IMG/VR virus record: IMGVR_UViG_3300031111_000002
Coordinates: 3,535-67,534 of that record
Length of the DNA stretch: 64,000 bases
Source of the DNA: a virus
Reading direction: 5' to 3' (one strand)
The number at the start of each line of letters is the position of its first letter. The first letter of the stretch is position 1. Shown here piece after piece: positions 1-64,000 of the stretch. Made by a program: the position numbers and the translations under genes. The notes below the pieces were generated by a model that worked only from the letters and a program-made list of their open reading frames with translations, did not search any database and had not been told where the DNA came from.

Positions 1-8
1 GCGAAGTT

Positions 9-572
9 TTGCACGAGATCTGCCCATTGAATGCGCAGCCAATTGACAATGTGCGCTGGGTTCCGAAGGAAAAGGTCGAGCCGAACGATTACAACCCGAA
101 CAGTGTTGCTCAGAAGGAGATGGGGCTTCTTTATCACAGCATCAAACAGGATGGTTACACGCAGCCGATTGTCACGATCTACGACGAGGCGCGAGATAAA
201 TACGTGATCGTAGACGGATTCCACCGGTATTACGTTGGTACGACGTGCGAGGACATCACTCAGGACAATAAAGGAATGCTCCCGGTGGTTGTTATCAAGA
301 AGGATATCAACGAGCGCATGGCGGCGACTGTGAGACATAACAGGGCACGTGGTGAGCACAGCATTGCTGGCATGAGTAATCTGATATTCAACATGCTTGA
401 AAACGGGTGGTCTGATGCCGAGATCTGCAATCACATCGGTCTGGAGCCGGAAGAACTTCTGAAGCTGAAGCATATCACTGGATTCTCCAAACTGTTTGAG
501 AACGTGGAATATCAGAAGGCTTGGGAGACAAAGCGGATGATCCGTTTGCGAATGGAGCACAAGGATGAATGA
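9..572 (+). CDS. IbrB-like ParB/Srx-domain protein (probably 5'-truncated by window edge)
   Basis: PNDYNPN, SIKQDGYTQPIV, IVDGFHRY and TVRHNRARGEH motifs typical of the IbrB/ParB N-domain. Confidence 0.85.
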   Translation: MHEICPLNAQPIDNVRWVPKEKVEPNDYNPNSVAQKEMGLLYHSIKQDGYTQPIVTIYDEARDKYVIVDGFHRYYVGTTCEDITQDNKGMLPVVVIKKDINERMAATVRHNRARGEHSIAGMSNLIFNMLENGWSDAEICNHIGLEPEELLKLKHITGFSKLFENVEYQKAWETKRMIRLRMEHKDE

Positions 573-1164
573 ATCAGCCGTAATCCCGGTCTTATCGGAA
601 GACGGTGAAAACTTCGCAATGGTAGCAGGTGCCGGGGACGTTATCCGTCGTTTTCTCAACACGACTGGGTTTGGGATAAACACTATCAAGGATTGCGACG
701 TACCAGCGTTCATCGCTATGTGCGAAGCATGGGGTGAGTACCGTAGGTGCTGCAATCTTCTTGAAGGTAATCCCGGGGTATACAAAACGACAACTGGCCA
801 ATGGAGAACTCACCCTATCGCCGCTGCTCGAGATCGCGCATGGAACCGGTACTACGTTCTTGCGGGAAACTTCGGATTTCTTCCATCAGCCCGTGGTGAA
901 ACGAATGCGAAACAGGAACAACCTGAAGACGATTCAATGGAAACAGTCATTGAAGTCGGTTTGGAATTCTTGCCAGAATACATACAACATGAATACGCGG
1001 ACTTGATCGAAAGCCCAGTTTCCATTACAAAAGGGGTGATACAGGACTGGATACGAAGGGCGTCTTTTCATTTTAATAAAGATGGAGCGACGAAGGCGAT
1101 GGTCAAAGCGCGAGGTACCCGGTCTTCCGCAATAGCAAGGGCTATATTGCTTTTCGGGGAATAA
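565..1164 (+). CDS. P27-family terminase small subunit-like protein
   Basis: THPIAAARD...FGFLPSAR resembles the P27 TerS signature (HP...GLTP.SR); lies directly upstream of portal. Confidence 0.7.
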   Translation: MNESAVIPVLSEDGENFAMVAGAGDVIRRFLNTTGFGINTIKDCDVPAFIAMCEAWGEYRRCCNLLEGNPGVYKTTTGQWRTHPIAAARDRAWNRYYVLAGNFGFLPSARGETNAKQEQPEDDSMETVIEVGLEFLPEYIQHEYADLIESPVSITKGVIQDWIRRASFHFNKDGATKAMVKARGTRSSAIARAILLFGE

Positions 1165-1186
1165 CGTTTGACTTACGGAGCAAAAT

Positions 1187-3502
1187 ATGTTAAAAAAAAT
1201 ACTGAATATGGGTTTTTCTTTTTCCTCTCTAGGAAAGGGTCGAGAAGAACCATCGACGCTTGTAGCTGATCTTGACGAGGCTTTTGCAAACATCTCGCCA
1301 GAGGACGCTGCTTTCGTTGTGCAAGAAATAGCCAGAATGCGAGCGAACGCATTGAAGGCCGGAACCCCGGTGACGGCTACACTCGATTCCATAACAAAAC
1401 AATATGAACGGGACGATAAACTCACTTTCCCAAAAATCGAGAAAATGATAAATGATGAACAGATACACTCAGCCCGAAGGACAATCGAACTTGGGCTGAC
1501 TGCTTATCCGTGGGGTTATCTGAATCCAGACCCGGCTATTCAAGAGTTCGTCATGGATGCTTCCAACGCTTGTCATGGTGGAAGGGCCGGGTTGATCCGA
1601 GAGCTTCTTTACGCATTGGATTACGGGTTCACAGTTTCCGAGCGCGAGATGGCCTACAACACGGTTCACAAAAAGATCTTCATTCCACGCATAAAAACCT
1701 TGCGTCATGCAAATGTAACCTTCAACACGAACGCTAAGGGGACTGATATCGACTGGTTTGGCCAGCCGGTTCATTATGAACAGCCGGACGGTTCCGAAAC
1801 TGATGTCGATGCTAATCGCCTGATGATATGGACTTATCAAGCCAAGTATGGAGATCCGTATGGGATTCCTGCACTTAAACCGTGCTACCGCGCTTGGTTC
1901 ATAAAGAAGGCGTTGCTCATGGCTTGGGCTACTTCGTGCGAACGACATGGCGCTCCATGGGTGACTGCAGAATCTCCGGACGGAAACGAAACCTTCATGC
2001 GTCGAGTGTTGAACGCTTTGAGGTCGATCACTACCGACTCCGTTGTGGTTACTCCACCCGGCGTGAAGACAAACATTACACAGCCGAACTTTTCATCTGA
2101 AACGTTCAGTAGTTATGTTGCGTACCTCGATCGTCTGATCTTCCGTGTTTATACCATGCCGTCATTGGTTCTTGGTGAGGGCGAAGGTAAGGGCTCGTAT
2201 GCACTTGGCAAAACTCATTTCGATCTGTTCCTTTGGAACCAGCTTGACCTTCGCAACCAGCTTGCGGAAGTTCTGTTGAAGCAATGGGTCGCACCGCTTG
2301 TATTCACGAACTTCGGCGACAAAGCGCCACTTGGAAAAGTGGTTTGGCCGAGGATGAAGGGTGAATCTCTTGCCGGTTTGCTCGAGGTTTATGCCCGGTT
2401 TGCAAACAAGGGCCTGTTGACTTACCCGGATTTGGAAGTCACGAACCTGTTCAGGGAAGCGTTGGATCTTTCACCGATGACCGAGGAACGTTTGCCGGAA
2501 GCACTTGAAAAGTATTATGAATATCTACGGTTGCAAGCGGAAGCATCTGCAATTACCAGCGAACCTAAATCCCGGGCTGAAGAAGCCCGGGAATCTCGCC
2601 CAGTTTCGCTTTCAATTGCTGAACCCCTGGAATCGTTTGCAGTTACTCCACAGGAAGTGGAGAAAACAATGGACTCCGATACTGATCGGATGTCTGCCAG
2701 AATCCGGAAGGTTTACGATTCTGTCGAGTTGAACCGGCCTACCCCTGCACAGATCCGCGACATAAAATCGTATGAGAACAATCTGGATCCGGATGAAGCG
2801 GCAGTTGAAACACTTGCATACAAGGTTGCCGTCCGTGCATTCCCGGCTAGGCGGTTTGAAGCGTCGTTCCAAGCCGCTATAGAGGCGCCTATGGGATTTG
2901 CGGCGACTCATGGGGTCCGTGATGCGTCGAAGCAAATAACCGATCTCAAACGCAAGAAGAAGGATGAAAACCAGGATGCTCCGGCGATTGACATTTCTGA
3001 TATCGACGTTTACCCGGAAGACGCTGTTGAGGCATATACCGTCCAATACGCGGAGTTCAAAACCAAGCAAGAGATTTACGCCATGTCCAATACAATCAAA
3101 AGGTATATTGGAGATCTTGGCACTGGTGAGAAGACATTTGATATAACCAGCTTCATGGAGACGCTGAACAAATCATTGGATCTCAGCAAATCGAGATCCG
3201 AAACCATCGCGCAAACTGAAGTTACCCGGGGTTATAACCTTGGCCGGCTCCATCGCTACAACGATGATCCTGACTTCATTAGTGGATACAGGTTCAGTGC
3301 AATCCTAGACAAAAGGACTACGCCATACTGCCGTGACATTGACGGCAAACAAATCCAGCGTAGCGAAATGCGTGAGGAACGACTTCCACCTTTCCACTTT
3401 TCTTGCAGAACGATAATCGAACCGGTGACTGAGTTTTCGGAGCGGCAGGACTTTGATGTCGTTCCGGAACCCCCGGAAGATTTCCGAGGCGAGGTACAAT
3501 GA
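1187..3502 (+). CDS. Portal protein (DUF935/Mu gp29-like) fused to C-terminal gpF/SPP1 gp7-like head morphogenesis domain
   Basis: GDPYGIPALKPCYRAW, ERHGAP and GSYALGKTH portal motifs; C-terminal ETIAQTE..D.RTTPYC..PPFHFSCRT gpF motif. Confidence 0.88.
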   Translation: MLKKILNMGFSFSSLGKGREEPSTLVADLDEAFANISPEDAAFVVQEIARMRANALKAGTPVTATLDSITKQYERDDKLTFPKIEKMINDEQIHSARRTIELGLTAYPWGYLNPDPAIQEFVMDASNACHGGRAGLIRELLYALDYGFTVSEREMAYNTVHKKIFIPRIKTLRHANVTFNTNAKGTDIDWFGQPVHYEQPDGSETDVDANRLMIWTYQAKYGDPYGIPALKPCYRAWFIKKALLMAWATSCERHGAPWVTAESPDGNETFMRRVLNALRSITTDSVVVTPPGVKTNITQPNFSSETFSSYVAYLDRLIFRVYTMPSLVLGEGEGKGSYALGKTHFDLFLWNQLDLRNQLAEVLLKQWVAPLVFTNFGDKAPLGKVVWPRMKGESLAGLLEVYARFANKGLLTYPDLEVTNLFREALDLSPMTEERLPEALEKYYEYLRLQAEASAITSEPKSRAEEARESRPVSLSIAEPLESFAVTPQEVEKTMDSDTDRMSARIRKVYDSVELNRPTPAQIRDIKSYENNLDPDEAAVETLAYKVAVRAFPARRFEASFQAAIEAPMGFAATHGVRDASKQITDLKRKKKDENQDAPAIDISDIDVYPEDAVEAYTVQYAEFKTKQEIYAMSNTIKRYIGDLGTGEKTFDITSFMETLNKSLDLSKSRSETIAQTEVTRGYNLGRLHRYNDDPDFISGYRFSAILDKRTTPYCRDIDGKQIQRSEMREERLPPFHFSCRTIIEPVTEFSERQDFDVVPEPPEDFRGEVQ

Positions 3503-3561
3503 CGGTGGATCGTATGTAGTGTTGAAAGTATGTGCTGAAAAGTATTATCTTGAATAGATTG

Positions 3562-3589
3562 ATTGACAATACTCGGTTTCAAGAAATAC
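3562..3589 (+). promoter_or_regulatory. Putative sigma70-type promoter for head genes
   Basis: TTGACA-16 nt-AATACT in the intergenic gap upstream of the protease gene. Confidence 0.4.
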
Positions 3590-3605
3590 TGAAAAAGGAC
3601 GAATT

Positions 3606-4976
3606 ATGACAATGGAAAAAGAAAAAAATAACAAGTTCTCTGTTCTGTCAGATCCGGGTTTTCGTAAAGATAACAGGATCGTTTTCGATTGCAATTCTCT
3701 TGAGAAGAACGGCGACTTACACGACGGTGTAGGTACTTATCTCGAACTTCGCGATTTGATGATATTCAAAACCGGTAAGCATCGACCTGGCGGACATGAA
3801 TACACTGTTCAAGATATCGTCAGCATCGTAAGCAATTTCGATGAATACCTCGCAAGGGGCAACTCGGTTCCGCTTCAGGTTTCCCATTCTTACAACGCTT
3901 GGGATACGGTTGGGCACGTGAAGCGGGTTTGTGCTCGTGAAGTGGATGGCGGCGCTGAACTGGTTGCTGATGTTACGGTCACTGCACCGGAAGCAATTAT
4001 GAAATACAAGCGCAAAGAGTTTTCCACTATGAGCGTGGGGCTTTTGCTTCTTCCGGACGAAACGCCGTTCTTGAGCGAGTTGTCTTTCACTCCGTTCCCG
4101 GCGGTTGAAGGTGCCGGGAGATCCGCATCCATGAAAGACGTACCGGCGAAGGAAACTGAAGATCTTTCTTCAGAGGACAATGCGGAACAGGATAATGAAA
4201 ATCACTCCGAAACCGATGGAGAATTGCATCTGGAAGATGCTTCACATAAAGGCAAAGAAGACAACGAAACCGATACATCGGATGACATTTACGAAGAAAC
4301 CAGTAAAATAAATTCTGATGAAAGCTATGTTGAAAAAACAGAAAAGGAGAGCAACATGGGCAAAGACGAAAAAGAAGTGTTGACCGACGTTGAGTCAACC
4401 GTGGACGAGCACTCCGATATGGAAGTGACTGAAACCACTGAGAATGAAGGAGAAGTTACCGAGAATTCTGATAATACTCAGGAAGCCGAATCTGTTGCGG
4501 AAAACCATACTGAGGACAATGAAGACCGCACTGAAGAATTTTCTGCGCGGATCACTGAACTCGAAAAGCAGAACCGCGATCTCATGCAAAGGGCGAAGGA
4601 TCTGTACCACCGTGAGAGAGAAACCCGCATCGATCGCGTGACTGAGGATGCCCTTACCAATGGCATCATCGCTCCGACTGATCGTGAAGCATTCTCCGCG
4701 TTCGTTGGTGATCTTGTCGCCAATGACAATGTTGAGAACTACTCTGACGAGAACAACTTCTCGCTTCTGGACAAGTTCTCCGCGTTGATCGGAAAGCTCA
4801 ACAAGAAGGTTCCTGTTGGTTCCGAGATCTCGGTTCCGACTGAGAAGATGAGCACCGATGAATACGACGAAGTGACCGATGAGTACACTGAGGAATTGAA
4901 GCGTAGAAAGCAAGAGAAGAAGAAGGCTCTGAAACTTGCACGGAAGTCCGGCCTCATCGTTGAGGACGACGAATAA
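3606..4976 (+). CDS. Prohead protease/scaffold (Mu gpI-like) with acidic linker and C-terminal scaffold
   Basis: IFKTG, SH..GHV, SVG and LSFTPFPAVEG protease motifs; acidic coiled-coil C-half; lies between portal and capsid. Confidence 0.8.
   Translation: MTMEKEKNNKFSVLSDPGFRKDNRIVFDCNSLEKNGDLHDGVGTYLELRDLMIFKTGKHRPGGHEYTVQDIVSIVSNFDEYLARGNSVPLQVSHSYNAWDTVGHVKRVCAREVDGGAELVADVTVTAPEAIMKYKRKEFSTMSVGLLLLPDETPFLSELSFTPFPAVEGAGRSASMKDVPAKETEDLSSEDNAEQDNENHSETDGELHLEDASHKGKEDNETDTSDDIYEETSKINSDESYVEKTEKESNMGKDEKEVLTDVESTVDEHSDMEVTETTENEGEVTENSDNTQEAESVAENHTEDNEDRTEEFSARITELEKQNRDLMQRAKDLYHRERETRIDRVTEDALTNGIIAPTDREAFSAFVGDLVANDNVENYSDENNFSLLDKFSALIGKLNKKVPVGSEISVPTEKMSTDEYDEVTDEYTEELKRRKQEKKKALKLARKSGLIVEDDE
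4356..4976 (+). CDS. Putative internally initiated scaffold protein (Mu gpZ-like)
   Basis: In-frame ATG at 4356 preceded by AAGGAG (4344-4349) inside the protease ORF. Confidence 0.55.
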   Translation: MGKDEKEVLTDVESTVDEHSDMEVTETTENEGEVTENSDNTQEAESVAENHTEDNEDRTEEFSARITELEKQNRDLMQRAKDLYHRERETRIDRVTEDALTNGIIAPTDREAFSAFVGDLVANDNVENYSDENNFSLLDKFSALIGKLNKKVPVGSEISVPTEKMSTDEYDEVTDEYTEELKRRKQEKKKALKLARKSGLIVEDDE

Positions 4977-5003
4977 TCGCAAACTACAACAAAGGAGAAA
5001 ACC

Positions 5004-5417
5004 ATGTTGATCAAATCTGGAAGTTTCAAAGATGAAGCGCTTGATCCGCGAGTTGAGCGCACCGGCACTACTCTCAACGAAGCGCCTATCGCGCAGACCC
5101 TCGTTGGTGGGTATGACGATTTCGTGAGTAAGTTGAAGGCGGGTCAAGTTATGGCCAAGCTGGACAATGACAAATGGGCTCCCTATGTCACTCCTGACAA
5201 TGGTCTTACTGTTGCAGACAATGGGGTGTTGTCCGATCAGCAGACTGTTGATGATAATGCTGGCGTGAACGGAACCAACATGATTGGTTATCTTTCCGCT
5301 CTGGCAGACGATGGTCTGACCGGCACCATCATTGTTTCTGGCCTTGTTCACTCAAGCATGATGGTCGGTTACGACGCTGCTTGTAAGACCAAGTACACGA
5401 ACCTGCTCTTTGTGTAA
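5004..5417 (+). CDS. Head decoration protein
   Basis: 137 aa; LKAGQVMAK..KWAPY motif; lies just before capsid; strong RBS. Confidence 0.7.
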   Translation: MLIKSGSFKDEALDPRVERTGTTLNEAPIAQTLVGGYDDFVSKLKAGQVMAKLDNDKWAPYVTPDNGLTVADNGVLSDQQTVDDNAGVNGTNMIGYLSALADDGLTGTIIVSGLVHSSMMVGYDAACKTKYTNLLFV

Positions 5418-5447
5418 GAGCGATCAGAAAAGAAATAGGAGGAAAAC

Positions 5448-6347
5448 ATGGGTGGTTCACTGAATATGATTAAACATCCTTCCCTGCAGCCCCTTGCGAT
5501 GCTGGGATATCTGATTAACAAAGCACGAATGGCTGACGATCTTGCAGTCGTTCTGAGTTTCTTGCCAGAGAAACCTGTTGACGAGATGGGTTTCACTTGG
5601 GACGAAGTCCAGCCTACTGCTGGCGGCATGACTCCGAAGGCTAATGGCCTCGGTAGCGCACTGCTCAACAAGCACACCACTGTCACTCACGTCGGCATGA
5701 CCGATCCTTACCGCGAACAGGTTGAAATCGACCCTCGCCGCATGGGTGGTAAAGACGTGGCTACCATCGTCAGGGAAAAACTGGACATCTTGTTTGACCG
5801 ACTGACTTGGCGCCAGATCTATGAGGTAATCAATCTCATTCGTACTGCCGCTGCAGCGAACCCTCAGCTGACTCCGATTGCCCCGTGGTCTAATTATGAG
5901 GACTCCAAACCTCTGCGCGACATCAAAGCCGCTAAGAGCGCTGCCAAACAGCTTGGAGTTGTCATTGACTCGATCCTAATTTCTGACGAGGCCGAGGAAC
6001 ACCTGACTGAGAACAATTCCATTATGAAACTTTTGTCCAATTCCAGGAAAGATCAGCTTCTGGCTACTGGCTCCATCGGTCGTCTTGCCGGTTGCGACAT
6101 CTTCCCTGTGACTGCAGAAGTGATCGGTGCTATGGGTGCTGTTGATCTGATGAACAACTCCATGTACGGCTTCAAGCGTGGGTCTTCGTTCGGCGAAACC
6201 TTCGTGAGTATGCCTTACAACCCGAAATCCAAACAGGAAGACATGGGTGGCCAGCCAGTTATCGTTGAAGTCGAGAAGCACTTCAAGTGCAAACTGGTTC
6301 GTCCTTGGGGCTTGGTTGAGACTACTGACCTTTACCCTGTGACCTGA
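5448..6347 (+). CDS. Major capsid protein
   Basis: 299 aa; W..YEDSKPLRDI motif; position after protease and decoration genes; strong RBS. Confidence 0.8.
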   Translation: MGGSLNMIKHPSLQPLAMLGYLINKARMADDLAVVLSFLPEKPVDEMGFTWDEVQPTAGGMTPKANGLGSALLNKHTTVTHVGMTDPYREQVEIDPRRMGGKDVATIVREKLDILFDRLTWRQIYEVINLIRTAAAANPQLTPIAPWSNYEDSKPLRDIKAAKSAAKQLGVVIDSILISDEAEEHLTENNSIMKLLSNSRKDQLLATGSIGRLAGCDIFPVTAEVIGAMGAVDLMNNSMYGFKRGSSFGETFVSMPYNPKSKQEDMGGQPVIVEVEKHFKCKLVRPWGLVETTDLYPVT

Positions 6348-6727
6348 TGCCTTTGATCTCTGTTGGTAATATAGTCTATCATTTGAACGATGGTTCTTCG
6401 GTAGACAAGCGGCGGTTGGACTCGGGGATCCCGGTTCAACCGTCCGCTCCAACGGAGACAATAACGGTACTTCGCAAGAAGTACTTTTACGTTGAAAAGA
6501 TAAACGGTAAGCGGATAAGCGCTATATCGTTTTACTGCAACGGAAGGGTATTTACGCTTTCAGGAAGACAGTACAAAAACGATCTTGGGTTCTTCTTCGG
6601 AACGTTGCCTTGTAAAAACATCATAAACTATCAGATTCTCGGGTTAGTGACAGAAGGGATCGCTATACTGAAACAAGTGTCCCTATCGGATTATTCCGAA
6701 ACAACTCGCGTGGTCAGGAGACATTAA
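6347..6727 (+). CDS. Hypothetical protein
   Basis: ORF coupled (TGATG) to capsid gene. Confidence 0.6.
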   Translation: MPLISVGNIVYHLNDGSSVDKRRLDSGIPVQPSAPTETITVLRKKYFYVEKINGKRISAISFYCNGRVFTLSGRQYKNDLGFFFGTLPCKNIINYQILGLVTEGIAILKQVSLSDYSETTRVVRRH

Positions 6728-7213
6728 ATGAATACGTCATATAGAACGCAACAAGTATTGAACAAGGTTCTCAACCTAACCGAGACCGCTCTTAGGATTG
6801 AGGGTGTCCCTGACCCCGAGATAATCGAAAAACTCAATCAGATTATCGCTCTTATGGGCGGTTCCGAAAGCGAATCACACTACTTCCAGCATGAGTTGAT
6901 GGATGAAGACCTTAACCTTCTTATCGAACCTCTCGAGAAGTGGTATCCGAAATTCCTTACAATAAATTTTGCTTCGGCAGAAACGAGGACGGTAAACGTC
7001 TACCTGAGAGAGAAAAACTCCGGTACTGATTTCTTGATCCGTTCATTCGTTGAAACCCCGGAACAGCAAACAGCACTCAACATCTGGTTCGCTGATTTCA
7101 ATATCGCTCCATTCATTGCGGATGATTTTGCTCTTTACATCACCGCATCTCAGACTGCAGCATCTTGTGAAATCGACGGTCTTATCGTTTGGGACGAGAT
7201 AGAGGGAGCGTAA
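6728..7213 (+). CDS. Hypothetical virion protein
   Basis: Contiguous ORF in head operon. Confidence 0.65.
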   Translation: MNTSYRTQQVLNKVLNLTETALRIEGVPDPEIIEKLNQIIALMGGSESESHYFQHELMDEDLNLLIEPLEKWYPKFLTINFASAETRTVNVYLREKNSGTDFLIRSFVETPEQQTALNIWFADFNIAPFIADDFALYITASQTAASCEIDGLIVWDEIEGA

Positions 7214-7214
7214 T

Positions 7215-8648
7215 ATGTCAACGTTCATTAATGGACTACCGACAGACACTGCTCCGGTAAAATCTGTAAACAATCTAAAAGGCGCGGTTGTAATTGATTC
7301 TTCAAATACCGAGAACACTTCATCTGTTCCCGGGATTAACGTTGAAGACGCGCTTAACGCGCTTCTTGTCACGGCACAAGCGGCATTCAATAAACAAGAT
7401 CTTCTAGATCGATACTGGATCCCTGAAGGAAAATACGGTGCGCCTGAAAAGATCCTCCCTTTGTCAGCCAATCGTGCTTACTACACGTATGTGATTCAAA
7501 ACGATTCCCCGGTGTTTAGCCCGGACGGGATTAATTTCTACAAATATCTGTCGACTTACGGAGATGGTTCTTCCGGTTCGATGGCATTCTCAAACGACGG
7601 GATCAACTGGGAAAACGAAGTGGCAATGACTGGCCTTACTGGTTCTGGCTATCATGCCGTTCTTTTGTATGATGGGGTCAATGTTCATATCTGGTACTGG
7701 ACTGGTACTATGAACTACGTCATGGGGAATTTGCATCACGCAATATCGCCCCCTTCGGCTGCGCATCAGTTTTCCGGGGATCAACAGCTTCAGGAAGTTA
7801 CCCCGGGTCAGGTGTTGACCGGAACCGGCGGGACTGGTTACAGACGCGGAAGTTACGGGCCTTCACAGATGTTCTACAATCAATCAGCATCGAACGTCGG
7901 TACAGATCCACGGGATTACACGTTCTATGGCGTTCTGGGTACAACCTCGGGCTCGACAGAGTCTTCTGTGTTCGTATATTCGGCGGATGGAATTTCGTTC
8001 ACTCGATGGGATGCTAATGGTGACGTTCCTATTATCGTTCCTGTATCGGATACTTTCTATTCTTATTCCGCTCACCAAGTCGTTTTTCATTACGACGAAG
8101 AATGGAAAATCTGGGTTTGTTACTTCACCGGAAGCCCGTCGAGTCCGAACAACCAGAATGTAGGTGTAGGTTTCGGAGTCAATCTTCTTGACGTTCCGGT
8201 AGTGATGGATTATCCGCTTTATTCAAAGGGTGATGATTACCCCAAATACGAGAGCAGATGCTATTGCCCTGCATTCGGCAAGTCGGCTGATGGAGAGTTC
8301 ATTCTTTACAAAACCGGACGATCCTCCGAAGGCGATTATGCGACGTTTGCTTGCATGGCATCATTCTCAAGAAAAAGCGCACAAGCTCAAATCGAGATCT
8401 TCACTCCGAATTACACTCCAGCTACGGCTGTGACTCAAACCATGATTGACGACAAAGAACTTCCGCTATCTCATACTGCAATCGAATCGTATCCGATCTC
8501 GTTGTACGTGGACGGGTCAGGTTATTTGCTTCGCGGCATAAGTTGGCAAATGGTTGGCGGAAAGATCAGCTGGTCAACATTCCCAAACAGCGTTCTCAAT
8601 CAGCTTGAAGTCGGCGACTATTACGAGGCGCATTACTTTACGGCGTAA
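7215..8648 (+). CDS. Head/neck fibre with putative five-bladed beta-propeller glycosidase-like domain
   Basis: PVKSVNNLKGAV and NVEDALNAL fibre motifs; Asp-box-like AFSNDGINW and YSADGISF repeats; C-terminal Ig-like segment. Confidence 0.55.
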   Translation: MSTFINGLPTDTAPVKSVNNLKGAVVIDSSNTENTSSVPGINVEDALNALLVTAQAAFNKQDLLDRYWIPEGKYGAPEKILPLSANRAYYTYVIQNDSPVFSPDGINFYKYLSTYGDGSSGSMAFSNDGINWENEVAMTGLTGSGYHAVLLYDGVNVHIWYWTGTMNYVMGNLHHAISPPSAAHQFSGDQQLQEVTPGQVLTGTGGTGYRRGSYGPSQMFYNQSASNVGTDPRDYTFYGVLGTTSGSTESSVFVYSADGISFTRWDANGDVPIIVPVSDTFYSYSAHQVVFHYDEEWKIWVCYFTGSPSSPNNQNVGVGFGVNLLDVPVVMDYPLYSKGDDYPKYESRCYCPAFGKSADGEFILYKTGRSSEGDYATFACMASFSRKSAQAQIEIFTPNYTPATAVTQTMIDDKELPLSHTAIESYPISLYVDGSGYLLRGISWQMVGGKISWSTFPNSVLNQLEVGDYYEAHYFTA

Positions 8649-8876
8649 GGAGGTACGATTGTAGGATATGAAAAGGGCAAACACTTGGTAGCATCATTCC
8701 CTACCATAACTGGTACTGGTAAGAAAATAAGTTCAATGTTGACGGTTAAACTATCTAGGACTGGAGGCGTTTCTGGCGACGATTATCCTGAAGACGCATT
8801 TCTCAGAGAGTTTGACATTCATTACAAAGTAGATTCGTTCGGGTCAGCACAAGAAACAGTTAAAGGCCCGGAATAA
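8649..8876 (+). pseudogene. Start-less fibre C-terminal domain fragment, in frame with the preceding TAA
   Basis: Open frame continues right after TAA 8646-8648; SD TAAGGAGGT has no correctly spaced ATG; ISSML..LSR..DDY..DAFLREFDIHY resembles phage fibre C-termini. Confidence 0.5.
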
Positions 8877-8900
8877 CAAACACAGAAAGGACGCATAACA

Positions 8901-10577
8901 ATGGCCGGCTACATTAAAGGGAAATTTCTCAAACAGGGTGACGTGAACGGCGATCGCCTTACCGACACTACCGTCGCAGACGGGAAAATGATTGAAACGT
9001 ATCTCAAGCAGAGCGAGGTTGACGATACTTCTCTTGAATTCACTACCGATCTTCATATCAAAGACGGTGGCGTTACTTCTGCAAAGATCGCAGAAAACGC
9101 GGTTGGTGCAACCGAACTGAATGAGGCAGGCAACTACAACATTACCGGTACCCTACAGTACAATGGTAAGGAAGTTGCAACGGCCGATCAAATCAACGGT
9201 CTCCGTGGTAAGCAGAGCGTTATCTGCATCAGTGATTCGGACATCGCTCTGAGCGGCGTCCCGGCAAACGTTGACGGCGTTACCGACCTCGCTGATGGCA
9301 ACCGGATCCTCCTAATCGACCAAACCGATGGTACCGAGAATGGTATCTGGGAAGTCAGGACCGGTTCGTGGACTCGTCCCGCAGACTTCCCGACCGGAGG
9401 CGATGCTGCTGCTGCATACTGTTGGGTGCAGCGTGGTGACACTTATGTTGAGCAGGGGTGGCGTTGTACTGATGATACCGGTTCCGCAATTATTGATACT
9501 GATGCATTGACCTTCACCCAGTGGAACGGCGCTGGTGGCCTGACTGGTGGTTCCTGTATCAACATTACCGGGAACAAGATCTCTGCTGATCTGACTGTAG
9601 ATGGCGGTCTTGAGGCTTCCGATGGTACCGACAACGCCACCATTCAGGTAAAGGCTAGTGCTACTACCGGTGGTCTGACCAAGGATTCAACCGGTGTCCG
9701 CGTAAAAGGTACCGCGAGCGTATCCATGCCTACCGGCGGCGGAGATCTTCTCAAGATCCATCAAACTAACACTGATGAAGCTACCGGTCAGCGTATAGGT
9801 CTTAGAGTTCAGACCGATGGTTCCAGCAACAAAAACGACATCGCAATTCTTGGTATCTGCACCGACGAAGATGCAGCCGCTGCTGTTGTTGGTTATAACA
9901 GCGCCCTGGAAGCCTGGGGTAATCTGGCGGATAAGAACGGAGTAGGTGGCACGTTTGGTCGTGCTGGTGTTGGTCTTGTAGACATCGTAGATTCGAGCAA
10001 ACTTATTACCGCTAAGAACTCTGACGACTACGTTGTCATGGATCTTGGTAACGGTACTATGACTCTGCGCGATGCGACATCTGGCGAGAACGTCACGATT
10101 GAGCTCGACGGACCCAACGGTAACCTCAAGCTCGGTGGCGAGATCACCAATCTTGCTGGTAGCGGTGAAGCTGCGATTAAGTTTGTGCCCGGAGATTCCG
10201 GCCTGACTTCCGACGATACCAACGATGCGATCCGCGAAGTCAAGGGTCTGGTAGATAATGCTGTTGGTGAGATTCTTGATGGCGTGTTGATCGACGGCAC
10301 TGCTTACAGCAACGGGTATGTTGATCTTGGTTTCACCAATGATCCTTCCAGCCCGAGAGTTGTGCGTGTCAATCCTGATGGCGGTGTACCTCTCAACAAC
10401 CATGCTCGCATCGGTTCCACTGGCGCTAACTACCACTTCCGTATGGGAGACACGAACAAGAAACGCCTGTACTTCCGCAACGTGAGCGGCGTTGGCGGCG
10501 ACTTCGCTGGCGGGGCTTCCGGTGTTACCGAGGTTCTTTCCACGAACGACGTTATCTTCGCTGAAGTACTTGCATAG
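8901..10577 (+). CDS. Fibre protein (capsid/neck or tail fibre)
   Basis: Gly/Thr/Asp-rich; IKDGGVTSAKIA repeat; DGVT..DGNRILLIDQTDGTENGIW..WTRPADF fibre domain. Confidence 0.75.
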   Translation: MAGYIKGKFLKQGDVNGDRLTDTTVADGKMIETYLKQSEVDDTSLEFTTDLHIKDGGVTSAKIAENAVGATELNEAGNYNITGTLQYNGKEVATADQINGLRGKQSVICISDSDIALSGVPANVDGVTDLADGNRILLIDQTDGTENGIWEVRTGSWTRPADFPTGGDAAAAYCWVQRGDTYVEQGWRCTDDTGSAIIDTDALTFTQWNGAGGLTGGSCINITGNKISADLTVDGGLEASDGTDNATIQVKASATTGGLTKDSTGVRVKGTASVSMPTGGGDLLKIHQTNTDEATGQRIGLRVQTDGSSNKNDIAILGICTDEDAAAAVVGYNSALEAWGNLADKNGVGGTFGRAGVGLVDIVDSSKLITAKNSDDYVVMDLGNGTMTLRDATSGENVTIELDGPNGNLKLGGEITNLAGSGEAAIKFVPGDSGLTSDDTNDAIREVKGLVDNAVGEILDGVLIDGTAYSNGYVDLGFTNDPSSPRVVRVNPDGGVPLNNHARIGSTGANYHFRMGDTNKKRLYFRNVSGVGGDFAGGASGVTEVLSTNDVIFAEVLA

Positions 10578-10590
10578 TCAAAGTTTGTAA

Positions 10591-10614
10591 GCCGGGGGGC
10601 TTCGGCCTCCCGGC
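10591..10614 (+). terminator. GC-rich hairpin with cUUCGg tetraloop (terminator or stabiliser)
   Basis: GCCGGGGGGC-TTCG-GCCTCCCGGC after the fibre gene; no U-tract. Confidence 0.55.
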
Positions 10615-10671
10615 AACCCCAAGAAACGTGTTCTGAAGGACATTATGTAAGAAGACGCAAAGGGAACGACA

Positions 10672-11046
10672 ATGAATAAGTGCGACGAGCACGGAGAAAT
10701 GATAAGGGAATTAGCGAAAGCTGGCGCTCACATTGAAATGATTAAAGAACAAGTTTCTGAAGCGGCAACGAAGGTCACTGGTCTTGCCGAAAAAGTTGAG
10801 CGTCTGGTTGGACGCCTTGAACCTGCATTGATCGGCATTGACAACCTCGTCGCTCACCAAAGGAATACCAGCGAAACGGTTTCGAAAATCAAACTTGAAA
10901 CGAAAACCGTGCAAGAAGATTTGCAGACCTACAAAGACGAACACAAGAACACTCATAACGTTCTTCGGTGGGCTGTTACTGCTGTAAGCGGAGGTGTGTT
11001 GCTCACGATGGTTATGATCTTCGCTAAAGCGTTTGGATTGCTTTGA
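10672..11046 (+). CDS. Coiled-coil protein with C-terminal transmembrane helix (XhlA/holin-like)
   Basis: Heptad-rich N-part followed by WAVTAVSGGVLLTMVMIF. Confidence 0.55.
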   Translation: MNKCDEHGEMIRELAKAGAHIEMIKEQVSEAATKVTGLAEKVERLVGRLEPALIGIDNLVAHQRNTSETVSKIKLETKTVQEDLQTYKDEHKNTHNVLRWAVTAVSGGVLLTMVMIFAKAFGLL

Positions 11047-11047
11047 T

Positions 11048-11536
11048 ATGCCATATACCGACAAAGAAAAAGTTTTGCTGTTCTTGAACCGTTTGAAGGC
11101 TCTTACGGTGGACGAAGAACTAGAACCGCTGCCTTATCTTGATATTGATGGTCTGATCGGGCAGGCGACTAATATCGTAAACCAGTCCGTAGGACAGCGG
11201 TACAAATTACCGCTTCCGGAAACCTTGCCTTCAGAACTCGGGATAATCGAAACGATCACTACCATTATCGCTGCGAAGTTCACGTGGGAAAGCTGGTATG
11301 CGGAACGACAGAAAGCCCAAACACCAAAACCGTTGAGCGAATACTGGAAATGGGCTACGGCGACTCTCGAGAAGATCGCCAAAGGCGTTAAGGGATACGA
11401 ACTCATTTCCCCGGACATCGAACTCAAGGACGAAACGCCCGGGATGGCAGCAATCCTAAACAACACGACCGAAGCGGATCTCAATCTTTCGAGATCTGCA
11501 TTCGCAAGTGATCCTGTATTGGAAGGTGACTTTTGA
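11048..11536 (+). CDS. Head-tail adaptor (Mu gp36/DUF1320-like)
   Basis: MPY start, RYKLPLP and LEKIAKG motifs. Confidence 0.75.
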   Translation: MPYTDKEKVLLFLNRLKALTVDEELEPLPYLDIDGLIGQATNIVNQSVGQRYKLPLPETLPSELGIIETITTIIAAKFTWESWYAERQKAQTPKPLSEYWKWATATLEKIAKGVKGYELISPDIELKDETPGMAAILNNTTEADLNLSRSAFASDPVLEGDF

Positions 11537-12045
11537 AAATTACCCTGATTGGAATGGATCGAACCAGAGAGAATATCGGGCGCAGAGCACCGAGACACTT
11601 TCGAGATTTGACCGTTCCGCTTAAAAGGGTTGAAGCATATATGATCGGCGAGTCGATAAGTAAAAATTTCAGGGAGGGCGGTCGTCCAAAACGGTGGGCG
11701 GCTTTGTCAGGTGCGACGGCAACGATCAACCCAAGGCGGCAAGGGGGGAAACCTCTACAGGATACTGGCGCTCACATCAAGAATCGTATTACTGGCAAAA
11801 TTGAGGGTGGCTACCGTCTCGTAATAGGTGCTGGTGGAAAGATCCCTACCATTCAACAAAAGGGCGCGAAGATCAGGGTTACGCCAGCTATGAGAAAGTT
11901 TCTTGCGGCAAAGGGGATATATCTGAGCGCGACGACAAAGGAAATCAAGATCCCTGGTCGCCAGTTCATTCTCTTTCAGCCTGAGGATATCGGCGCAATA
12001 AACAAGATATTCCGCGATTGGTCAAGAAATTACAAGGGTGTGTGA
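11533..12045 (+). CDS. Virion morphogenesis/tail completion protein (Mu gpG/P2 gpS-like)
   Basis: NFREGGRPKRWAALS.AT, LQDTG and IPGRQFI motifs. Confidence 0.8.
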   Translation: MKITLIGMDRTRENIGRRAPRHFRDLTVPLKRVEAYMIGESISKNFREGGRPKRWAALSGATATINPRRQGGKPLQDTGAHIKNRITGKIEGGYRLVIGAGGKIPTIQQKGAKIRVTPAMRKFLAAKGIYLSATTKEIKIPGRQFILFQPEDIGAINKIFRDWSRNYKGV

Positions 12046-12046
12046 C

Positions 12047-12508
12047 ATGATTGAACCTGTTGTTATACGTGAAGCGATAGAGAACTATTTGAAGAACCAT
12101 CCCCGTTTACAATCAAACGGTGAAATTGAATATAAGGGGAAAACCGTTGAGGCGATGGAAGTCAAGAAGTTCGAGGGATTCCCTTTTTCCGAATGGCTTG
12201 TAGGCATGGTTCCATCATTGCACGTGTATTACGACACTGAAACGCTTGGTAGGTTTTCAACCCAACGTAGGCAAACTGGGCTTGACCTTTACGTTTCAGC
12301 AGTCACCGCCTGTTCAACAAGACAAAAGTCGATGGACAAAACTGCGGCGTTAGCAAAAATCGTACAGCGTTGCCTTGAAGAAGAAAGTTGCCCATACCGA
12401 CCTGAAGTAGTTAGAATAAAATACGATGCAGCAAGAACGGATGACAGGTTTCTGATAGTCGGGGACGTGTCGATAAAAATCCTTTACTTTGAAACGCGAG
12501 ACAAATAG
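12047..12508 (+). CDS. Putative tail terminator
   Basis: Size and position just before the tail tube gene. Confidence 0.55.
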   Translation: MIEPVVIREAIENYLKNHPRLQSNGEIEYKGKTVEAMEVKKFEGFPFSEWLVGMVPSLHVYYDTETLGRFSTQRRQTGLDLYVSAVTACSTRQKSMDKTAALAKIVQRCLEEESCPYRPEVVRIKYDAARTDDRFLIVGDVSIKILYFETRDK

Positions 12509-12516
12509 GAGGCCAA

Positions 12517-14028
12517 ATGAGTTTTTTCGGTTCTGAAGGACGAGTTGCAATGAGAAAAGAGGCGAGTTACCCGACGAAGGATTCTATCTTTCCGACAACC
12601 GGTTTTAAGCCGGTGGAGCTCACCGCTGAAAATGTAGGTATCGAACAGGGATTTGTATCCCTCCAGACTTTGCGAGGAACGAACGTCCCTTCGGACGAAG
12701 TTCCCACGATTCTCCGCGCGGAAGGCGATAGCCTTGGCGTGGTCTATGCCCCTGAAAACGGCATCGGTAAAATCCTCGAGGGCGCGTTCGGTAAGCATAC
12801 GGCTTATGAGGGCGTTTACGTTCCCAAGGAAAACCTTGGATGGTCGGATGGAGCTACCACTGAATTCACCGCGTCCAATGCTCCAGCTACCACAGCCGCT
12901 CCGGAACGTCTTTACGTTGACGGTGTTCTGGTAGACGCTGGCGATTACGCATGGGACGAAGTGCTTGCCAAGGTCACTTTCAACACGGCTCCTGCAGTCA
13001 CCGAACTGATGGCCGCTGCAACCCCGGCTGCAAACATGTCTCTCGACACTCAGCCGGCTGGTAAATCGTGGCTCCAGTTTGTTGTCACCGCTGGCGCGGT
13101 TGATGTCGATGGTATCGTCACTGTTACTGGTAAGCGAAACGGCGTTCGTAACATTTCTGAAAACATTGACGTTTCTGTCCTTGCAGGTCAGACCAAGACG
13201 TATGAATTGACTGGCAAGTTCAGTGAAGTGAACGCGAACGGGATCGACGCTTCTGACATCATCGCTGGCGACACAGAAACCATTTCCGTGAATAAGGTTC
13301 TGAAGATCGAACTCCAGTACTTCCGATACGTGAGCGGCCTGTATTCGCATGTCTTTGAAGAGGCGCAGCCGGGTGAGAGTCTTCCGTCTTACGCAATGAC
13401 TGAAGACCGCGTGGTGCATGGTGGCGTGTTTGGCTGGAACGGTGTCATGGTCAACGAACTCAGCATGACTATCAACACTGATGGCTTCATCGTTGGAGAT
13501 GCTGCTATCATTGGTATGCGCGAGTTCACCAATACCGAGGATGACATTGAATATCCTACCGGGTTGACTTATAGCGATCTCAAACCATTCCTGTTCAGAG
13601 GAACCAATCTCTACCTCAACGACGAACTGAACGTCGATATGGAGAGTTTGGAATGGAGCATGAACAACAACCTTGAAGGTCGTCCTACGATTTCTCGGAC
13701 GAACTACATCACGAAGATTCGTCGCGGCTCCCGCGAGATCGAAGTGAATCTCAGCAGACTGTTTGAAAACATGGAGCTCTACATGGCTTTCAAAACTGCA
13801 GAGAATGTCTCCATCATCACTGACACCCTTGGTGAAGAAGTTGTGTCCATCCCGGGCGAGTACTATCACCTGATCGTTGAGATGCCGAAACTCCGACTGA
13901 CGGAAAACACTCCGGGTCTTGACGCTTCTTCTGAAGCCGTTGAGGAACCGACTGCGAAAGCACTTCCGGATCCAGTTGAGAATTACGCCATCCGCGTTGT
14001 TGTGGTGAACACTGAAAGCGGCATTTGA
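12517..14028 (+). CDS. Major tail tube protein with inserted Ig-like domains
   Basis: Tube-like N- and C-parts (G.MVNELSM, NNNLE, G.REIE) with a central DG.TTEF..YVDGV..VTF..AP insert; strong RBS. Confidence 0.75.
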   Translation: MSFFGSEGRVAMRKEASYPTKDSIFPTTGFKPVELTAENVGIEQGFVSLQTLRGTNVPSDEVPTILRAEGDSLGVVYAPENGIGKILEGAFGKHTAYEGVYVPKENLGWSDGATTEFTASNAPATTAAPERLYVDGVLVDAGDYAWDEVLAKVTFNTAPAVTELMAAATPAANMSLDTQPAGKSWLQFVVTAGAVDVDGIVTVTGKRNGVRNISENIDVSVLAGQTKTYELTGKFSEVNANGIDASDIIAGDTETISVNKVLKIELQYFRYVSGLYSHVFEEAQPGESLPSYAMTEDRVVHGGVFGWNGVMVNELSMTINTDGFIVGDAAIIGMREFTNTEDDIEYPTGLTYSDLKPFLFRGTNLYLNDELNVDMESLEWSMNNNLEGRPTISRTNYITKIRRGSREIEVNLSRLFENMELYMAFKTAENVSIITDTLGEEVVSIPGEYYHLIVEMPKLRLTENTPGLDASSEAVEEPTAKALPDPVENYAIRVVVVNTESGI

Positions 14029-14498
14029 TGGCAGATCCAGTCCTGACAATATGGGACGAAGACGGGGCGGCTCAGGTCTATTCCATTACCTACGGGCAAG
14101 TGGAAGAAGGATTTGAGTCTTCCCCTTTGGGTCTTCGCGTCTATAACAACAAAGACGGTGATCCAGATATCGCAGATGCCGAGAACGTGCGACTTTGCGC
14201 TGTAGACGACCATACTGTTCAACCTGTGACGTATGATAATACGATGGTTAAGGATGGCTGGATGGAAGCCATGTTCCTTGACTACGACGGTAATCAATTC
14301 TTTGATACCTTCGGCAAGTTGGGCGGAGCGTTGGGATTGTTGAAAAAGTGGTTTGACTACAACAACTCGGTTATCGAAGGATCTTCCGGAACGACGGAAA
14401 CCCATTATGCTTCGTTTCAAATCAAGGTTGTAGTTCCAGCGGAAACACCAAGGGGGACGTATCTTGGATCGCCAGTTGTCGAATACACAGTTTCGTAG
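14028..14498 (+). CDS. Hypothetical tail protein
   Basis: Coupled ORF with acidic, beta-rich composition. Confidence 0.65.
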   Translation: MADPVLTIWDEDGAAQVYSITYGQVEEGFESSPLGLRVYNNKDGDPDIADAENVRLCAVDDHTVQPVTYDNTMVKDGWMEAMFLDYDGNQFFDTFGKLGGALGLLKKWFDYNNSVIEGSSGTTETHYASFQIKVVVPAETPRGTYLGSPVVEYTVS

Positions 14499-14871
14499 AT
14501 TGCTTTCTGGATCAAAATGGGAAATCCATTTCGATTCTGGTGAAGTGGTTTTGGAGGATCTTCCGGGTCACTGGAAATCTCTTTCAGACAAAGACGTTGT
14601 TTGTGGAGAAACGATCTGGCTAGTCAAGAATCCCTGTAATCGAGTTGTTGTAAAGAGTGGTGAAATGGTTGTTGCCGAGGTCAAGTGCGAGAGTTCATCT
14701 GAAAGACCTTTCTTCAGACGTGTTTTTTCTCACATTCCGGCCTTCGGCAAAACCATTCTCAATTGCATAGAAATTGGAACCGTGAACGAAGAATCTCGGA
14801 TGATCTCTATCACTACGATAGACCAGATGATGAGAATATCGAATAGGAGTTTTAGCTTTGCTCGGGAGTGA
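14464..14871 (+). CDS. Hypothetical protein
   Basis: Fills the gap in the tail operon, overlapping its neighbours. Confidence 0.5.
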   Translation: MDRQLSNTQFRRLLSGSKWEIHFDSGEVVLEDLPGHWKSLSDKDVVCGETIWLVKNPCNRVVVKSGEMVVAEVKCESSSERPFFRRVFSHIPAFGKTILNCIEIGTVNEESRMISITTIDQMMRISNRSFSFARE

Positions 14872-16291
14872 ATCAAGGGCTGCAATTTGCATCGAACCTG
14901 AAAACGATCCACTATTCGGACTGGCTCCACTGACTGACTTGGTGGAGTTTCTGTCTGTCGATCCTCAAGAAACGAACAATGATTCCTTCCCGTATCCAAT
15001 CGGTGGATTCCAAGGTATGCGTGAAGATTTCAGAGGGTCTACCGATATCTCCTTAGGTTCGTCCTGTCCGTTCATTCCTTACAACGGAGTCGATGTTCTG
15101 TTGGCCGGCTTCATGGGATCTGGACAAGTGATCGCCGGTAAGACAGTATTTATGGAATTGCTCGGGACTGGTACTGGATTACAAACTTCGTTCCCATTAC
15201 TTCAGGCGCCTTCGGTTGATGTCGTTGACGTTACGGTAGACGGTGAACTTGAAAACCGTTATTCGGTACCTTTGCTAGATCGAGCATATTGCATGAATGA
15301 ATTATCTCTTGCAACCCAGCCCGAAGGCATCCCGGGCTATTTGTCTGTCGTGGTTGAAGCCGGATCTGAACCAGTTAACTCCAGCTTTTCATTGACCGGG
15401 ATAGACGAAGAAGGTGAGGAAATTTCGGATGTTCTAAATTTCAACTTGGCCTCGTTGGAAACCGGTATCCAAAACACGTCCAAGCGATTCGCTTCGGTGG
15501 ACGCGAAAGGTATCAGTTGCGGAGGCGCAAATGATTGTAGAATATCTGTTTATCAAAAACCAAAGTATACGGTCGATACCTACTCTATTTCATTCTCATT
15601 CCCTCCACCGGACGGATCGAAAATCAGATCGAGTTATGTTGTCAGCGATCCTGACCTGTATACTCACGTTCTATTTCCTTCTCAGAATGGCAAGACGATA
15701 TCTGTAGCGGCGGAAGAAACTGGCCGGGTTGTTCGGTACAACCGATGCCACTACGAAGGCTTCAGCGTCAACCTCGAGCCTGATAGTGCTTTGACTGCAG
15801 ATGTTTCGTTCCAAGCCAAAACCAAAACCTATGAAACTTCATTGCCGACATTACCGGCTCTTGAAGAATTGAAAGGTCTTTCCATTTCATCCGCCTACAT
15901 AGTCATGGGATCAGAAGAATATCCTGACATGGAAACGCTTCAGGTCAATATGCTTAGAGGTATCAATCGGGTTCCGGACGTATCTGATCAGCCGATATTG
16001 AACTACACTACGTTTTCGGTTGACGCAGAATGCACTCAAACGCTTGACAGCACTGACATATCTGGACTTTATGAAAACCGTGAGAAGTTCTTCTTTGCCT
16101 TGGTCGTTGATTTGTCAGACGGTCGATCTGTGATGTTCCAGTTCCCAAGAACATACGTGCAAATATATGCTTCACCGATTGATGGAAGTTCTCACGTTGA
16201 ACTCACCTATACTTTAAGCATGTTGTATAACGGCGCTTTTGCGGATAAAATGAAAGTACTAATGGTTTCAAAGAAACTAAATATACTCTAG
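14858..16291 (+). CDS. Second tail tube paralogue (minor/base tube)
   Basis: Alignable by eye to 12517-14028 (GSE.R, P.NG...L.G..G, SL.TQP.G, F..V.A.GI, LY.HV). Confidence 0.7.
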   Translation: MLGSESRAAICIEPENDPLFGLAPLTDLVEFLSVDPQETNNDSFPYPIGGFQGMREDFRGSTDISLGSSCPFIPYNGVDVLLAGFMGSGQVIAGKTVFMELLGTGTGLQTSFPLLQAPSVDVVDVTVDGELENRYSVPLLDRAYCMNELSLATQPEGIPGYLSVVVEAGSEPVNSSFSLTGIDEEGEEISDVLNFNLASLETGIQNTSKRFASVDAKGISCGGANDCRISVYQKPKYTVDTYSISFSFPPPDGSKIRSSYVVSDPDLYTHVLFPSQNGKTISVAAEETGRVVRYNRCHYEGFSVNLEPDSALTADVSFQAKTKTYETSLPTLPALEELKGLSISSAYIVMGSEEYPDMETLQVNMLRGINRVPDVSDQPILNYTTFSVDAECTQTLDSTDISGLYENREKFFFALVVDLSDGRSVMFQFPRTYVQIYASPIDGSSHVELTYTLSMLYNGAFADKMKVLMVSKKLNIL

Positions 16292-16300
16292 GAGGGCTAC

Positions 16301-16651
16301 ATGAAGTACAAAAACAAACTGATGGCAAGCAGCAAACCGAGGATCGAAGTCGAATACGAAGGCGAGAAGTTTTGGCTCAAGCCGATGTCTTTTGGCGCAG
16401 CGTGTAATGCGTTGTCCAATGCACTGAAGACTGACGAGAATGGTGAGAAGCCAAGGTTCGACGCTGGTGAAAACAACCGGGCGAAAATCAACGACTCGCT
16501 TCTGGACTGGACTCTGAAGGACGAAGAAACCGGTAAGAAGATCCCGATTTGTCCGGAAACCATCGCGGATCTCGACGAGGATTGCGCTTCCGAATTGGTC
16601 AAACGATTGGCCAAGAAAGAGAAGAAGAACGAAGAAGAACTGGGAAACTGA
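16301..16651 (+). CDS. Tail assembly chaperone (gpG-like)
   Basis: Lies before the tape measure gene; ends at slippery site G GGA AAC TGA. Confidence 0.8.
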   Translation: MKYKNKLMASSKPRIEVEYEGEKFWLKPMSFGAACNALSNALKTDENGEKPRFDAGENNRAKINDSLLDWTLKDEETGKKIPICPETIADLDEDCASELVKRLAKKEKKNEEELGN

Positions 16652-16920
16652 GACGAGAGGCGGCTGACTCATACTCGGCCATGCTTGCCGGTAGGCGTCT
16701 CCCGAAGTTGTCGAAAAAAACCGGGTACCACTTCAAAATGTATGAACTTATGAAAAGTTTTCCCGGCATTCCTCCGTCTGTTTGGATGCAAGAAGAAAAC
16801 ATGGAAGTACAAGCACTTCTTGTGATCGAAGATGAAGTGAAGAAGTATACAGAACAAAAGGCCAAACTAGACGAAAAGGAAATTAAAAAGAAGACCAAAA
16901 AGGGGCGCAAACGTGGCTGA
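16642..16920 (+). CDS. -1 frameshift extension of tail chaperone (gpGT-like); slippery site GGGAAAC 16642-16648
   Basis: XXXYYYZ heptamer immediately before the stop; -1 frame stays open to 16920, overlapping the TMP start. Confidence 0.8.
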   Translation, partial: GKLRREAADSYSAMLAGRRLPKLSKKTGYHFKMYELMKSFPGIPPSVWMQEENMEVQALLVIEDEVKKYTEQKAKLDEKEIKKKTKKGRKRG

Positions 16921-19900
16921 AGATATTCAAATAGTTGTATCGGCAAGGGATGAAGCCTCTCAAACCCTAAAAAGAATAGACCAAGATGGATTACAGAGCA
17001 TGGCAACCTCGGCAACCCAAGCCGGGGTTGCCCTTTCTGCTTTTGCAGCCGGTGGTGCTTTGGCGATCAGAAGCGCTGCAGATAGTTTCATTTCGTTTGA
17101 AACCGGTCTTAATGAAGTCAACACTCTGTTGAGCGAAGGTTCCAAACCGATTTCCGAGTTCAAGAACGAATTGCTTGACCTTTCGACCCGCGTTCCGGAT
17201 TCTCTCAAGAATCTTACAGGCGGTTTGTACGATATCATTTCAGCTTCTGTCGATAGTGCTGAAGCAATGGGCGCACTTGAACTTGCATCCAAAGCGGCAG
17301 TCGCTGGCATATCAGATACGAAAACTGCAGCCGATCTTGGAACCACTGTAATGAACGCCTACGGCAAAGAAGTTGGGGAACTAGAAAATATCTTCGACAT
17401 TGTTTTCACGACGATTAAAAAAGGTAAGACTACATTCCCTGAACTTGCACAGTCTATGGGTAGGATACTGCCGTTCGCAACCGCTACTGGAACAAGTTTT
17501 GAGGAAGTATCGGCGGCTCTTGCTACGCTTACGAGAAGTGGTATACAAACCCCTATTGCCGCAACCGCTATCGGAAGTGCTCTCGGAGGTCTACTTAAAC
17601 CGACAAAGGGCGTTCAAGATGCCATGAAAGCACTTGATGTAAATCTTAAAGACACAAGTGGAAACTTCATCGGACTTGTTGAGTTGGTAAAACAATTCAA
17701 AGAAAAAAATCTTACTCAAGAAGATATTGCAAAACTGTTCCCAAACAAAAGGGCTCTTACTGGCATATTGACTTTGATGAAGCAATATGACGGTTTCTTA
17801 GTTGACGTTGCTGCGGCACAAAATGCAACCGGCGCTACTGCTACTGCATTCGACAAAGTAATGGCTGGTTTAGGTCCTACGTTTGATCTTTTGAAAAACA
17901 ATCTAAAGGTTCTTACCCTGACCTTTTTTGAAGATCTTGTTCCAGCTTTTCAAAAGTCAGCGGTTGTGATTACGAGCGCTACCAAAGTGCTTCAAAGTAT
18001 ACCGGCTCCAATACGAAAGATTATAACAATCGGCGCCTCACTTTCAGTCATTCTTGCCGGTGTTAGTGGAGCATTCCTTCTTCTTGTTGGTCGTATCCCG
18101 ATGATCGTTTCCGGTATGAAGTTGCTTGCGTCCGCTTTTGCATTTATTCCTACTCTTGCTAGTATTCTCACTACGGCAATCGCTCCGATAAGTCTTGCGT
18201 TGCTTGGACTGATCCCGGTTGCCCTTGCTGTTTATGGTGCTTTCAAGAACTGGGATGCAATCAAAAACGTATTCAAGAATCTGGTATCCCAAGCCGGTAG
18301 TGCAATACAATACCTCGAGCAAGCATTCTGGGCATGGATCGACGAAATACGAAACATGTCTTTCACGTTGGGTTCGATTTTTACTACTGCCTTTGTTCAG
18401 GTTAAGGATGTTGTTGAAGCTGGTATGGCGGTTATCACAGCCGCTATGGGTGGTAACTGGGAACTAGCTTTATTCCACCTTCGCGATTTCTGGGAAAAAT
18501 TCAAACGCCTCATGAGTACGTCGTGGGCTGCAATCAAAGAAATACTTTCAGATCCTGAACTTCTTTCCAAATTCGTTGCCGCGTTGAAAATCGGTTTCCA
18601 AAAGGCGACTCCCGTAATCCAAAAACTTCTTAGTGAAGGTTTTAAGAAGGCTATGAAAGCGGCGTCTACAATACTCAAAGCGTCTGGCGGGACGATACTT
18701 GATGTCATGGAATCCGTACTTAAAGCCCTTCCCGGGATCATAAAAGACGGCGGCTCACTGGTCATTGCTGCATTCAAAACGTTATGGTCGATTGTAACTG
18801 GAACACAGATTGATTCAGGTCCTTTGTCGTCAACGATTTCTGAGTTGTTTACTCGGTTTAAGGCGATCATTGCTGAGAATGCACCGCCTATTAAACAAGC
18901 CATAAAGGATCTCATTGTGGAAGCGTTTGGGGAAGACGCTCTCATAAATATCACGATATTCAAAGACACTGTCTACGGGACGTTGACTGACATAAAAAAT
19001 TTTTTCACAAGCGATGCCGGTGGTTTTGCGATTTTCAAGGAAACCGTTACTACAACGCTGGCGGATTTGAGGATCGAACTTGAAGCGTTGAAAATCTTTT
19101 TCACTCCATTGAAGGACGCAATTGTCACCACTTTCAATGAGATTGACGACTTCTTGACAAAACAGGATGGTATTGAGATTCTTCGTGAAACCTGGAACGA
19201 AACTATTGAAGATATCAAGACAGGTCTTGAAGTTATCGGCGGGCTTGTTACCGGAGGCTTGATAACTAAGGGTGCTTTGGCTTTAGGAACTTCTTTAGCA
19301 ACTATAGGCGCTACTGCAACAGCCAGTACTGCCACCGTTGCAGCTACAGGTGCAGCCGCTACAACCGCATTGACTACTGCTGGCGCTGCAGGCGCAACCG
19401 CTGCGACTGGAATTGCCGCTACTGGAACTGCAGCCACAGGAGTCCTATCTACCCTCGGACCTGCTGCCGCTTTAGTTGGTGCTGGTTTTGCTGGTTGGAA
19501 AGCCGGTGAAGCGTTGAACGAAGTTCAAATCGGATCTCGCAAAGCGAAGGATTATATCACAGATTTCTTTACGGCAATTGGAGCAGGCGGAACCTACGCT
19601 ACCGTTTCTTTGAGGGATACGTCCGCCGCTGTGCAGCAACAGGGCGAAGCGGTTAAAGAGGTCGCGGAGAATGCTAAACAAGTTGAAACCGCGTTGAGAA
19701 CCGCAGATCTCACATTGCCTCCGCCGGATTTCACTTCCATCGACGCTGGGCTCGCACAGCTCAATACGTCTGCACAAGCGGCGTTTGAAAAAACGAAAGC
19801 AACCGTCCGGACATCCATCGCTGAAATAAACCAAGCGATAAGGACTGGTCTTTCTGGCGGTAATCCATTCGCTGAACTTCCGAACCAAGCATCCACTGCT

Positions 19901-21133
19901 ATGCAGGAAGTCACTACATCCATTTCTACCAGTCTTGAAACGATCAAGACAACGGTTGCCGACATTGCTGTTCAGATCGGAGAATCGTTTACTGTTGACT
20001 TCACTACGATTGATTTCGTTGCTCCATTTTCTGAGAAGATCTCCACCTTATCAACCGTGGTAACAACCGCTATGGTTGGAGTTCAAGAAGCATTTGGAAC
20101 AACCTTCGATAGCATCGTTTTGATTGTCACCGAAAAGGTAACACTGATCTCAACAAGCATTGTTGAACTTCTCAGCGGATTGCCAGAACAATTGGCTGTT
20201 GCTTTTGAAGGATTAACCGTTTCCATTGGGACAACTCTCGAAGCGATTTCCTCGACGTTCCAAACCGGTTTCACTACCATGTTTGAGATTATCAATGAGG
20301 TAGTCGTTTCCAATATGGAGAACGTTGGCGCGTTGATACAGGAAGGGTTGCTGTCCACGTTTGAACGTGTAACCGAGATCCTTCTTACACTTCCAGAGGT
20401 TTTCAGTGAAGCGTTTGCCGGTGTATCCGATGCGATCACTGGGCCACTTGACGCGATCAAACTTGCCATGACAGAACTTGCTGCTCAGATCGTTGGCGCG
20501 GTTCCTGAAATACAGTCGGCAGTTTCGTCTATCAATGCTGAACTTGCAAAACTTGGGGACGTGCAAGCATCTACCGAATCTGCAAGCCAGCTTATCCATC
20601 TTATCGAGGGAATCCTTAAAGAAGCGCAAAACGTTATTGAAGCATACGTTCCTCAGTTCCAGACATACGGCGAAGCGATCATGAACTCGTTTGCAGCCGG
20701 CATGGAAAAAGCTGGTGCTAGAATAATCAAGGCGGCGGCGGCGGCAGTATCGCAAGCCAAGCGAATCCTTGAATCGAACAGCCCACCTAAAGAGGGCCCT
20801 TTGCGTAATATCGACAAGTGGGGCTACAACGTCATGGATTCCTTTGCTGAAGGTATGGCAAATGCGGCTCCACGGGTCTTGGACATGGTAGAAGCATCCA
20901 TACCAAATGGAAATTATCTTCAGATCGCTCCTGTTCCTCTTGAAGCCACTTCGTCATATGCTCCGACACCCCCTTCCGACACGAGCGGTTCTGGGGCAAC
21001 TGAGGTGCATCACAACGAGTTTAATATCACGTTGCCGGGTCTTGTTGTAAGAAGCGAAGACGATGCCGCTATGGTCAAGGCGATTGTCGCACAGGCAATT
21101 GATGAAGCAATGAGGCGTGGAGCTCGGGTATGA
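16913..21133 (+). CDS. Tape measure protein (TP901 family)
   Basis: 1406 aa, Ala-rich; LYDIISA and GKTTFPELA core; C-terminal SPPKEGPL motif. Confidence 0.93.
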   Translation: MAEDIQIVVSARDEASQTLKRIDQDGLQSMATSATQAGVALSAFAAGGALAIRSAADSFISFETGLNEVNTLLSEGSKPISEFKNELLDLSTRVPDSLKNLTGGLYDIISASVDSAEAMGALELASKAAVAGISDTKTAADLGTTVMNAYGKEVGELENIFDIVFTTIKKGKTTFPELAQSMGRILPFATATGTSFEEVSAALATLTRSGIQTPIAATAIGSALGGLLKPTKGVQDAMKALDVNLKDTSGNFIGLVELVKQFKEKNLTQEDIAKLFPNKRALTGILTLMKQYDGFLVDVAAAQNATGATATAFDKVMAGLGPTFDLLKNNLKVLTLTFFEDLVPAFQKSAVVITSATKVLQSIPAPIRKIITIGASLSVILAGVSGAFLLLVGRIPMIVSGMKLLASAFAFIPTLASILTTAIAPISLALLGLIPVALAVYGAFKNWDAIKNVFKNLVSQAGSAIQYLEQAFWAWIDEIRNMSFTLGSIFTTAFVQVKDVVEAGMAVITAAMGGNWELALFHLRDFWEKFKRLMSTSWAAIKEILSDPELLSKFVAALKIGFQKATPVIQKLLSEGFKKAMKAASTILKASGGTILDVMESVLKALPGIIKDGGSLVIAAFKTLWSIVTGTQIDSGPLSSTISELFTRFKAIIAENAPPIKQAIKDLIVEAFGEDALINITIFKDTVYGTLTDIKNFFTSDAGGFAIFKETVTTTLADLRIELEALKIFFTPLKDAIVTTFNEIDDFLTKQDGIEILRETWNETIEDIKTGLEVIGGLVTGGLITKGALALGTSLATIGATATASTATVAATGAAATTALTTAGAAGATAATGIAATGTAATGVLSTLGPAAALVGAGFAGWKAGEALNEVQIGSRKAKDYITDFFTAIGAGGTYATVSLRDTSAAVQQQGEAVKEVAENAKQVETALRTADLTLPPPDFTSIDAGLAQLNTSAQAAFEKTKATVRTSIAEINQAIRTGLSGGNPFAELPNQASTAMQEVTTSISTSLETIKTTVADIAVQIGESFTVDFTTIDFVAPFSEKISTLSTVVTTAMVGVQEAFGTTFDSIVLIVTEKVTLISTSIVELLSGLPEQLAVAFEGLTVSIGTTLEAISSTFQTGFTTMFEIINEVVVSNMENVGALIQEGLLSTFERVTEILLTLPEVFSEAFAGVSDAITGPLDAIKLAMTELAAQIVGAVPEIQSAVSSINAELAKLGDVQASTESASQLIHLIEGILKEAQNVIEAYVPQFQTYGEAIMNSFAAGMEKAGARIIKAAAAAVSQAKRILESNSPPKEGPLRNIDKWGYNVMDSFAEGMANAAPRVLDMVEASIPNGNYLQIAPVPLEATSSYAPTPPSDTSGSGATEVHHNEFNITLPGLVVRSEDDAAMVKAIVAQAIDEAMRRGARV

Positions 21134-23508
21134 AGTACGAACATTGGAAACAATATGCGTCTTTAAACATCTTTGAAGAAATTATCGAAGCAAGAATCTT
21201 CGGAGGTAAATACGCGATCATAGTTTCTGGAGAATTGTCTACCTTCCCTGAGTCTTTGTATCGGGTCACGATTATCGAGCTCAAATTATATGGGAATCCT
21301 AAAGTATTGGCAGAACTTGAACTTCAGGATACATCAGCTATGTTGTATGGATGGCACGGTCCTGGAAGTCAGTACAGCGATGCCAATGGGAAGCCCTATG
21401 TAAGTACAGCTTTCAACCTTTGCAATATCATTGAAACAAGAAACAACGTATTCTGGATCACCGGAAGGGGAAGGTATATAACGGTAATTGATTTCAGAAA
21501 TTACTTCAATTATCCTGACAACTACGATATTGAAGAAAACTATACTACCATTACCATTCCAGACATCGTTGATGAACAAGTTGAGATACAAGGTCAGAAT
21601 TACACTACTTATTGGTCACGTCCTGTGGCCGCTATAGAAGCCGATGGTTATGTTGCTTTAATGAGCCATCTTGGAACTCGGTTTTGTAATTCTTCTGGAA
21701 ACTTTATGACCAATTCTTCGACCGGCAATAGTCTTCATAGGTGGACTGTACCTCTTGATTTCGATCCACTTGTGCCAGAAGAATACTTTTTCCCGTGTTA
21801 TAACGTTTGTAAGATCGGTCTTATTTTCTATGGGAAACTTGGATACATAGGTATTGGAATAGCAACCTCTTTCAAACCTGGATCTGACATTATTATTCGC
21901 GGGAAGATCTTCGAAAACGGGCCAAGCGAAAGGTACTATAGAAAGTTCTTAGGGCCTATGTTCATACCTGATCCGGAAACACAAGAGTTCAGATATTTTG
22001 AACTACCAACTGGATCCGGCGCTTACATGACTCCTGATTCAACAAGACCTTTTCAAAGGGTTGCAAACACCAATTATTTGTTGGGATATAGAGATACTTC
22101 TGGTTTTGAATATCTGGTCAATACAAATCAGATACGACCCGGAAATGTTCTTTTGGATGTTGGTTCTGGGGCAATTGGCAAGGGTGAAGTTATCGCTGGC
22201 ATAATGTTTCCTGAAAAGTCACAGTATCAAAGTTTTGGTGTTAGTGTAGGCCTTGATAGCCATCCTGACAATTATTCGATTGGAGTTGGAAGCGCTGTTT
22301 GTATAAACCTTTTCGGTCTTCCTTATGAATCCATGCCGGGTTGGGCTTGGAAAGAAGATCCACCTGGAAGTGGTAACTGGTATCCAGAAAACGACGTTAC
22401 TGTTGAGGTTAATACATATGGCGGACACTTTGTTTCTACGTTTACCGGAGCAAAAGAAGTCAAGGTTGGTTCTGTTGCTGTTGGAACTGCATTGCTTTGT
22501 TCTGACAATTTGCCAGGTCGCATTGAAATCTACAATGCAGTAACCTTAAGGAGAACCTACCCCGGATCTGAACCACCTAAACCAGACGACATTCAGTATT
22601 ACTATCTTTTCAGACCGGGTGATTACTTGAGCGCTGCCAATCATGCTAATATTTACACTACGTTTACACCACAAAGATTGGTTGACCTAAAAGGATTCAA
22701 GGTTGGCGAATTGATCGGCGATGGCAACTACCCTAAAGTTACATACGGGACTCCTGTCCAAAAGTTCTCTACAGACGGGTGGTTTATTTGTACTGAATTG
22801 GCTGCAATTGACCGAGGTTATGCTTGGGGCAATTTGCACTATTTTCCCGACATGATTAACTGTACTCAGGAAAAGACGGGAACAAGCGTTTCTATAACCA
22901 ATGGACATAGAATTGCTCCCGGTACGCAAGTGCTTGATGCGAAGATTATCGGCGCTGCCCAAACATCTATTTCAGTTGACAGACCTACTTTTTTTTCTGT
23001 CGGTTTTCACTACGTCAAATCAAGGGCTTTGTCAGATTCCGGAAAGAAGATATCTGCCAAGGTTCCCACCGGAGTGACGTTTACTAGAATAGAGTCAAAC
23101 GGACTTGCTTCTCTTGAGGGCGTTGTGTTTTCTAAAAGGGTTTCATACAAACTCGATAACACTACACCGCTTGGAGTATTTCCATACAAAGCTGGAGTCT
23201 GTACTGTAATTGATGAATCTATTACAATTGGAGAAGAATACCCCGGCTACAAGATCTTCGTTTCTGGGTATTACATGATTCGTTTCGGTGCAAATCTATC
23301 AGAAGATCCGAATGGCGTTATGATATACCGAAATGTAAACATAGGTGAGCCGGCTGTTATCAATGCTTCGGTGAATGGATCGCGTGTTACTCTTGTTGTG
23401 GATAACATTTACGCTGGAGAAGATTACAATCTGAACATTCAAAACGTTTCTGATGCAGAAGGGAAACGTACAATATATACTTTCAGCAAGAATTTCAAAG
23501 GGGTTTAG
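21130..23508 (+). CDS. Large tail-tip/receptor-binding-like protein
   Basis: 792 aa, Gly/Tyr/beta-rich; visibly more AT-rich DNA; ends in half of an Ig-like domain. Confidence 0.6.
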   Translation: MKYEHWKQYASLNIFEEIIEARIFGGKYAIIVSGELSTFPESLYRVTIIELKLYGNPKVLAELELQDTSAMLYGWHGPGSQYSDANGKPYVSTAFNLCNIIETRNNVFWITGRGRYITVIDFRNYFNYPDNYDIEENYTTITIPDIVDEQVEIQGQNYTTYWSRPVAAIEADGYVALMSHLGTRFCNSSGNFMTNSSTGNSLHRWTVPLDFDPLVPEEYFFPCYNVCKIGLIFYGKLGYIGIGIATSFKPGSDIIIRGKIFENGPSERYYRKFLGPMFIPDPETQEFRYFELPTGSGAYMTPDSTRPFQRVANTNYLLGYRDTSGFEYLVNTNQIRPGNVLLDVGSGAIGKGEVIAGIMFPEKSQYQSFGVSVGLDSHPDNYSIGVGSAVCINLFGLPYESMPGWAWKEDPPGSGNWYPENDVTVEVNTYGGHFVSTFTGAKEVKVGSVAVGTALLCSDNLPGRIEIYNAVTLRRTYPGSEPPKPDDIQYYYLFRPGDYLSAANHANIYTTFTPQRLVDLKGFKVGELIGDGNYPKVTYGTPVQKFSTDGWFICTELAAIDRGYAWGNLHYFPDMINCTQEKTGTSVSITNGHRIAPGTQVLDAKIIGAAQTSISVDRPTFFSVGFHYVKSRALSDSGKKISAKVPTGVTFTRIESNGLASLEGVVFSKRVSYKLDNTTPLGVFPYKAGVCTVIDESITIGEEYPGYKIFVSGYYMIRFGANLSEDPNGVMIYRNVNIGEPAVINASVNGSRVTLVVDNIYAGEDYNLNIQNVSDAEGKRTIYTFSKNFKGV

Positions 23509-23509
23509 A

Positions 23510-23848
23510 ATGATACAACTCGGAAATTACGTTTTTTCTCAAGCTCCTGCCGCGTTGACTCTTGCCCCCATCAAGGTAGGTGAACGTAAGACACGTGGTA
23601 TCCGTGGTGATATGATAAAGTCAGGCGAAGCCAGAGTGAAAATGATCTTCACCATTTCTGGAATAATCAAGGATGATTTCGTTCACATTCTCGAGCAATT
23701 CGCTTATAGTGGGTTCCTCGTTTTCATACCCGGCGAACTATTGCCTGAAAGTCCGGATGCATCATACGTCGTTTCATTTGATACGTTCACCAAAGACAAG
23801 ACCGGTGCTGAGCCAGCGTTGTACTCGATCGGCTTGGAAGAGAAATGA
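23510..23848 (+). CDS. Putative distal tail protein (Dit/gpM-like)
   Basis: About 112 aa, before the hub gene; C-terminal LEE. Confidence 0.55.
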   Translation: MIQLGNYVFSQAPAALTLAPIKVGERKTRGIRGDMIKSGEARVKMIFTISGIIKDDFVHILEQFAYSGFLVFIPGELLPESPDASYVVSFDTFTKDKTGAEPALYSIGLEEK

Positions 23849-25860
23849 TAAACGATTACGGTGGAAGAGGTCTTTGGGATTCACCTAATACAGCGGTTCC
23901 TGAGTATTCTATCCCGCTTATGTTCGACCGGTTGCCACAAACATTCTGGGCAGGCGGAACCTTAGAACCATATTCGATCACTTTTACAGGCGATGTGTTC
24001 TCTACAGTGATGTTCTATGGATTCAATATGTTGTCATTTGATATTGGAGTAAACGAGCTATACGCCGAAGAATACTTTGTTGACTCATGGGATGATTTGC
24101 TTTCTCAATGGAACGAAGAACTTCACGTTACGGACGGGAAAAAGGGATCTGAAGAAACTACTGCGAGGTTGTTCCCTTCCCCTGTAAACACTCAGAAACT
24201 TCGGTTTAGGATTCCATATGAAGGGCTTGTTTACAATCCAGAACCCGGACAAGGTGCCGTCGCTATCAATGAATTGATGGTATGGGGCGACGACCCTGAT
24301 TACACGTACAGCATTCTTGGCGTTCATTCAAACGTACAAGTCGCTGAAAAGGCCTTTGAAGGAATCTTCTCTGAAGTCGATACGGTAGAAACCGAGATGA
24401 TCGGCATCGACAGTTCTGTGAGCATATTGAGCACTGGTCGTCTTGGCCTTCACGCAAGTGTCGAAGTTCCGAATACATATTCCACGTTGATAGACGGTGT
24501 AGACCTTACAGAAACTATTGATGCAGTCCGATGGAGTCGCGGTACTGATTTCGCTTCCGGATCTCTCGGGCTTACCCTCAATTCCGAATCGTTCTGGTAC
24601 AATGATTCTCGATTTGAGATCAACACCCCTGTCCAGTTCAGGGCGAACAACCGAACCCTTTTCGATGGCGTTATCGAAGACGGGAAAACGTCCAAGAGCT
24701 ATCAAGGCCCTAATAGCGAAATCACTTGTTATGACAACGCAACGAATCGTTTGAACCAAAATTTCAGCGGTGTTCTTACCGGTACTACATACCGAGATCT
24801 CGTTGTCCAGATCGCTGAATACTGTGGCTTCCAGCAGTCTGAAATAGAATGTCCTGACGGCGACGATTACGGAACTTCGATTGATATCAACAACGACAAT
24901 TGCCTTGAGTTACTATCCGAGATTTGTATAGTTCAGCGGTGGTTCTTCTACATTGCTGACGATGGCTCGCTGATTGTCCGTTCTTCCACTTTCGATCCGA
25001 CTCCGGATCACGTTATCCCCATGTCTGAAGTTGAAGTGCAGGAAACCGTTTGCCAGAAAAGCACAATCATAAACTTGATCCGGGTTTCGAGTAATCCTGC
25101 AGGCGACGGGCAAGAAGTGTTTGGAGCTGACTTCACAAATCTCTATTCACAAGGCAAATATGGACTCGCGGAAGGACCTACGATTTCCAGTCGTTTCTTC
25201 TTGAATGAAGATCAGGTGGAAGCGGTTGGTCTTGAGATTGTGAGCAGCCGTGGTGAACCGGCAAGGACATTCAGTTTCAATCTGATTGGCGATTACGCTT
25301 TCAGGCATTATCAGGTGATTGACATTGAAATGGAAAACGATACTTACTTGAAGTTTGCCATTATCGGTGTTGAGTTCACCCTTTCAGAGTCTGAAGAACG
25401 GTGGGCAATCAAAGTCGTTCTCATAGCACAGATGCAGAACTCTTTAGGCATCACCTTCCCGTCGTTCGGATCTGCAATGAGTAGTATTCTTGGTGACTGG
25501 GCTGGCAAAGTGAACAACGTCATAACTGGTCGTGTTGAGTCGTCTTCATCGTTTGAAACTGGCGGTAAACACAATTGTTTCATCTTCAGTACTGGTTCGA
25601 CTATGACCGATGTCTGGGGCGACACTTTGTATCCCCCGAGCGCTATTGTTACTCTTGCCGATTTGAACAACGACGGTACTTATGTAATCATTTCTGGCAC
25701 GTTTTATGGAGGCGGAAACTGGAACTCCTACAATTACGATCCCTTCACGGTTGACGATGTTCAGACACCGGGTTCGACTACGATCTACGTCGATTTCAGT
25801 GACAACGTTGGTGAAGGTGGGGACAATCCAGAAAACTATATTATAACCGGGTTAGCGTAA
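23845..25860 (+). CDS. Baseplate hub/Tal-like tail protein
   Basis: LFDGVIED..ITCYD, FYIADDGSLIV, IINLIRV and SQGKYG hub-like motifs. Confidence 0.7.
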   Translation: MINDYGGRGLWDSPNTAVPEYSIPLMFDRLPQTFWAGGTLEPYSITFTGDVFSTVMFYGFNMLSFDIGVNELYAEEYFVDSWDDLLSQWNEELHVTDGKKGSEETTARLFPSPVNTQKLRFRIPYEGLVYNPEPGQGAVAINELMVWGDDPDYTYSILGVHSNVQVAEKAFEGIFSEVDTVETEMIGIDSSVSILSTGRLGLHASVEVPNTYSTLIDGVDLTETIDAVRWSRGTDFASGSLGLTLNSESFWYNDSRFEINTPVQFRANNRTLFDGVIEDGKTSKSYQGPNSEITCYDNATNRLNQNFSGVLTGTTYRDLVVQIAEYCGFQQSEIECPDGDDYGTSIDINNDNCLELLSEICIVQRWFFYIADDGSLIVRSSTFDPTPDHVIPMSEVEVQETVCQKSTIINLIRVSSNPAGDGQEVFGADFTNLYSQGKYGLAEGPTISSRFFLNEDQVEAVGLEIVSSRGEPARTFSFNLIGDYAFRHYQVIDIEMENDTYLKFAIIGVEFTLSESEERWAIKVVLIAQMQNSLGITFPSFGSAMSSILGDWAGKVNNVITGRVESSSSFETGGKHNCFIFSTGSTMTDVWGDTLYPPSAIVTLADLNNDGTYVIISGTFYGGGNWNSYNYDPFTVDDVQTPGSTTIYVDFSDNVGEGGDNPENYIITGLA

Positions 25861-26525
25861 TGGATGATTGCAGTGGTTTCGGAATCCTTCACGACGTTTT
25901 GCGCGAGTGCAGATTCTGTTCCCGCAAATCAGCTTGTTTCGCTATGGAGAAACAGAACCGACATGAAGAAGGTCGGATAGAAACTCTCGAGATGCAAGTT
26001 GATTTGTTGAAGCGTATCGTTCGTGGTCTTACAGATCAGCTTGCCAGTGCCGGGTTCGTGTTTGCGAAACGTGTAGCCGAGGAAAACAATATCCATAGGT
26101 TGATAAGTCCTACCACTAATGTTCGATGTGCGAACTCCGGAGTTTCTGCAAATGATGTCGATCTTCGCAAAGATATCCCACGGTACTTCGAAGAATTTAT
26201 GGAATACGTCGATTCCCTTCCGTCGATAGAGAGATCCGTTACGAACAAACGATTTGAGAAGAACCGCGTAGAATACTACGGCAGATCCCGCAAACCATTC
26301 TTCGCACTCACGTATCGTGGTCACATATCGGTTAAAATAGAGCTCCTTGAATACGTTTCCCCTCCATTTGCGTTCTTCAAAACACGCGGCAAAGTGGAAG
26401 GTCGTATATTCGATCTTCCAGCCATTCTTTCTGGTGGACCTTTCGAGCTGTATGACCGTGATCTGATAGATCAATTCTTCGGCCAGCTTGAATACGTTTC
26501 AGCCAAAATTGCGGAGGTCACATGA
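25860..26525 (+). CDS. Hypothetical protein with N-terminal Cys cluster
   Basis: C..G....ECRFC...C; translationally coupled. Confidence 0.65.
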   Translation: MDDCSGFGILHDVLRECRFCSRKSACFAMEKQNRHEEGRIETLEMQVDLLKRIVRGLTDQLASAGFVFAKRVAEENNIHRLISPTTNVRCANSGVSANDVDLRKDIPRYFEEFMEYVDSLPSIERSVTNKRFEKNRVEYYGRSRKPFFALTYRGHISVKIELLEYVSPPFAFFKTRGKVEGRIFDLPAILSGGPFELYDRDLIDQFFGQLEYVSAKIAEVT

Positions 26526-26791
26526 TTCTTCCATCACATGTTTTGTTTCCGGTTTATCAAGGCGATACCAAACTCATTCTCAAGTACCGGGGCAAATACC
26601 CGGGCTGTTCTTTATTCGGCGGATTGTGCTTGATTGGCGAGGACGAGAAAGTTATAATTAAGTTTGATGGTTCGATAATTGGGTACTGGGATCCAGCGAC
26701 AGATCTCTTTACATTTCCACCAGACGAACCTTTCAAGTATAGCGATGCGGAAGCGAAACATAAGATACAATCCGTATTAGGGAGGGCGTAA
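26522..26791 (+). CDS. Hypothetical protein
   Basis: ATGA overlap with GGAGG RBS. Confidence 0.6.
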   Translation: MILPSHVLFPVYQGDTKLILKYRGKYPGCSLFGGLCLIGEDEKVIIKFDGSIIGYWDPATDLFTFPPDEPFKYSDAEAKHKIQSVLGRA

Positions 26792-26792
26792 A

Positions 26793-27653
26793 ATGCCGAA
26801 ACGAAAAACTGCCAAAGACAAAGTTGACGACGCTGCAAAGCGTAAACAGGAAATGATTACTCAGGAAATCGTGGATGAAGCGACTATCCATCACCACTCC
26901 GAATTATTGACCAAGATCAATGAATTGAAGCATGAGCGTGGAGAACTCGTAAGGTTTGTTGATAAGGTGAATCAAACGAACGAAGAACTTGGTAAGAAGA
27001 TTGAATCCATCAAGGAATCTTCTTCCGTTCAGAATGTCCCCGGTGGAGCCAATCACCATGAAATGGTCGAGGAATGCAGACAGGCCGTTGAGATCGAACA
27101 CAAACGGCTGGAGAATATCAACAACCGTATTGGCGGTCTTGTTGCTCGTCTTGATAGTCTTACCGAAATCCTGAAGACGCTGAAGACCAAGATCGTGAGT
27201 AACACGAAACGCATGAGCCCGATGAAGGATCTCAAGAGGAAGAACCAAGTTCTTGCCGAAACAGAGAATCTGAAGCAGGAAGCGGCATCCACCAAAGACG
27301 AAATGGACGATCTGACAAACCGGATCGACCAACTCAACGAAATGGCTGTTTTCCAGAAAACTGCAATCGCCAATGCCGAGCAAGAAGTTGAGAACAGTAT
27401 CAATCGCAAGAAGCGCAACGAGAAACGTGCATTCATGCAGAAGATTGCTAAGGACAATGGAGAACGAATCCAATCTCTCGAAAACGAAGTGGCTCACAAT
27501 ATCCAAACAATTGGTTCTTTGGAAACCAGGATCAAGGCCATTGACAACGAACTCGAATCCGTTGAAGCCAAGCTGAAAGGTATCAATATCGAGGCCGTTG
27601 GCGAACGTCTTGAAACAGCGAAGCAAACCAAAGAACCTTCCTTAACGTTCTGA
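26793..27653 (+). CDS. Long coiled-coil protein
   Basis: Heptad-rich 286 aa; GGAGG RBS. Confidence 0.7.
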   Translation: MPKRKTAKDKVDDAAKRKQEMITQEIVDEATIHHHSELLTKINELKHERGELVRFVDKVNQTNEELGKKIESIKESSSVQNVPGGANHHEMVEECRQAVEIEHKRLENINNRIGGLVARLDSLTEILKTLKTKIVSNTKRMSPMKDLKRKNQVLAETENLKQEAASTKDEMDDLTNRIDQLNEMAVFQKTAIANAEQEVENSINRKKRNEKRAFMQKIAKDNGERIQSLENEVAHNIQTIGSLETRIKAIDNELESVEAKLKGINIEAVGERLETAKQTKEPSLTF

Positions 27654-28303
27654 TGAAAACGGTACTTGATTTCAACTACCCGGTCGCACTCACCGACGAA
27701 GACGACCGAGAATCTTTTCGCATCCAAGACGGATATGGTGGGATGGTTCACGTAACTAAGTGTCGTCGGTGCGAGAATCCCGCTCAACGAGGTTCAATCT
27801 ATTGTCCTGACCATGAAACGTCCGTAGCCCATACAATCGGATCTGCCCCTGCTGCAGCAAGCCGTGAGCCGCTTCAACACGAAACGTTATACGCTTCGGC
27901 GTTCACTGATCCGAAAGACCGGGTTTTGTTTGAGACGTTTCTTCAAAGCAAAGGTAACCTTGAAGCCGAGATCGCGCTTCTAAAGGTTGAAGCCGTGAAG
28001 GTTGTCCAAGCCGATTCCGCTGAGTTCAAAGGTACTCGCCAGAGAATACAAGCGCTTACCCAAATCATTGAGACAATGCGGCGCCTCATAATGACTCACC
28101 ACGATCTCTTTGAGAAACTGGAAGTGTCGGTATTGATCGACTTGGAAATGGTAGGACGTATCAGCGGCAAGCTCTCTGAAGCGATGGATCGAATGAGCAA
28201 TATCATAGCCGACAACGTTCCGGGCGATAAACGCGACAAGGTTGCTGACGAAATTATGGACGTAAAGCAATGGCTTGCTGGTGAATTGAGGCGGCTTACA
28301 TGA
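27653..28303 (+). CDS. Second terminase small subunit-like protein
   Basis: C..C..PA..G..YC..H, H..LY and LEAEIALLK pattern; directly upstream of and coupled to TerL. Confidence 0.55.
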   Translation: MKTVLDFNYPVALTDEDDRESFRIQDGYGGMVHVTKCRRCENPAQRGSIYCPDHETSVAHTIGSAPAAASREPLQHETLYASAFTDPKDRVLFETFLQSKGNLEAEIALLKVEAVKVVQADSAEFKGTRQRIQALTQIIETMRRLIMTHHDLFEKLEVSVLIDLEMVGRISGKLSEAMDRMSNIIADNVPGDKRDKVADEIMDVKQWLAGELRRLT

Positions 28304-30054
28304 AACGGGATAAGATCGGAATTCCGTTGGCTCGTCTTCCGGAGTCCAGTTTGAACATGGTATCCACCTTGATCGCAGCCAAACTGGACGATCCCATAAA
28401 CAAGTGGAAGATGGATCCAGTTAAATTCGTTGCCAGCGTTCTTCATTGGAGATTCCCACAGGTTCTTCTGGCGATCCTTTATCATATTCTTGATTGTGTA
28501 CGAAACAAGCGCAATATAAGAATAGTTCTTATAGGGCCTCGTGGCGGCGGCAAGACCGTCATTCTTTCAATTGTCGAATACCTTCTTTCACTTCTATACA
28601 ATTACGACTTCTTGAACTTGGCCGGCTCGTTAAGCCAAGCGAAGATCATTCATGCATATCAACAGGAATTTTATAAGAAGACTGATTTCAAGAATGTCAA
28701 AAACGACAGCATCTTCCAAACGGTTTTCACTACCGGGGCATGGATTTCTTGCGTAGCAAGTTCAAGTACTCAGGTTCGTGGTAAACATCCGGGCGGAAGT
28801 AATTTGAGAATGGGTAACACGTCCGGCAAGGATTCTAGGTACAAAAACAAAGACGACATCGACTTCGATCAACTCGTTCCATACTGGGATGATGTTCAGG
28901 TTCCAGAGCCCGGTAAGGTTGACGATAGCGGCAGACGCGGCACAAGGGGCGGCGGACTTGTAATCGACGAGGAATGCGAAGCCGATCCTGAAGTAGTCCG
29001 TGACGCTTTGCCAATGGTCAACTCGGCCTTTCCGTCTGTAATCATAAGGGCATCTACTTTCCACGAACTGAACGGTACTTTCCAAGACATCGTAGACCAC
29101 GCTGAAGAACGAGGATACACTTTGTTCAAGTGGGATATCTTCGATGTTATGATGGCTTGCGATAGAGATTGTTCAACGTGTTTCGACGAGTTCGCGAAAG
29201 ATTCTGTCCAAGACGTTGTTGATCCGGACACTGGGCAGGTAGTAACACAAATCTTGAAAAAGGCGTATTGCGGTGGCAAGGCCAAGTTCAACGTAAACGG
29301 ATTCATAAGACCGGAAGAAATCTTCAACCTTTGGATCGAGTGCGGACAGGACAAAGAATGGTTTGAGGTTGAATTCATGGGTCGCCGTCCGTCTGCCCGG
29401 GAAACAAAACTCGCACCGTATGTTGAGTCCATCTTCGTTGATGAAGACATAACGATTGAAAAGGACTGCCCAGTTTCAGGCGGGATCGACTGGGGTATGC
29501 AAGCCGGCCACAAGATCTACATCGCTGCTCCGACCGGAGTCGGTGGGCCTAAGTACCTTATCGTCACTCAAAGTTTAGCCGGTAAACCGTGCGACATCGT
29601 TTGTGATGAAGTAGAAAAACAGGATCTCAAACGCTTTGAGAAATGCGTTATTTATACTGACGGTGAGAACGTATACAACAACGACCGGCTTCACTTGGTT
29701 AATCACCCGGACGGATCTCCGTTAAAGGTTTTCCCGACGAACTTCGCTCAGAACAAAAGGGCTTTGTTGTTCCCGAATCTATTATCCCATGTCCAGAACG
29801 AAATGTTCTTGATACCGCGAAGCGTTAATGGAGCTCGATTCCCAGAAAGAACAATCAGGAATCTGAAACGAAAGATGAAAAAGTATCGGCTTGAACCTCG
29901 CGGAATGCGGAAGATGGAAGGCATGGACGAAATTGACGGTATTATGCTTGCCTTGTCTCACTGGGGAAATGCCAAACGGAAAACTGGAACCTACGGTAAA
30001 ATGCCAGAGATTCTTACTGGCGGACGTGCAATAACGAACTTCGGAGGACTGTGA
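28300..30054 (+). CDS. terL: Terminase large subunit
   Basis: Walker A GPRGGGKT, VRG, Walker B LVIDEE, motif III ASTF, nuclease GGIDWG and C-terminal DEID. Confidence 0.88.
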   Translation: MKRDKIGIPLARLPESSLNMVSTLIAAKLDDPINKWKMDPVKFVASVLHWRFPQVLLAILYHILDCVRNKRNIRIVLIGPRGGGKTVILSIVEYLLSLLYNYDFLNLAGSLSQAKIIHAYQQEFYKKTDFKNVKNDSIFQTVFTTGAWISCVASSSTQVRGKHPGGSNLRMGNTSGKDSRYKNKDDIDFDQLVPYWDDVQVPEPGKVDDSGRRGTRGGGLVIDEECEADPEVVRDALPMVNSAFPSVIIRASTFHELNGTFQDIVDHAEERGYTLFKWDIFDVMMACDRDCSTCFDEFAKDSVQDVVDPDTGQVVTQILKKAYCGGKAKFNVNGFIRPEEIFNLWIECGQDKEWFEVEFMGRRPSARETKLAPYVESIFVDEDITIEKDCPVSGGIDWGMQAGHKIYIAAPTGVGGPKYLIVTQSLAGKPCDIVCDEVEKQDLKRFEKCVIYTDGENVYNNDRLHLVNHPDGSPLKVFPTNFAQNKRALLFPNLLSHVQNEMFLIPRSVNGARFPERTIRNLKRKMKKYRLEPRGMRKMEGMDEIDGIMLALSHWGNAKRKTGTYGKMPEILTGGRAITNFGGL

Positions 30055-30482
30055 ACGGAACGACCCTTAGAGAGATTGTGACTCACAAAAAGATTCTTCC
30101 ATCTCACCCGAAGGTGGAAGAACTTGTTTTACCAGTGGTTTATCTCGACGCCTCAAAACGTTGTATAAACGGGCAGCGCTACGACGTGGTGTGTTTACCC
30201 GGGTATGATCCTGAAATTGATTCAGGCGCATCCTTGTGGCCTCTCATAAGCATAAATGGCGAGTTGTTCATGCCCGAAACCAGATATCTGTTTCTCAAAA
30301 GATTATTGTTTCTCTCGAGAGGCGGACGTTCGATCTACGATTCATTGGTTAAAATGCAGCCCGAAGCGGTTGCTGGCATATACGACTGGCCTGATAAAGC
30401 CATATTGAAGATGCTTGTTGCACTACCACGCCGGAAGATTGCGAAGATTCTTTATCGCGCTAAAAAGAAAATAGCCCCATGA
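30051..30482 (+). CDS. Hypothetical protein
   Basis: GTGA overlap with TerL; GGAGG RBS. Confidence 0.6.
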   Translation: MNGTTLREIVTHKKILPSHPKVEELVLPVVYLDASKRCINGQRYDVVCLPGYDPEIDSGASLWPLISINGELFMPETRYLFLKRLLFLSRGGRSIYDSLVKMQPEAVAGIYDWPDKAILKMLVALPRRKIAKILYRAKKKIAP

Positions 30483-30492
30483 CAGGGGCTAT
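30462..30492. terminator. Terminator between convergent arms
   Basis: ATAGCCCC-ATGACA-GGGGCTAT hairpin preceded by an A-run. Confidence 0.7.
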
Positions 30493-30512
30493 GTTCAATT
30501 CTTGTTGATCCG

Positions 30513-30794
30513 TTACGAATCTAGAGCAATGAACTCCCTGTAAGATTCAACGATGTTCCTCGCCGTTTCCAGATTCATGCTTCCGCCTTCTTTGACCCTT
30601 GACAGAATCTTATACATCAAACGGATCGCAATGTATTCAGTTTTGTTAGGCCAGCATATGCTTGCAAATATGTTCCACTTGTCACGCGGAATCGAATTGA
30701 GAATGTTGGCGATGTCGCTTGGTGTAGGGATGTTGAACTCAAGCACGTCTGTCGGTTTCGGATCTTCCTTGTTTGTTTTTTTGTTCGTGACCAT
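30513..30794 (-). CDS. Hypothetical protein with own promoter
   Basis: AAGGAGG RBS; TTGACA-17-GACAAT at about 30812-30840. Confidence 0.6.
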   Translation of the reverse strand: MVTNKKTNKEDPKPTDVLEFNIPTPSDIANILNSIPRDKWNIFASICWPNKTEYIAIRLMYKILSRVKEGGSMNLETARNIVESYREFIALDS

Positions 30795-30836
30795 TTTGCC
30801 CTCCTTGAGTAATTGTCGCGTTTTAGATTTCGTTTG

Positions 30837-31556
30837 TCAAGTCAACCTTTTGTATTTCCGGGGACTTTCCTTAGTGACTATCTGATCTCTTGTGAATCCG
30901 GTTTGATCCATCACTTGCTCTATAGCGTCCATTGCATTTAGGTTTTCCTTGCTGCCATGTATTAAATAAACCTTCTTCACTGTGGTCTTATCAATCGAAT
31001 TGAGAAACCGTATGCAGCCCCGTACACTCATATGAGTCGTGAACAAACGCGAGCGATATGGACAGTCGGTTATCAGATCTTCCCTGTAATTGCATTCGAT
31101 CATTATGTGAGTAAGACCGTCGAACTTCGCGCGGATCAACGCGGTGTCGCTTGCATACAAGATCCGGTCGCCTTTCGGAGTGCCAATGAGAAAGCACAGT
31201 GGTTGCGTCCCGTCGTGAACAGCATCGAATGGAACGACTGCCCACCGTTTCTTGATTACGACTGTCTTAGACGGTTCTACATGCACGATACGATGACCTG
31301 TCAAACCAGCGTCGTCTGCCGTACCTTTTGACATGTATAGATCGACTCCGCGTTTGGCCAGTTCTTTAGCGCCTACAATGTGATCTCCATGAGCATGTGA
31401 GATTAAAACTCCATCAAGCGATGCTACTCGATGATCCAACGCTTTGTAGATCTGACGGGCGGGAAGACCGGCCTCAATTAGAAGCCGACCTTCGCCGTTT
31501 GTCAAAAGGTAACAATTACCTTCAGAACCAGTTGAGATGATCCTGATGTCTACCAT
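30837..31556 (-). CDS. MBL-fold metallo-hydrolase (YycJ/WalJ-like nuclease)
   Basis: TGSEGN, SHAHGDH, HD, SDT, ECNY and HMS motifs. Confidence 0.9.
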   Translation of the reverse strand: MVDIRIISTGSEGNCYLLTNGEGRLLIEAGLPARQIYKALDHRVASLDGVLISHAHGDHIVGAKELAKRGVDLYMSKGTADDAGLTGHRIVHVEPSKTVVIKKRWAVVPFDAVHDGTQPLCFLIGTPKGDRILYASDTALIRAKFDGLTHIMIECNYREDLITDCPYRSRLFTTHMSVRGCIRFLNSIDKTTVKKVYLIHGSKENLNAMDAIEQVMDQTGFTRDQIVTKESPRKYKRLT

Positions 31557-32512
31557 TCAGGTTCGTCCGGGTATTCGTCGTCGTCCGTTTCCGTCATTGG
31601 TTCAGGAGCCGGATCGGGATCGGGATCGGGATCGGGAGCAGGAGCTGGAGCGGGAGCAGGGGCAGGAGAAGTGTCCGGCTGTTGAGTGTCTTCTGGAACA
31701 GGACCAAATTCAGCGTCAACAACTTCGCCCGTTGGTTCGACTCCGTCCGGAAGTCCCGGGTAAGGTTCTGTTGGTGCGAACCCCGGTGCTTCGATTCCAA
31801 TGTGAGGCGGTTCTTCCTGCATGTAGTCCTCGTTGAAATCGTCACCTATTCCGCGTTCCATGTTGATCGCCATTTCCATTTCAGTGGAGATGACACCGTA
31901 CTTCTGTATCAGTCGTTTGAGAACGGTCTTCATTCCCATGTCGTTGATATGGCTTTTCCACATAGGGTTGCGAGGCGCATACTTAGCGCCATGAGCAATC
32001 GCTTCGTCGATAGTCATTTTGATTGTTTTCGTGAAGCCGTTGATAAGGACAAAGTGAGCGAAGTATCCAGCGACCGCATCACTTTTTCTTTCGCCGTTCA
32101 TTTCAATTTCTCCGGTAAGCCGGCATTCGTGCGAAAGTTCGCCATCGTAGTACTTGTCCACGTTGAGATATTTGTAGGCGCCTGTGTTCATCGCCAAACG
32201 CCACCAGCCCTTCCAGCCGATGACAAGCGTAGGAACGTTCGCGAACGGGAGAATCGAAGCATGTCCGAGTGCTTTGCTGATTGTCAATCCCAGCGAAGCG
32301 GCTTTAAGTGCTTCTACGACAACCAGTTTCGGGTTGCAATTCCGGAGTTTCGTGTCCCCAGAATACAACTCGATCAAGGACGTTTTGAACGATTCAGATT
32401 TGTTGACACCGAGCGTGGCCTGTAAGCGTTCTCCGATGACAGGATCGCTTACCGCTTCGGTGATTCTTTCCATTGGTGATTGTTTTGCTTCCACAAGATC
32501 ATTGTTTGCCAT
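31550..32512 (-). CDS. recT: RecT-family ssDNA annealing protein
   Basis: IGWKGW.RLAM.TG.Y and M..KTVLKRLI.KYG; Pro/Asp-repeat acidic tail. Confidence 0.88.
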   Translation of the reverse strand: MANNDLVEAKQSPMERITEAVSDPVIGERLQATLGVNKSESFKTSLIELYSGDTKLRNCNPKLVVVEALKAASLGLTISKALGHASILPFANVPTLVIGWKGWWRLAMNTGAYKYLNVDKYYDGELSHECRLTGEIEMNGERKSDAVAGYFAHFVLINGFTKTIKMTIDEAIAHGAKYAPRNPMWKSHINDMGMKTVLKRLIQKYGVISTEMEMAINMERGIGDDFNEDYMQEEPPHIGIEAPGFAPTEPYPGLPDGVEPTGEVVDAEFGPVPEDTQQPDTSPAPAPAPAPAPDPDPDPDPAPEPMTETDDDEYPDEPEW

Positions 32513-32523
32513 GTTTGCCTCCA

Positions 32524-34386
32524 TTAGATATATTTCGTTTTGAGTTTCTTCTGCCCCTTCGCAACAACCAATTTGATGAATTGAGTGTTTTCGGGGAACT
32601 TGATTTCAGTTACGCTTTCCGCATTGTCGATAATGAGAATCGGGTTCATCTTGTAGTATTCCTGAAGGACTCCGATGATTTCAAGACCGGCGTTCACACG
32701 CGCCCCGAGATTGAGACCTGACCCGAAAGGAATACCGTTGAAGGATGCTTCACAAATTTCCTCTACGCCTCCGTTCATTTGAGTCCTGAACAATGCGAAG
32801 TTGATGTTTTCAAACTTGCGGTTCAAAGACGCCTCGATAAGTTCGGATTGATTGGTCTGATACGTTTCGCAAAGTGCGAGTTTCTTTTCGACCTTTTCAA
32901 ATTCAGTTCCAAGACGGATTTCTTCTTCTTTGAGTTCTTCCACCCGTTTTTCAGCATCGGCACTTGCCTCAATCCTCGCCCATTCAGTTTTGAGTTTGTC
33001 AAGTTGCCGTTCCGCTTGCTGAAGTTCTGCCTTCTTTTCAGAAATGGCTTTCGACGAATCTGGATCCGTGGAAAGTGCTCCAGTCGCCTTTCGATTCTGT
33101 TCGATCAATACTTCCAGTTCTTCGTCGAGTTTGGACGTGTCGGGAGCGGTGAGTTTGTTCAGGGCTTTACCATGTTTGCTGACTTCTGCAGTCAGTCCAT
33201 CGGTTTTGGACATAAGTTCTTGTCGTTCCGACTGAAGCCTCTGCATACGAGCTTTCGCCGCTTTTCCGTTCCTTGTTATGTTTTCGAGTGTCGCGGTTCT
33301 CGATGCCCGGAATCTAGCTTCTGGGATCGGCTGTCCGCACGAAGGGCAGTTCCCGGGTTGAACCCTTGCTGCTTTGCGATATTCATCTTTCAAGGCGTCC
33401 ACTTTCGTTACCGCTTCGGCAACCAGTTCGCCGTGTCGTTCAACCTTCCTGTGATGATCCGATAACACGTGCCGCGCTTCATTGTATGCAGTCCTAGCGG
33501 CATCTACAGCGGCGTAGTGTTCTTTCCAGATCCGATCCTTCTCAATTTGTACTTCTTTGATTGCTTCGCCGATTTTGAAAATGAATGCCTTGTTTTCGGA
33601 GTTGTCCGGAACAGGAACCGATACCAGTTCTTCTCTCAGCCGTTCGACCGTTTGCTTCGCGGTTTCAAGTTCCTGTTTCACCCTGTCCACATTTTCAGGC
33701 GGGTAGATCCGCTTCATTTGCTCGTCGATCCGTGGGGAGATTTCTGTGATTTGCCGGTTGATGTCGGTGCGTTCCTGACGTTTTGCCTCCCAATAAGATT
33801 CGACCGTAGCACCGTCAAGGTCGTCCTCCAGAGGTTTCAAATCCGGGTTATGGGTAAACACCTCTTTAGGCCCTACAAAATCGCAGAAGTTACACAGGAT
33901 CTCACGTCGTTTCTTCCAATGGAGTTCAGACGAAAAGAACATTGGATCAGTGAGAATCCTGAAAGTTTCAGAATCGCCGAAGAATCTTTCGATTTCAGCG
34001 TCCCAAACTTTCGTTTTGACTGAGCCGTTCCCGATGAAGTAGCCGATAGTATGTGAAGTCAATTCCTTCACCGAAGATCCCCTACGTCTAGTCCATTTCT
34101 CATTGTAGGTTTTCTTGAAGGTGATGAGATGTCCTTCATGTTCGATCTTCATTCCAACCGAGGTTTCGAGCCCGTGCTGTTCGGTTCCGTTTTCATTCAG
34201 CGGCTTGATTGAAAACTTCGCGGATCCAGCCGTATCTTTTCCGGTTACGAGCCACGAGATGGCATCGCCAACTGTTGTCTTCCCAGTTCCGTTGTCGCCT
34301 GTAATTTCAACAGACTTACCATCGGTGTTAAGGATCAGCTCTTTGATCCCCTTGAAATTTACGATCCTGATTTCTGTGACCTTCAT
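32524..34386 (-). CDS. SMC/SbcC-like AAA ATPase
   Basis: NFKG, GDNGTGKT, coiled coil with CPSCGQ zinc hook, LN.G signature, IIDNAES. Confidence 0.88.
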   Translation of the reverse strand: MKVTEIRIVNFKGIKELILNTDGKSVEITGDNGTGKTTVGDAISWLVTGKDTAGSAKFSIKPLNENGTEQHGLETSVGMKIEHEGHLITFKKTYNEKWTRRRGSSVKELTSHTIGYFIGNGSVKTKVWDAEIERFFGDSETFRILTDPMFFSSELHWKKRREILCNFCDFVGPKEVFTHNPDLKPLEDDLDGATVESYWEAKRQERTDINRQITEISPRIDEQMKRIYPPENVDRVKQELETAKQTVERLREELVSVPVPDNSENKAFIFKIGEAIKEVQIEKDRIWKEHYAAVDAARTAYNEARHVLSDHHRKVERHGELVAEAVTKVDALKDEYRKAARVQPGNCPSCGQPIPEARFRASRTATLENITRNGKAAKARMQRLQSERQELMSKTDGLTAEVSKHGKALNKLTAPDTSKLDEELEVLIEQNRKATGALSTDPDSSKAISEKKAELQQAERQLDKLKTEWARIEASADAEKRVEELKEEEIRLGTEFEKVEKKLALCETYQTNQSELIEASLNRKFENINFALFRTQMNGGVEEICEASFNGIPFGSGLNLGARVNAGLEIIGVLQEYYKMNPILIIDNAESVTEIKFPENTQFIKLVVAKGQKKLKTKYI

Positions 34387-34508
34387 TCGCCCTCCGGGGT
34401 TTTCAGTTTGTAAATAGCCATTTGAAGAGCAGTTATCGCCTTGGCGGTTTCGCCTTCGTCGTAGTATTGATCTGCCTTCTTTAGAAGTTCTTTGTACGTT
34501 GTAGCCAT
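34383..34508 (-). CDS. Small hypothetical protein (41 aa)
   Basis: MATTYKELL...; TGATG and ATGA overlaps with neighbours. Confidence 0.55.
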   Translation of the reverse strand: MATTYKELLKKADQYYDEGETAKAITALQMAIYKLKTPEGE

Positions 34509-34807
34509 CAGTGAACCTGCAATTCCGAGATCTTCTTCGGAGTGAAGTATATATCTCTCTCGATTTTCAGACCTGCAGGGCCAGTAACGGATTGCAACTG
34601 CTCGAGAGTGAAATAACCAAACTCCCTTTCGAGTCCATCGACCAATCCAAAGAACATTCCAGTTTCTGGATCGTATTCAGTGGCGTACCACGTCCAGTTT
34701 GACCAAGGTGTGAAGAACTTGACGTGAACTACAGCGTCCTTGCCGAGATCTTCTTGAGCGTAAAGTTTTGGAATCCGTTTAAGGATTTCCTTTGTCATGA
34801 GTTTCAT
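34508..34807 (-). CDS. DUF2958 family protein
   Basis: VKFFTPWSNWTWYATE..FFGLV..E.GYF.L.....IERD. Confidence 0.85.
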   Translation of the reverse strand: MKLMTKEILKRIPKLYAQEDLGKDAVVHVKFFTPWSNWTWYATEYDPETGMFFGLVDGLEREFGYFTLEQLQSVTGPAGLKIERDIYFTPKKISELQVH

Positions 34808-34826
34808 AGTGCCCTCCATTTGATTA

Positions 34827-34866
34827 ATGATATATTGCCATGTCTATTGTGTCAAGAATTTTTTTA
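34827..34866 (-). promoter_or_regulatory. sigma70 promoter
   Basis: A-tract-TTGACA-17-TATCAT. Confidence 0.7.
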
Positions 34867-35163
34867 TACCTTTGAGCGCCTTGCCTGTTTGCCAAACGAC
34901 GGTTTTCGAGGTCCTGTTTTCTTCATAGCGTTTCTGTAGACAATCATGCCTACCCGGATTCCGGCTTCGACCGCGCCAGCCCATTTCCAGAACCTTGCCT
35001 TTTTGCTCCTGAAAAACTTGGCGATAAGTGGTACGTTTTCCGGATTGGCGATTTGAATAATCGCTATGTTACCGTTTGAGAGGGCCTTCGTGATCCTGAC
35101 CGGTTTCATTTCTCTTATCAGTTTGCCAAGTTGATTTGCGTCAGTCAGTGCGATGTCTTTCAT
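34864..35163 (-). CDS. Hypothetical basic protein
   Basis: AAGGAGG RBS. Confidence 0.6.
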   Translation of the reverse strand: MKDIALTDANQLGKLIREMKPVRITKALSNGNIAIIQIANPENVPLIAKFFRSKKARFWKWAGAVEAGIRVGMIVYRNAMKKTGPRKPSFGKQARRSKV

Positions 35164-35175
35164 ATTGATCCTCCT

Positions 35176-35337
35176 TTAGATTGAACAACGATGAACGATC
35201 TCGTCGTCGATTTTGACAACCAGATCCCTGTGTTCAAAGTCACCGCAAAACTGAATGTCAAGTTCAAATTCGATCTCGTCCGATTCAAAGAGATCGACGA
35301 GTGCTTCTTTAACGAGAGATTTGAAGGTCTTATCCAT
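35176..35337 (-). CDS. Small acidic hypothetical protein (MDKTFKS...)
   Basis: TGA-C-ATG coupling; preferred over the track ORF 35160-35342. Confidence 0.55.
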   Translation of the reverse strand: MDKTFKSLVKEALVDLFESDEIEFELDIQFCGDFEHRDLVVKIDDEIVHRCSI

Positions 35338-35338
35338 G

Positions 35339-35461
35339 TCAATTTCCTTTCATAATTTCAGCGTCAACAACAGATTGTGCATCAGAGGTAGACATTCCTT
35401 CTGATTCAAGTTCAAGTACCCGTGCGTTATATTTTTTCCAGTCGATGTTTGCGAAGTTCAT
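35339..35461 (-). CDS. Small hypothetical protein (MNFANIDW...)
   Basis: AAGGGGA RBS and CTGACATG start. Confidence 0.55.
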   Translation of the reverse strand: MNFANIDWKKYNARVLELESEGMSTSDAQSVVDAEIMKGN

Positions 35462-35480
35462 GTCAGTCCCCTTTCACACG

Positions 35481-35798
35481 TTATGAAACCATTTCGTTCA
35501 AGGCGCAAATGTCAATTTCAGCAATCGTAGTAACGTTTTTCTCACCGTCGCGGACGAAGTCAATTCTTACCACAAGGTGATTCCGGTATTCAGAAATGAT
35601 TTCAGTGATTTCAATCGGGTATACCCGGCCAGTTTCAGATGAGATTGTGAGTTCAGATCCGGGGAACATTTCGTCAGCGTATTCAGTCTTGCCGTCGATG
35701 CGTCCAGATTTCTTCCAGCCAATCGGTTTGATCGGGCAGTCGTACCAGATCAAGTCAAAGGTGTTCAGTTTGGTCCCGTTGTTGAGTGTGTAGTTCAT
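35481..35798 (-). CDS. Hypothetical protein
   Basis: First gene after the conserved early promoter/leader. Confidence 0.7.
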   Translation of the reverse strand: MNYTLNNGTKLNTFDLIWYDCPIKPIGWKKSGRIDGKTEYADEMFPGSELTISSETGRVYPIEITEIISEYRNHLVVRIDFVRDGEKNVTTIAEIDICALNEMVS

Positions 35799-35893
35799 AT
35801 TCAGCCCTCCGGTTTTGTTTTGTTTTTTCGTTCGTTAATTTAACTATAGCATCAAATGGAAAAAAGGTCAAGAATTTTTTTCTACTTTTTTTT
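35799..35893 (-). promoter_or_regulatory. Conserved early promoter plus A-rich leader (copy 3)
   Basis: AAAAAGTAGAAAAAAATTCTTGACC-17-TATAGT..AACGAACGAAAAAACAAAACAAAACCGGAGG. Confidence 0.8.
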
Positions 35894-35911
35894 CAAGAGG
35901 TACCGGCCACT

Positions 35912-35940
35912 AAAAAAAGACCCGGGATAAACCCGGGCCT
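35912..35940 (-). terminator. Rho-independent terminator
   Basis: AGGCCCGGG-TTTAT-CCCGGGTCT followed by a T-run. Confidence 0.8.
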
Positions 35941-35972
35941 GTAAAGGGATTGAAAGCGTGGAGGGCTTAGGT

Positions 35973-36524
35973 TCAATCCCCGCTCGACAAAAACCTTTTC
36001 ATTTCTTCGGAGGCTTTTTTCACTGATTCCATTCTCTTGCCAGAATCGAATAACTCGTCGTGATCCTCGTCAACGAATCCGAACTCGATCAGAACAGCCG
36101 TCATGCGCGTCTTACGAAGCACCTTGTACTTCTTTGGCTTCGCTCCACGGTTATTGATACCAAGCGCGGAAGATATTGCTTTAGAAAGCCGTTCCGCAAG
36201 TTCGATTCCTTTTTCATTCCCCGGGTAGTGGTATACTTCAGTACCAGTAACACCCCCGTCAGCACCGTGCGATAGATCGTTGAGATGAACAGAAACGAAC
36301 AGATCTGCCATACATTGGTTCGCGAGTTCGGCACGTTCGTCAAGTGTCAAGTATTCGTCTTCATACCTTGTCAGGATCACGTCGATTGATCCAACCAAGG
36401 ACAATTCCCTTTCGAGTTCTTTGGCCAGCGTGAGTGTCATTTGCTTTTCAATGCAAGTCCCGTCGTATGAAACCGCACCCGAGTCCTTGCCGCCATGACC
36501 GGCGTCAATAACTACAGTCTTCAT
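35973..36524 (-). CDS. Endolysin, N-acetylmuramoyl-L-alanine amidase (Amidase_3)
   Basis: IDAGHGGKDSGA, EK, SVHLN and VLIEFGF motifs; no cell-wall-binding domain. Confidence 0.92.
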   Translation of the reverse strand: MKTVVIDAGHGGKDSGAVSYDGTCIEKQMTLTLAKELERELSLVGSIDVILTRYEDEYLTLDERAELANQCMADLFVSVHLNDLSHGADGGVTGTEVYHYPGNEKGIELAERLSKAISSALGINNRGAKPKKYKVLRKTRMTAVLIEFGFVDEDHDELFDSGKRMESVKKASEEMKRFLSSGD

Positions 36525-36581
36525 AAGCCCTCCTGAGTTTTGATTTCCAATAATGATACATGAAAAAGCGATTACTTGCAT

Positions 36582-36611
36582 AAAAAAAAGACCCCCCTAT
36601 ATGGAGGGTCT
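36582..36611 (-). terminator. Rho-independent terminator
   Basis: AGACCCTCC-ATATA-GGGGGGTCT followed by a T-run. Confidence 0.75.
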
Positions 36612-36624
36612 GGGGTATGGTTTG

Positions 36625-36873
36625 TTATTGAAGTGAGTCAGCCCAATCTACTACCGCCAATTTCCATCCGGAAATAAGTGACCGGAGTTCTTTTTCGTTT
36701 ATGTATTTCTTCTTCAGTTCCTTCTCAATTGCCTGTTCCATCATATCCATTTCTTCCGGACGGTTCGCTACCGCGACGGACGACAACGGAGGTTCAGGCA
36801 ATCTGCCGTTCCAGTATTCGGATGCAGATGCAACCGTATCTAGGATCAGCTTTTCGGCTGCCGGTTGATTCAT
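36625..36873 (-). CDS. Hypothetical protein
   Basis: TGATG coupling to ssb. Confidence 0.6.
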   Translation of the reverse strand: MNQPAAEKLILDTVASASEYWNGRLPEPPLSSVAVANRPEEMDMMEQAIEKELKKKYINEKELRSLISGWKLAVVDWADSLQ

Positions 36874-37244
36874 CAGAACGGATCTTCTTCAGTGGAATTT
36901 CCAGATCCGGAATCTGCCTCTTTAGGAATGAACGCGAGTTTGTCGATGCTGAAGGCATTGATCTTTACAGATTCGCGTTTGTTTCCTTCTTTGTCTTCCC
37001 ACTTCTCCACTTTGATCTCGCCGTTGATGATAACCATATCACCCTTGCTGAGATTCATTGCGGCCTGTGCAGCGAACTTGAAGGCAACTACTTTGTGCCA
37101 GGTCGTGATACTTTTCCATTCGCCGTCTTTCTTGAAGTTCTTGTTCGTTGCCAGCGAGAAGTTTGCAACGGGATCACCGGATGGTAGATACCTGATGTCC
37201 GGATCTTGCCCGAGCCTTCCTTTCAAATAGACCTTGTTGTTCAT
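36873..37244 (-). CDS. ssb: Single-stranded DNA-binding protein
   Basis: N.V.L.GRLGQDP, TWHKVV, KGD.V..GEI, C-terminal DPF. Confidence 0.95.
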   Translation of the reverse strand: MNNKVYLKGRLGQDPDIRYLPSGDPVANFSLATNKNFKKDGEWKSITTWHKVVAFKFAAQAAMNLSKGDMVIINGEIKVEKWEDKEGNKRESVKINAFSIDKLAFIPKEADSGSGNSTEEDPF

Positions 37245-37310
37245 AAACCCTCCATTCATTTTTCTTATTGTATCCTTTGTACCCTTTAGAGTCAAGAAAA
37301 AAAGTTTACT

Positions 37311-37814
37311 TTATTGTTCCAGCCTTTTCCAGCCATCTTGAATTTCCATGTATTCCCATCGGCTGCACGAGCACAAACCGTCCTCGATAAAGGATTCACA
37401 GTAATTGCAAAACCCTTCAGAGAAATTCTGTTCATAGTTCGACAGTTTACCCGCATAGATCTCGCGATCCATCCTCGCGATTCCTTCTTGCCCAATCTTG
37501 GTTACGAGTTTCTTGGCTTTCATAACCGACTCAATGCTTCGATTCGTTTCCTTGGCGATGGCAAACACGTCAACGCCTTCATGCAAACGATCCCATAAAT
37601 GCTGATAAGAAGCTGGAGTCCATTCCCTCTTGGAGATTTTTTCCGATTTCTTTGAGTGTCGTTGTCCAGCGTCGATCTTTTGCCATAGTCGATAGCATTT
37701 CATTGAGCAGAACATTTGCTTCTTGAAATCCTTTATCAACCCGCAGATTGGGCAGAACTCTGGATAGCCTTGGCTTTCAACAATAACCCTGATTTGAAGT
37801 TCTGTTATATTCAT
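37311..37814 (-). CDS. Hypothetical Zn-finger/HTH protein
   Basis: CPICG..FCS.KC and C..C...C.C motifs. Confidence 0.6.
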   Translation of the reverse strand: MNITELQIRVIVESQGYPEFCPICGLIKDFKKQMFCSMKCYRLWQKIDAGQRHSKKSEKISKREWTPASYQHLWDRLHEGVDVFAIAKETNRSIESVMKAKKLVTKIGQEGIARMDREIYAGKLSNYEQNFSEGFCNYCESFIEDGLCSCSRWEYMEIQDGWKRLEQ

Positions 37815-38725
37815 AGTTTGAACATGACCCCATAAATAGGTTTCTTGGAAGGGTAGTTTCCTCCAAGCAGTATTCCTGCATTTCCGAAAACAGGTATTCT
37901 CAAACCCAAACCGAACGACGTTTCGTGAGCAAATACAATAGGCCTCAGAGAGTTCAATTCGATTCCCGCACCGATTCCCCATCCAAACTCGTGAGAATGG
38001 AACACAGACAAACTGAACAGCTCTCCGTAGCGTTTTCGGCTTCGCCTATGTACGGCATTGATATCCATCGTCCCGTTAAGGTTGTATTTCAATGTAGATA
38101 TCTCCATTGATCCACGGAAATCCGGCCTGGAATAGACGCGACCTTCTGAGTCATACAGAACGGTTATTGGAGATAGTGTAAGCACTGGTTTCGCTTCTTC
38201 AATGTCGGCAAGTATCTCGAGCCGCCGGATCATTTCGTCGAAGTCGGTTTTCTTCAGGGTGATGTTTTCTGCATTGGCAGTAAGTGAAATCAAAATGAAA
38301 AGCGGGAACCATACCTTAGCACTAGCTTTGATCCGGTCAATGAAATCCCGAGTACTTTCGTTCCCGCTGTTGTGGTCTTCATGTTTTTCTGCTTCAATCT
38401 CTGGTTTCAGTTCTACTTTTGTTTCAATCGTTTTGCCGTCAACGCCTTCAGGTATACCATTCGCTTTAACGTCACCAACTGGATTGTGAGGTTGGATCCA
38501 TCCCTTGTCGTCCTTCTCACCTATTTCTACGTCGCGCCCGTCCACAACGGTGTTTGAGTTGTCTTCTGGATTCGTGCGCCGTTTTAGGATGGTCAGGAAA
38601 GCGATTGATGCCAAAGCACCGGCGAAGATCTTGACTGCGTTTACCGGGGAAAGTTTACGGGTGTAAAGCATGTACGCTAAACACCCGATCACTAAAGACA
38701 AAATTGCGAGTTCAGTCCAACTCAT
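37811..38725 (-). CDS. Membrane protein, candidate spanin-like lysis protein
   Basis: Two N-terminal TM segments, internal signal-like segment ending ANA, C-terminal amphipathic beta strands; follows the holin. Confidence 0.5.
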   Translation of the reverse strand: MSWTELAILSLVIGCLAYMLYTRKLSPVNAVKIFAGALASIAFLTILKRRTNPEDNSNTVVDGRDVEIGEKDDKGWIQPHNPVGDVKANGIPEGVDGKTIETKVELKPEIEAEKHEDHNSGNESTRDFIDRIKASAKVWFPLFILISLTANAENITLKKTDFDEMIRRLEILADIEEAKPVLTLSPITVLYDSEGRVYSRPDFRGSMEISTLKYNLNGTMDINAVHRRSRKRYGELFSLSVFHSHEFGWGIGAGIELNSLRPIVFAHETSFGLGLRIPVFGNAGILLGGNYPSKKPIYGVMFKL

Positions 38726-38963
38726 TCGCGAGTCCCTTTTTGATCTTCTTGTTGATCCCGCGATATCCGAGGAAGATACCGAACCCGATTGAAATTACAA
38801 GCCCCCAAGTGTCGCTGTCGATTCTTTCAATGTAGCAAAGCCACGTTGACGTGAAGAACACGATCAGGAAACCCCATATACTTACCGAAGCGAAACTTTC
38901 CAAGATCTTCGTTGCCAGCCATAAGTAGAATGCCTTTTGGTTGGCCATCAGCTTTTTAGCCAT
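38712..38963 (-). CDS. Putative holin
   Basis: 83 aa, two TM helices, basic C-terminus. Confidence 0.55.
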   Translation of the reverse strand: MAKKLMANQKAFYLWLATKILESFASVSIWGFLIVFFTSTWLCYIERIDSDTWGLVISIGFGIFLGYRGINKKIKKGLANELD

Positions 38964-38964
38964 A

Positions 38965-39300
38965 TTACCATCTCCTTTCATTTTCTATTATTTGCATGGC
39001 GTCTTCTAAGCAATCTGCCCACCCGGACAAACCTCCGCAAACCTTGATTAAACGAAGAAACTCCATTTGATCTGGCCTCGGTTTGTCGCCCGGTTTCTTT
39101 ACCTCGATCGCTACATATACGCCGATCTTCTTTCCCACCATGTCTGGTGTTATCTCCACAGGGTAACAGCCGATTATGTCCGATATCGCTGACACCCCTG
39201 CCAGAGATTCCCTCATTTTCAGCCATATCCCTCCCTTCTTCCGAATCTTCTTCAGTATCGAAGTTTGGATTGCGTATTCACTGGATCCTTTTCTTTTCAT
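38965..39300 (-). CDS. VRR-NUC domain nuclease
   Basis: E..IQ, SDIIG, AIEVK.P....R.DQ..F motifs. Confidence 0.85.
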   Translation of the reverse strand: MKRKGSSEYAIQTSILKKIRKKGGIWLKMRESLAGVSAISDIIGCYPVEITPDMVGKKIGVYVAIEVKKPGDKPRPDQMEFLRLIKVCGGLSGWADCLEDAMQIIENERRW

Positions 39301-41066
39301 AATTTCCCTGCCGCAAGATCTCGTATTGATATGATGCACTTGGCAAGGTTTTTCTTACGCTTCAGCGCGGTCAACACGGCTTCATCTATAGTTCCCTTGG
39401 CAACGATGTCAACAATGGTAAGATCGTTCTTTAGACCAGTCCTGTGAGGCCTGTCTTCCGATTGTTGTCGATGTTCCAAGTCATACGAGTTGCTGAAGTA
39501 TACAGCATAACTGGCTGCAGTTAAAGAGATTGACCGTCCAGCGGCTTGTACGGTTGCGACGAATACCCTGCACTTGTCGTCGTTTTGAAACTTCGATACA
39601 GCCGCCCGTCTATCATCGACGCTCATTCCCCCCACGATCTTCGCCGGATCTTCGCCCATGTAAAGGAACATATCGTAGACGCGGTTGCAATCAGGAACAA
39701 AGCACGTCCAGACAATCATTTTCTGATTAGGTTTCAGGTTGTGAAAGAAATTCTTTAGCGCATCGAGCTTCGGCTGTGCATCGAAATAGTTTTCGCTGGT
39801 TTGCCCTGTCACCTCGTCGTTGTGGAAAAAGAATCCGGACGTTATCTGGCGCAGTTTCATAACCCGGGTAATGGCCGTCTTCGTCAACAGAACCTTGTCA
39901 CCGATTTCGGCCACGTTCTTTTTGACCAGATCTTTGTAGAACTTCATTTGTTTCTTTGGAAGTTCGATATACAATTTTGCGTAAAGTTTCTCCGGCAAGT
40001 CCATGCACTCGTCCTTGGTATATTGAACTGAAATAGTATTGATCTTGTTCCGGATCTTTTTTTCAGATCCGTCTTTCAATACCCAACTTGGCCAGTCAAC
40101 TTTCCCGCCAGTTATCGCATTCAACTCAACGTTTTCATCGTAGAAGTATCTGTTCCTGAAAGCGGTTGCATCCGTGCCGAAGGTTGCCCCGTCGTCCAAT
40201 AACAAAATCTGGGAGAACACGTCTTCCACAGAATTCAGGATCGCGGTTCCAGAAAGTATGATTCTGAACTCCGAAGGTTTGATTACATCCAGTATTGCTT
40301 GGGTACGTTTCGCCTTGATTGATTTCAACAAGTGCGATTCGTCAATGATAGCGACCTTGGGCTTCAGTTCTTCAAACTTCGATTTGGCTACACGTATGCT
40401 GTCGAAGTTCGCTACAACGAATACCGGTTTCGTTTTGGATTCAAAGTAAACTTCCTCGATCCTATCGAGCCGTTTCTTCGGTGTCAATCCCCCGGGTACG
40501 ATCATAACCTTCATGCCCGGTGCATATTCTTGATATTGTTCTTCCCAAACGAATATGGATTCGGTAGGCCCAGTGCAAAGGTAAACCCCGTTTCCAAGCA
40601 ATCTCATCCAATGCAGCAATGCTTGTATCGAGGCCTTTGTCTTACCCGCTCCCATCTCAACGAAGAACGCGATTCTACCAAGACATATAGCACTTGCGGT
40701 CATAACCCTTTGATGATCGAAACTTGGTATATGTTCTTTCACGCAAGGTTGGTAAGATTCAGGGATATCCCCAGTCAATCTCATGTGATGAAGTATCTCG
40801 GTTCGTTCCCTGATATGTTTCCTCATGCGCTTTACAGCATTGACCCGGTTCCTGAACGCATCGTCAAACGATATTCTGTAATGCTTTCTGAAGTGCTCAA
40901 AGACACGCATTGACTCAGGGGTGATCGGAACTGTCCAAGATTTGTTGCCCGGGATGAAGCGTCTTCCGTCGATGGTCTTGACGAGCTCTATCACACGTTC
41001 ATTGTAATCGAACGAGATCCCGACCTTCCCCTTTGAGTCGTTGTATGTAAGACGGATGTTCACCAC
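39297..41066 (-). CDS. SNF2-family helicase with N-terminal HARP-like domain
   Basis: EMGAGKT, DESH, LSGT, KLRQI and QSEDRPHRTG motifs. Confidence 0.92.
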   Translation of the reverse strand: MVNIRLTYNDSKGKVGISFDYNERVIELVKTIDGRRFIPGNKSWTVPITPESMRVFEHFRKHYRISFDDAFRNRVNAVKRMRKHIRERTEILHHMRLTGDIPESYQPCVKEHIPSFDHQRVMTASAICLGRIAFFVEMGAGKTKASIQALLHWMRLLGNGVYLCTGPTESIFVWEEQYQEYAPGMKVMIVPGGLTPKKRLDRIEEVYFESKTKPVFVVANFDSIRVAKSKFEELKPKVAIIDESHLLKSIKAKRTQAILDVIKPSEFRIILSGTAILNSVEDVFSQILLLDDGATFGTDATAFRNRYFYDENVELNAITGGKVDWPSWVLKDGSEKKIRNKINTISVQYTKDECMDLPEKLYAKLYIELPKKQMKFYKDLVKKNVAEIGDKVLLTKTAITRVMKLRQITSGFFFHNDEVTGQTSENYFDAQPKLDALKNFFHNLKPNQKMIVWTCFVPDCNRVYDMFLYMGEDPAKIVGGMSVDDRRAAVSKFQNDDKCRVFVATVQAAGRSISLTAASYAVYFSNSYDLEHRQQSEDRPHRTGLKNDLTIVDIVAKGTIDEAVLTALKRKKNLAKCIISIRDLAAGKL

Positions 41067-43849
41067 GGCATCCTTCTTTGCTGTTCGTGTTTATGCGACG
41101 TTTCTTCAAAGGCCTTGTTGATATAACGGTCAGCCGGCTCAGAAGTCTTCAGCGTGATTCCTTGATACGTTCTCACACCTGAGGTTCCTCGTCCGCGTTT
41201 GAATCCGTATGAAAGCAACGATTCGCCGAAAGCGCGTTTACTCATGCATCGTTCGCCTTCGTCCTCGCACCATTCCCGGTATTCAGAATAAACTTCCGAT
41301 ATGCTGGCCTTCAAACTTTCGTTATTCTTGTCAACGATACATTTCGCCTCAATGAATTGAATGATACCATCGGACGTATCACGATAGTCTTCAGCGGCTT
41401 TTATCGAGGCCTCAGGAGGTTTCAATCCTTCGCGCTGGTATTTGATGCACCCCTGAACAATGAAGTTCAATATGCCTTCATATTCGGCTTCCAGCTTTTC
41501 ACGCAGATAGATGTCTTGCCTTTCAGGTGGAATGATTACTTCAAATGGGATCAGACGTATTCTTCTCCAGATCGAATGAGTGTTGTCGATTATCACTGGC
41601 CTGTGATTACAGGCAAACCAAAGTTTGTGAGTGGGATCGAACTCAAAGAAGTCGCGGAACATTCTACGCGCCTTGATCCGGTCTGATGAAACGATTTGTT
41701 TCAGAGTGTTTTCCGCAAGACGTCGCCCTTGTTCACTTTCTTGAGCCACCGCGAACCGACGTCCATAAAGATCTGCCTGTTCAGTCGGATGTTTCGGAGC
41801 GCCGTTCTTGGATTGCAACAAAAGATCCGGAGCTGTCTGAACACCATAGTCGCCCATTACCGACAACAAAGCGTAAAGCAATTCGCCCTTACCGTTGCTT
41901 CCCTGTCCGTGACAGAAAAAACATATCTGTTCTGAAACGGATCCAGTTATCGAGTACCCTATCGCCTTCTGGATGAAGTCAATCATATCCTCGTCGTTGG
42001 ACAAGATCTCGGTTAAAAATGTATTCCATCGAGGGGATTCTGCTGCAGGGTTGTAGTTGACCGGAGACAATTGAGATATCAGATCTTCCTGATTGTGAGG
42101 ATACAATACGCCTGTTTTGAGGTTGATCGTTCCGTTCATGCAATTGAACTTCCAAGGATTACGATTCATTTCGTTAGCGTTTTTCAAGTACACTTCCGGC
42201 ATTGTCGATGCAAGGTTGATGGAGTTCTTTATGTTTGAATTGCTTTCAGATCGTTTTCCCCACTTGATGATCTTCTCCGCCGTCTTTCTATCGTCGGCTT
42301 CAATTGCTTCAGCTGCCTCTTTGTATATGGCCGGGATCACCGTCTTCGTATAAAGTTCAAAGACCTTGGCATCGTCTTCCAGCCATCGTCTTCCATCCCA
42401 GACGAACCAGCCGATGCTTTTGATGTATTTCAGTTTGTCTCCGCACAGTTCTACAAATCGTTCTGCGTTCGAAAACTCGGTATCGCCAATGTAGTTATAT
42501 GCTTTACGAGCGTCTTGATCTTCTTCCAGTTTGCACGTATCTCCCATTACATCGAACGTATCCCGGACGGCAGACATAGACACGTCAAGCCGATCTCTGA
42601 TCTTCTTGAGATACATTTCCTTGCTCATTGACGTTTGATCCTTGAGCAGTTCGGTTATCTCATTGAAAGATTCTTCGTGACCTTCCTCACTTGGCATTGG
42701 CATAACGTCGATCTTGATATCGAGCAAAGTTTGTGATTCCCGAATTATCCTTTCGAGATCAGCAACCGATCCGCCCTTCTTGAAGAAGTCACAAACGTCG
42801 ATTTTTTCACCCGGGATCTTCGGTATTAGCTTCCCGATCTTCGCCGTTATCCCGAGTCGTTCAAGATTCTTTGCAGTTCTTTCGGCCCCCTTACGTCCGC
42901 CTTCATCCGAATCGTTTATGATTACGACTTCTTTGTTAGCCAATTTCCGTGAGATCGGTTTGAACGTGCTGTTCTTCGGCGACGTAGTTACCGGGCTTAT
43001 AGACGGTATGCCACGAAGCATGAGTGTTATGCAGTCCGCTATCCCCTCAGTAATAATGACCCGCTTGGCCGTAATAATTGAAGTTTCATTAAAGAGCAGG
43101 TCATTTCTGATATGAGGTGATACATATGGATGTTTCGGAGAGTGAGTCAGCAACTTCTTGTACTTGCCGTCTTCGTATTTGTTATCCGGTGTCCAAGGCG
43201 TTTTTCTTCCTATGGCATACCGGCACTGTCCGCGAACCATATACGGGAAGACCACTCGACCTTGGAAGAATGGAAGCATACGTTTTTTCTCAGGTAGTCC
43301 AATATATGCACCTACCGAAAGCGAATGAGGGTTCAGCCGTTTGAGCCCTACATTTTCCCTCGCGTATCCGATTTTCGCTTCTTTGATCTGCTCGAGGTCG
43401 AACCCCCATTGTTCGCCTATCCAGTCGATCACGTCTTGGCGTTTGAGTAATTCTTCATGCCAGTAATCAGACAATTGAGTAAGCATCGTGAAGACCTTGT
43501 CGGCTTCTTCACGTCGTTGGTGTTCTTCTTCAGATATGCTTTCGAGTTCGACCCCGGATAATTGCGCCAGTTCTGCAAGTGCTTCCCACCGGGATTCCTT
43601 GTCGAGATCCTTCCCGACTTTGCCGAACCGAATGAATTCCATCATAGTGATGACATCCCCGCCTACGTTACAAGCCCTGCAGAAGAACAATTGCTTGCCT
43701 GGGTGGACGTGGAAGGATTTGCCAGATTGCGATTCGTGTTGAGGACAATTAAAAGTGACCTGCTCACCAGCCATCCCCGTTGCTTCGCCGATCACTTGTG
43801 TTGCTATCGATACTATCTCAGCCCTGTCTTTAAGATCCTCAAAGTTCAT
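41060..43849 (-). CDS. Primase-helicase: CHC2 Zn finger, TOPRIM and D5/P4-type SF3 helicase
   Basis: CPQH..FCRAC, TEG..D, DSD.GG, NGTINLKTG, GQGSNGKG and WRRIRLIPF motifs. Confidence 0.92.
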   Translation of the reverse strand: MNFEDLKDRAEIVSIATQVIGEATGMAGEQVTFNCPQHESQSGKSFHVHPGKQLFFCRACNVGGDVITMMEFIRFGKVGKDLDKESRWEALAELAQLSGVELESISEEEHQRREEADKVFTMLTQLSDYWHEELLKRQDVIDWIGEQWGFDLEQIKEAKIGYARENVGLKRLNPHSLSVGAYIGLPEKKRMLPFFQGRVVFPYMVRGQCRYAIGRKTPWTPDNKYEDGKYKKLLTHSPKHPYVSPHIRNDLLFNETSIITAKRVIITEGIADCITLMLRGIPSISPVTTSPKNSTFKPISRKLANKEVVIINDSDEGGRKGAERTAKNLERLGITAKIGKLIPKIPGEKIDVCDFFKKGGSVADLERIIRESQTLLDIKIDVMPMPSEEGHEESFNEITELLKDQTSMSKEMYLKKIRDRLDVSMSAVRDTFDVMGDTCKLEEDQDARKAYNYIGDTEFSNAERFVELCGDKLKYIKSIGWFVWDGRRWLEDDAKVFELYTKTVIPAIYKEAAEAIEADDRKTAEKIIKWGKRSESNSNIKNSINLASTMPEVYLKNANEMNRNPWKFNCMNGTINLKTGVLYPHNQEDLISQLSPVNYNPAAESPRWNTFLTEILSNDEDMIDFIQKAIGYSITGSVSEQICFFCHGQGSNGKGELLYALLSVMGDYGVQTAPDLLLQSKNGAPKHPTEQADLYGRRFAVAQESEQGRRLAENTLKQIVSSDRIKARRMFRDFFEFDPTHKLWFACNHRPVIIDNTHSIWRRIRLIPFEVIIPPERQDIYLREKLEAEYEGILNFIVQGCIKYQREGLKPPEASIKAAEDYRDTSDGIIQFIEAKCIVDKNNESLKASISEVYSEYREWCEDEGERCMSKRAFGESLLSYGFKRGRGTSGVRTYQGITLKTSEPADRYINKAFEETSHKHEQQRRMPW

Positions 43850-44034
43850 TCATCCCCCTTGGGGCAACAGGGCGCTTTATGTTTCAACGTTTCAAACACT
43901 TCGTCCTTGTTGAAACGGTATTGGTTTCCGACTCTTATGTGAGGAATTTTATCCTGTTCGGCAAGTCTAGTGATTGTCCGGGCACTTACGTTGAAGTGTG
44001 ATGCAACTTCTTGAGCCGACTCGGTATAAACCAT
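43846..44034 (-). CDS. Excisionase-like HTH_17 DNA-binding protein
   Basis: EVA.HF.VS.RTI....IP..RVG.QYRF. Confidence 0.8.
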   Translation of the reverse strand: MVYTESAQEVASHFNVSARTITRLAEQDKIPHIRVGNQYRFNKDEVFETLKHKAPCCPKGDE

Positions 44035-44152
44035 TGATCCCCCTTTCTTCCGTTTGTATTGTTATGATACGGAGATATTCTATCATTACCCTTGGAGTGC
44101 TTTGCTATCCCCGGTTGATTTCGATTCATTATATCGTCAACCGCTTATGGGT

Positions 44153-44461
44153 TCACCCGCGTCCGGTGTCCTTATTGTCCGCAATGTCAAACCGAGCCGG
44201 GTTTTTGGCTCTCAAGGTTTTTTCTTTGGTGACACGTTTCTCCACCATGTCTTTGAGCCGGCTCTTGCGTTTCGGTTTGCCCTTCTTGCGCTGTTTACGC
44301 AAGAAAGTCCTGCGTTCCTTGCGGTTGCAGTTCCGTTCTTTAGTTTCCGGTTTCTTTTCAGGTTCCGGTATCTCGATCGTTGCAGGTGCTTCGTCAATAA
44401 CGATCTCCGCGTCTCCCCAGTTCCCCGGGCAAGTCGCAGGATTGATTTTCTTTTCAGTCAT
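44153..44461 (-). CDS. Hypothetical basic protein
   Basis: GGAGG RBS; TAATG coupling. Confidence 0.55.
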   Translation of the reverse strand: MTEKKINPATCPGNWGDAEIVIDEAPATIEIPEPEKKPETKERNCNRKERRTFLRKQRKKGKPKRKSRLKDMVEKRVTKEKTLRAKNPARFDIADNKDTGRG

Positions 44462-45372
44462 TAATCCTCCTCTTCAAAGATTCTGTTTATGATTTCGATC
44501 ACGTATCTGCTGTTGATTCTCTCAGGTGGCACGTTCTCAAGAGCATGAATAAGCGAATGTAGATAAGCCATGTCAACCCCTGTTAGTTGCTCACGGATCA
44601 CGTTGATATCCTTCATGTCAAGTTCAGAGATCTGCCACATGATTTTCAGTTGTTCGCCAGCTGTGATTCTCCATCCTCTGGTGATAAACTTCTTCATCCG
44701 GAAGATGCTTGCTATTGGATACAGTGACCCGCTGTAATGCAAGTTCCTGCAAAGCATTGATTCCAATGCTTCCGGTTGCAGAACGAGTTTACGTTCACGG
44801 TGCATCCAGTAACACTTCGCGTGAACAAAGTCATAGTTGTCATGGATCTGGTCAGGCGAACCAAAGAAACGGATCACCAATTGAACCTTGCGGCTCAGCG
44901 TGATAGCGTTCTGTGACAAGAAGACCGGGCGATACTTATCGTCGTCCGAAGAATCCGATACATCTCTTTCAGGTTGATTCTCGTTCGCCTCGACCACTTC
45001 TTCAGCAACACCTGTCGACTTTACATAGATCGTCACCCGATCTTCATCGACCCCACGAGCATTCTTGATGGTTTCTTCGCGAACCTCCGGTTGAGATCCT
45101 GTCTTCAGTTTGTCCGAAGAATTGAACTTGTCAACATAGTATTGAGCAATGGCGAGCGTCGTTTCTTTGGTCAGGAAATAGATATCGAAATCGTTGATTT
45201 TCTCACCCAAAAGCATAGACGCGATAGAGCCACCTGTGACAATCGTATCGCGCCTTGCAAGATCGGCAACCCGTTTGTCTGTAATCGAGCCGATCCAGTC
45301 ATTCACTTTTTCGGTGAGTTCCTTCTTGATTCCTTTTCTCTTGCGTCCGTACCTGATTCCGTCCATTCTCAC
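44461..45372 (-). CDS. Pol-beta-superfamily nucleotidyltransferase-like protein
   Basis: TGGSIAS...INDFDIYF (GG/GS plus DxD), YDF and R..KF..RGW motifs. Confidence 0.7.
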   Translation of the reverse strand: MRMDGIRYGRKRKGIKKELTEKVNDWIGSITDKRVADLARRDTIVTGGSIASMLLGEKINDFDIYFLTKETTLAIAQYYVDKFNSSDKLKTGSQPEVREETIKNARGVDEDRVTIYVKSTGVAEEVVEANENQPERDVSDSSDDDKYRPVFLSQNAITLSRKVQLVIRFFGSPDQIHDNYDFVHAKCYWMHRERKLVLQPEALESMLCRNLHYSGSLYPIASIFRMKKFITRGWRITAGEQLKIMWQISELDMKDINVIREQLTGVDMAYLHSLIHALENVPPERINSRYVIEIINRIFEEED

Positions 45373-45421
45373 CTCCGTTTAGATTACCCTCCCCAAAGGG
45401 TGTTCGTGGTACAACATCCAC

Positions 45422-45456
45422 AGTATATCTGAATGTATAAAAACAGTCAAGAAAAA
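45422..45456 (-). promoter_or_regulatory. sigma70 promoter for the nucleotidyltransferase gene
   Basis: TTGACT-17-TATACT. Confidence 0.7.
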
Positions 45457-45463
45457 ATATCCA

Positions 45464-45850
45464 CTAGAATTTCTTACCGTGTTTGTAAGGGCGACTCTTG
45501 TTGAAATATGCCTTGCATTTCAATGCACCGGCTATGTCGTATCCTCGTTGTGCTGAAAAGTCCATGATCCTAATGATTACGTCCGCAAGTTCGGCTTAAA
45601 CCGTAGTGAACTGAGGTATTTTGTCGTCCGGAGGATTTCCCTTACGCATACCCTCCAAGGCCTCAGAGAGCTCAGAATGGATCAATGCAATTACTTCCCC
45701 GTCGTTTCTTTCCGAGTCCCACCAGCCCTTCGATATAGCCGTCTTGTTGATTTGATCCGCGCACCGATCATATGCTGACTTGAACAGCGTGAAATCGTCA
45801 CAAGGTTTCGGCTCTCTAAGTACAAGGTTCATTGGATCAATATCGTTCAT
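45464..45850 (-). pseudogene. MazG-like NTP pyrophosphohydrolase interrupted by in-frame TAA (45596-45598)
   Basis: ALIHSELSEALE...TTV*AELADVIIRIMD..N..RPYKHGKKF; the frame continues perfectly past the stop. Confidence 0.8.
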
Positions 45851-46230
45851 TGTTTCCCCTTTCGCGGTCGTCCGCCGCATCGTTTTCTGTCATTCAAGCA
45901 AGTGTCGCAAGGACAGCACCCGGGCTTCAAGAGTTTGTTCAAAAGTTCTGCCGGGTTCATCTCACATCGAGGCGTGAACCCACGGTCTTCCTGAGGCGAT
46001 AGTTCGTCCACCGGTTCTGGATCCACTTTGATCGGAATAGGTTGAAACATATTGTCCTGACATGTCTGACATAATCCAGAAATTTTGTACTCCCTTAGAC
46101 TGCATTCGTCCCGGAAGGTTTCGCCTTCCATGTCCTTCGTGCAGATTGGGCATTGTCCTTTATCTCTTAGCGCTACCATCCGTTTGATTTCGGGATCTTG
46201 TATGAGGTCAACTGGTCTTTTCATATTCAT
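45847..46230 (-). CDS. Hypothetical Zn-binding protein
   Basis: CPIC..E..ISGLCQTCQD. Confidence 0.65.
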   Translation of the reverse strand: MNMKRPVDLIQDPEIKRMVALRDKGQCPICTKDMEGETFRDECSLREYKISGLCQTCQDNMFQPIPIKVDPEPVDELSPQEDRGFTPRCEMNPAELLNKLLKPGCCPCDTCLNDRKRCGGRPRKGKQ

Positions 46231-46565
46231 ACCCTAACCGGATCGAGAAACTTCATCATATAAGGTTCGACGTATGACACGTCCCCGCCTTCAGATTCCA
46301 CAACGGCTTGAAGCTTAGTGTGAATCCCGATCTCGCTTTTGTGTTCCGCATGAGTCCAACCGTGAAACGTCCCTTTGAAGTGGATGTTATGCCCTGTTAT
46401 TTCTACACGCCTCATTTTGTTTTCCTTTGATTCTTCTTCAAGTTTTATTGATCTAAGCGAATTGCAGATCTTGGCTGCATCGGTATTGCTCCACGAATGA
46501 GTACAATACACCAGCGTTTTCTCCATGAAAAGAATCGCTTTGTTTACTTTATCGCGATCACTCAT
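46227..46565 (-). CDS. Hypothetical protein
   Basis: ATGA-coupled ORF. Confidence 0.6.
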   Translation of the reverse strand: MSDRDKVNKAILFMEKTLVYCTHSWSNTDAAKICNSLRSIKLEEESKENKMRRVEITGHNIHFKGTFHGWTHAEHKSEIGIHTKLQAVVESEGGDVSYVEPYMMKFLDPVRV

Positions 46566-46741
46566 TGAACCACCCCATCACCATCAAGCCCAGAGCGAAG
46601 AATATAACAGCACCGCCAACTTGCCACCAATTGAATAGGCCATTCCTGACCCCTATCCTCAAGAGCCAGTTGACTACCGATGCCACTCCCCAGCCGATCA
46701 AGAACATGGCATAGAAAGACATCACAACCGCGTCACCTAAG

Positions 46742-47290
46742 TCATTCATCGTCCACCCCCGCTTCCGCGATATCGGTATCACTCGCTATACAAACCTCTG
46801 TTACCGTAGTTGGGTCCATGCGTTTTACGGCTTCGTCCTGCCACTTTCGCAGCCGCTCGTTTTCTTGCTTCAAGTATGCGTTTTCGTTGTTGCTGTCTAC
46901 AGCTTCGGACCAAGTCCGGCCGTAATCCTTCTCGATGGTTTCTAACTCACGCCGCAGCCTCTTGTTCTCGGCTTCCTCATCAGCCAATGCAACATCCATC
47001 CCAAGCAGCAACTGGTACTTGTCAGAGATGTCACGCATCTCCTTCCGCAGCCGCTCGTTCTCGGCTTTGAGTTCGCCGTTCTCCTTTGACAGGGCTGCAA
47101 CACGATCAATTAACCTTTCGTTTTCGGCTTCCAGTTCGTTGATACGTTCTTTCCTAGCGTTGGCCAATTTGATAGCTGTATTTCTTCCGTATACCTTCTC
47201 CCGCTCCGCAGCCAGCTCGGCTTCCAGGGCGGCAATGCGGCCGTTCGCCCATTTTAGTTCAAGCATGTCATCCTCCCATTGTTCAGCCAT
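46742..47290 (-). CDS. Coiled-coil repeat protein (xENERLR repeats)
   Basis: Four AENERL-like repeats; GGAGG RBS before MAEQ. Confidence 0.6.
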   Translation of the reverse strand: MAEQWEDDMLELKWANGRIAALEAELAAEREKVYGRNTAIKLANARKERINELEAENERLIDRVAALSKENGELKAENERLRKEMRDISDKYQLLLGMDVALADEEAENKRLRRELETIEKDYGRTWSEAVDSNNENAYLKQENERLRKWQDEAVKRMDPTTVTEVCIASDTDIAEAGVDDE

Positions 47291-48373
47291 TGGTTCCCTC
47301 CCAATCGCTGCACCAGCAGAACCCGTCCTTCTGTCCATTCGTAATCGCAGTCCAGACACAAGCATAGTTTTTCTAGGTCGTCTGAATACATCCAGTCGAT
47401 ATTATCCGACCCGCATTTAGTACAAAGCATCACACCGCATCCTCTACAGGGTATTTGCAACCGTTCTCACATCGTTCGATCACGTTGCCGTTGCTTGCCA
47501 GTTCTCTCGAGATCCCTTTGCCTCCGCAGACCGGGCAGCGGCTTATAACCGAAGTATCCGAAAGAAACTTTTTGCAAGGATGGTTTTCGTCTTGCTGGTC
47601 GAGTGCCATTTGTTTCAGGTAACTCAACATCTGGTTCGCGCAAACCTTCCATCCGAACCGAGCCATGAGTCCGCTTATGCGAGTCCGTAGTTTTTCATCC
47701 TGAACTTCATTGACATATTCTTCTTCAGTCATTGTGAAAACCGATTCCGGATACGGATTATCAGGGAACCATTCAGGGAAACCGTCTTCAGGTAATTCCA
47801 ATTCGATCACGACCTTCAAGGTCTTCTTCCTGCATTTTGCTTCAATGTTTACGTCTTCAGTCATTAGTCCTCCTAGTTTGCGTAGTTTGCTGCGAGTATC
47901 AACAATGCCAAGACAGAGCAAAGAGACACTGCAACAAAGAATCCGTGCCAATAATGCATGGAGTTAACAGCATCCATCATTTTCTTTGCTTCGTCGTCAA
48001 GTTCAATCTTCATTAATCCTCCATCATTTTCTTCGACTGGTTATACAATTCATTCATAAAGCATCCTTCAGTGCAGCAGTCTTCAGGTTCATTTGCCCAG
48101 CCGCACGTATATTGACAAACGTAAGTTTTCATTTCCTCGATACATTTGTTGAGCAAGATTTTCAAACTTGCGATTTTGAAAGCCATCGTCGAGGTCTGCA
48201 TTGCGTGAATAAGCATCATTTACGTCTTGGTGATTTTCATGCTCGGACATTCGCCGGCTTTGATCCAAGCCAGTCAGACGCTTTCACGTTGAACGTTATC
48301 TTCAACATTGCAGGTTTGCCCTTTGCGAATTCGTCCTCGTATGGAACTACTTCCTGAATGTCAATATGCTTCA

Positions 48374-49012
48374 TCATTCCTCGCCATCAAAGCGATGCTT
48401 GTGACATGCCACCTTGCATTTACCCCGGCTGTGAGTTGTAGGACTGTATCCGCAGATGCAATCAGGTTCTTTCGTTTTGCTGAACCGGTCTGGCGCCTCG
48501 TCGGAGAATCTACAATTGTCGCAAGTTCGTTTCAGTTTCATAGTTTTGATATTCAATCCAGTGTCGATGCCAGCACCTACACTTATGTTTTTCAAATTGA
48601 AGTTATGGATGTCGTTCACCGCGATCCGTTTGAGACGGTCAGCCAAGTTGGAAATCTCAAAGTAGATTGGTTCCAGACGGGATTCGATTTCGGAAATACT
48701 AATTTGACTTTCATTAGTAGTTTCTTCAGGTTTGTCCGGAGCCATGTACGGCAGTTTACAGAATGCACAGTGCTTATCGGATCCAGTTTGAACAAAGCAT
48801 CCGCAATTAGGACAGCAATGAGTATCCTTGAATTGAGTCCAAGGTTGCGGTTCAGAAATTGCGAACGGGACGAAATCCACTCCCGAGAATCCCCCAGACG
48901 TTGTTCCACAGTTGTCACAAGAAACTTCCTGGAGTATCCCGTTGTTTTTTACTTCCACAGATCTTCGTATACCGGTTGAGTCACAGTATTCACACTTGGT
49001 TATTGATTGCAT
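48374..49012 (-). CDS. Cys-rich hypothetical protein
   Basis: Multiple CxxC pairs. Confidence 0.55.
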   Translation of the reverse strand: MQSITKCEYCDSTGIRRSVEVKNNGILQEVSCDNCGTTSGGFSGVDFVPFAISEPQPWTQFKDTHCCPNCGCFVQTGSDKHCAFCKLPYMAPDKPEETTNESQISISEIESRLEPIYFEISNLADRLKRIAVNDIHNFNLKNISVGAGIDTGLNIKTMKLKRTCDNCRFSDEAPDRFSKTKEPDCICGYSPTTHSRGKCKVACHKHRFDGEE

Positions 49013-49240
49013 TTCTCACCTCGATTCATTACGTGAGCATATTGCTCGATCCAGTTCACGTCCTTCATATGCGGTCTTGCCTTCTTGACAAGTTCCTCGA
49101 GGTAGTGCAACCGTTCCTTCATATTGCAGAGCTCGATATGCGCTTCGTGCATTAGATCAGAGCCTTCTAGCAGACGTTCATGGATGTTTTTCTTCTTTGG
49201 CATAATTCCCCCTTGCGTTTAGTTAGATATTGTTTTATAA

Positions 49241-49313
49241 TGGGGATCTGGAACGCCCCATAGCACGTCGAATGAACTCACCTCCATTCAGATGCTATCC
49301 CCAAGGGGCGTTT
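49241..49313. ncRNA. Putative structured RNA element (nested stems with alternative/pseudoknot pairing)
   Basis: AACGCCCC/GGGGCGTT, ATAGCA/TGCTAT, GAATG/CATTC and TGGGGAT/ATCCCCA pairings in intergenic DNA. Confidence 0.45.
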
Positions 49314-49321
49314 TCCGTTTG

Positions 49322-49822
49322 TTATGTTCCTTTGAATAGTCCACGATCCTCAATGAAATTATCTATCTTGGAATGCAGTTCATGAATAGATCCGTCGTTG
49401 GTGAACACAGCGTCGAAGCATTTGAACTGATCCATCGAGTTTTCTGATCGGTGTCCATCCTCAAGACCTGTATTTCGTTCGATCTTGATTACGAAGCCGC
49501 CCATGTCTTTGATATTTACCACCTCGTTTGGATACCTCACGTCGCAGATAACCAGATTGTCATGGCCTTCATTGTAGAATAAAGCGTTTACCCATGACTC
49601 GTCGTCGATGTCACGAACGATATCCCCAAGCGCCTGAAGGTAGATTCGCTTCCGTTCCTTTTCGGCTGGATCCATTGTTGAGAAGTCAATACGCCAGATC
49701 ATAAACGCGATCTTCTTCAGTAAATCCGCGAACGCCACCTTCTTCAGACCATACTTCTGAGCAACGTACAAGCCGGCCGTATCCTTCCCTACCAGTTTCT
49801 TTCCGGCAAATCCGATAATCAT
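49322..49822 (-). CDS. Deoxynucleoside monophosphate kinase
   Basis: IIGFAG...GKDT, FAD.LK, R..LQ..G, DVRYPNE and H.SE motifs. Confidence 0.9.
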   Translation of the reverse strand: MIIGFAGKKLVGKDTAGLYVAQKYGLKKVAFADLLKKIAFMIWRIDFSTMDPAEKERKRIYLQALGDIVRDIDDESWVNALFYNEGHDNLVICDVRYPNEVVNIKDMGGFVIKIERNTGLEDGHRSENSMDQFKCFDAVFTNDGSIHELHSKIDNFIEDRGLFKGT

Positions 49823-49845
49823 ATACCCTCCATCTTTAGTTATTC

Positions 49846-49922
49846 TGGTGGGCCTTGTCAGGATTGAACTGACGACCGCCCGGTTATGAGCCGGGTGCTC
49901 TGACCAGCTGAGCTAAAGGCCC
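49846..49922 (-). tRNA. tRNA with CAT anticodon, most likely tRNA-Ile2 (lysidine type)
   Basis: GGGCCTTTAGCTCAGCTGG..CCCGG CTCATAA CCGGG..GTTCAATCC..AGGCCCACCA; C4-G69 and C5-G68 as in Ile2 tRNAs; encoded CCA. Confidence 0.9.
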
Positions 49923-50479
49923 TTTTATTCATTCGTCTTTTTTCCTTGTGTCTGCTGAAGCCCATGCTGCCACCGCAATTAACGCGACTACTGTCAAAGC
50001 TGCTGTGGAATAGATCTTCAATATCATTAAAACTTCAGCAATCACTTGATAATTCCTTGATTTTCTTCCAGTTGATCTTCTTGCCGCATGAAGGGCAGTA
50101 GTTGAAGTGATGCATCATGTTCCGTCGTCGATCCAGTACCCGTGCAGGAAGATCCTTGACATCCGCAACGTCTACAAGTTTGTCACCTGAGAAAGCGTAT
50201 ACCAGACCAACTATGCAAAGGTGGTTCTCATCCATGTTCGCGAGCCCCGCAGCAAGCCCTATAATCGTCCTTCACCCGTATCCAAATCCATAAGCAATAG
50301 ATAGCTATTGCCAACCCTGTTAAAAGCAGTCCTCGTTTCATTTGCACCCCCTGTGTTTGTCTGTAAAGTCTTCAGCCCACTTGCACCAGTCCTCCACCGC
50401 CATCGGTAGTTCAAGTGGTTTCTCGGCCTTGCACCGTTCGCACCTGATTGATTGCGTCTTGGCATCGCATACCACCCAA

Positions 50480-50938
50480 TCACATTCCTTCATTATTCCT
50501 CCATTTTGCATAGAGTTCACATACCGTAGATTTCCCGTAGACGTTTTCGGTGGAGAAGACAACGCCTTTGCAGAACGCTTCCCCGTTTTCCATAATCGTG
50601 AACGGGTGTGAGGGCACGTTTACATGAACAGTCCAGCATGGCTCACCGTTGCCCGGAGTGTCGTTCCAGTTCGCAGAAACGCAGATCACGTTGCCGAATG
50701 TTCGACCGCATTCAGGACAAACTGCTGCAGAAACGATCTTACCTTCACTGATGTAAACGGTTGCCCCGTTGAAAGCACCAACCTCGTCGGAGATCGCGCC
50801 TTCAAATTCCAACAGATCGTCAGACATCCCATAAGCAACGACTACACCCTTGGGTAGATCCAGTTCGCGGATTCCACGTGCAGGGTATTCAATCCCGTCG
50901 ATCTTATGAGCGATTGCTTTCAAGATATCGTCAGTCAT
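50480..50938 (-). CDS. Conserved phage hypothetical protein
   Basis: VV.YG.SDDL.EF.GAI.DE..F.IME.GE.FC.G pattern. Confidence 0.65.
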   Translation of the reverse strand: MTDDILKAIAHKIDGIEYPARGIRELDLPKGVVVAYGMSDDLLEFEGAISDEVGAFNGATVYISEGKIVSAAVCPECGRTFGNVICVSANWNDTPGNGEPCWTVHVNVPSHPFTIMENGEAFCKGVVFSTENVYGKSTVCELYAKWRNNEGM

Positions 50939-51137
50939 TCTTCCCCCCAGTTATTGATGTTCAACTTGACCTTGATATAATCAAACCGTTCGTTGGTCGA
51001 GATCTCGGTTACGCTCAACCGTTCCTGAAGAAGAATGATCTGGTGGAGTTGGAACCCAGTCGCAAACATAAGGATCAACAGCGTGACGATGATTGCTTTG
51101 ATAGCCTTCTCGAGAGATTCGATCTTGTTTATCATAT

Positions 51138-51614
51138 TCATTGAGCGGGTTCCTTCTCAGTTTCTTCAGACGTCTGTTTCGCGACCGCTTCACGAACCCC
51201 GGCTACCATCATTCGCATTTGATCGGCGATCTTCGGGAAAACCTTACAGATTTGATCCAGATATTCGTCGCTGATGTTCGCGAGGTTTTCATTCGTGACA
51301 AGTTCTTCGTAGTCCTTCTTCCATTTCTCCGGAACGTTGAAGACCATTGTCATGTAGGTATTGTCAAACAGTTCATCGCTGTCCTCGACGTACTCAGGCA
51401 TCTCCCGGAGCTCTGCCAGTTCGTTCACGTATTCCAAACGGTTCATTCCGCCAGTACGCATGAGAACTTGAATCTTGTTGTTTCTGTCCGGGTGTTCCTC
51501 GTCATGCGTGAAGCAATCGCGGAACCTTGGATAGCAATCCGGATGCAACCCGAGCATAGGAAGGATCCAGAACGTTGCTTGACCGACTCCATTTGCAGCG
51601 TGGTACAAACTCAT
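51138..51614 (-). CDS. Hypothetical protein
   Basis: AAGGAG RBS; PRFRD..RTGG.NR motif. Confidence 0.65.
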   Translation of the reverse strand: MSLYHAANGVGQATFWILPMLGLHPDCYPRFRDCFTHDEEHPDRNNKIQVLMRTGGMNRLEYVNELAELREMPEYVEDSDELFDNTYMTMVFNVPEKWKKDYEELVTNENLANISDEYLDQICKVFPKIADQMRMMVAGVREAVAKQTSEETEKEPAQ

Positions 51615-52532
51615 GAATTTCTCCTTAGCGTTCTCAAATACGCCTCAACAACGTCCTTGGCGAACATCTGGAACACGTACAGGACGTACACGACGCCGCT
51701 GAATAAAGCCAGAATTACTGATCCGGTAAGTTCCATCACCGTCCATACGATGAACGTCGCGTAGGCCATTCTTAAAGTGCAGACAGAGCACTTTAAAAGT
51801 GCTTCGATGAATACTGCCAGCGTTTCTTTCAATTCGTTCATCGTTTCCTCCTTACGATCCCGTAGCGGCCTACGGTGTTTCCGTTCACGTCGCGGATCTT
51901 TCCATCGAAGGAACCGGCCTTTACCCGCTCGGTAATGTCGTTCAAGATCCTCGGGATTTCGACATAAGGCGAGTCGAATGCTGAGTTGTTCATTTCAAAC
52001 TCGATTTCAAAACTTTTCGACATTATCTCCCCCTTGCACGAAGTTCAACGGTTTGCCCTTCTCGATGTTGTCCAAGGCCATAACGACCTTATCCTTTGCT
52101 TCTTCCATGGAGGTTGTCCGGTGATCGACCATTACAGTAACCTCGTTGCCACCTCGCTTACCTTCCATCTTCAGCATTCCTGTTTTCATGTCATGTGATA
52201 CAGTGAATTTAGTATCCATTTTCCACCTCTCTAGTATCCTGAGATTTGTTTTATTCCCTGAACCGCGTTTTCCTCGAAACGATATCGAAGCGCTTCAGTG
52301 ATTTGTATTCTTTCTGTTCTGTTGAACGGATATTCGATCCCGTTCACTTCAATGCGATAGTCGTAGGCCTTGACGTGTATCTCTTTGGTTGAGGCGTTTT
52401 TCAGACGAACCTTACCGCGAAGTGTCGATGCCACTTGCCAAGGGCTTTGAGTTTGCCTGAGTGTTCTGCATATCCATTCGGCAAACGGGCGCACGTCTTC
52501 TTTGAACATGTCAGCAAAGTCCTTAAACGGAT

Positions 52533-52811
52533 TCATTGCATTTCCCCCATGTCGTAAACGTGCCAGACCAGCTGACCGATTTTCGTAGGCACCTGAAGCG
52601 TTCCGAGATACGTCCCGCAGATTTCAGTGTGCTGATGCCCGGTTCCATATACCCGCAGACATCTTGCGACTATTGGAACGTCCACGTCGCATTCAAACCA
52701 GATCGTAGGATATTCCCCTTGGTATTGAACCGAGATGATCTTCGACCCCTTCGGTATGTCAACTTGTACGTCGTCAGTGATTGAGAATTGCTGTTTCCAG
52801 ATTGCCTTCAT
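52533..52811 (-). CDS. Small conserved phage protein (DUF7352-like)
   Basis: IWK..P....Q....W...YGTGH...YLGT.Q...LVWHVY. Confidence 0.65.
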   Translation of the reverse strand: MKAIWKQQFSITDDVQVDIPKGSKIISVQYQGEYPTIWFECDVDVPIVARCLRVYGTGHQHTEICGTYLGTLQVPTKIGQLVWHVYDMGEMQ

Positions 52812-53509
52812 TTACCCTCCCCGAACAATGTTACCTGACCCCTTGCGTCAGCGTGTTTCTTCCGTTTGATGTTTCGTTTATCCTTGAATTCAGTGCAGAT
52901 CGTTCTCCCGTCGCGGTATCGCCGCCACTGGTCAACCCGCTCACCGCACAGCACTTGCCCCAAGATCTTGCAAGGACGTTTGTAGAACATGTCCTTCGTG
53001 CAGTTCCGGCAGTACTCATATTCAAACCCGAGCCCGTCGTCACTGTTCGATGGAAGCCACCTGTAATAACCTTCCTCGTTATAACGATCCGATTCAGATA
53101 CAGATTTCTTCTTTATGTTCAATCAGTCCTTGATTTCGACCATTAATCGTCAGATCCCTTCGCAGTTGCTGATGCAGATACAATCGGGCAGCATACGCTT
53201 TTGATGATCCCCAAGCACAGGAACAGCCATGCAGTATCCCAGAATCCAATGACTTGCCATTTCTCCGGAAGGAAATCGAAGTAAAAGGTTCCGATCCCCA
53301 TGACATTCCATCCGAAGTAAAAAGGGATAGCCATCGAGACATTCACGAAAGCGCTGATTGCCCAGCCGATGAAAGGTAGTGCGTTGATGTTCATTTGTCC
53401 CGTTTCCTCATTTGACATTCGCCGACCATTTCGGCCACGAGTTACCAGCCGGCTCGTAGATAGACGTTTTTGAATTGAGATTTCACTACCGCGTATGTGT
53501 AGGATTCAC

Positions 53510-54001
53510 TCATGAGATTGACCCTTTCATAAGTTTGATCCCGTCCGGATTCGTCATGAGATCCATCAGGGTAGTATTGCCAGTAAGCATGACCCTTCCG
53601 AAGCGTTCGTCGTTTTCGATTTCTCCGATCCAGTTCGACCAGTTGTTGTTCACCAAGTCGATGAAGTCCTGACCCGATCCACGTTGCGCGTACCGCTTCA
53701 TGTAGACGCCGCGTGAAGCAATTTCTGGATACACAACACAGAATGATATCCCGTCTGCAATCAAGGCCTCACGAACGATCTTATGAGTCGATACGAAGAC
53801 GATATCGGCCACTTCAATCATGTCCTTGATATGCTCGATGTAGTTCTTTGGGAAGAATGGATGTTTACTCCCGTTTTCTGTTTTCGAGAATCGACTACTG
53901 TCCGAGTCGACAGTTTTCAGCGGCATGTTCTGGTGAGCAAACGTTTTGCCTACACCCGGGAACCCCGCTATTACCAGCCCTTTCTGTTTGTTCATTATCA
54001 T
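53510..54001 (-). CDS. P-loop kinase-like protein
   Basis: VIAGFPGVGKT, DSDSS.F, FP.NYI and VSTH motifs. Confidence 0.75.
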   Translation of the reverse strand: MIMNKQKGLVIAGFPGVGKTFAHQNMPLKTVDSDSSRFSKTENGSKHPFFPKNYIEHIKDMIEVADIVFVSTHKIVREALIADGISFCVVYPEIASRGVYMKRYAQRGSGQDFIDLVNNNWSNWIGEIENDERFGRVMLTGNTTLMDLMTNPDGIKLMKGSIS

Positions 54002-54009
54002 GTTTCACC

Positions 54010-54243
54010 TCAGTCCGTGTTGATGAAGACGAACTTCTGCAGAAATTCCTCTTTGTCTCGGCAAAACAATTGGTGTTTACCGGGTGAAGATCTTCGGTAG
54101 ATCACCATTTCCTTGCCGTCGTCCTTGTTCGTTGCGTTGATCGCATCTTCATACAGAACGGTATACAAGCGCCCAGTTTTGATATGCACCGCTTGTCTCG
54201 AGATTGGCTTTTCATTCAGTGTAATCCGTCTTTCTTTTGTCAT
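54010..54243 (-). CDS. DUF1653-like protein
   Basis: H.KTG..Y.V..MVIY..R..EF..KF. Confidence 0.7.
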   Translation of the reverse strand: MTKERRITLNEKPISRQAVHIKTGRLYTVLYEDAINATNKDDGKEMVIYRRSSPGKHQLFCRDKEEFLQKFVFINTD

Positions 54244-54534
54244 TCTTTCACCTCGATCGACTTGACGAGTTTCGCGTATCGAAGCACGTCTTCACGAAGA
54301 TCAGGAATTGATATCGTGTTTGCGAGTGACGTGAAGTATCGAGCCGCTTCATCCCGCTTCTGCTCATTCGTCAGATTGTCATATCCTTCCGGAGCGGATC
54401 CAGATCCACCTTCAAGATGGATTAGTGCAGCCAAATGATTGGTTGAAATTTTAACCGTATCGACCAAGTGCTGATGGTTGAGTTGCATCGCTTTTTCCGT
54501 CAGGCCGATCCTGTCAAGAATCAGGTTGAGTGCT

Positions 54535-54891
54535 TCAGCGTTCATTGTTCGTTTCCAGTTCGTCAGCAAACGCGAAGAAGTGTGAAGTATTGCCGTCCGG
54601 AAAGGTCACTTCCACAGGGTTGAAGCGGAACAATCCACCGCCAGCGTAATTGCAGGGCCCTTTCCCGGTAGAACCAATCGTTTGTGTTGATCCCGTCAGC
54701 CGTCCAACGCAGGAGAAAGCAACCATGCCGTTTGCCTCTTCACCGCCAGCGTCGATCCAATCCTGTACTTTGGCCACATGTTCACACGAAGGGCATTTGA
54801 ACTTCCATTGACGCCTGTCGTCCCCGTACAACTTCGTGCCCAGTTCATGCCATTCAGCTTCAGTCAGTTTCAGTTTGTTTTCAGCGCTCAT
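54535..54891 (-). CDS. VVA0879-like Zn-binding protein
   Basis: WKF.CP.C..CVGR..C.Y..GGLF. Confidence 0.7.
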   Translation of the reverse strand: MSAENKLKLTEAEWHELGTKLYGDDRRQWKFKCPSCEHVAKVQDWIDAGGEEANGMVAFSCVGRLTGSTQTIGSTGKGPCNYAGGGLFRFNPVEVTFPDGNTSHFFAFADELETNNER

Positions 54892-55234
54892 GTTTCGCCT
54901 CCGGCATTTTGAACCACAGAGAAAACAGATATGCCACACCTGCAGTTTTGTGTTCGTGCTTTGGTTCAAACGAAACAAGGCAAGCCTTTATGTGAGCAAG
55001 AGCCATGCCCTTGTCAATCCCGTCCTTCGGTTCCGGGATATCTTTTTTAGACAAACCTTCAAAGAACGCCTTTGTCGTCAGATCTGCCCAGTATCCCCTC
55101 ATTCGTCTGAAGTTTTCCGGAAGTTCATTGTATGGAGGTAAAAGTTCCCGCATGTTTCCACCAAAGGCGATTTCTGCTCCGGTGACTTCTTTTGGCTTGG
55201 CAAAGATTGATTCCAGTTTCAAAGTATTTTCCAT
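54881..55234 (-). CDS. Conserved phage hypothetical protein
   Basis: AFG..LP..SFEPKHEHK.AG.AYL..WF. Confidence 0.65.
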   Translation of the reverse strand: MENTLKLESIFAKPKEVTGAEIAFGGNMRELLPPYNELPENFRRMRGYWADLTTKAFFEGLSKKDIPEPKDGIDKGMALAHIKACLVSFEPKHEHKTAGVAYLFSLWFKMPEAKHER

Positions 55235-55511
55235 GTCTCACCTCTTTCAGATTTCAGTTTGTGTTCAGTCAGATTTGCTTTTCGACAACGATGCTTTGAA
55301 GATGCTTGCGAAGATTCCGAATTTCGTCGCTTGCCACCAAGTGATTGATGCCGGGATCAGGCCCTTCGCGACCAGTGCAGCAAACACGTCCGGAATGACG
55401 AGCCACCAACAGAACTTGATCCACAGCCCGAATGCAACAGCCCATAGTGCAGAAATCAGTACCACTCCGCCAATAATTGCAAATGCGTTCATGCTATTCC
55501 CCTTTCAGTTT

Positions 55512-56207
55512 TCAGATATGACAGTCAACCAGAACTACAACGTCGTCTGGATTCATATCGTCGATCACAGCGTTGTAGCCGTCATCCCACGCCTCAGCGT
55601 CCTCTGGCCGTTCGTCAGACATCCCAAACCAGCCCATATTGCCCTTTGTCATCCAGTTACCGTTATGAAGAACCGCAAACGTTCTTATTCGAATTTTGCC
55701 TTCTCCACACCTCTCGAGATCCTTCACCAGACAGATGTCCTTTTCCCCGTCCGGAGATTCGATCATTCCACTCCAGTGGCCTCCGATTTCGTACCAGTCC
55801 CATTTTGCGATAGGGTTCTTGAACGTTCCTCTTTCCAGCAGATTCTCCGGATTGACATCGAGGTTTCCAGTCCAGCTCGTGATGATACCTTCATAGTCGC
55901 TGGCGCCGTATCGTTCGGTATATTTATCCAGCAAGCCTTGAGTATGCGAGATTCGTTTCTCTTTGTGATAGAGATCTTCCTGCACCGTCATGTCGTCGAT
56001 CCGTGTTTGAAGACCGTCAATGATTTTCTTCGCGATTTCTTGAGCCGTGCCGGTGTAACGAGGAACGAACTTAGCCCGAGGATCATTCGCCAATTCTTCA
56101 CCAACCAAGTCGAGTTCCCAGAACGGATACAAAACCCGTGCTACAATCGCTTCGATAGGTTCGCGTGTTCTTTTACCAATGTTGACCAATACAGTGAAGT
56201 GGCTCAT
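55512..56207 (-). CDS. Conserved phage hypothetical protein
   Basis: MSHF.V.V, NP.AKWDWY.IGG.W.G, GWFG and VDCH motifs. Confidence 0.7.
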   Translation of the reverse strand: MSHFTVLVNIGKRTREPIEAIVARVLYPFWELDLVGEELANDPRAKFVPRYTGTAQEIAKKIIDGLQTRIDDMTVQEDLYHKEKRISHTQGLLDKYTERYGASDYEGIITSWTGNLDVNPENLLERGTFKNPIAKWDWYEIGGHWSGMIESPDGEKDICLVKDLERCGEGKIRIRTFAVLHNGNWMTKGNMGWFGMSDERPEDAEAWDDGYNAVIDDMNPDDVVVLVDCHI

Positions 56208-56677
56208 TATTCCCCCTTTTCCTTGATTACAGTGTTTATGATATCCGCTATCCGTTTTTTCCACGCAACCGCAGCATCCTTTTTCCCTGTGTATGGAGTT
56301 TTGCAATCGTACGGGTAGTTATCCGATTGAGGCATCAGGACTTGGCATTCCCGAGGCCGCTTGTTGAACGGAAGACGACATCCATCCTGTTTGCTGTGGA
56401 ACGTGCAAGGTCCTCCCCATGAGTAATCGAACAGTTTTCCTTCATTCCCTTTCGTTGCGGGTCGGATAAAGAACGTTCGCTTGATTTCCGGATCCAGTCC
56501 TTCAGCGTCACCTTCCCATGAGTCGATAGCGAAATCTCCGGACAACAATCCTTCAATCGCTTCCGTATTGGTCAGATCTTCGGGGAAGAAACTGCCCGGG
56601 AACGTTTGGCAGCAATTCCCTCCGCAGCGTTTACATACGTCGTAGTTGGTGTGATCGGATTCGATCAGATTGAGCAT
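56207..56677 (-). CDS. YkgJ/CxxCxxCC-family Fe-S or Zn cluster protein
   Basis: CKRCGGNCC..C.F...C.L...RP.EC. Confidence 0.75.
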   Translation of the reverse strand: MLNLIESDHTNYDVCKRCGGNCCQTFPGSFFPEDLTNTEAIEGLLSGDFAIDSWEGDAEGLDPEIKRTFFIRPATKGNEGKLFDYSWGGPCTFHSKQDGCRLPFNKRPRECQVLMPQSDNYPYDCKTPYTGKKDAAVAWKKRIADIINTVIKEKGE

Positions 56678-56699
56678 ATGGCCTCCTATATATATCTCT

Positions 56700-56954
56700 T
56701 TAGTGATGATGCACGAACACGAAGTAAATGACGTATATCCAACCGAGGAATCCATGAATGATGCACCAGAATATAGAATGGTTGGTGTGATAAGACAGGA
56801 TCATAGCAAGTATCTTAAACATGGACATTGATCCGATCCATTCGCCAATGATCCTAGTATTTTCAGATGACTTGGTTTCGGTATGTACAGTCGGTTTCGA
56901 TTCGTGCCTGGGAGGCCTGTTGTCAGAATGATTGGTAGCAGATTGGGTAGACAT
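56700..56954 (-). CDS. Small membrane protein
   Basis: LA..LS...N.SI.W.IIHG..GW.YVIY. Confidence 0.6.
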   Translation of the reverse strand: MSTQSATNHSDNRPPRHESKPTVHTETKSSENTRIIGEWIGSMSMFKILAMILSYHTNHSIFWCIIHGFLGWIYVIYFVFVHHH

Positions 56955-57171
56955 ATCAGCCCTCCACGGCTTCTCAGGGATCTTGCGTCCCTTCGGTGTT
57001 ATTGGTTGTCGTCGGTTTCAGATTTGTTGCGGACAGGCCTGATTTCGTCGTCCTCAGTCACCGTATGACCGGGAACAAAACACAAGGCCTTACCATTCCG
57101 GCTGTACGTTTCCACCAGCACGCCAGCGCCAGTGTCGTAGACCGAAGTAGTTTCATTCAGTTTGTTCCACT

Positions 57172-57423
57172 TCATTGTGGAGTGTTCTCCGGAGCCAGAG
57201 CCGGATTGGTCTGCCCGGGCATCGGAACAACGTTGTCGCCCTGTGGCGGAGCCGGCTGGGTTGCGGGATGATCGACCTGTTCCTGTTCCTTCTGGACGGG
57301 GAAACAACCGATAAGCAGGTTATGCCCCACGGCCTGCAGGATGCAATGCAGATCTCCAAGGGTAATCTTCGGGTCGAGTTTCGAGGTGTCAATGGGCGTT
57401 ACGTGGATGTTGTTCTGTTCCAT
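57172..57423 (-). CDS. Hypothetical protein, first gene of the leftward arm
   Basis: AAGGAGG RBS downstream of the promoter. Confidence 0.6.
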   Translation of the reverse strand: MEQNNIHVTPIDTSKLDPKITLGDLHCILQAVGHNLLIGCFPVQKEQEQVDHPATQPAPPQGDNVVPMPGQTNPALAPENTPQ

Positions 57424-57462
57424 AGCGCCCTCCTTTCGAATGATTTTTTTGTCACAACCATT

Positions 57463-57491
57463 TTTATACCCCGCCTTGTCCATGTTGTCAA
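57463..57491 (-). promoter_or_regulatory. sigma70 promoter driving the leftward arm
   Basis: TTGACA-17-TATAAA. Confidence 0.7.
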
Positions 57492-57539
57492 CAATGTCGT
57501 TAAACTTTTTTTCATAGACCACAGACCTGGAAGGATGAA

Positions 57540-57952
57540 TAGTGACGCAAGTGACATTAGTGACGCAAATTCCAAATCCTGTTTGACCTTTTTTGATTAG
57601 TGACGTTAGTGACGCAAGTGACACAAATTTCAGATCCTTATATGGTTTTTGTAAAACGTCAAAATCGACACTACGTCACCTATGTCACCTATGTCACTCG
57701 CTATGTCACTCTGAAAAACCCTGCCAATAAAACCTTTTGACTGTTTAGTGACGTTAGTGACATAAATCCCCCATTAAAGCTACATGAACAATTTTATTGA
57801 GTGATATGGTATACATATTGTTACTTTTACGTGTAAGGTGGTAATTAATAGGAAACTTACGTCACTTGTGTCACTCGACCCTTTGATTTCCTTGTTATAG
57901 TTGATTTTTTGTTAGTGACGTGTCGATTTTGTCTATGTCACCCTACGTCACT
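57540..57952. repeat. Iteron-like GTGAC/GTCAC array, putative replication origin
   Basis: About 9 GTGAC and 8 GTCAC copies, mostly at 9-bp period in oppositely oriented clusters, around an AT-rich core. Confidence 0.75.
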
Positions 57953-58042
57953 GTCTCGTTTTGAGACATATTGCCCTTGAATCCAGTTTTATCATTATTG
58001 CCGTCGCTGGACTTCTTTTCAATTGCCGGATATCATTCTTGC

Positions 58043-58345
58043 ATGGATAACAACACGGAAGACAAAAAACATCTATGCAGATATGCGAAAGAAAAAACCC
58101 CGGCGGATCACCAATCCTTCGACCTATTCGAAATGCAAGAATCTGTCGATACCCAGATCCGCTTTAATCTGTACTTCGGTGGTCAACGTCCCAAGATCTC
58201 CATTCGACGATTCTTCTACTCCAGGAAGTATGACAAGTGGATTCCGAAAAAGGGACAAGGCATCACTATCGCGATCTATACCTTTGGTGATTTTCTCAAG
58301 GGCTGCATCATTGCTCGTCGGAAGGCCAAAGAAATCGCGGAATAA
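58043..58345 (+). CDS. PC4/YdbC-like ssDNA-binding protein
   Basis: ISIRRFFY....KWIP.K.GITI resembles the PC4 motif; next to the putative origin. Confidence 0.55.
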   Translation: MDNNTEDKKHLCRYAKEKTPADHQSFDLFEMQESVDTQIRFNLYFGGQRPKISIRRFFYSRKYDKWIPKKGQGITIAIYTFGDFLKGCIIARRKAKEIAE

Positions 58346-58857
58346 CAGACGTCCTGACACATAAGGTTGAGATCTGCCGGTCGATCTTTGGCCACAACGG
58401 GCATACTTATATGTTATCCTATATCTGCTATCCTGCCTTGCTTTAGACGGGTAGGGCGGGACGCAATTTCAATTATTCTGGCCGAAAAACGGCGGGCGGT
58501 TTTCCGGCTTCCAACCAGAATCGACGTTTTCCCGGGCTGATCCAGCCCAATATCTGGCAAATTGCGCCTAGACCCGGAAGGAATCCCGAGATCTGGACAT
58601 TCTTCATCCCAGATTTCGCCAGTTCTACCTGATCCTGCCCGTTCTATCCGCGTTCTACATTTGATATTTGCCGATAAAAGACAATTCCGCTGCATTCTTT
58701 TCAGACAGTGCTTCATCTTGCGGGTTCTACCTGCATTCTTTCCCGGTCTACCCGGCCAGTCCTTCATATATATGGGTATGATTCCATTAAATTTGTGGTT
58801 GAAACGGGTGAACCGGTACGCATCAAAGCCAGTGAAAAGCCGTGCCAGTGCAGAACA

Positions 58858-58953
58858 ATAAAAAAGTATAAAAAAAGTCTTGACCATTCGGGCATTATGG
58901 GCGATAATGTAGATATGAACGGAAAAACAAAACAAAACAAACCGGAGGAAACT
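58858..58953 (+). promoter_or_regulatory. Conserved early promoter plus A-rich leader (copy 1)
   Basis: AAAAAGTATAAAAAAAGTCTTGACC-17-GATAAT..GAACGGAAAAACAAAACAAAACAAACCGGAGG. Confidence 0.8.
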
Positions 58954-59211
58954 ATGACTACCGATCACATCAACGAACTGAACAACATCGAACGCTCACT
59001 GACTGAAATTGCTGACATGCTCAACGGAATTTACGTGACTGACGGCGTGTCTGAACATTCTGACTTCATCGCCGAGGTTCATGTCGTGGCTATCACTTCC
59101 GACTGTGAACTCCATGATCTTTACTTCAACGTTCACAAAAGCGGACTGTCCACTTTCATGGACGCGATCGACAACAGTGACGACATCCACTTCGCCTGTG
59201 AACTGGTCTAA
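58954..59211 (+). CDS. Small early hypothetical protein
   Basis: GGAGG RBS after the promoter. Confidence 0.7.
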   Translation: MTTDHINELNNIERSLTEIADMLNGIYVTDGVSEHSDFIAEVHVVAITSDCELHDLYFNVHKSGLSTFMDAIDNSDDIHFACELV

Positions 59212-59222
59212 GGATGACTGAC

Positions 59223-59462
59223 ATGACTACCAACTTCTACGATCCGTTTGCCAAAGCTCGTCTGAACAATGACAGGGTCTGCGCCCTGTTTTCCGGGAAG
59301 ACAATCAAGATTCGTGGCCGATCTGTCAATATGAAAGACAACGGCAACGGCTGGGATATCTTCGTTGACGGCTTTCTGGAAAAGTCCATCCCATATCTCG
59401 ACTCTACTGGCGAGGCTACTGACTTCGTTCGCAACATGACTTCTGCCCAACTGGAGGACTGA
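59223..59462 (+). CDS. Small early hypothetical protein
   Basis: CTGACATG start; 3' end repeated at 61484-61557. Confidence 0.7.
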   Translation: MTTNFYDPFAKARLNNDRVCALFSGKTIKIRGRSVNMKDNGNGWDIFVDGFLEKSIPYLDSTGEATDFVRNMTSAQLED

Positions 59463-59463
59463 C

Positions 59464-60051
59464 ATGAAACTCACCAAGAAATCGCTGAAACAACACCAGA
59501 CCAGAATCGCTGCAATACGAACGGCAAGGGGTGTCTACCGAATCGAAACTTGCTTCAACCGGTATATGGGCAAGAACTTCTACACGCCTTACCTGAAACG
59601 CGGCAAGCGGCACGTGCAACTCGGCCTCACGGCTGAATACACGCTCGACACTCTCGAGAAGGCCGGCCAGCGGATCAAGGAACATATGAAACAGAATCCT
59701 CCCGAGTCCTACCTGCCGAAAGTTGGGATGGGCGCTACGCTGCACCTGTGGTCTGACAAAGAACCATTCTTCATCGTGGAGGTTTCTTCCAATCTCAAAC
59801 GGATCAAGGTTCAATCTGCGAAAGCCGAACTGGTAAAGGGCCCGGGCGATTGCATCCTCGGCGGATTCTCTGCCATCTTCACAAACCAATCTCAACAGGA
59901 ATGGAAAGTGACTCCTGATCCGGAAGGCAGGATCGCTGAATACTCGCTGAGGAAGTCTGGACGTTGGATCCGGACTGGATGCCAAGACACTGGCGGCGCT
60001 TGTTTCCTGACCATCGGCTATGCCTACAAGTTCTACGACTACAATTTCTAA
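59464..60051 (+). CDS. Conserved phage hypothetical protein
   Basis: VGMGAT...WSD..P...GY...YD..F pattern; GGAGGA-CTGACATG start. Confidence 0.75.
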   Translation: MKLTKKSLKQHQTRIAAIRTARGVYRIETCFNRYMGKNFYTPYLKRGKRHVQLGLTAEYTLDTLEKAGQRIKEHMKQNPPESYLPKVGMGATLHLWSDKEPFFIVEVSSNLKRIKVQSAKAELVKGPGDCILGGFSAIFTNQSQQEWKVTPDPEGRIAEYSLRKSGRWIRTGCQDTGGACFLTIGYAYKFYDYNF

Positions 60052-60061
60052 GGGGTCTGAC

Positions 60062-60319
60062 ATGTATATCTTTCAAACGCTGAATGATGGAACCGAGGAC
60101 AGGTCTTCTAAGGACGCTGCCGCGATTATCGGCCGCTACGACGAGGGCTTCGTACACAGGTTCACTGACCACCAGATTGCCATAAGCCATCTGGAAACAG
60201 TCCTTCGCCGAGCGGATTGCTTGGCCTATTCGGATCGCGTCCGGCTTGAAGCCGCTTTGGACAAACTCAACAAGATCGTCGTCGCGGAAAACTTCCGTAA
60301 GACCTGCAGGAGAATCTGA
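60062..60319 (+). CDS. Small early hypothetical protein
   Basis: AGGGGT-CTGACATG start. Confidence 0.65.
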   Translation: MYIFQTLNDGTEDRSSKDAAAIIGRYDEGFVHRFTDHQIAISHLETVLRRADCLAYSDRVRLEAALDKLNKIVVAENFRKTCRRI

Positions 60320-60320
60320 C

Positions 60321-60590
60321 ATGAACTTCCTCGCCAAACCTACCTGCCATTCCATCAAACGGTTCCACCGATACTCGTCGCTCGTTGACAAGGGTCTGTC
60401 ACCTGCGAACGCAATGCGGTTGGCATTGGGGTTCGGCATGCTCCATTGGTCGCTGTGTATGCTTGACTCCGTGATCCCTAACCGGCAACAGTCCAAGCTG
60501 TTTGTTGAATATGGGCTTGAGAAGATCCTTTCGGATCTGTGTGCAGAAAACTCAAAGGCAAATCCACTTGCCAATATGAAGGAGATCTGA
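60321..60590 (+). CDS. Small early hypothetical protein
   Basis: AGGAGAAT-CTGACATG start. Confidence 0.65.
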   Translation: MNFLAKPTCHSIKRFHRYSSLVDKGLSPANAMRLALGFGMLHWSLCMLDSVIPNRQQSKLFVEYGLEKILSDLCAENSKANPLANMKEI

Positions 60591-60591
60591 C

Positions 60592-60807
60592 ATGAAGTAC
60601 ACTCAACATAACAGCTTTGAATACGGCAAAGAATTGGCACAGGAGATCTTGGAAGAAGTTGAAGTCAACCACGGAGTCAATAGGGCTTGCACCGAGTGTA
60701 GGCACATGTTGAAGTTACTTCGTGATCCATCATCATTTGACAGTTCTAAACCATTCGTGAAAGGGCTTATTGCTGCGCGAGAAGAATACTTGAAATTTCA
60801 TTCTTGA
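60592..60807 (+). CDS. Small early hypothetical protein
   Basis: AAGGAGAT-CTGACATG start. Confidence 0.65.
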   Translation: MKYTQHNSFEYGKELAQEILEEVEVNHGVNRACTECRHMLKLLRDPSSFDSSKPFVKGLIAAREEYLKFHS

Positions 60808-60884
60808 GGTCTATTGGTACACCAGTCAAAAATTATTTTTACCCTCAAAACCCGCATGAGTGTTGAATGTTAGGGTAGTGCTCT

Positions 60885-60977
60885 GAAAAAAGTATAAAAA
60901 TGTTCTTGACCTTTTAGACAGAACAGGCTATACTTTAATTAACGAACGAAAAAAACAACAAACCAAAGGAGCCAAAC
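60885..60977 (+). promoter_or_regulatory. Conserved early promoter plus A-rich leader (copy 2)
   Basis: AAAAAGTATAAAAATGTTCTTGACC-17-TATACT..AACGAACGAAAAAAACAACAAACCAAAGGAG. Confidence 0.8.
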
Positions 60978-61196
60978 ATGGACAACTACGAACTCATTGC
61001 AACTCTGGAAGAAGCACAGGAAAAAATGATGGAAGCCCTTGAACTGATGGGTGAGGTCTACGCCGAAACCGGGAACGAAACTGCTAAGACTTATCTGATC
61101 GACCATCTCACAACTCTTACTTCCAACAACCATGGATTCATGTCTCGCGACTACAATGTTGACAATTGGATCGAATCACTTCGGGAAGAGGCCTGA
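60978..61196 (+). CDS. Small acidic early protein
   Basis: AAGGAG RBS after the promoter. Confidence 0.7.
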   Translation: MDNYELIATLEEAQEKMMEALELMGEVYAETGNETAKTYLIDHLTTLTSNNHGFMSRDYNVDNWIESLREEA

Positions 61197-61197
61197 C

Positions 61198-61455
61198 ATG
61201 GATATGACAATCACGATTGAACACAAGCCAGGTATCACGCTCATTCACCTTGAATCTACTTGTTACATTGCAAACTTCGTTATCACTGGAGGTGCGATTC
61301 CGTTCGGTTATCTCGAGGCCTGGGTTGACAACCGGAAGAAACTTCATCCCGGTATCGTCGTACAGGATCTCCATTACCTCAAGAAGAAACTTGAAGAAGA
61401 CGGTCTTACAATCATGCGCGGGAATGACGCGAAAGACGCTTGGGGGATCTCATGA
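61198..61455 (+). CDS. Small early hypothetical protein
   Basis: GAGGC-CTGACATG start. Confidence 0.6.
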   Translation: MDMTITIEHKPGITLIHLESTCYIANFVITGGAIPFGYLEAWVDNRKKLHPGIVVQDLHYLKKKLEEDGLTIMRGNDAKDAWGIS

Positions 61456-61483
61456 CTGTTTATCGCAAACCTATGAACGTTGA

Positions 61484-61557
61484 ATCTCGACTCTACTGGC
61501 GAGGTCATTGACTTCATTCGTGACATGGCTTCAGCAAAATTGGAGGGCTGACATGAA
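61484..61557 (+). repeat. Diverged direct repeat of 59395-59467 (3' remnant of a paralogous gene plus junction)
   Basis: ATCTCGACTCTACTGGCGAGG identical; LDSTGEVIDFIRDMASAKLEG versus LDSTGEATDFVRNMTSAQLED. Confidence 0.85.
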
Positions 61558-61873
61558 TCCGATGACTTACAACCGAACTCGCGAAATGGCTGAGAAGCTT
61601 GTGATGGGATTGTTCAAAACTAAGAAGGGCGCTCGTGAACAGAAGCGCCTGTGCCCGGACTGGTGGGAAGCACAAATCGAACACTACATGGGGAAAGATC
61701 CTGACGTGCTCGAAGGAATGGCCGAAGCCCCTGATACCGTTCCCCCGTTTCTCTACAAGCAGGTTCGCTCGGTGCATGTCGCATACTATCGTTCTCGTGG
61801 CTGGTCTGCATACGAAAAGGGCGCGACTTGGACACTGATGGAAAAGCCGAATCCGCGTTACAAGGAATCTTGA
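61553..61873 (+). CDS. Small early hypothetical protein
   Basis: GGAGGG-CTGACATG start. Confidence 0.65.
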   Translation: MNPMTYNRTREMAEKLVMGLFKTKKGAREQKRLCPDWWEAQIEHYMGKDPDVLEGMAEAPDTVPPFLYKQVRSVHVAYYRSRGWSAYEKGATWTLMEKPNPRYKES

Positions 61874-61886
61874 AAGGAGTCCCCAT

Positions 61887-62081
61887 ATGAAACCCGATCC
61901 CTCAAATCCTATCGTGTCTGGCGCTGTCCTCGTGCGCTGCTATGGCTACAAAGAACTGGATCCCCGCTGCCTTCTTTGCGAACATTCGCATCTCCATGCT
62001 CGCAGTCCTGAATGTAACAAGATTTGCGACGTTGCCGATGGCAGGGCTTGTGTTATCGAAGGAGTGCTCGATGTCGCGTAG
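61887..62081 (+). CDS. Small Cys-rich hypothetical protein
   Basis: AAGGAG RBS. Confidence 0.5.
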   Translation: MKPDPSNPIVSGAVLVRCYGYKELDPRCLLCEHSHLHARSPECNKICDVADGRACVIEGVLDVA

Positions 62082-62340
62082 TCAAACCATAATCTTCATC
62101 ACTCGACCAATCGGAGCGAAAACACCGGGAGGCATCCGCTTCAATTGCATAGGACTGCAAACCCAGATCGACATCTTTCCGACTGGCAAGGATGACCTGT
62201 GCGACGTTCGCTACAATCGCTTTGGACAATCACACAGGTTGGGCTTTATCAATCGCAAGGATGCCATACTCAGTGCGGCTGACATTCTTGAAAGAGAACA
62301 TTCACTGGAAACCGGGAGGGGATATGAGATTCTCAATTGA
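62071..62340 (+). CDS. Small hypothetical protein
   Basis: AAGGAG RBS. Confidence 0.55.
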   Translation: MSRSQTIIFITRPIGAKTPGGIRFNCIGLQTQIDIFPTGKDDLCDVRYNRFGQSHRLGFINRKDAILSAADILEREHSLETGRGYEILN

Positions 62341-62506
62341 AGACCTGATGGCTGCAGATTCCGATTATGCTGGATTCTGTATCAACTGTGGAACGTGGCA
62401 TGACGGAGTGGAGCCCGATGCCCGAGGATATACTTGTGAGGAATGCAAAACACCTACCGTGTTTGGCGCTATGGAAATCGTTATCATGGGCCTTGCGAAT
62501 TTCTGA
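62324..62506 (+). CDS. Zn-ribbon protein
   Basis: C..CG...VEPDA..Y.CE.C...V.G; GGAGG RBS. Confidence 0.7.
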   Translation: MRFSIEDLMAADSDYAGFCINCGTWHDGVEPDARGYTCEECKTPTVFGAMEIVIMGLANF

Positions 62507-62507
62507 T

Positions 62508-62822
62508 ATGATTAAGTGCTCCGATTTGACAAAGCCCCTTCGGATACGCAAAACTGGAACCAACATTGAGGTCAATGAAGATTCCACCGGAGGGCAGACA
62601 AGGGGTGCTATGTTTGATCCAGCTGAAATGATCCGCAGGACGCATTACAATTTTTTGCATCCACGTGAGCAGGAAGTACTTCGGGATTGTCCACCGGAAG
62701 GATCACTCCAGAGATCTGGATTCCTTGCGGTCAAAACGGATGGCTGCGCCTACGTCGGTATCGACCGCCGAGATGGTACGCTGTCCAACTGGAAACTGGT
62801 ATACGGCATACCTTTGGTTTGA
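62508..62822 (+). CDS. Hypothetical protein
   Basis: CTGATATG junction start. Confidence 0.5.
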   Translation: MIKCSDLTKPLRIRKTGTNIEVNEDSTGGQTRGAMFDPAEMIRRTHYNFLHPREQEVLRDCPPEGSLQRSGFLAVKTDGCAYVGIDRRDGTLSNWKLVYGIPLV

Positions 62823-63239
62823 AAGTTTTTTCGTTCGGGTATACCAGTCCTTATGGGAGTCACGTGGCTCCCGCTTTTTCTTTAGTTGGATCCAGTGCTG
62901 GTTGACATCCACTTCATTCAACGAGCGGCGGCGGCAGACAATATCAACCGGGCTCGACAGCGGCGAAAGTTTTTTCATTTAGATTCGCTGGCTGGGTAGT
63001 GCCTTGATCCGTTTCAAAACCAAAAACGTTTTTCCGTTTCTGGCTGGCCTTCCGGCGCTCAGGTCAAGGCCGGAAAAGTTTTCCCGGGAAAATTGCAACA
63101 AAAAAAAATCGGCAACCCTGCCGGCAGTACAATGGGTCACACCTAAACATACCTCCGAGGAATACTCAATCTATTTCCAGATTTGATGTTTCCTGTGCGT
63201 ATATCTTCGTATATAATGTGATCTGAAAAGGAGGGCTTT

Positions 63240-63887
63240 ATGAAAGTAGAAATGATTTCTTTGGACCGGATCAAACCATACGACAAGAATCCCCGGGTCA
63301 ATGACGAAGCGGTATCTAAGGTGGCAGAATCAATTGAGCAGTTTGGATTCCAGCAACCTATCGTGGTGAACCTTGACGGAGTGATTATCGTGGGCCACAC
63401 GCGCTTCAGAGCTGCAAAGCTATTGAAGTTGAAAGAGGTTCCAGTATGCGTAGCCGATTTGCCAGAAGACAAAGAGAGGGCTTATCGAATTGCGGACAAC
63501 AAAACGAATGAGTTTGCGCGATGGGACTACAATCTGTTGAAGGGCGAATTGAAGGATCTGAACGCGGTTGATCTTGATTTCGAGCTTGGAGATCTTGGTA
63601 TTGATTTCGGCGAGTTGAGTTACACTCCACCGGCTCCATCCGTACCTGGACTCGGTTCAGGTATCAACACTCCACCGGCAGCCAATTTCACTATGGAAGA
63701 AGACGAGCCGGACAGGTCACACGCGAACACGTTACCGGAGATTGATACTCGAGAAGTGACGGACAAGAACATTGAACGTGCGGAAAATAGAATGGGCGTA
63801 GGTGAGGCGCGAATGGATCGCATTATGATCGAGGCAATATGCCCTGAATGCGGAGCGGAATTCAACGTTTCGCCACAAAAGGGGTGA
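63240..63887 (+). CDS. ParB-N domain protein with C-terminal Zn-ribbon (DNA-modification-associated type)
   Basis: PY..NPR, SI..FGF.QPIVV, GHTR..AA, YRIADNK and CPECG.EF motifs. Confidence 0.88.
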   Translation: MKVEMISLDRIKPYDKNPRVNDEAVSKVAESIEQFGFQQPIVVNLDGVIIVGHTRFRAAKLLKLKEVPVCVADLPEDKERAYRIADNKTNEFARWDYNLLKGELKDLNAVDLDFELGDLGIDFGELSYTPPAPSVPGLGSGINTPPAANFTMEEDEPDRSHANTLPEIDTREVTDKNIERAENRMGVGEARMDRIMIEAICPECGAEFNVSPQKG

Positions 63888-63889
63888 GC

Positions 63890-64000
63890 ATGGACAGGGA
63901 AGAAGCACACCACTTATTGAGAAATGCGAAGTACACGTTCGCGAAGACGATGCCGAAGAATCCTCATTACTATTCGGTACGAACCGAATGGGAGGATGAA
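63890..64000 (+). CDS. Partial conserved phage protein (runs off window)
   Basis: FAKTMP.NPH.Y motif. Confidence 0.55.
   Translation, partial: MDREEAHHLLRNAKYTFAKTMPKNPHYYSVRTEWEDE

Follow-up and report, generated by a model that had tools for sequence, protein, structure and literature searches.

A repeated octamer at the start junctions of small ORFan genes in early-type operons of a marine sediment phage

The complete 67.5-kb genome of a phage from marine sediment (IMG/VR record IMGVR_UViG_3300031111_000002) harbors an array of small genes in two operons, A and B, on the plus strand at 58-64 kb. Coordinates refer to the window, the whole 64,000-nt stretch of DNA analysed (positions 3,535 to 67,534 of the record). 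Operon A follows an early-type promoter with an A-rich upstream element (TTGACC-17-GATAAT, 58863-58908), an 82-nt module of which recurs at 60886-60967 (duplication D2); the promoter of operon B (TTGACC-17-TATACT) lies at 60889-60934. Operon A opens with gA1 (58954-59211, 85 aa, ending at a TAA), continues with gA2 (59223-59462, 79 aa), gA3 (59464-60051, 195 aa, also ending at a TAA), gA4 (60062-60319, 85 aa) and gA5 (60321-60590, 89 aa), and closes with gA6 (60592-60807, 71 aa). Operon B exhibits gB1 (60978-61196, 72 aa), gB2 (61198-61455, 85 aa) and gB3 (61553-61873, 106 aa), downstream of which the junctions are of other types. Apart from gA3, whose only PHROG matches are weak and of unknown function, these genes are ORFans, in agreement with the view of the initial annotation that the encoded proteins are unrelated.

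Seven gene starts of the array share one octamer, CTGACATG, at 59218-59225 (gA2), 59459-59466 (gA3), 60057-60064 (gA4), 60316-60323 (gA5), 60587-60594 (gA6), 61193-61200 (gB2) and 61548-61555 (gB3). Each octamer joint has its own SD, followed by 1-3 nt and then by C-TGA-C-ATG, with an SD-to-ATG distance of 6-8 nt. Four of the seven are true stop-N-start joints, in which the TGA ends the upstream gene (gA2, gA4, gA5 and gB1, respectively) 1 nt ahead of the ATG. An eighth start-associated copy lies on the minus strand at 35459-35466. It had been proposed that the joints at 59218, 60057 and 35459 do not require their TGA as a stop, the upstream gene having already ended at a TAA. The three upstream TAAs are real (59209, 60049 and 35481-35483), but a TGA stands in frame behind them in every case: at 60057 the octamer's own TGA, 3 codons behind the TAA (TAA GGG GTC TGA, then C ATG); at 35459 again its own, 6 codons behind; and at 59218 one abutting the octamer as a TGAC-TGAC tandem (TAA GGA TGA C-TGA-C-ATG). 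At 61548 the TGA closes a decayed 23-codon remnant homologous to the gA2 C-terminus (61480-61551, 70% over 20 aa), which lies in the gB2 frame behind two in-frame TGA codons (61453, 61474). Given these TGAs, all the exceptions can derive from ordinary stop-N-start joints. The remnant belongs to a 74-nt duplication, D3 (59395-59468 versus 61484-61557, 84%), in which the 3' end of a gene and its joint have been kept ahead of a different downstream gene. It is the sole duplication that can be reconstructed, with one boundary at the octamer and the other within former coding sequence.

On the two strands of the window the octamer has 12 copies, whereas 100 dinucleotide-preserving shuffles gave an expectation of 2.28 +/- 1.23 and none of them reached 12. 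The whole 67,534-bp genome holds 13 copies, eight of them at gene starts; SD-preceded ORFs begin at the ATG of the seven array copies, which run consecutively from 59218 to 61555. The five non-start copies, a number near the chance expectation, comprise one inside gA1 that the initial annotation had not listed (59012, an in-frame Met without SD) and four away from SD-preceded starts (15924, 46057, 52507 and genome position 1584). As the pentamer at -5 to -1, CTGAC precedes 8 of the 106 called starts, the runner-up pentamer only three. Seven of these eight are among the 15 starts of the plus-strand block at 58-64 kb and one is among the 57 of the minus-strand block, while the 34 of the structural and packaging block include none (Fisher p = 2e-6); the octamer itself is likewise found at none of those 34 structural or packaging starts, in support of its specificity for early-type operons. 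It occupies all five internal junctions of operon A, is absent from the leaders of both A and B, and is found at internal gene-gene junctions only. All eight start-associated copies are confined to three operons of one promoter class and share the same orientation relative to transcription. The repeated start-junction octamer is thus a real and very non-random pattern.

Outside these eight nucleotides the joints have little in common. The flanking sequences (-35 to -13, p = 0.73; +4 to +23, p = 0.13) are no more alike than those of random gene starts, and neither inverted repeats nor hairpins were found at the joints. The joint RNA is unstructured in seven of eight folds (z >= -0.12; the other, z = -1.83), and the eight folds share no RNA structure. 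Within the octamer, the C at -5 and the C at -1 are invariant in all eight copies, and none of the genome's 59 other TGA stops exhibits the CTGAC context. Joints in this genome comprise 20 ATGA overlaps, nine 1-nt overlaps and 12 1-nt gaps, and the seven 1-nt gaps outside the array read TAAt, TGAt, TAGa, TAAa or TGAc. No antisense seed for the octamer was found, its reverse complement being confined to coding sequence.

The minus-strand copy belongs to a third operon, C, driven by a third copy of the same promoter class (35867-35888). The promoter motif AAAGTAKAAAAA..TTGAC has four copies, none containing the octamer and three driving octamer-bearing operons, which bears out the proposed common promoter class. 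Variant joints are present as initially annotated: CTGATATG at 62503-62510 (+), at the stop of gB6 and start of gB7, and again, as GGAGGGCTGATATG, at 56952-56959 (-), where a gene begins 44 nt beyond the stop of the upstream one; a TGACATG stop-N-start junction at 35335-35341 (-), in the gene pair following the 35459 octamer in operon C; CTGAATATG at 35796-35804 (-), in the leader ahead of operon C's first gene, without an upstream ORF; and GTGACATG at 12042. The coordinates given there for the octamer and the upstream stops were likewise correct on recount, and the RecT-like annealase it named is encoded at 31550-32512 (-) (phrog_148, E = 4e-44). The genome exhibits no Pfam match to an integrase or resolvase (tyrosine or serine recombinase), no RegA or RegB homologue at E <= 1, and no Rfam family except a tRNA. 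No relatives of the phage were found in any collection searched. The initially proposed role of the octamer as a fixed crossover point for cassettes finds no support in these searches or in D3, of whose two boundaries only one coincides with the octamer. A field of iterons with the core GTGACR, its first base differing from the octamer in every copy, lies near the array.

Other viral loci, about 3.1 Mb in total, have at most four CTGACATG-type junctions each, and the largest cluster of identical pentamers in 80 motif-independent control loci is three, versus seven here. Of 117 loci ascertained on CTGACATG, 13 repeat one junction octamer in neighbouring small genes, as do 4 of 115 ascertained on TTGATATG; in the non-ascertained sets the rate does not exceed 1 in 80 to 3 in 117. 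The repeats lie mostly in adjacent genes. The phages repeating this or another octamer are unrelated and range from 39 to 65% GC; whatever its sequence, a repeated junction octamer is a general feature of a minority of viral contigs. In one unrelated group of contigs, SD-ATG junctions exhibit identity islands of 26-29 nt, and an insertion of about 840 bp carries three genes with an identical joint ahead of each. In one set CTGAC accounted for 1 of the 27 junctions that had not been ascertained on TTGAT, in another for 0 of 24, and in a third count for 3 of 108; GTGAC is also frequent among the CTGACATG-ascertained loci (n = 13).

At a stop-N-start joint, the upstream ORF ends at a UGA between the SD and the AUG of the next gene, with a gap of 1 nt. 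In termination-reinitiation, a terminating ribosome can restart directly on the next gene. We tentatively favour, with a confidence somewhat short of even, the reading of the octamer as a translational-coupling joint in a fast-evolving array, where it became uniform through the addition or replacement of small ORFan cassettes. The octamer would be the invariant core of a joint linking small ORFan genes in sigma-70-type early operons; a ribosome ending there would restart on the downstream gene, so that the genes of an operon would be made in a chain. The five identical letters would be a genealogical mark of array growth, genes having been added, replaced or truncated beside an existing joint through local duplication or short-homology recombination, and the joint would be kept because the SD and start of the downstream gene depend on it. 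No dedicated trans-acting factor would be needed. The evidence for coupling lies in the four stop-N-start joints out of seven, the fifth TGA closing a decayed fragment and the TGAs near the TAA-first stops, together with the individual SDs, the unstructured RNA, the internal-junction-only placement and the local clustering. The generic repetition of junction octamers, the identity islands of the unrelated contigs and D3 point the same way. Coupling is described as requiring overlaps or very short gaps (PMC10666635), and mycobacteriophages Island3 and Brujita, sharing a C-terminal 18 residues and about 50 bp, are reported with the same signature as D3 (PMC3029335). Against this reading, coupling alone leaves the invariant C-5 and C-1 unexplained, the flanks are unlike each other, and CTGAC is neither the usual TGA context of this genome nor a general phage preference. 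Eight base pairs are short for annealase-driven recombination, one D3 boundary lies away from the octamer, and two variants (the 35796 leader and 56952) have no upstream ORF ending there.

The main rival, which we regard as rather unlikely, is a co-regulating factor: CUGAC(AUG), in oligonucleotide form CUGACAUG, would be a cis-acting RNA site read by a trans-acting factor, be it a translation-repressing product of phage or host, an endoribonuclease or a small RNA, that switches the early ORFan genes on or off together, in a logic resembling that of the T4 RegA/RegB targets. In its favour are the sharp 8-nt island of conservation between unrelated flanks, invariant at its non-stop positions and situated in single-stranded RNA, and the restriction of the motif to three operons of one promoter class. 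The motif also persists where the TGA is not a working stop (59218, 60057, 61548, 35459), and a variant sits in a leader without an upstream ORF. Local copying fits the eighth copy less well than co-regulation does, this copy being in a separate operon with that promoter class at a distance of 24 kb. The start-associated sequences (SAS) of Cluster K mycobacteriophages are similar in placement, orientation, ATG bias and non-structural restriction, as far as their published description extends (PMC3203893). However, the motif is missing from the opening genes of operons A and B, and the genome offers neither a RegA/RegB homologue nor an antisense seed or an Rfam candidate beyond the tRNA. Unrelated phages repeat junction octamers in the same way, this one as well as another, which speaks for a generic process and against a factor specific to CUGAC.

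Convergent selection, by which point mutation would have independently reached CTGAC as the best SD-to-AUG spacer with an embedded UGA for the host ribosome or RF2, appears improbable. It has to account for only three free positions once SD, spacing and TGA are fixed, and termination at UGA-C is weak, which could keep the ribosome at the joint for longer; the frequency of GTGAC is also in its favour. Yet the seven other 1-nt-gap joints differ in sequence, the late, highly expressed genes lack the motif, and CTGAC is not preferred in the unbiased viral sets. We consider very improbable a DNA-level site, either a stoperator-like regulator site blocking early transcription or an integron-like dedicated crossover site. 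The single orientation of the eight start copies, the very short intergenic spaces, as reported for stoperators (PMC9283540), and the nearby iteron field would suit it, whereas none of the four promoter copies contains the octamer. Its position is tied to the ATG and not to transcription signals, it differs from the iteron core at the first base, and it has neither inverted repeats or hairpins nor a Pfam tyrosine or serine recombinase to go with it; 8 bp is also short for a specific DNA site. Recoding, in which adjacent ORFs would yield polyproteins through a +1 shift at C-UGA-C, is scarcely credible. In its favour, the stop-N-ATG layout leaves the following ORF in the +1 frame, with an SD close by on the upstream side and the UGA-C context of the RF2-type shift, but the last sense codons (GAC, AUC, AUC, GCC, GGC) are unable to re-pair in +1, the SD is 0-1 nt instead of 3 nt from the P-site codon, and an earlier TAA intervenes at three joints. 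Chance or base composition, which would explain the five non-start copies, is refuted by the counts, namely the shuffles, the block distribution and the control loci.

Several known systems share features with the array. T4 RegB and RegA shut off early translation through short sites at the SD or AUG of numerous early genes, but RegB targets the SD GGAG as such, conservation of the RegA sites is loose, and homologues of both are absent from this genome. In Cluster A mycobacteriophages the immunity repressor binds 13-mer stoperators, which occur throughout the genomes of temperate phages. These sites, too, are asymmetric, occupy short intergenic spaces and follow the direction of transcription; as described (PMC9283540), they double as promoter operators, whereas here no copy of the promoter contains the octamer and the genome yielded no integrase. 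The PeSLs of T4-type phages, promoter and stem-loop terminator units between genes with demonstrated mini-circles, were proposed to mediate modular shuffling (PMC2839356). They resemble our case in that regulatory motifs recur in hyperplastic regions with many small non-essential ORFans, and the array is punctuated by a repeated promoter module; unlike the PeSLs so described, the octamer has no promoter or hairpin, and neither circles nor alternative joints were seen for it. Coupling junctions likewise have stop and start a few nucleotides apart and the SD in the upstream gene end, but those reported are commonly ATGA/TGATG overlaps of varied sequence (PMC10666635, PMC6728339), in contrast with the one fixed 1-nt-gap form and two extra invariant bases of the array.

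Of the known analogues, the short conserved boundary sequences and the SAS of Cluster K mycobacteriophages are the closest. Boundary sequences (lambdoid phages; Island3 gp67/gp68) are short identities at boundaries of unrelated genes, and at gp67/gp68 the C-terminal 18-21 or so residues and the junction are shared by unrelated neighbours, matching D3 (PMC3029335). In the cases described there they are about 50 bp or gene-specific and mark mosaic joints of between-genome exchange, whereas here a single 8-mer recurs at every joint of an array known from one genome. The SAS is a 13-bp sequence, GGGATAGGAGCCC, that contains the SD and lies 3-7 bp upstream of the start, in 11-19 scattered copies per genome conserved across subclusters, half of them with extended inverted repeats; its function is given as unknown (PMC3203893). 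On that description, the octamer differs in that its conserved 8 nt exclude the SD and include the ATG and TGA, and in that seven of its eight start copies are consecutive. Both are short asymmetric repeats in one orientation, a few nucleotides from starts with a strong ATG bias, restricted to the non-structural half of the genome, ahead of unrelated gene families and sometimes with the upstream stop codon within the element.

The octamer CTGACATG, laid out as C-TGA-C-ATG, occurs 12 times in the window against an expectation of 2.28 +/- 1.23 (none of 100 shuffles reaches 12), and 13 times in the whole genome. Gene starts were called from ORFs, codon usage and SD sequences with a simple caller, a few calls being corrected by eye. 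In eight copies the ATG of the octamer is an SD-preceded gene start: seven are consecutive (59218-61555) and one is located at 35459 on the minus strand. These eight are all in sense orientation and all exhibit ATG. The remaining five copies have no SD at the usual place; one of them, at 59012 inside gA1, had been overlooked in the initial annotation, of which every listed variant is present. The pentamer CTGAC (positions -5 to -1) stands ahead of 8 of the 106 called starts, the next commonest pentamer being found ahead of 3. By block, CTGAC precedes 7 of 15 plus-strand starts at 58-64 kb, 1 of 57 minus-strand starts and 0 of 34 structural/packaging starts (Fisher p = 2e-6). This genome-wide count against gene starts bears out the earlier proposal that the octamer is concentrated at early-type starts and not at structural ones. 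The pattern is genuine and its degree is striking; the kind of phenomenon is already known.

The array is organized in two plus-strand operons. Operon A (gA1-gA6, 58954-60807) is driven by a promoter at 58880 (+), TTGACC-17-GATAAT, and operon B (gB1 onward) by a promoter at 60906 (+), TTGACC-17-TATACT, both being parts of an 82-nt repeated module, D2. The A-rich upstream part of D2 is present in four copies in the window, at 58863 (+), 60889 (+), 35867 (-) and 34851 (-), and promoter modules are found at these operon heads only. The copy at 35867 drives the minus-strand operon C, which contains the eighth octamer and two variants. In operon A the octamer occupies five of five internal junctions, and in operon B the first ones; further along operon B the junctions are a 13-nt gap, overlaps of 11 and 17 nt, and CTGATATG. 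The motif is absent from the first genes after the leaders of operons A and B. The array proteins (71-195 aa) exhibit no above-threshold Pfam match, and PHROG matches are limited to weak ones for gA3, of unknown function. The GC3 of gA1-gA5 (58954-60590) is 0.62-0.65 and that of gA6 (60592-60807) is 0.44, the genome mean being 0.53 +/- 0.065; this is a mild compositional heterogeneity. Small Cys-rich (CxxC...CxxC) ORFs, possibly zinc ribbons, are located in the early regions at 61887-62081, 62324-62506 and about 45851-46230 (-). Between the divergent early operons lies a field of iteron-like 9-bp repeats, direct and inverted (57536-57880; core GTGACR, e.g. TTAGTGACG), possibly serving as replication origin or operator field.

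In four of the seven array joints (59459, 60316, 60587 and 61193) the upstream gene does stop at the TGA, and the next ATG follows 1 nt later. At a fifth joint, 61548, the TGA closes a decayed ORF, a remnant of 23 codons. [quoted passage not shown] In three joints the gap to the working TAA is 10, 11 and 19 nt. Each downstream gene also has its own SD. The remnant (61480..61551) resembles the C-terminus of gA2 (70% over 20 residues), with a DNA repeat, D3, of 74 nt and 84% identity (59395-59468 versus 61484-61557); the other array proteins are not detectably related to one another. The right boundary of D3 is at the octamer and the left one inside coding sequence. The remnant shares its frame with gB2, after two in-frame TGA codons (61453-61479). 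gB2 and the remnant may be a longer gene broken in place or a recombination scar; the similarity upstream of the remnant, between gB2 proper and gA2, is not significant (p = 0.73).

Three joints (59218, 60057 and 35459) had been singled out in the initial annotation as cases where the upstream gene has already ended at a TAA, so that the TGA would not be required as a stop and the motif would be more than stop-start coupling. The early TAAs are there; the second part of the claim is weakened. The joint at 60057 reads TAA GGG GTC TGA, with the TGA in frame, and that at 35459 (-) reads TAA and five codons, then a TGA, also in frame. The joint at 59218 reads TAA GGA TGA C-TGA-C-ATG, a TGAC tandem with an adjoining in-frame TGA. 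All these exceptions are therefore derivable from ordinary stop-N-start joints via an early nonsense change, though three cases carry little statistical weight: two or more of them would be in frame by chance with a probability of about 0.26.

Stop-start coupling leaves over the C at -5 and the C at -1, which belong to neither stop nor start and are invariant in all eight copies. Seven other joints with a 1-nt gap, outside the array, read TAAt, TGAt, TGAc, TAGa, TAAa, TGAc and TAAt. A general stop context is ruled out, CTGAC being found at 0 of the 59 other TGA stops of the genome. In their flanks the eight joints resemble one another no more than random gene starts do (-35 to -13, p = 0.73; +4 to +23, p = 0.13), in the SD zone slightly more (p = 0.04), and no extended flank similarity was found among them. 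The conservation is thus a sharp island of 8 nt. RNA at the eight joints is unstructured and has no common fold. Several candidate roles or partners of the motif were rejected: CTGACA as a -35-like element has no -10 element downstream (by eye); extended pairing with what we take to be the 16S 3'-end sequence shifts its register with the SD position (by eye); the phage tRNA-Met exhibits no extended complementarity to the motif; and an antisense small RNA at 46057 was discarded, the site falling within a Cys-rich ORF.

The window spans positions 3535-67534 of one 67,534-bp contig whose two ends share a repeat of about 127 bases; IMG/VR classes this contig as viral, with direct terminal repeats and an estimated completeness of 100%. 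In the genome (47% GC), a Mu-type portal is fused to a Mu F domain; a tail-tube protein, a primase/helicase, a SNF2 helicase and a RecT-like annealase (31550-32512, minus strand) are also encoded. Directly upstream of the packaging genes (genome 289-3460, window 63240-63887) are a ParB-like protein, a PAPS-reductase/DUF3440 protein and three methyltransferase-like ORFs, two of which are paralogues (44% identical); this gene group looks like a DNA-modification module. A phage tRNA (49846-49922, minus strand) has the anticodon CAT, and its CCA end is encoded; because its first pair, G1-C72, is closed (by eye), it resembles an elongator Met or Ile2-type tRNA and not an initiator. The array sequence is identical, with no variants or new joints, in two marine-sediment metagenome runs (compared as contigs, rare variants dropped), and the runs listed with the array stretch are two marine-sediment metagenomes and no RNA run.

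The searches turned up no relatives. The array gave no blastn match against 50,697 phage records, and gA3 and the portal found no relatives in IMG/VR. Against 5.8 billion proteins gA3 matched only itself and one sequence at 33% identity. The portal (771 aa, 1187-3502) matched only itself and one sequence at 24% identity (E = 4e-4). A 19-nt word of D3 hit metagenome contigs three times by chance, with no other homology, and the promoter pattern gave one chance match in IMG/VR.

As a control set we took 80 IMG/VR loci picked via an unrelated protein (1.08 Mb) and counted how often the same -5 to -1 pentamer stands ahead of SD-preceded ATGs in a 3-kb span. The largest identical-pentamer cluster was 3 in one locus, 2 in 12 and 1 in 67, versus 7 in this genome; nothing in the roughly 3.1 Mb of viral loci examined is as extreme. 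CTGAC is found at 3 of the 108 stop-N-ATG joints of the control loci (0 of the 23 with SD), and at 1 of 27 and 0 of 24 non-ascertained SD-type TGA-N-ATG joints; these counts rule out a universal phage preference. Among the matches listed for loci ascertained with GGAGGNCTGACATGAA, 13 of 117 exhibit at least two SD-preceded octamer joints (maximum 4), mostly in adjacent small genes; owing to near-duplicate loci the 13 amount to about 11 independent cases. For loci ascertained on the control pattern with TTGATATG, the figure is 4 of 115 with at least two joints (maximum 4). Cross rates were 1/115 and 0/80 for CTGACATG, and 3/117 and 1/80 for TTGATATG. Repetition of one joint is, from the rates with both octamers, a real minority habit of phage genomes and not specific to one octamer. 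Compared with about 0-3% in non-ascertained loci, the rates in the motif-ascertained ones (L002-L118, L203 onward) make the repeating of one joint in neighbouring small genes look like a general, little-described trait. That about 4-11% of loci picked for one octamer repeat it in neighbours suggests that junction homogenisation is under-described in phage small-gene arrays, a result that may reach beyond this one phage.

Three unrelated IMG/VR contigs (L073:295-3393, L088:2683-5130 and L065:656-3108) share islands of 26-29 nt that are 100% identical and coincide exactly with SD-ATG joints, the genes on either side being diverged or mosaic. Relative to the other two, L073 carries an insertion of about 840 bp; it holds three genes, each after GGAGGTGC(CC/GG)AATGA, and both of its ends are a few bases at most from start codons. 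Since the flanking genes include diverged alleles and are not all unrelated, this group serves as an illustration only. The same signature is described for Island3 and Brujita, which share the C-terminal 18 residues and about 50 bp; in the section concerned, its authors tied it to a model of "short conserved boundary sequences" (PMC3029335).

We tentatively favour, with slightly less than even confidence, the reading of the octamer as a coupling joint that the construction of the array would have made uniform, and that would have been kept since the initiation region of each downstream gene depends on it. The counts, anatomy and locality of the motif, and the lack of structure, relatives and known factor homologues, are shown directly; that ribosomes reinitiate, and how the array arose, we infer. 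The initial annotation had offered the octamer as a cassette crossover point or as a site for a co-regulating factor, and the factor is the main rival, possible though rather unlikely. CUGACAUG would then be a minimal start-associated RNA element, read by a phage or host factor that turns a whole group of early host-takeover ORFans on or off jointly, by a translation block or a cut between SD and AUG. Being identical at every joint, the element would double as a standard linker for cassette swaps without broken expression. However, the complete genome exhibits no RegB or RegA homologue (PF10715 and PF01818, 0 matches at E <= 1), no antisense seed for a small RNA outside coding sequence, and no Rfam RNA except tRNA-Met(CAT).

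Convergent optimisation of the joint we consider improbable. A site acting at the DNA level is very doubtful: no copy of the promoter, of the four present, contains the octamer, the genome encodes no tyrosine or serine recombinase (PF00589 and PF00239, 0 matches), and the GTGACR core of the iteron field differs from the octamer. Recoding by a +1 shift at C-UGA-C, which would fuse neighbouring ORFs, is hardly credible under the RF2 frameshift rules, the last sense codons being unable to re-pair and the SD too close. Chance is as good as dismissed by the shuffles.

No part of a phage genome is less understood, or changes faster, than its small early ORFans. How such an array grows and is shuffled without lost expression would be explained by a fixed joint keeping any inserted gene translated, or by control through one factor. 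For synthetic operons, the octamer joint would in addition be a compact and portable element for coupling genes.

The octamer differs from several known systems. A stoperator is also an operator at the early promoter, where the octamer is absent, and no cognate repressor was identified among the part of the phage proteins scanned. Integron cassettes have attC-like imperfect inverted repeats and a tyrosine recombinase, whereas no inverted repeats or hairpins were found at the octamer joints. The PeSL cassettes of T4-type phages exhibit a strong promoter and a stem-loop terminator at each variable joint; the octamer joints have neither. RegB/RegA regulons need the RegB endoribonuclease or the RegA repressor, which this genome lacks. 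With the Start-Associated Sequences (SAS) of Cluster K mycobacteriophages, as far as the portions of the source concerned describe them, the octamer shares an asymmetric repeat in one orientation at starts, an ATG bias and an association with non-structural genes. The SAS is a 13-bp consensus, GGGATAGGAGCCC, including the SD core (PMC3203893); in contrast, the conserved part here is CTGACATG, and the SD sequence and register vary. SAS elements have, according to the same portions, long been suspected to be read by a co-regulating factor (PMC3203893). If the CUGACAUG reading were true, this array would be a second, independent SAS-type example, from an unrelated phage of marine origin, its motif being far smaller.
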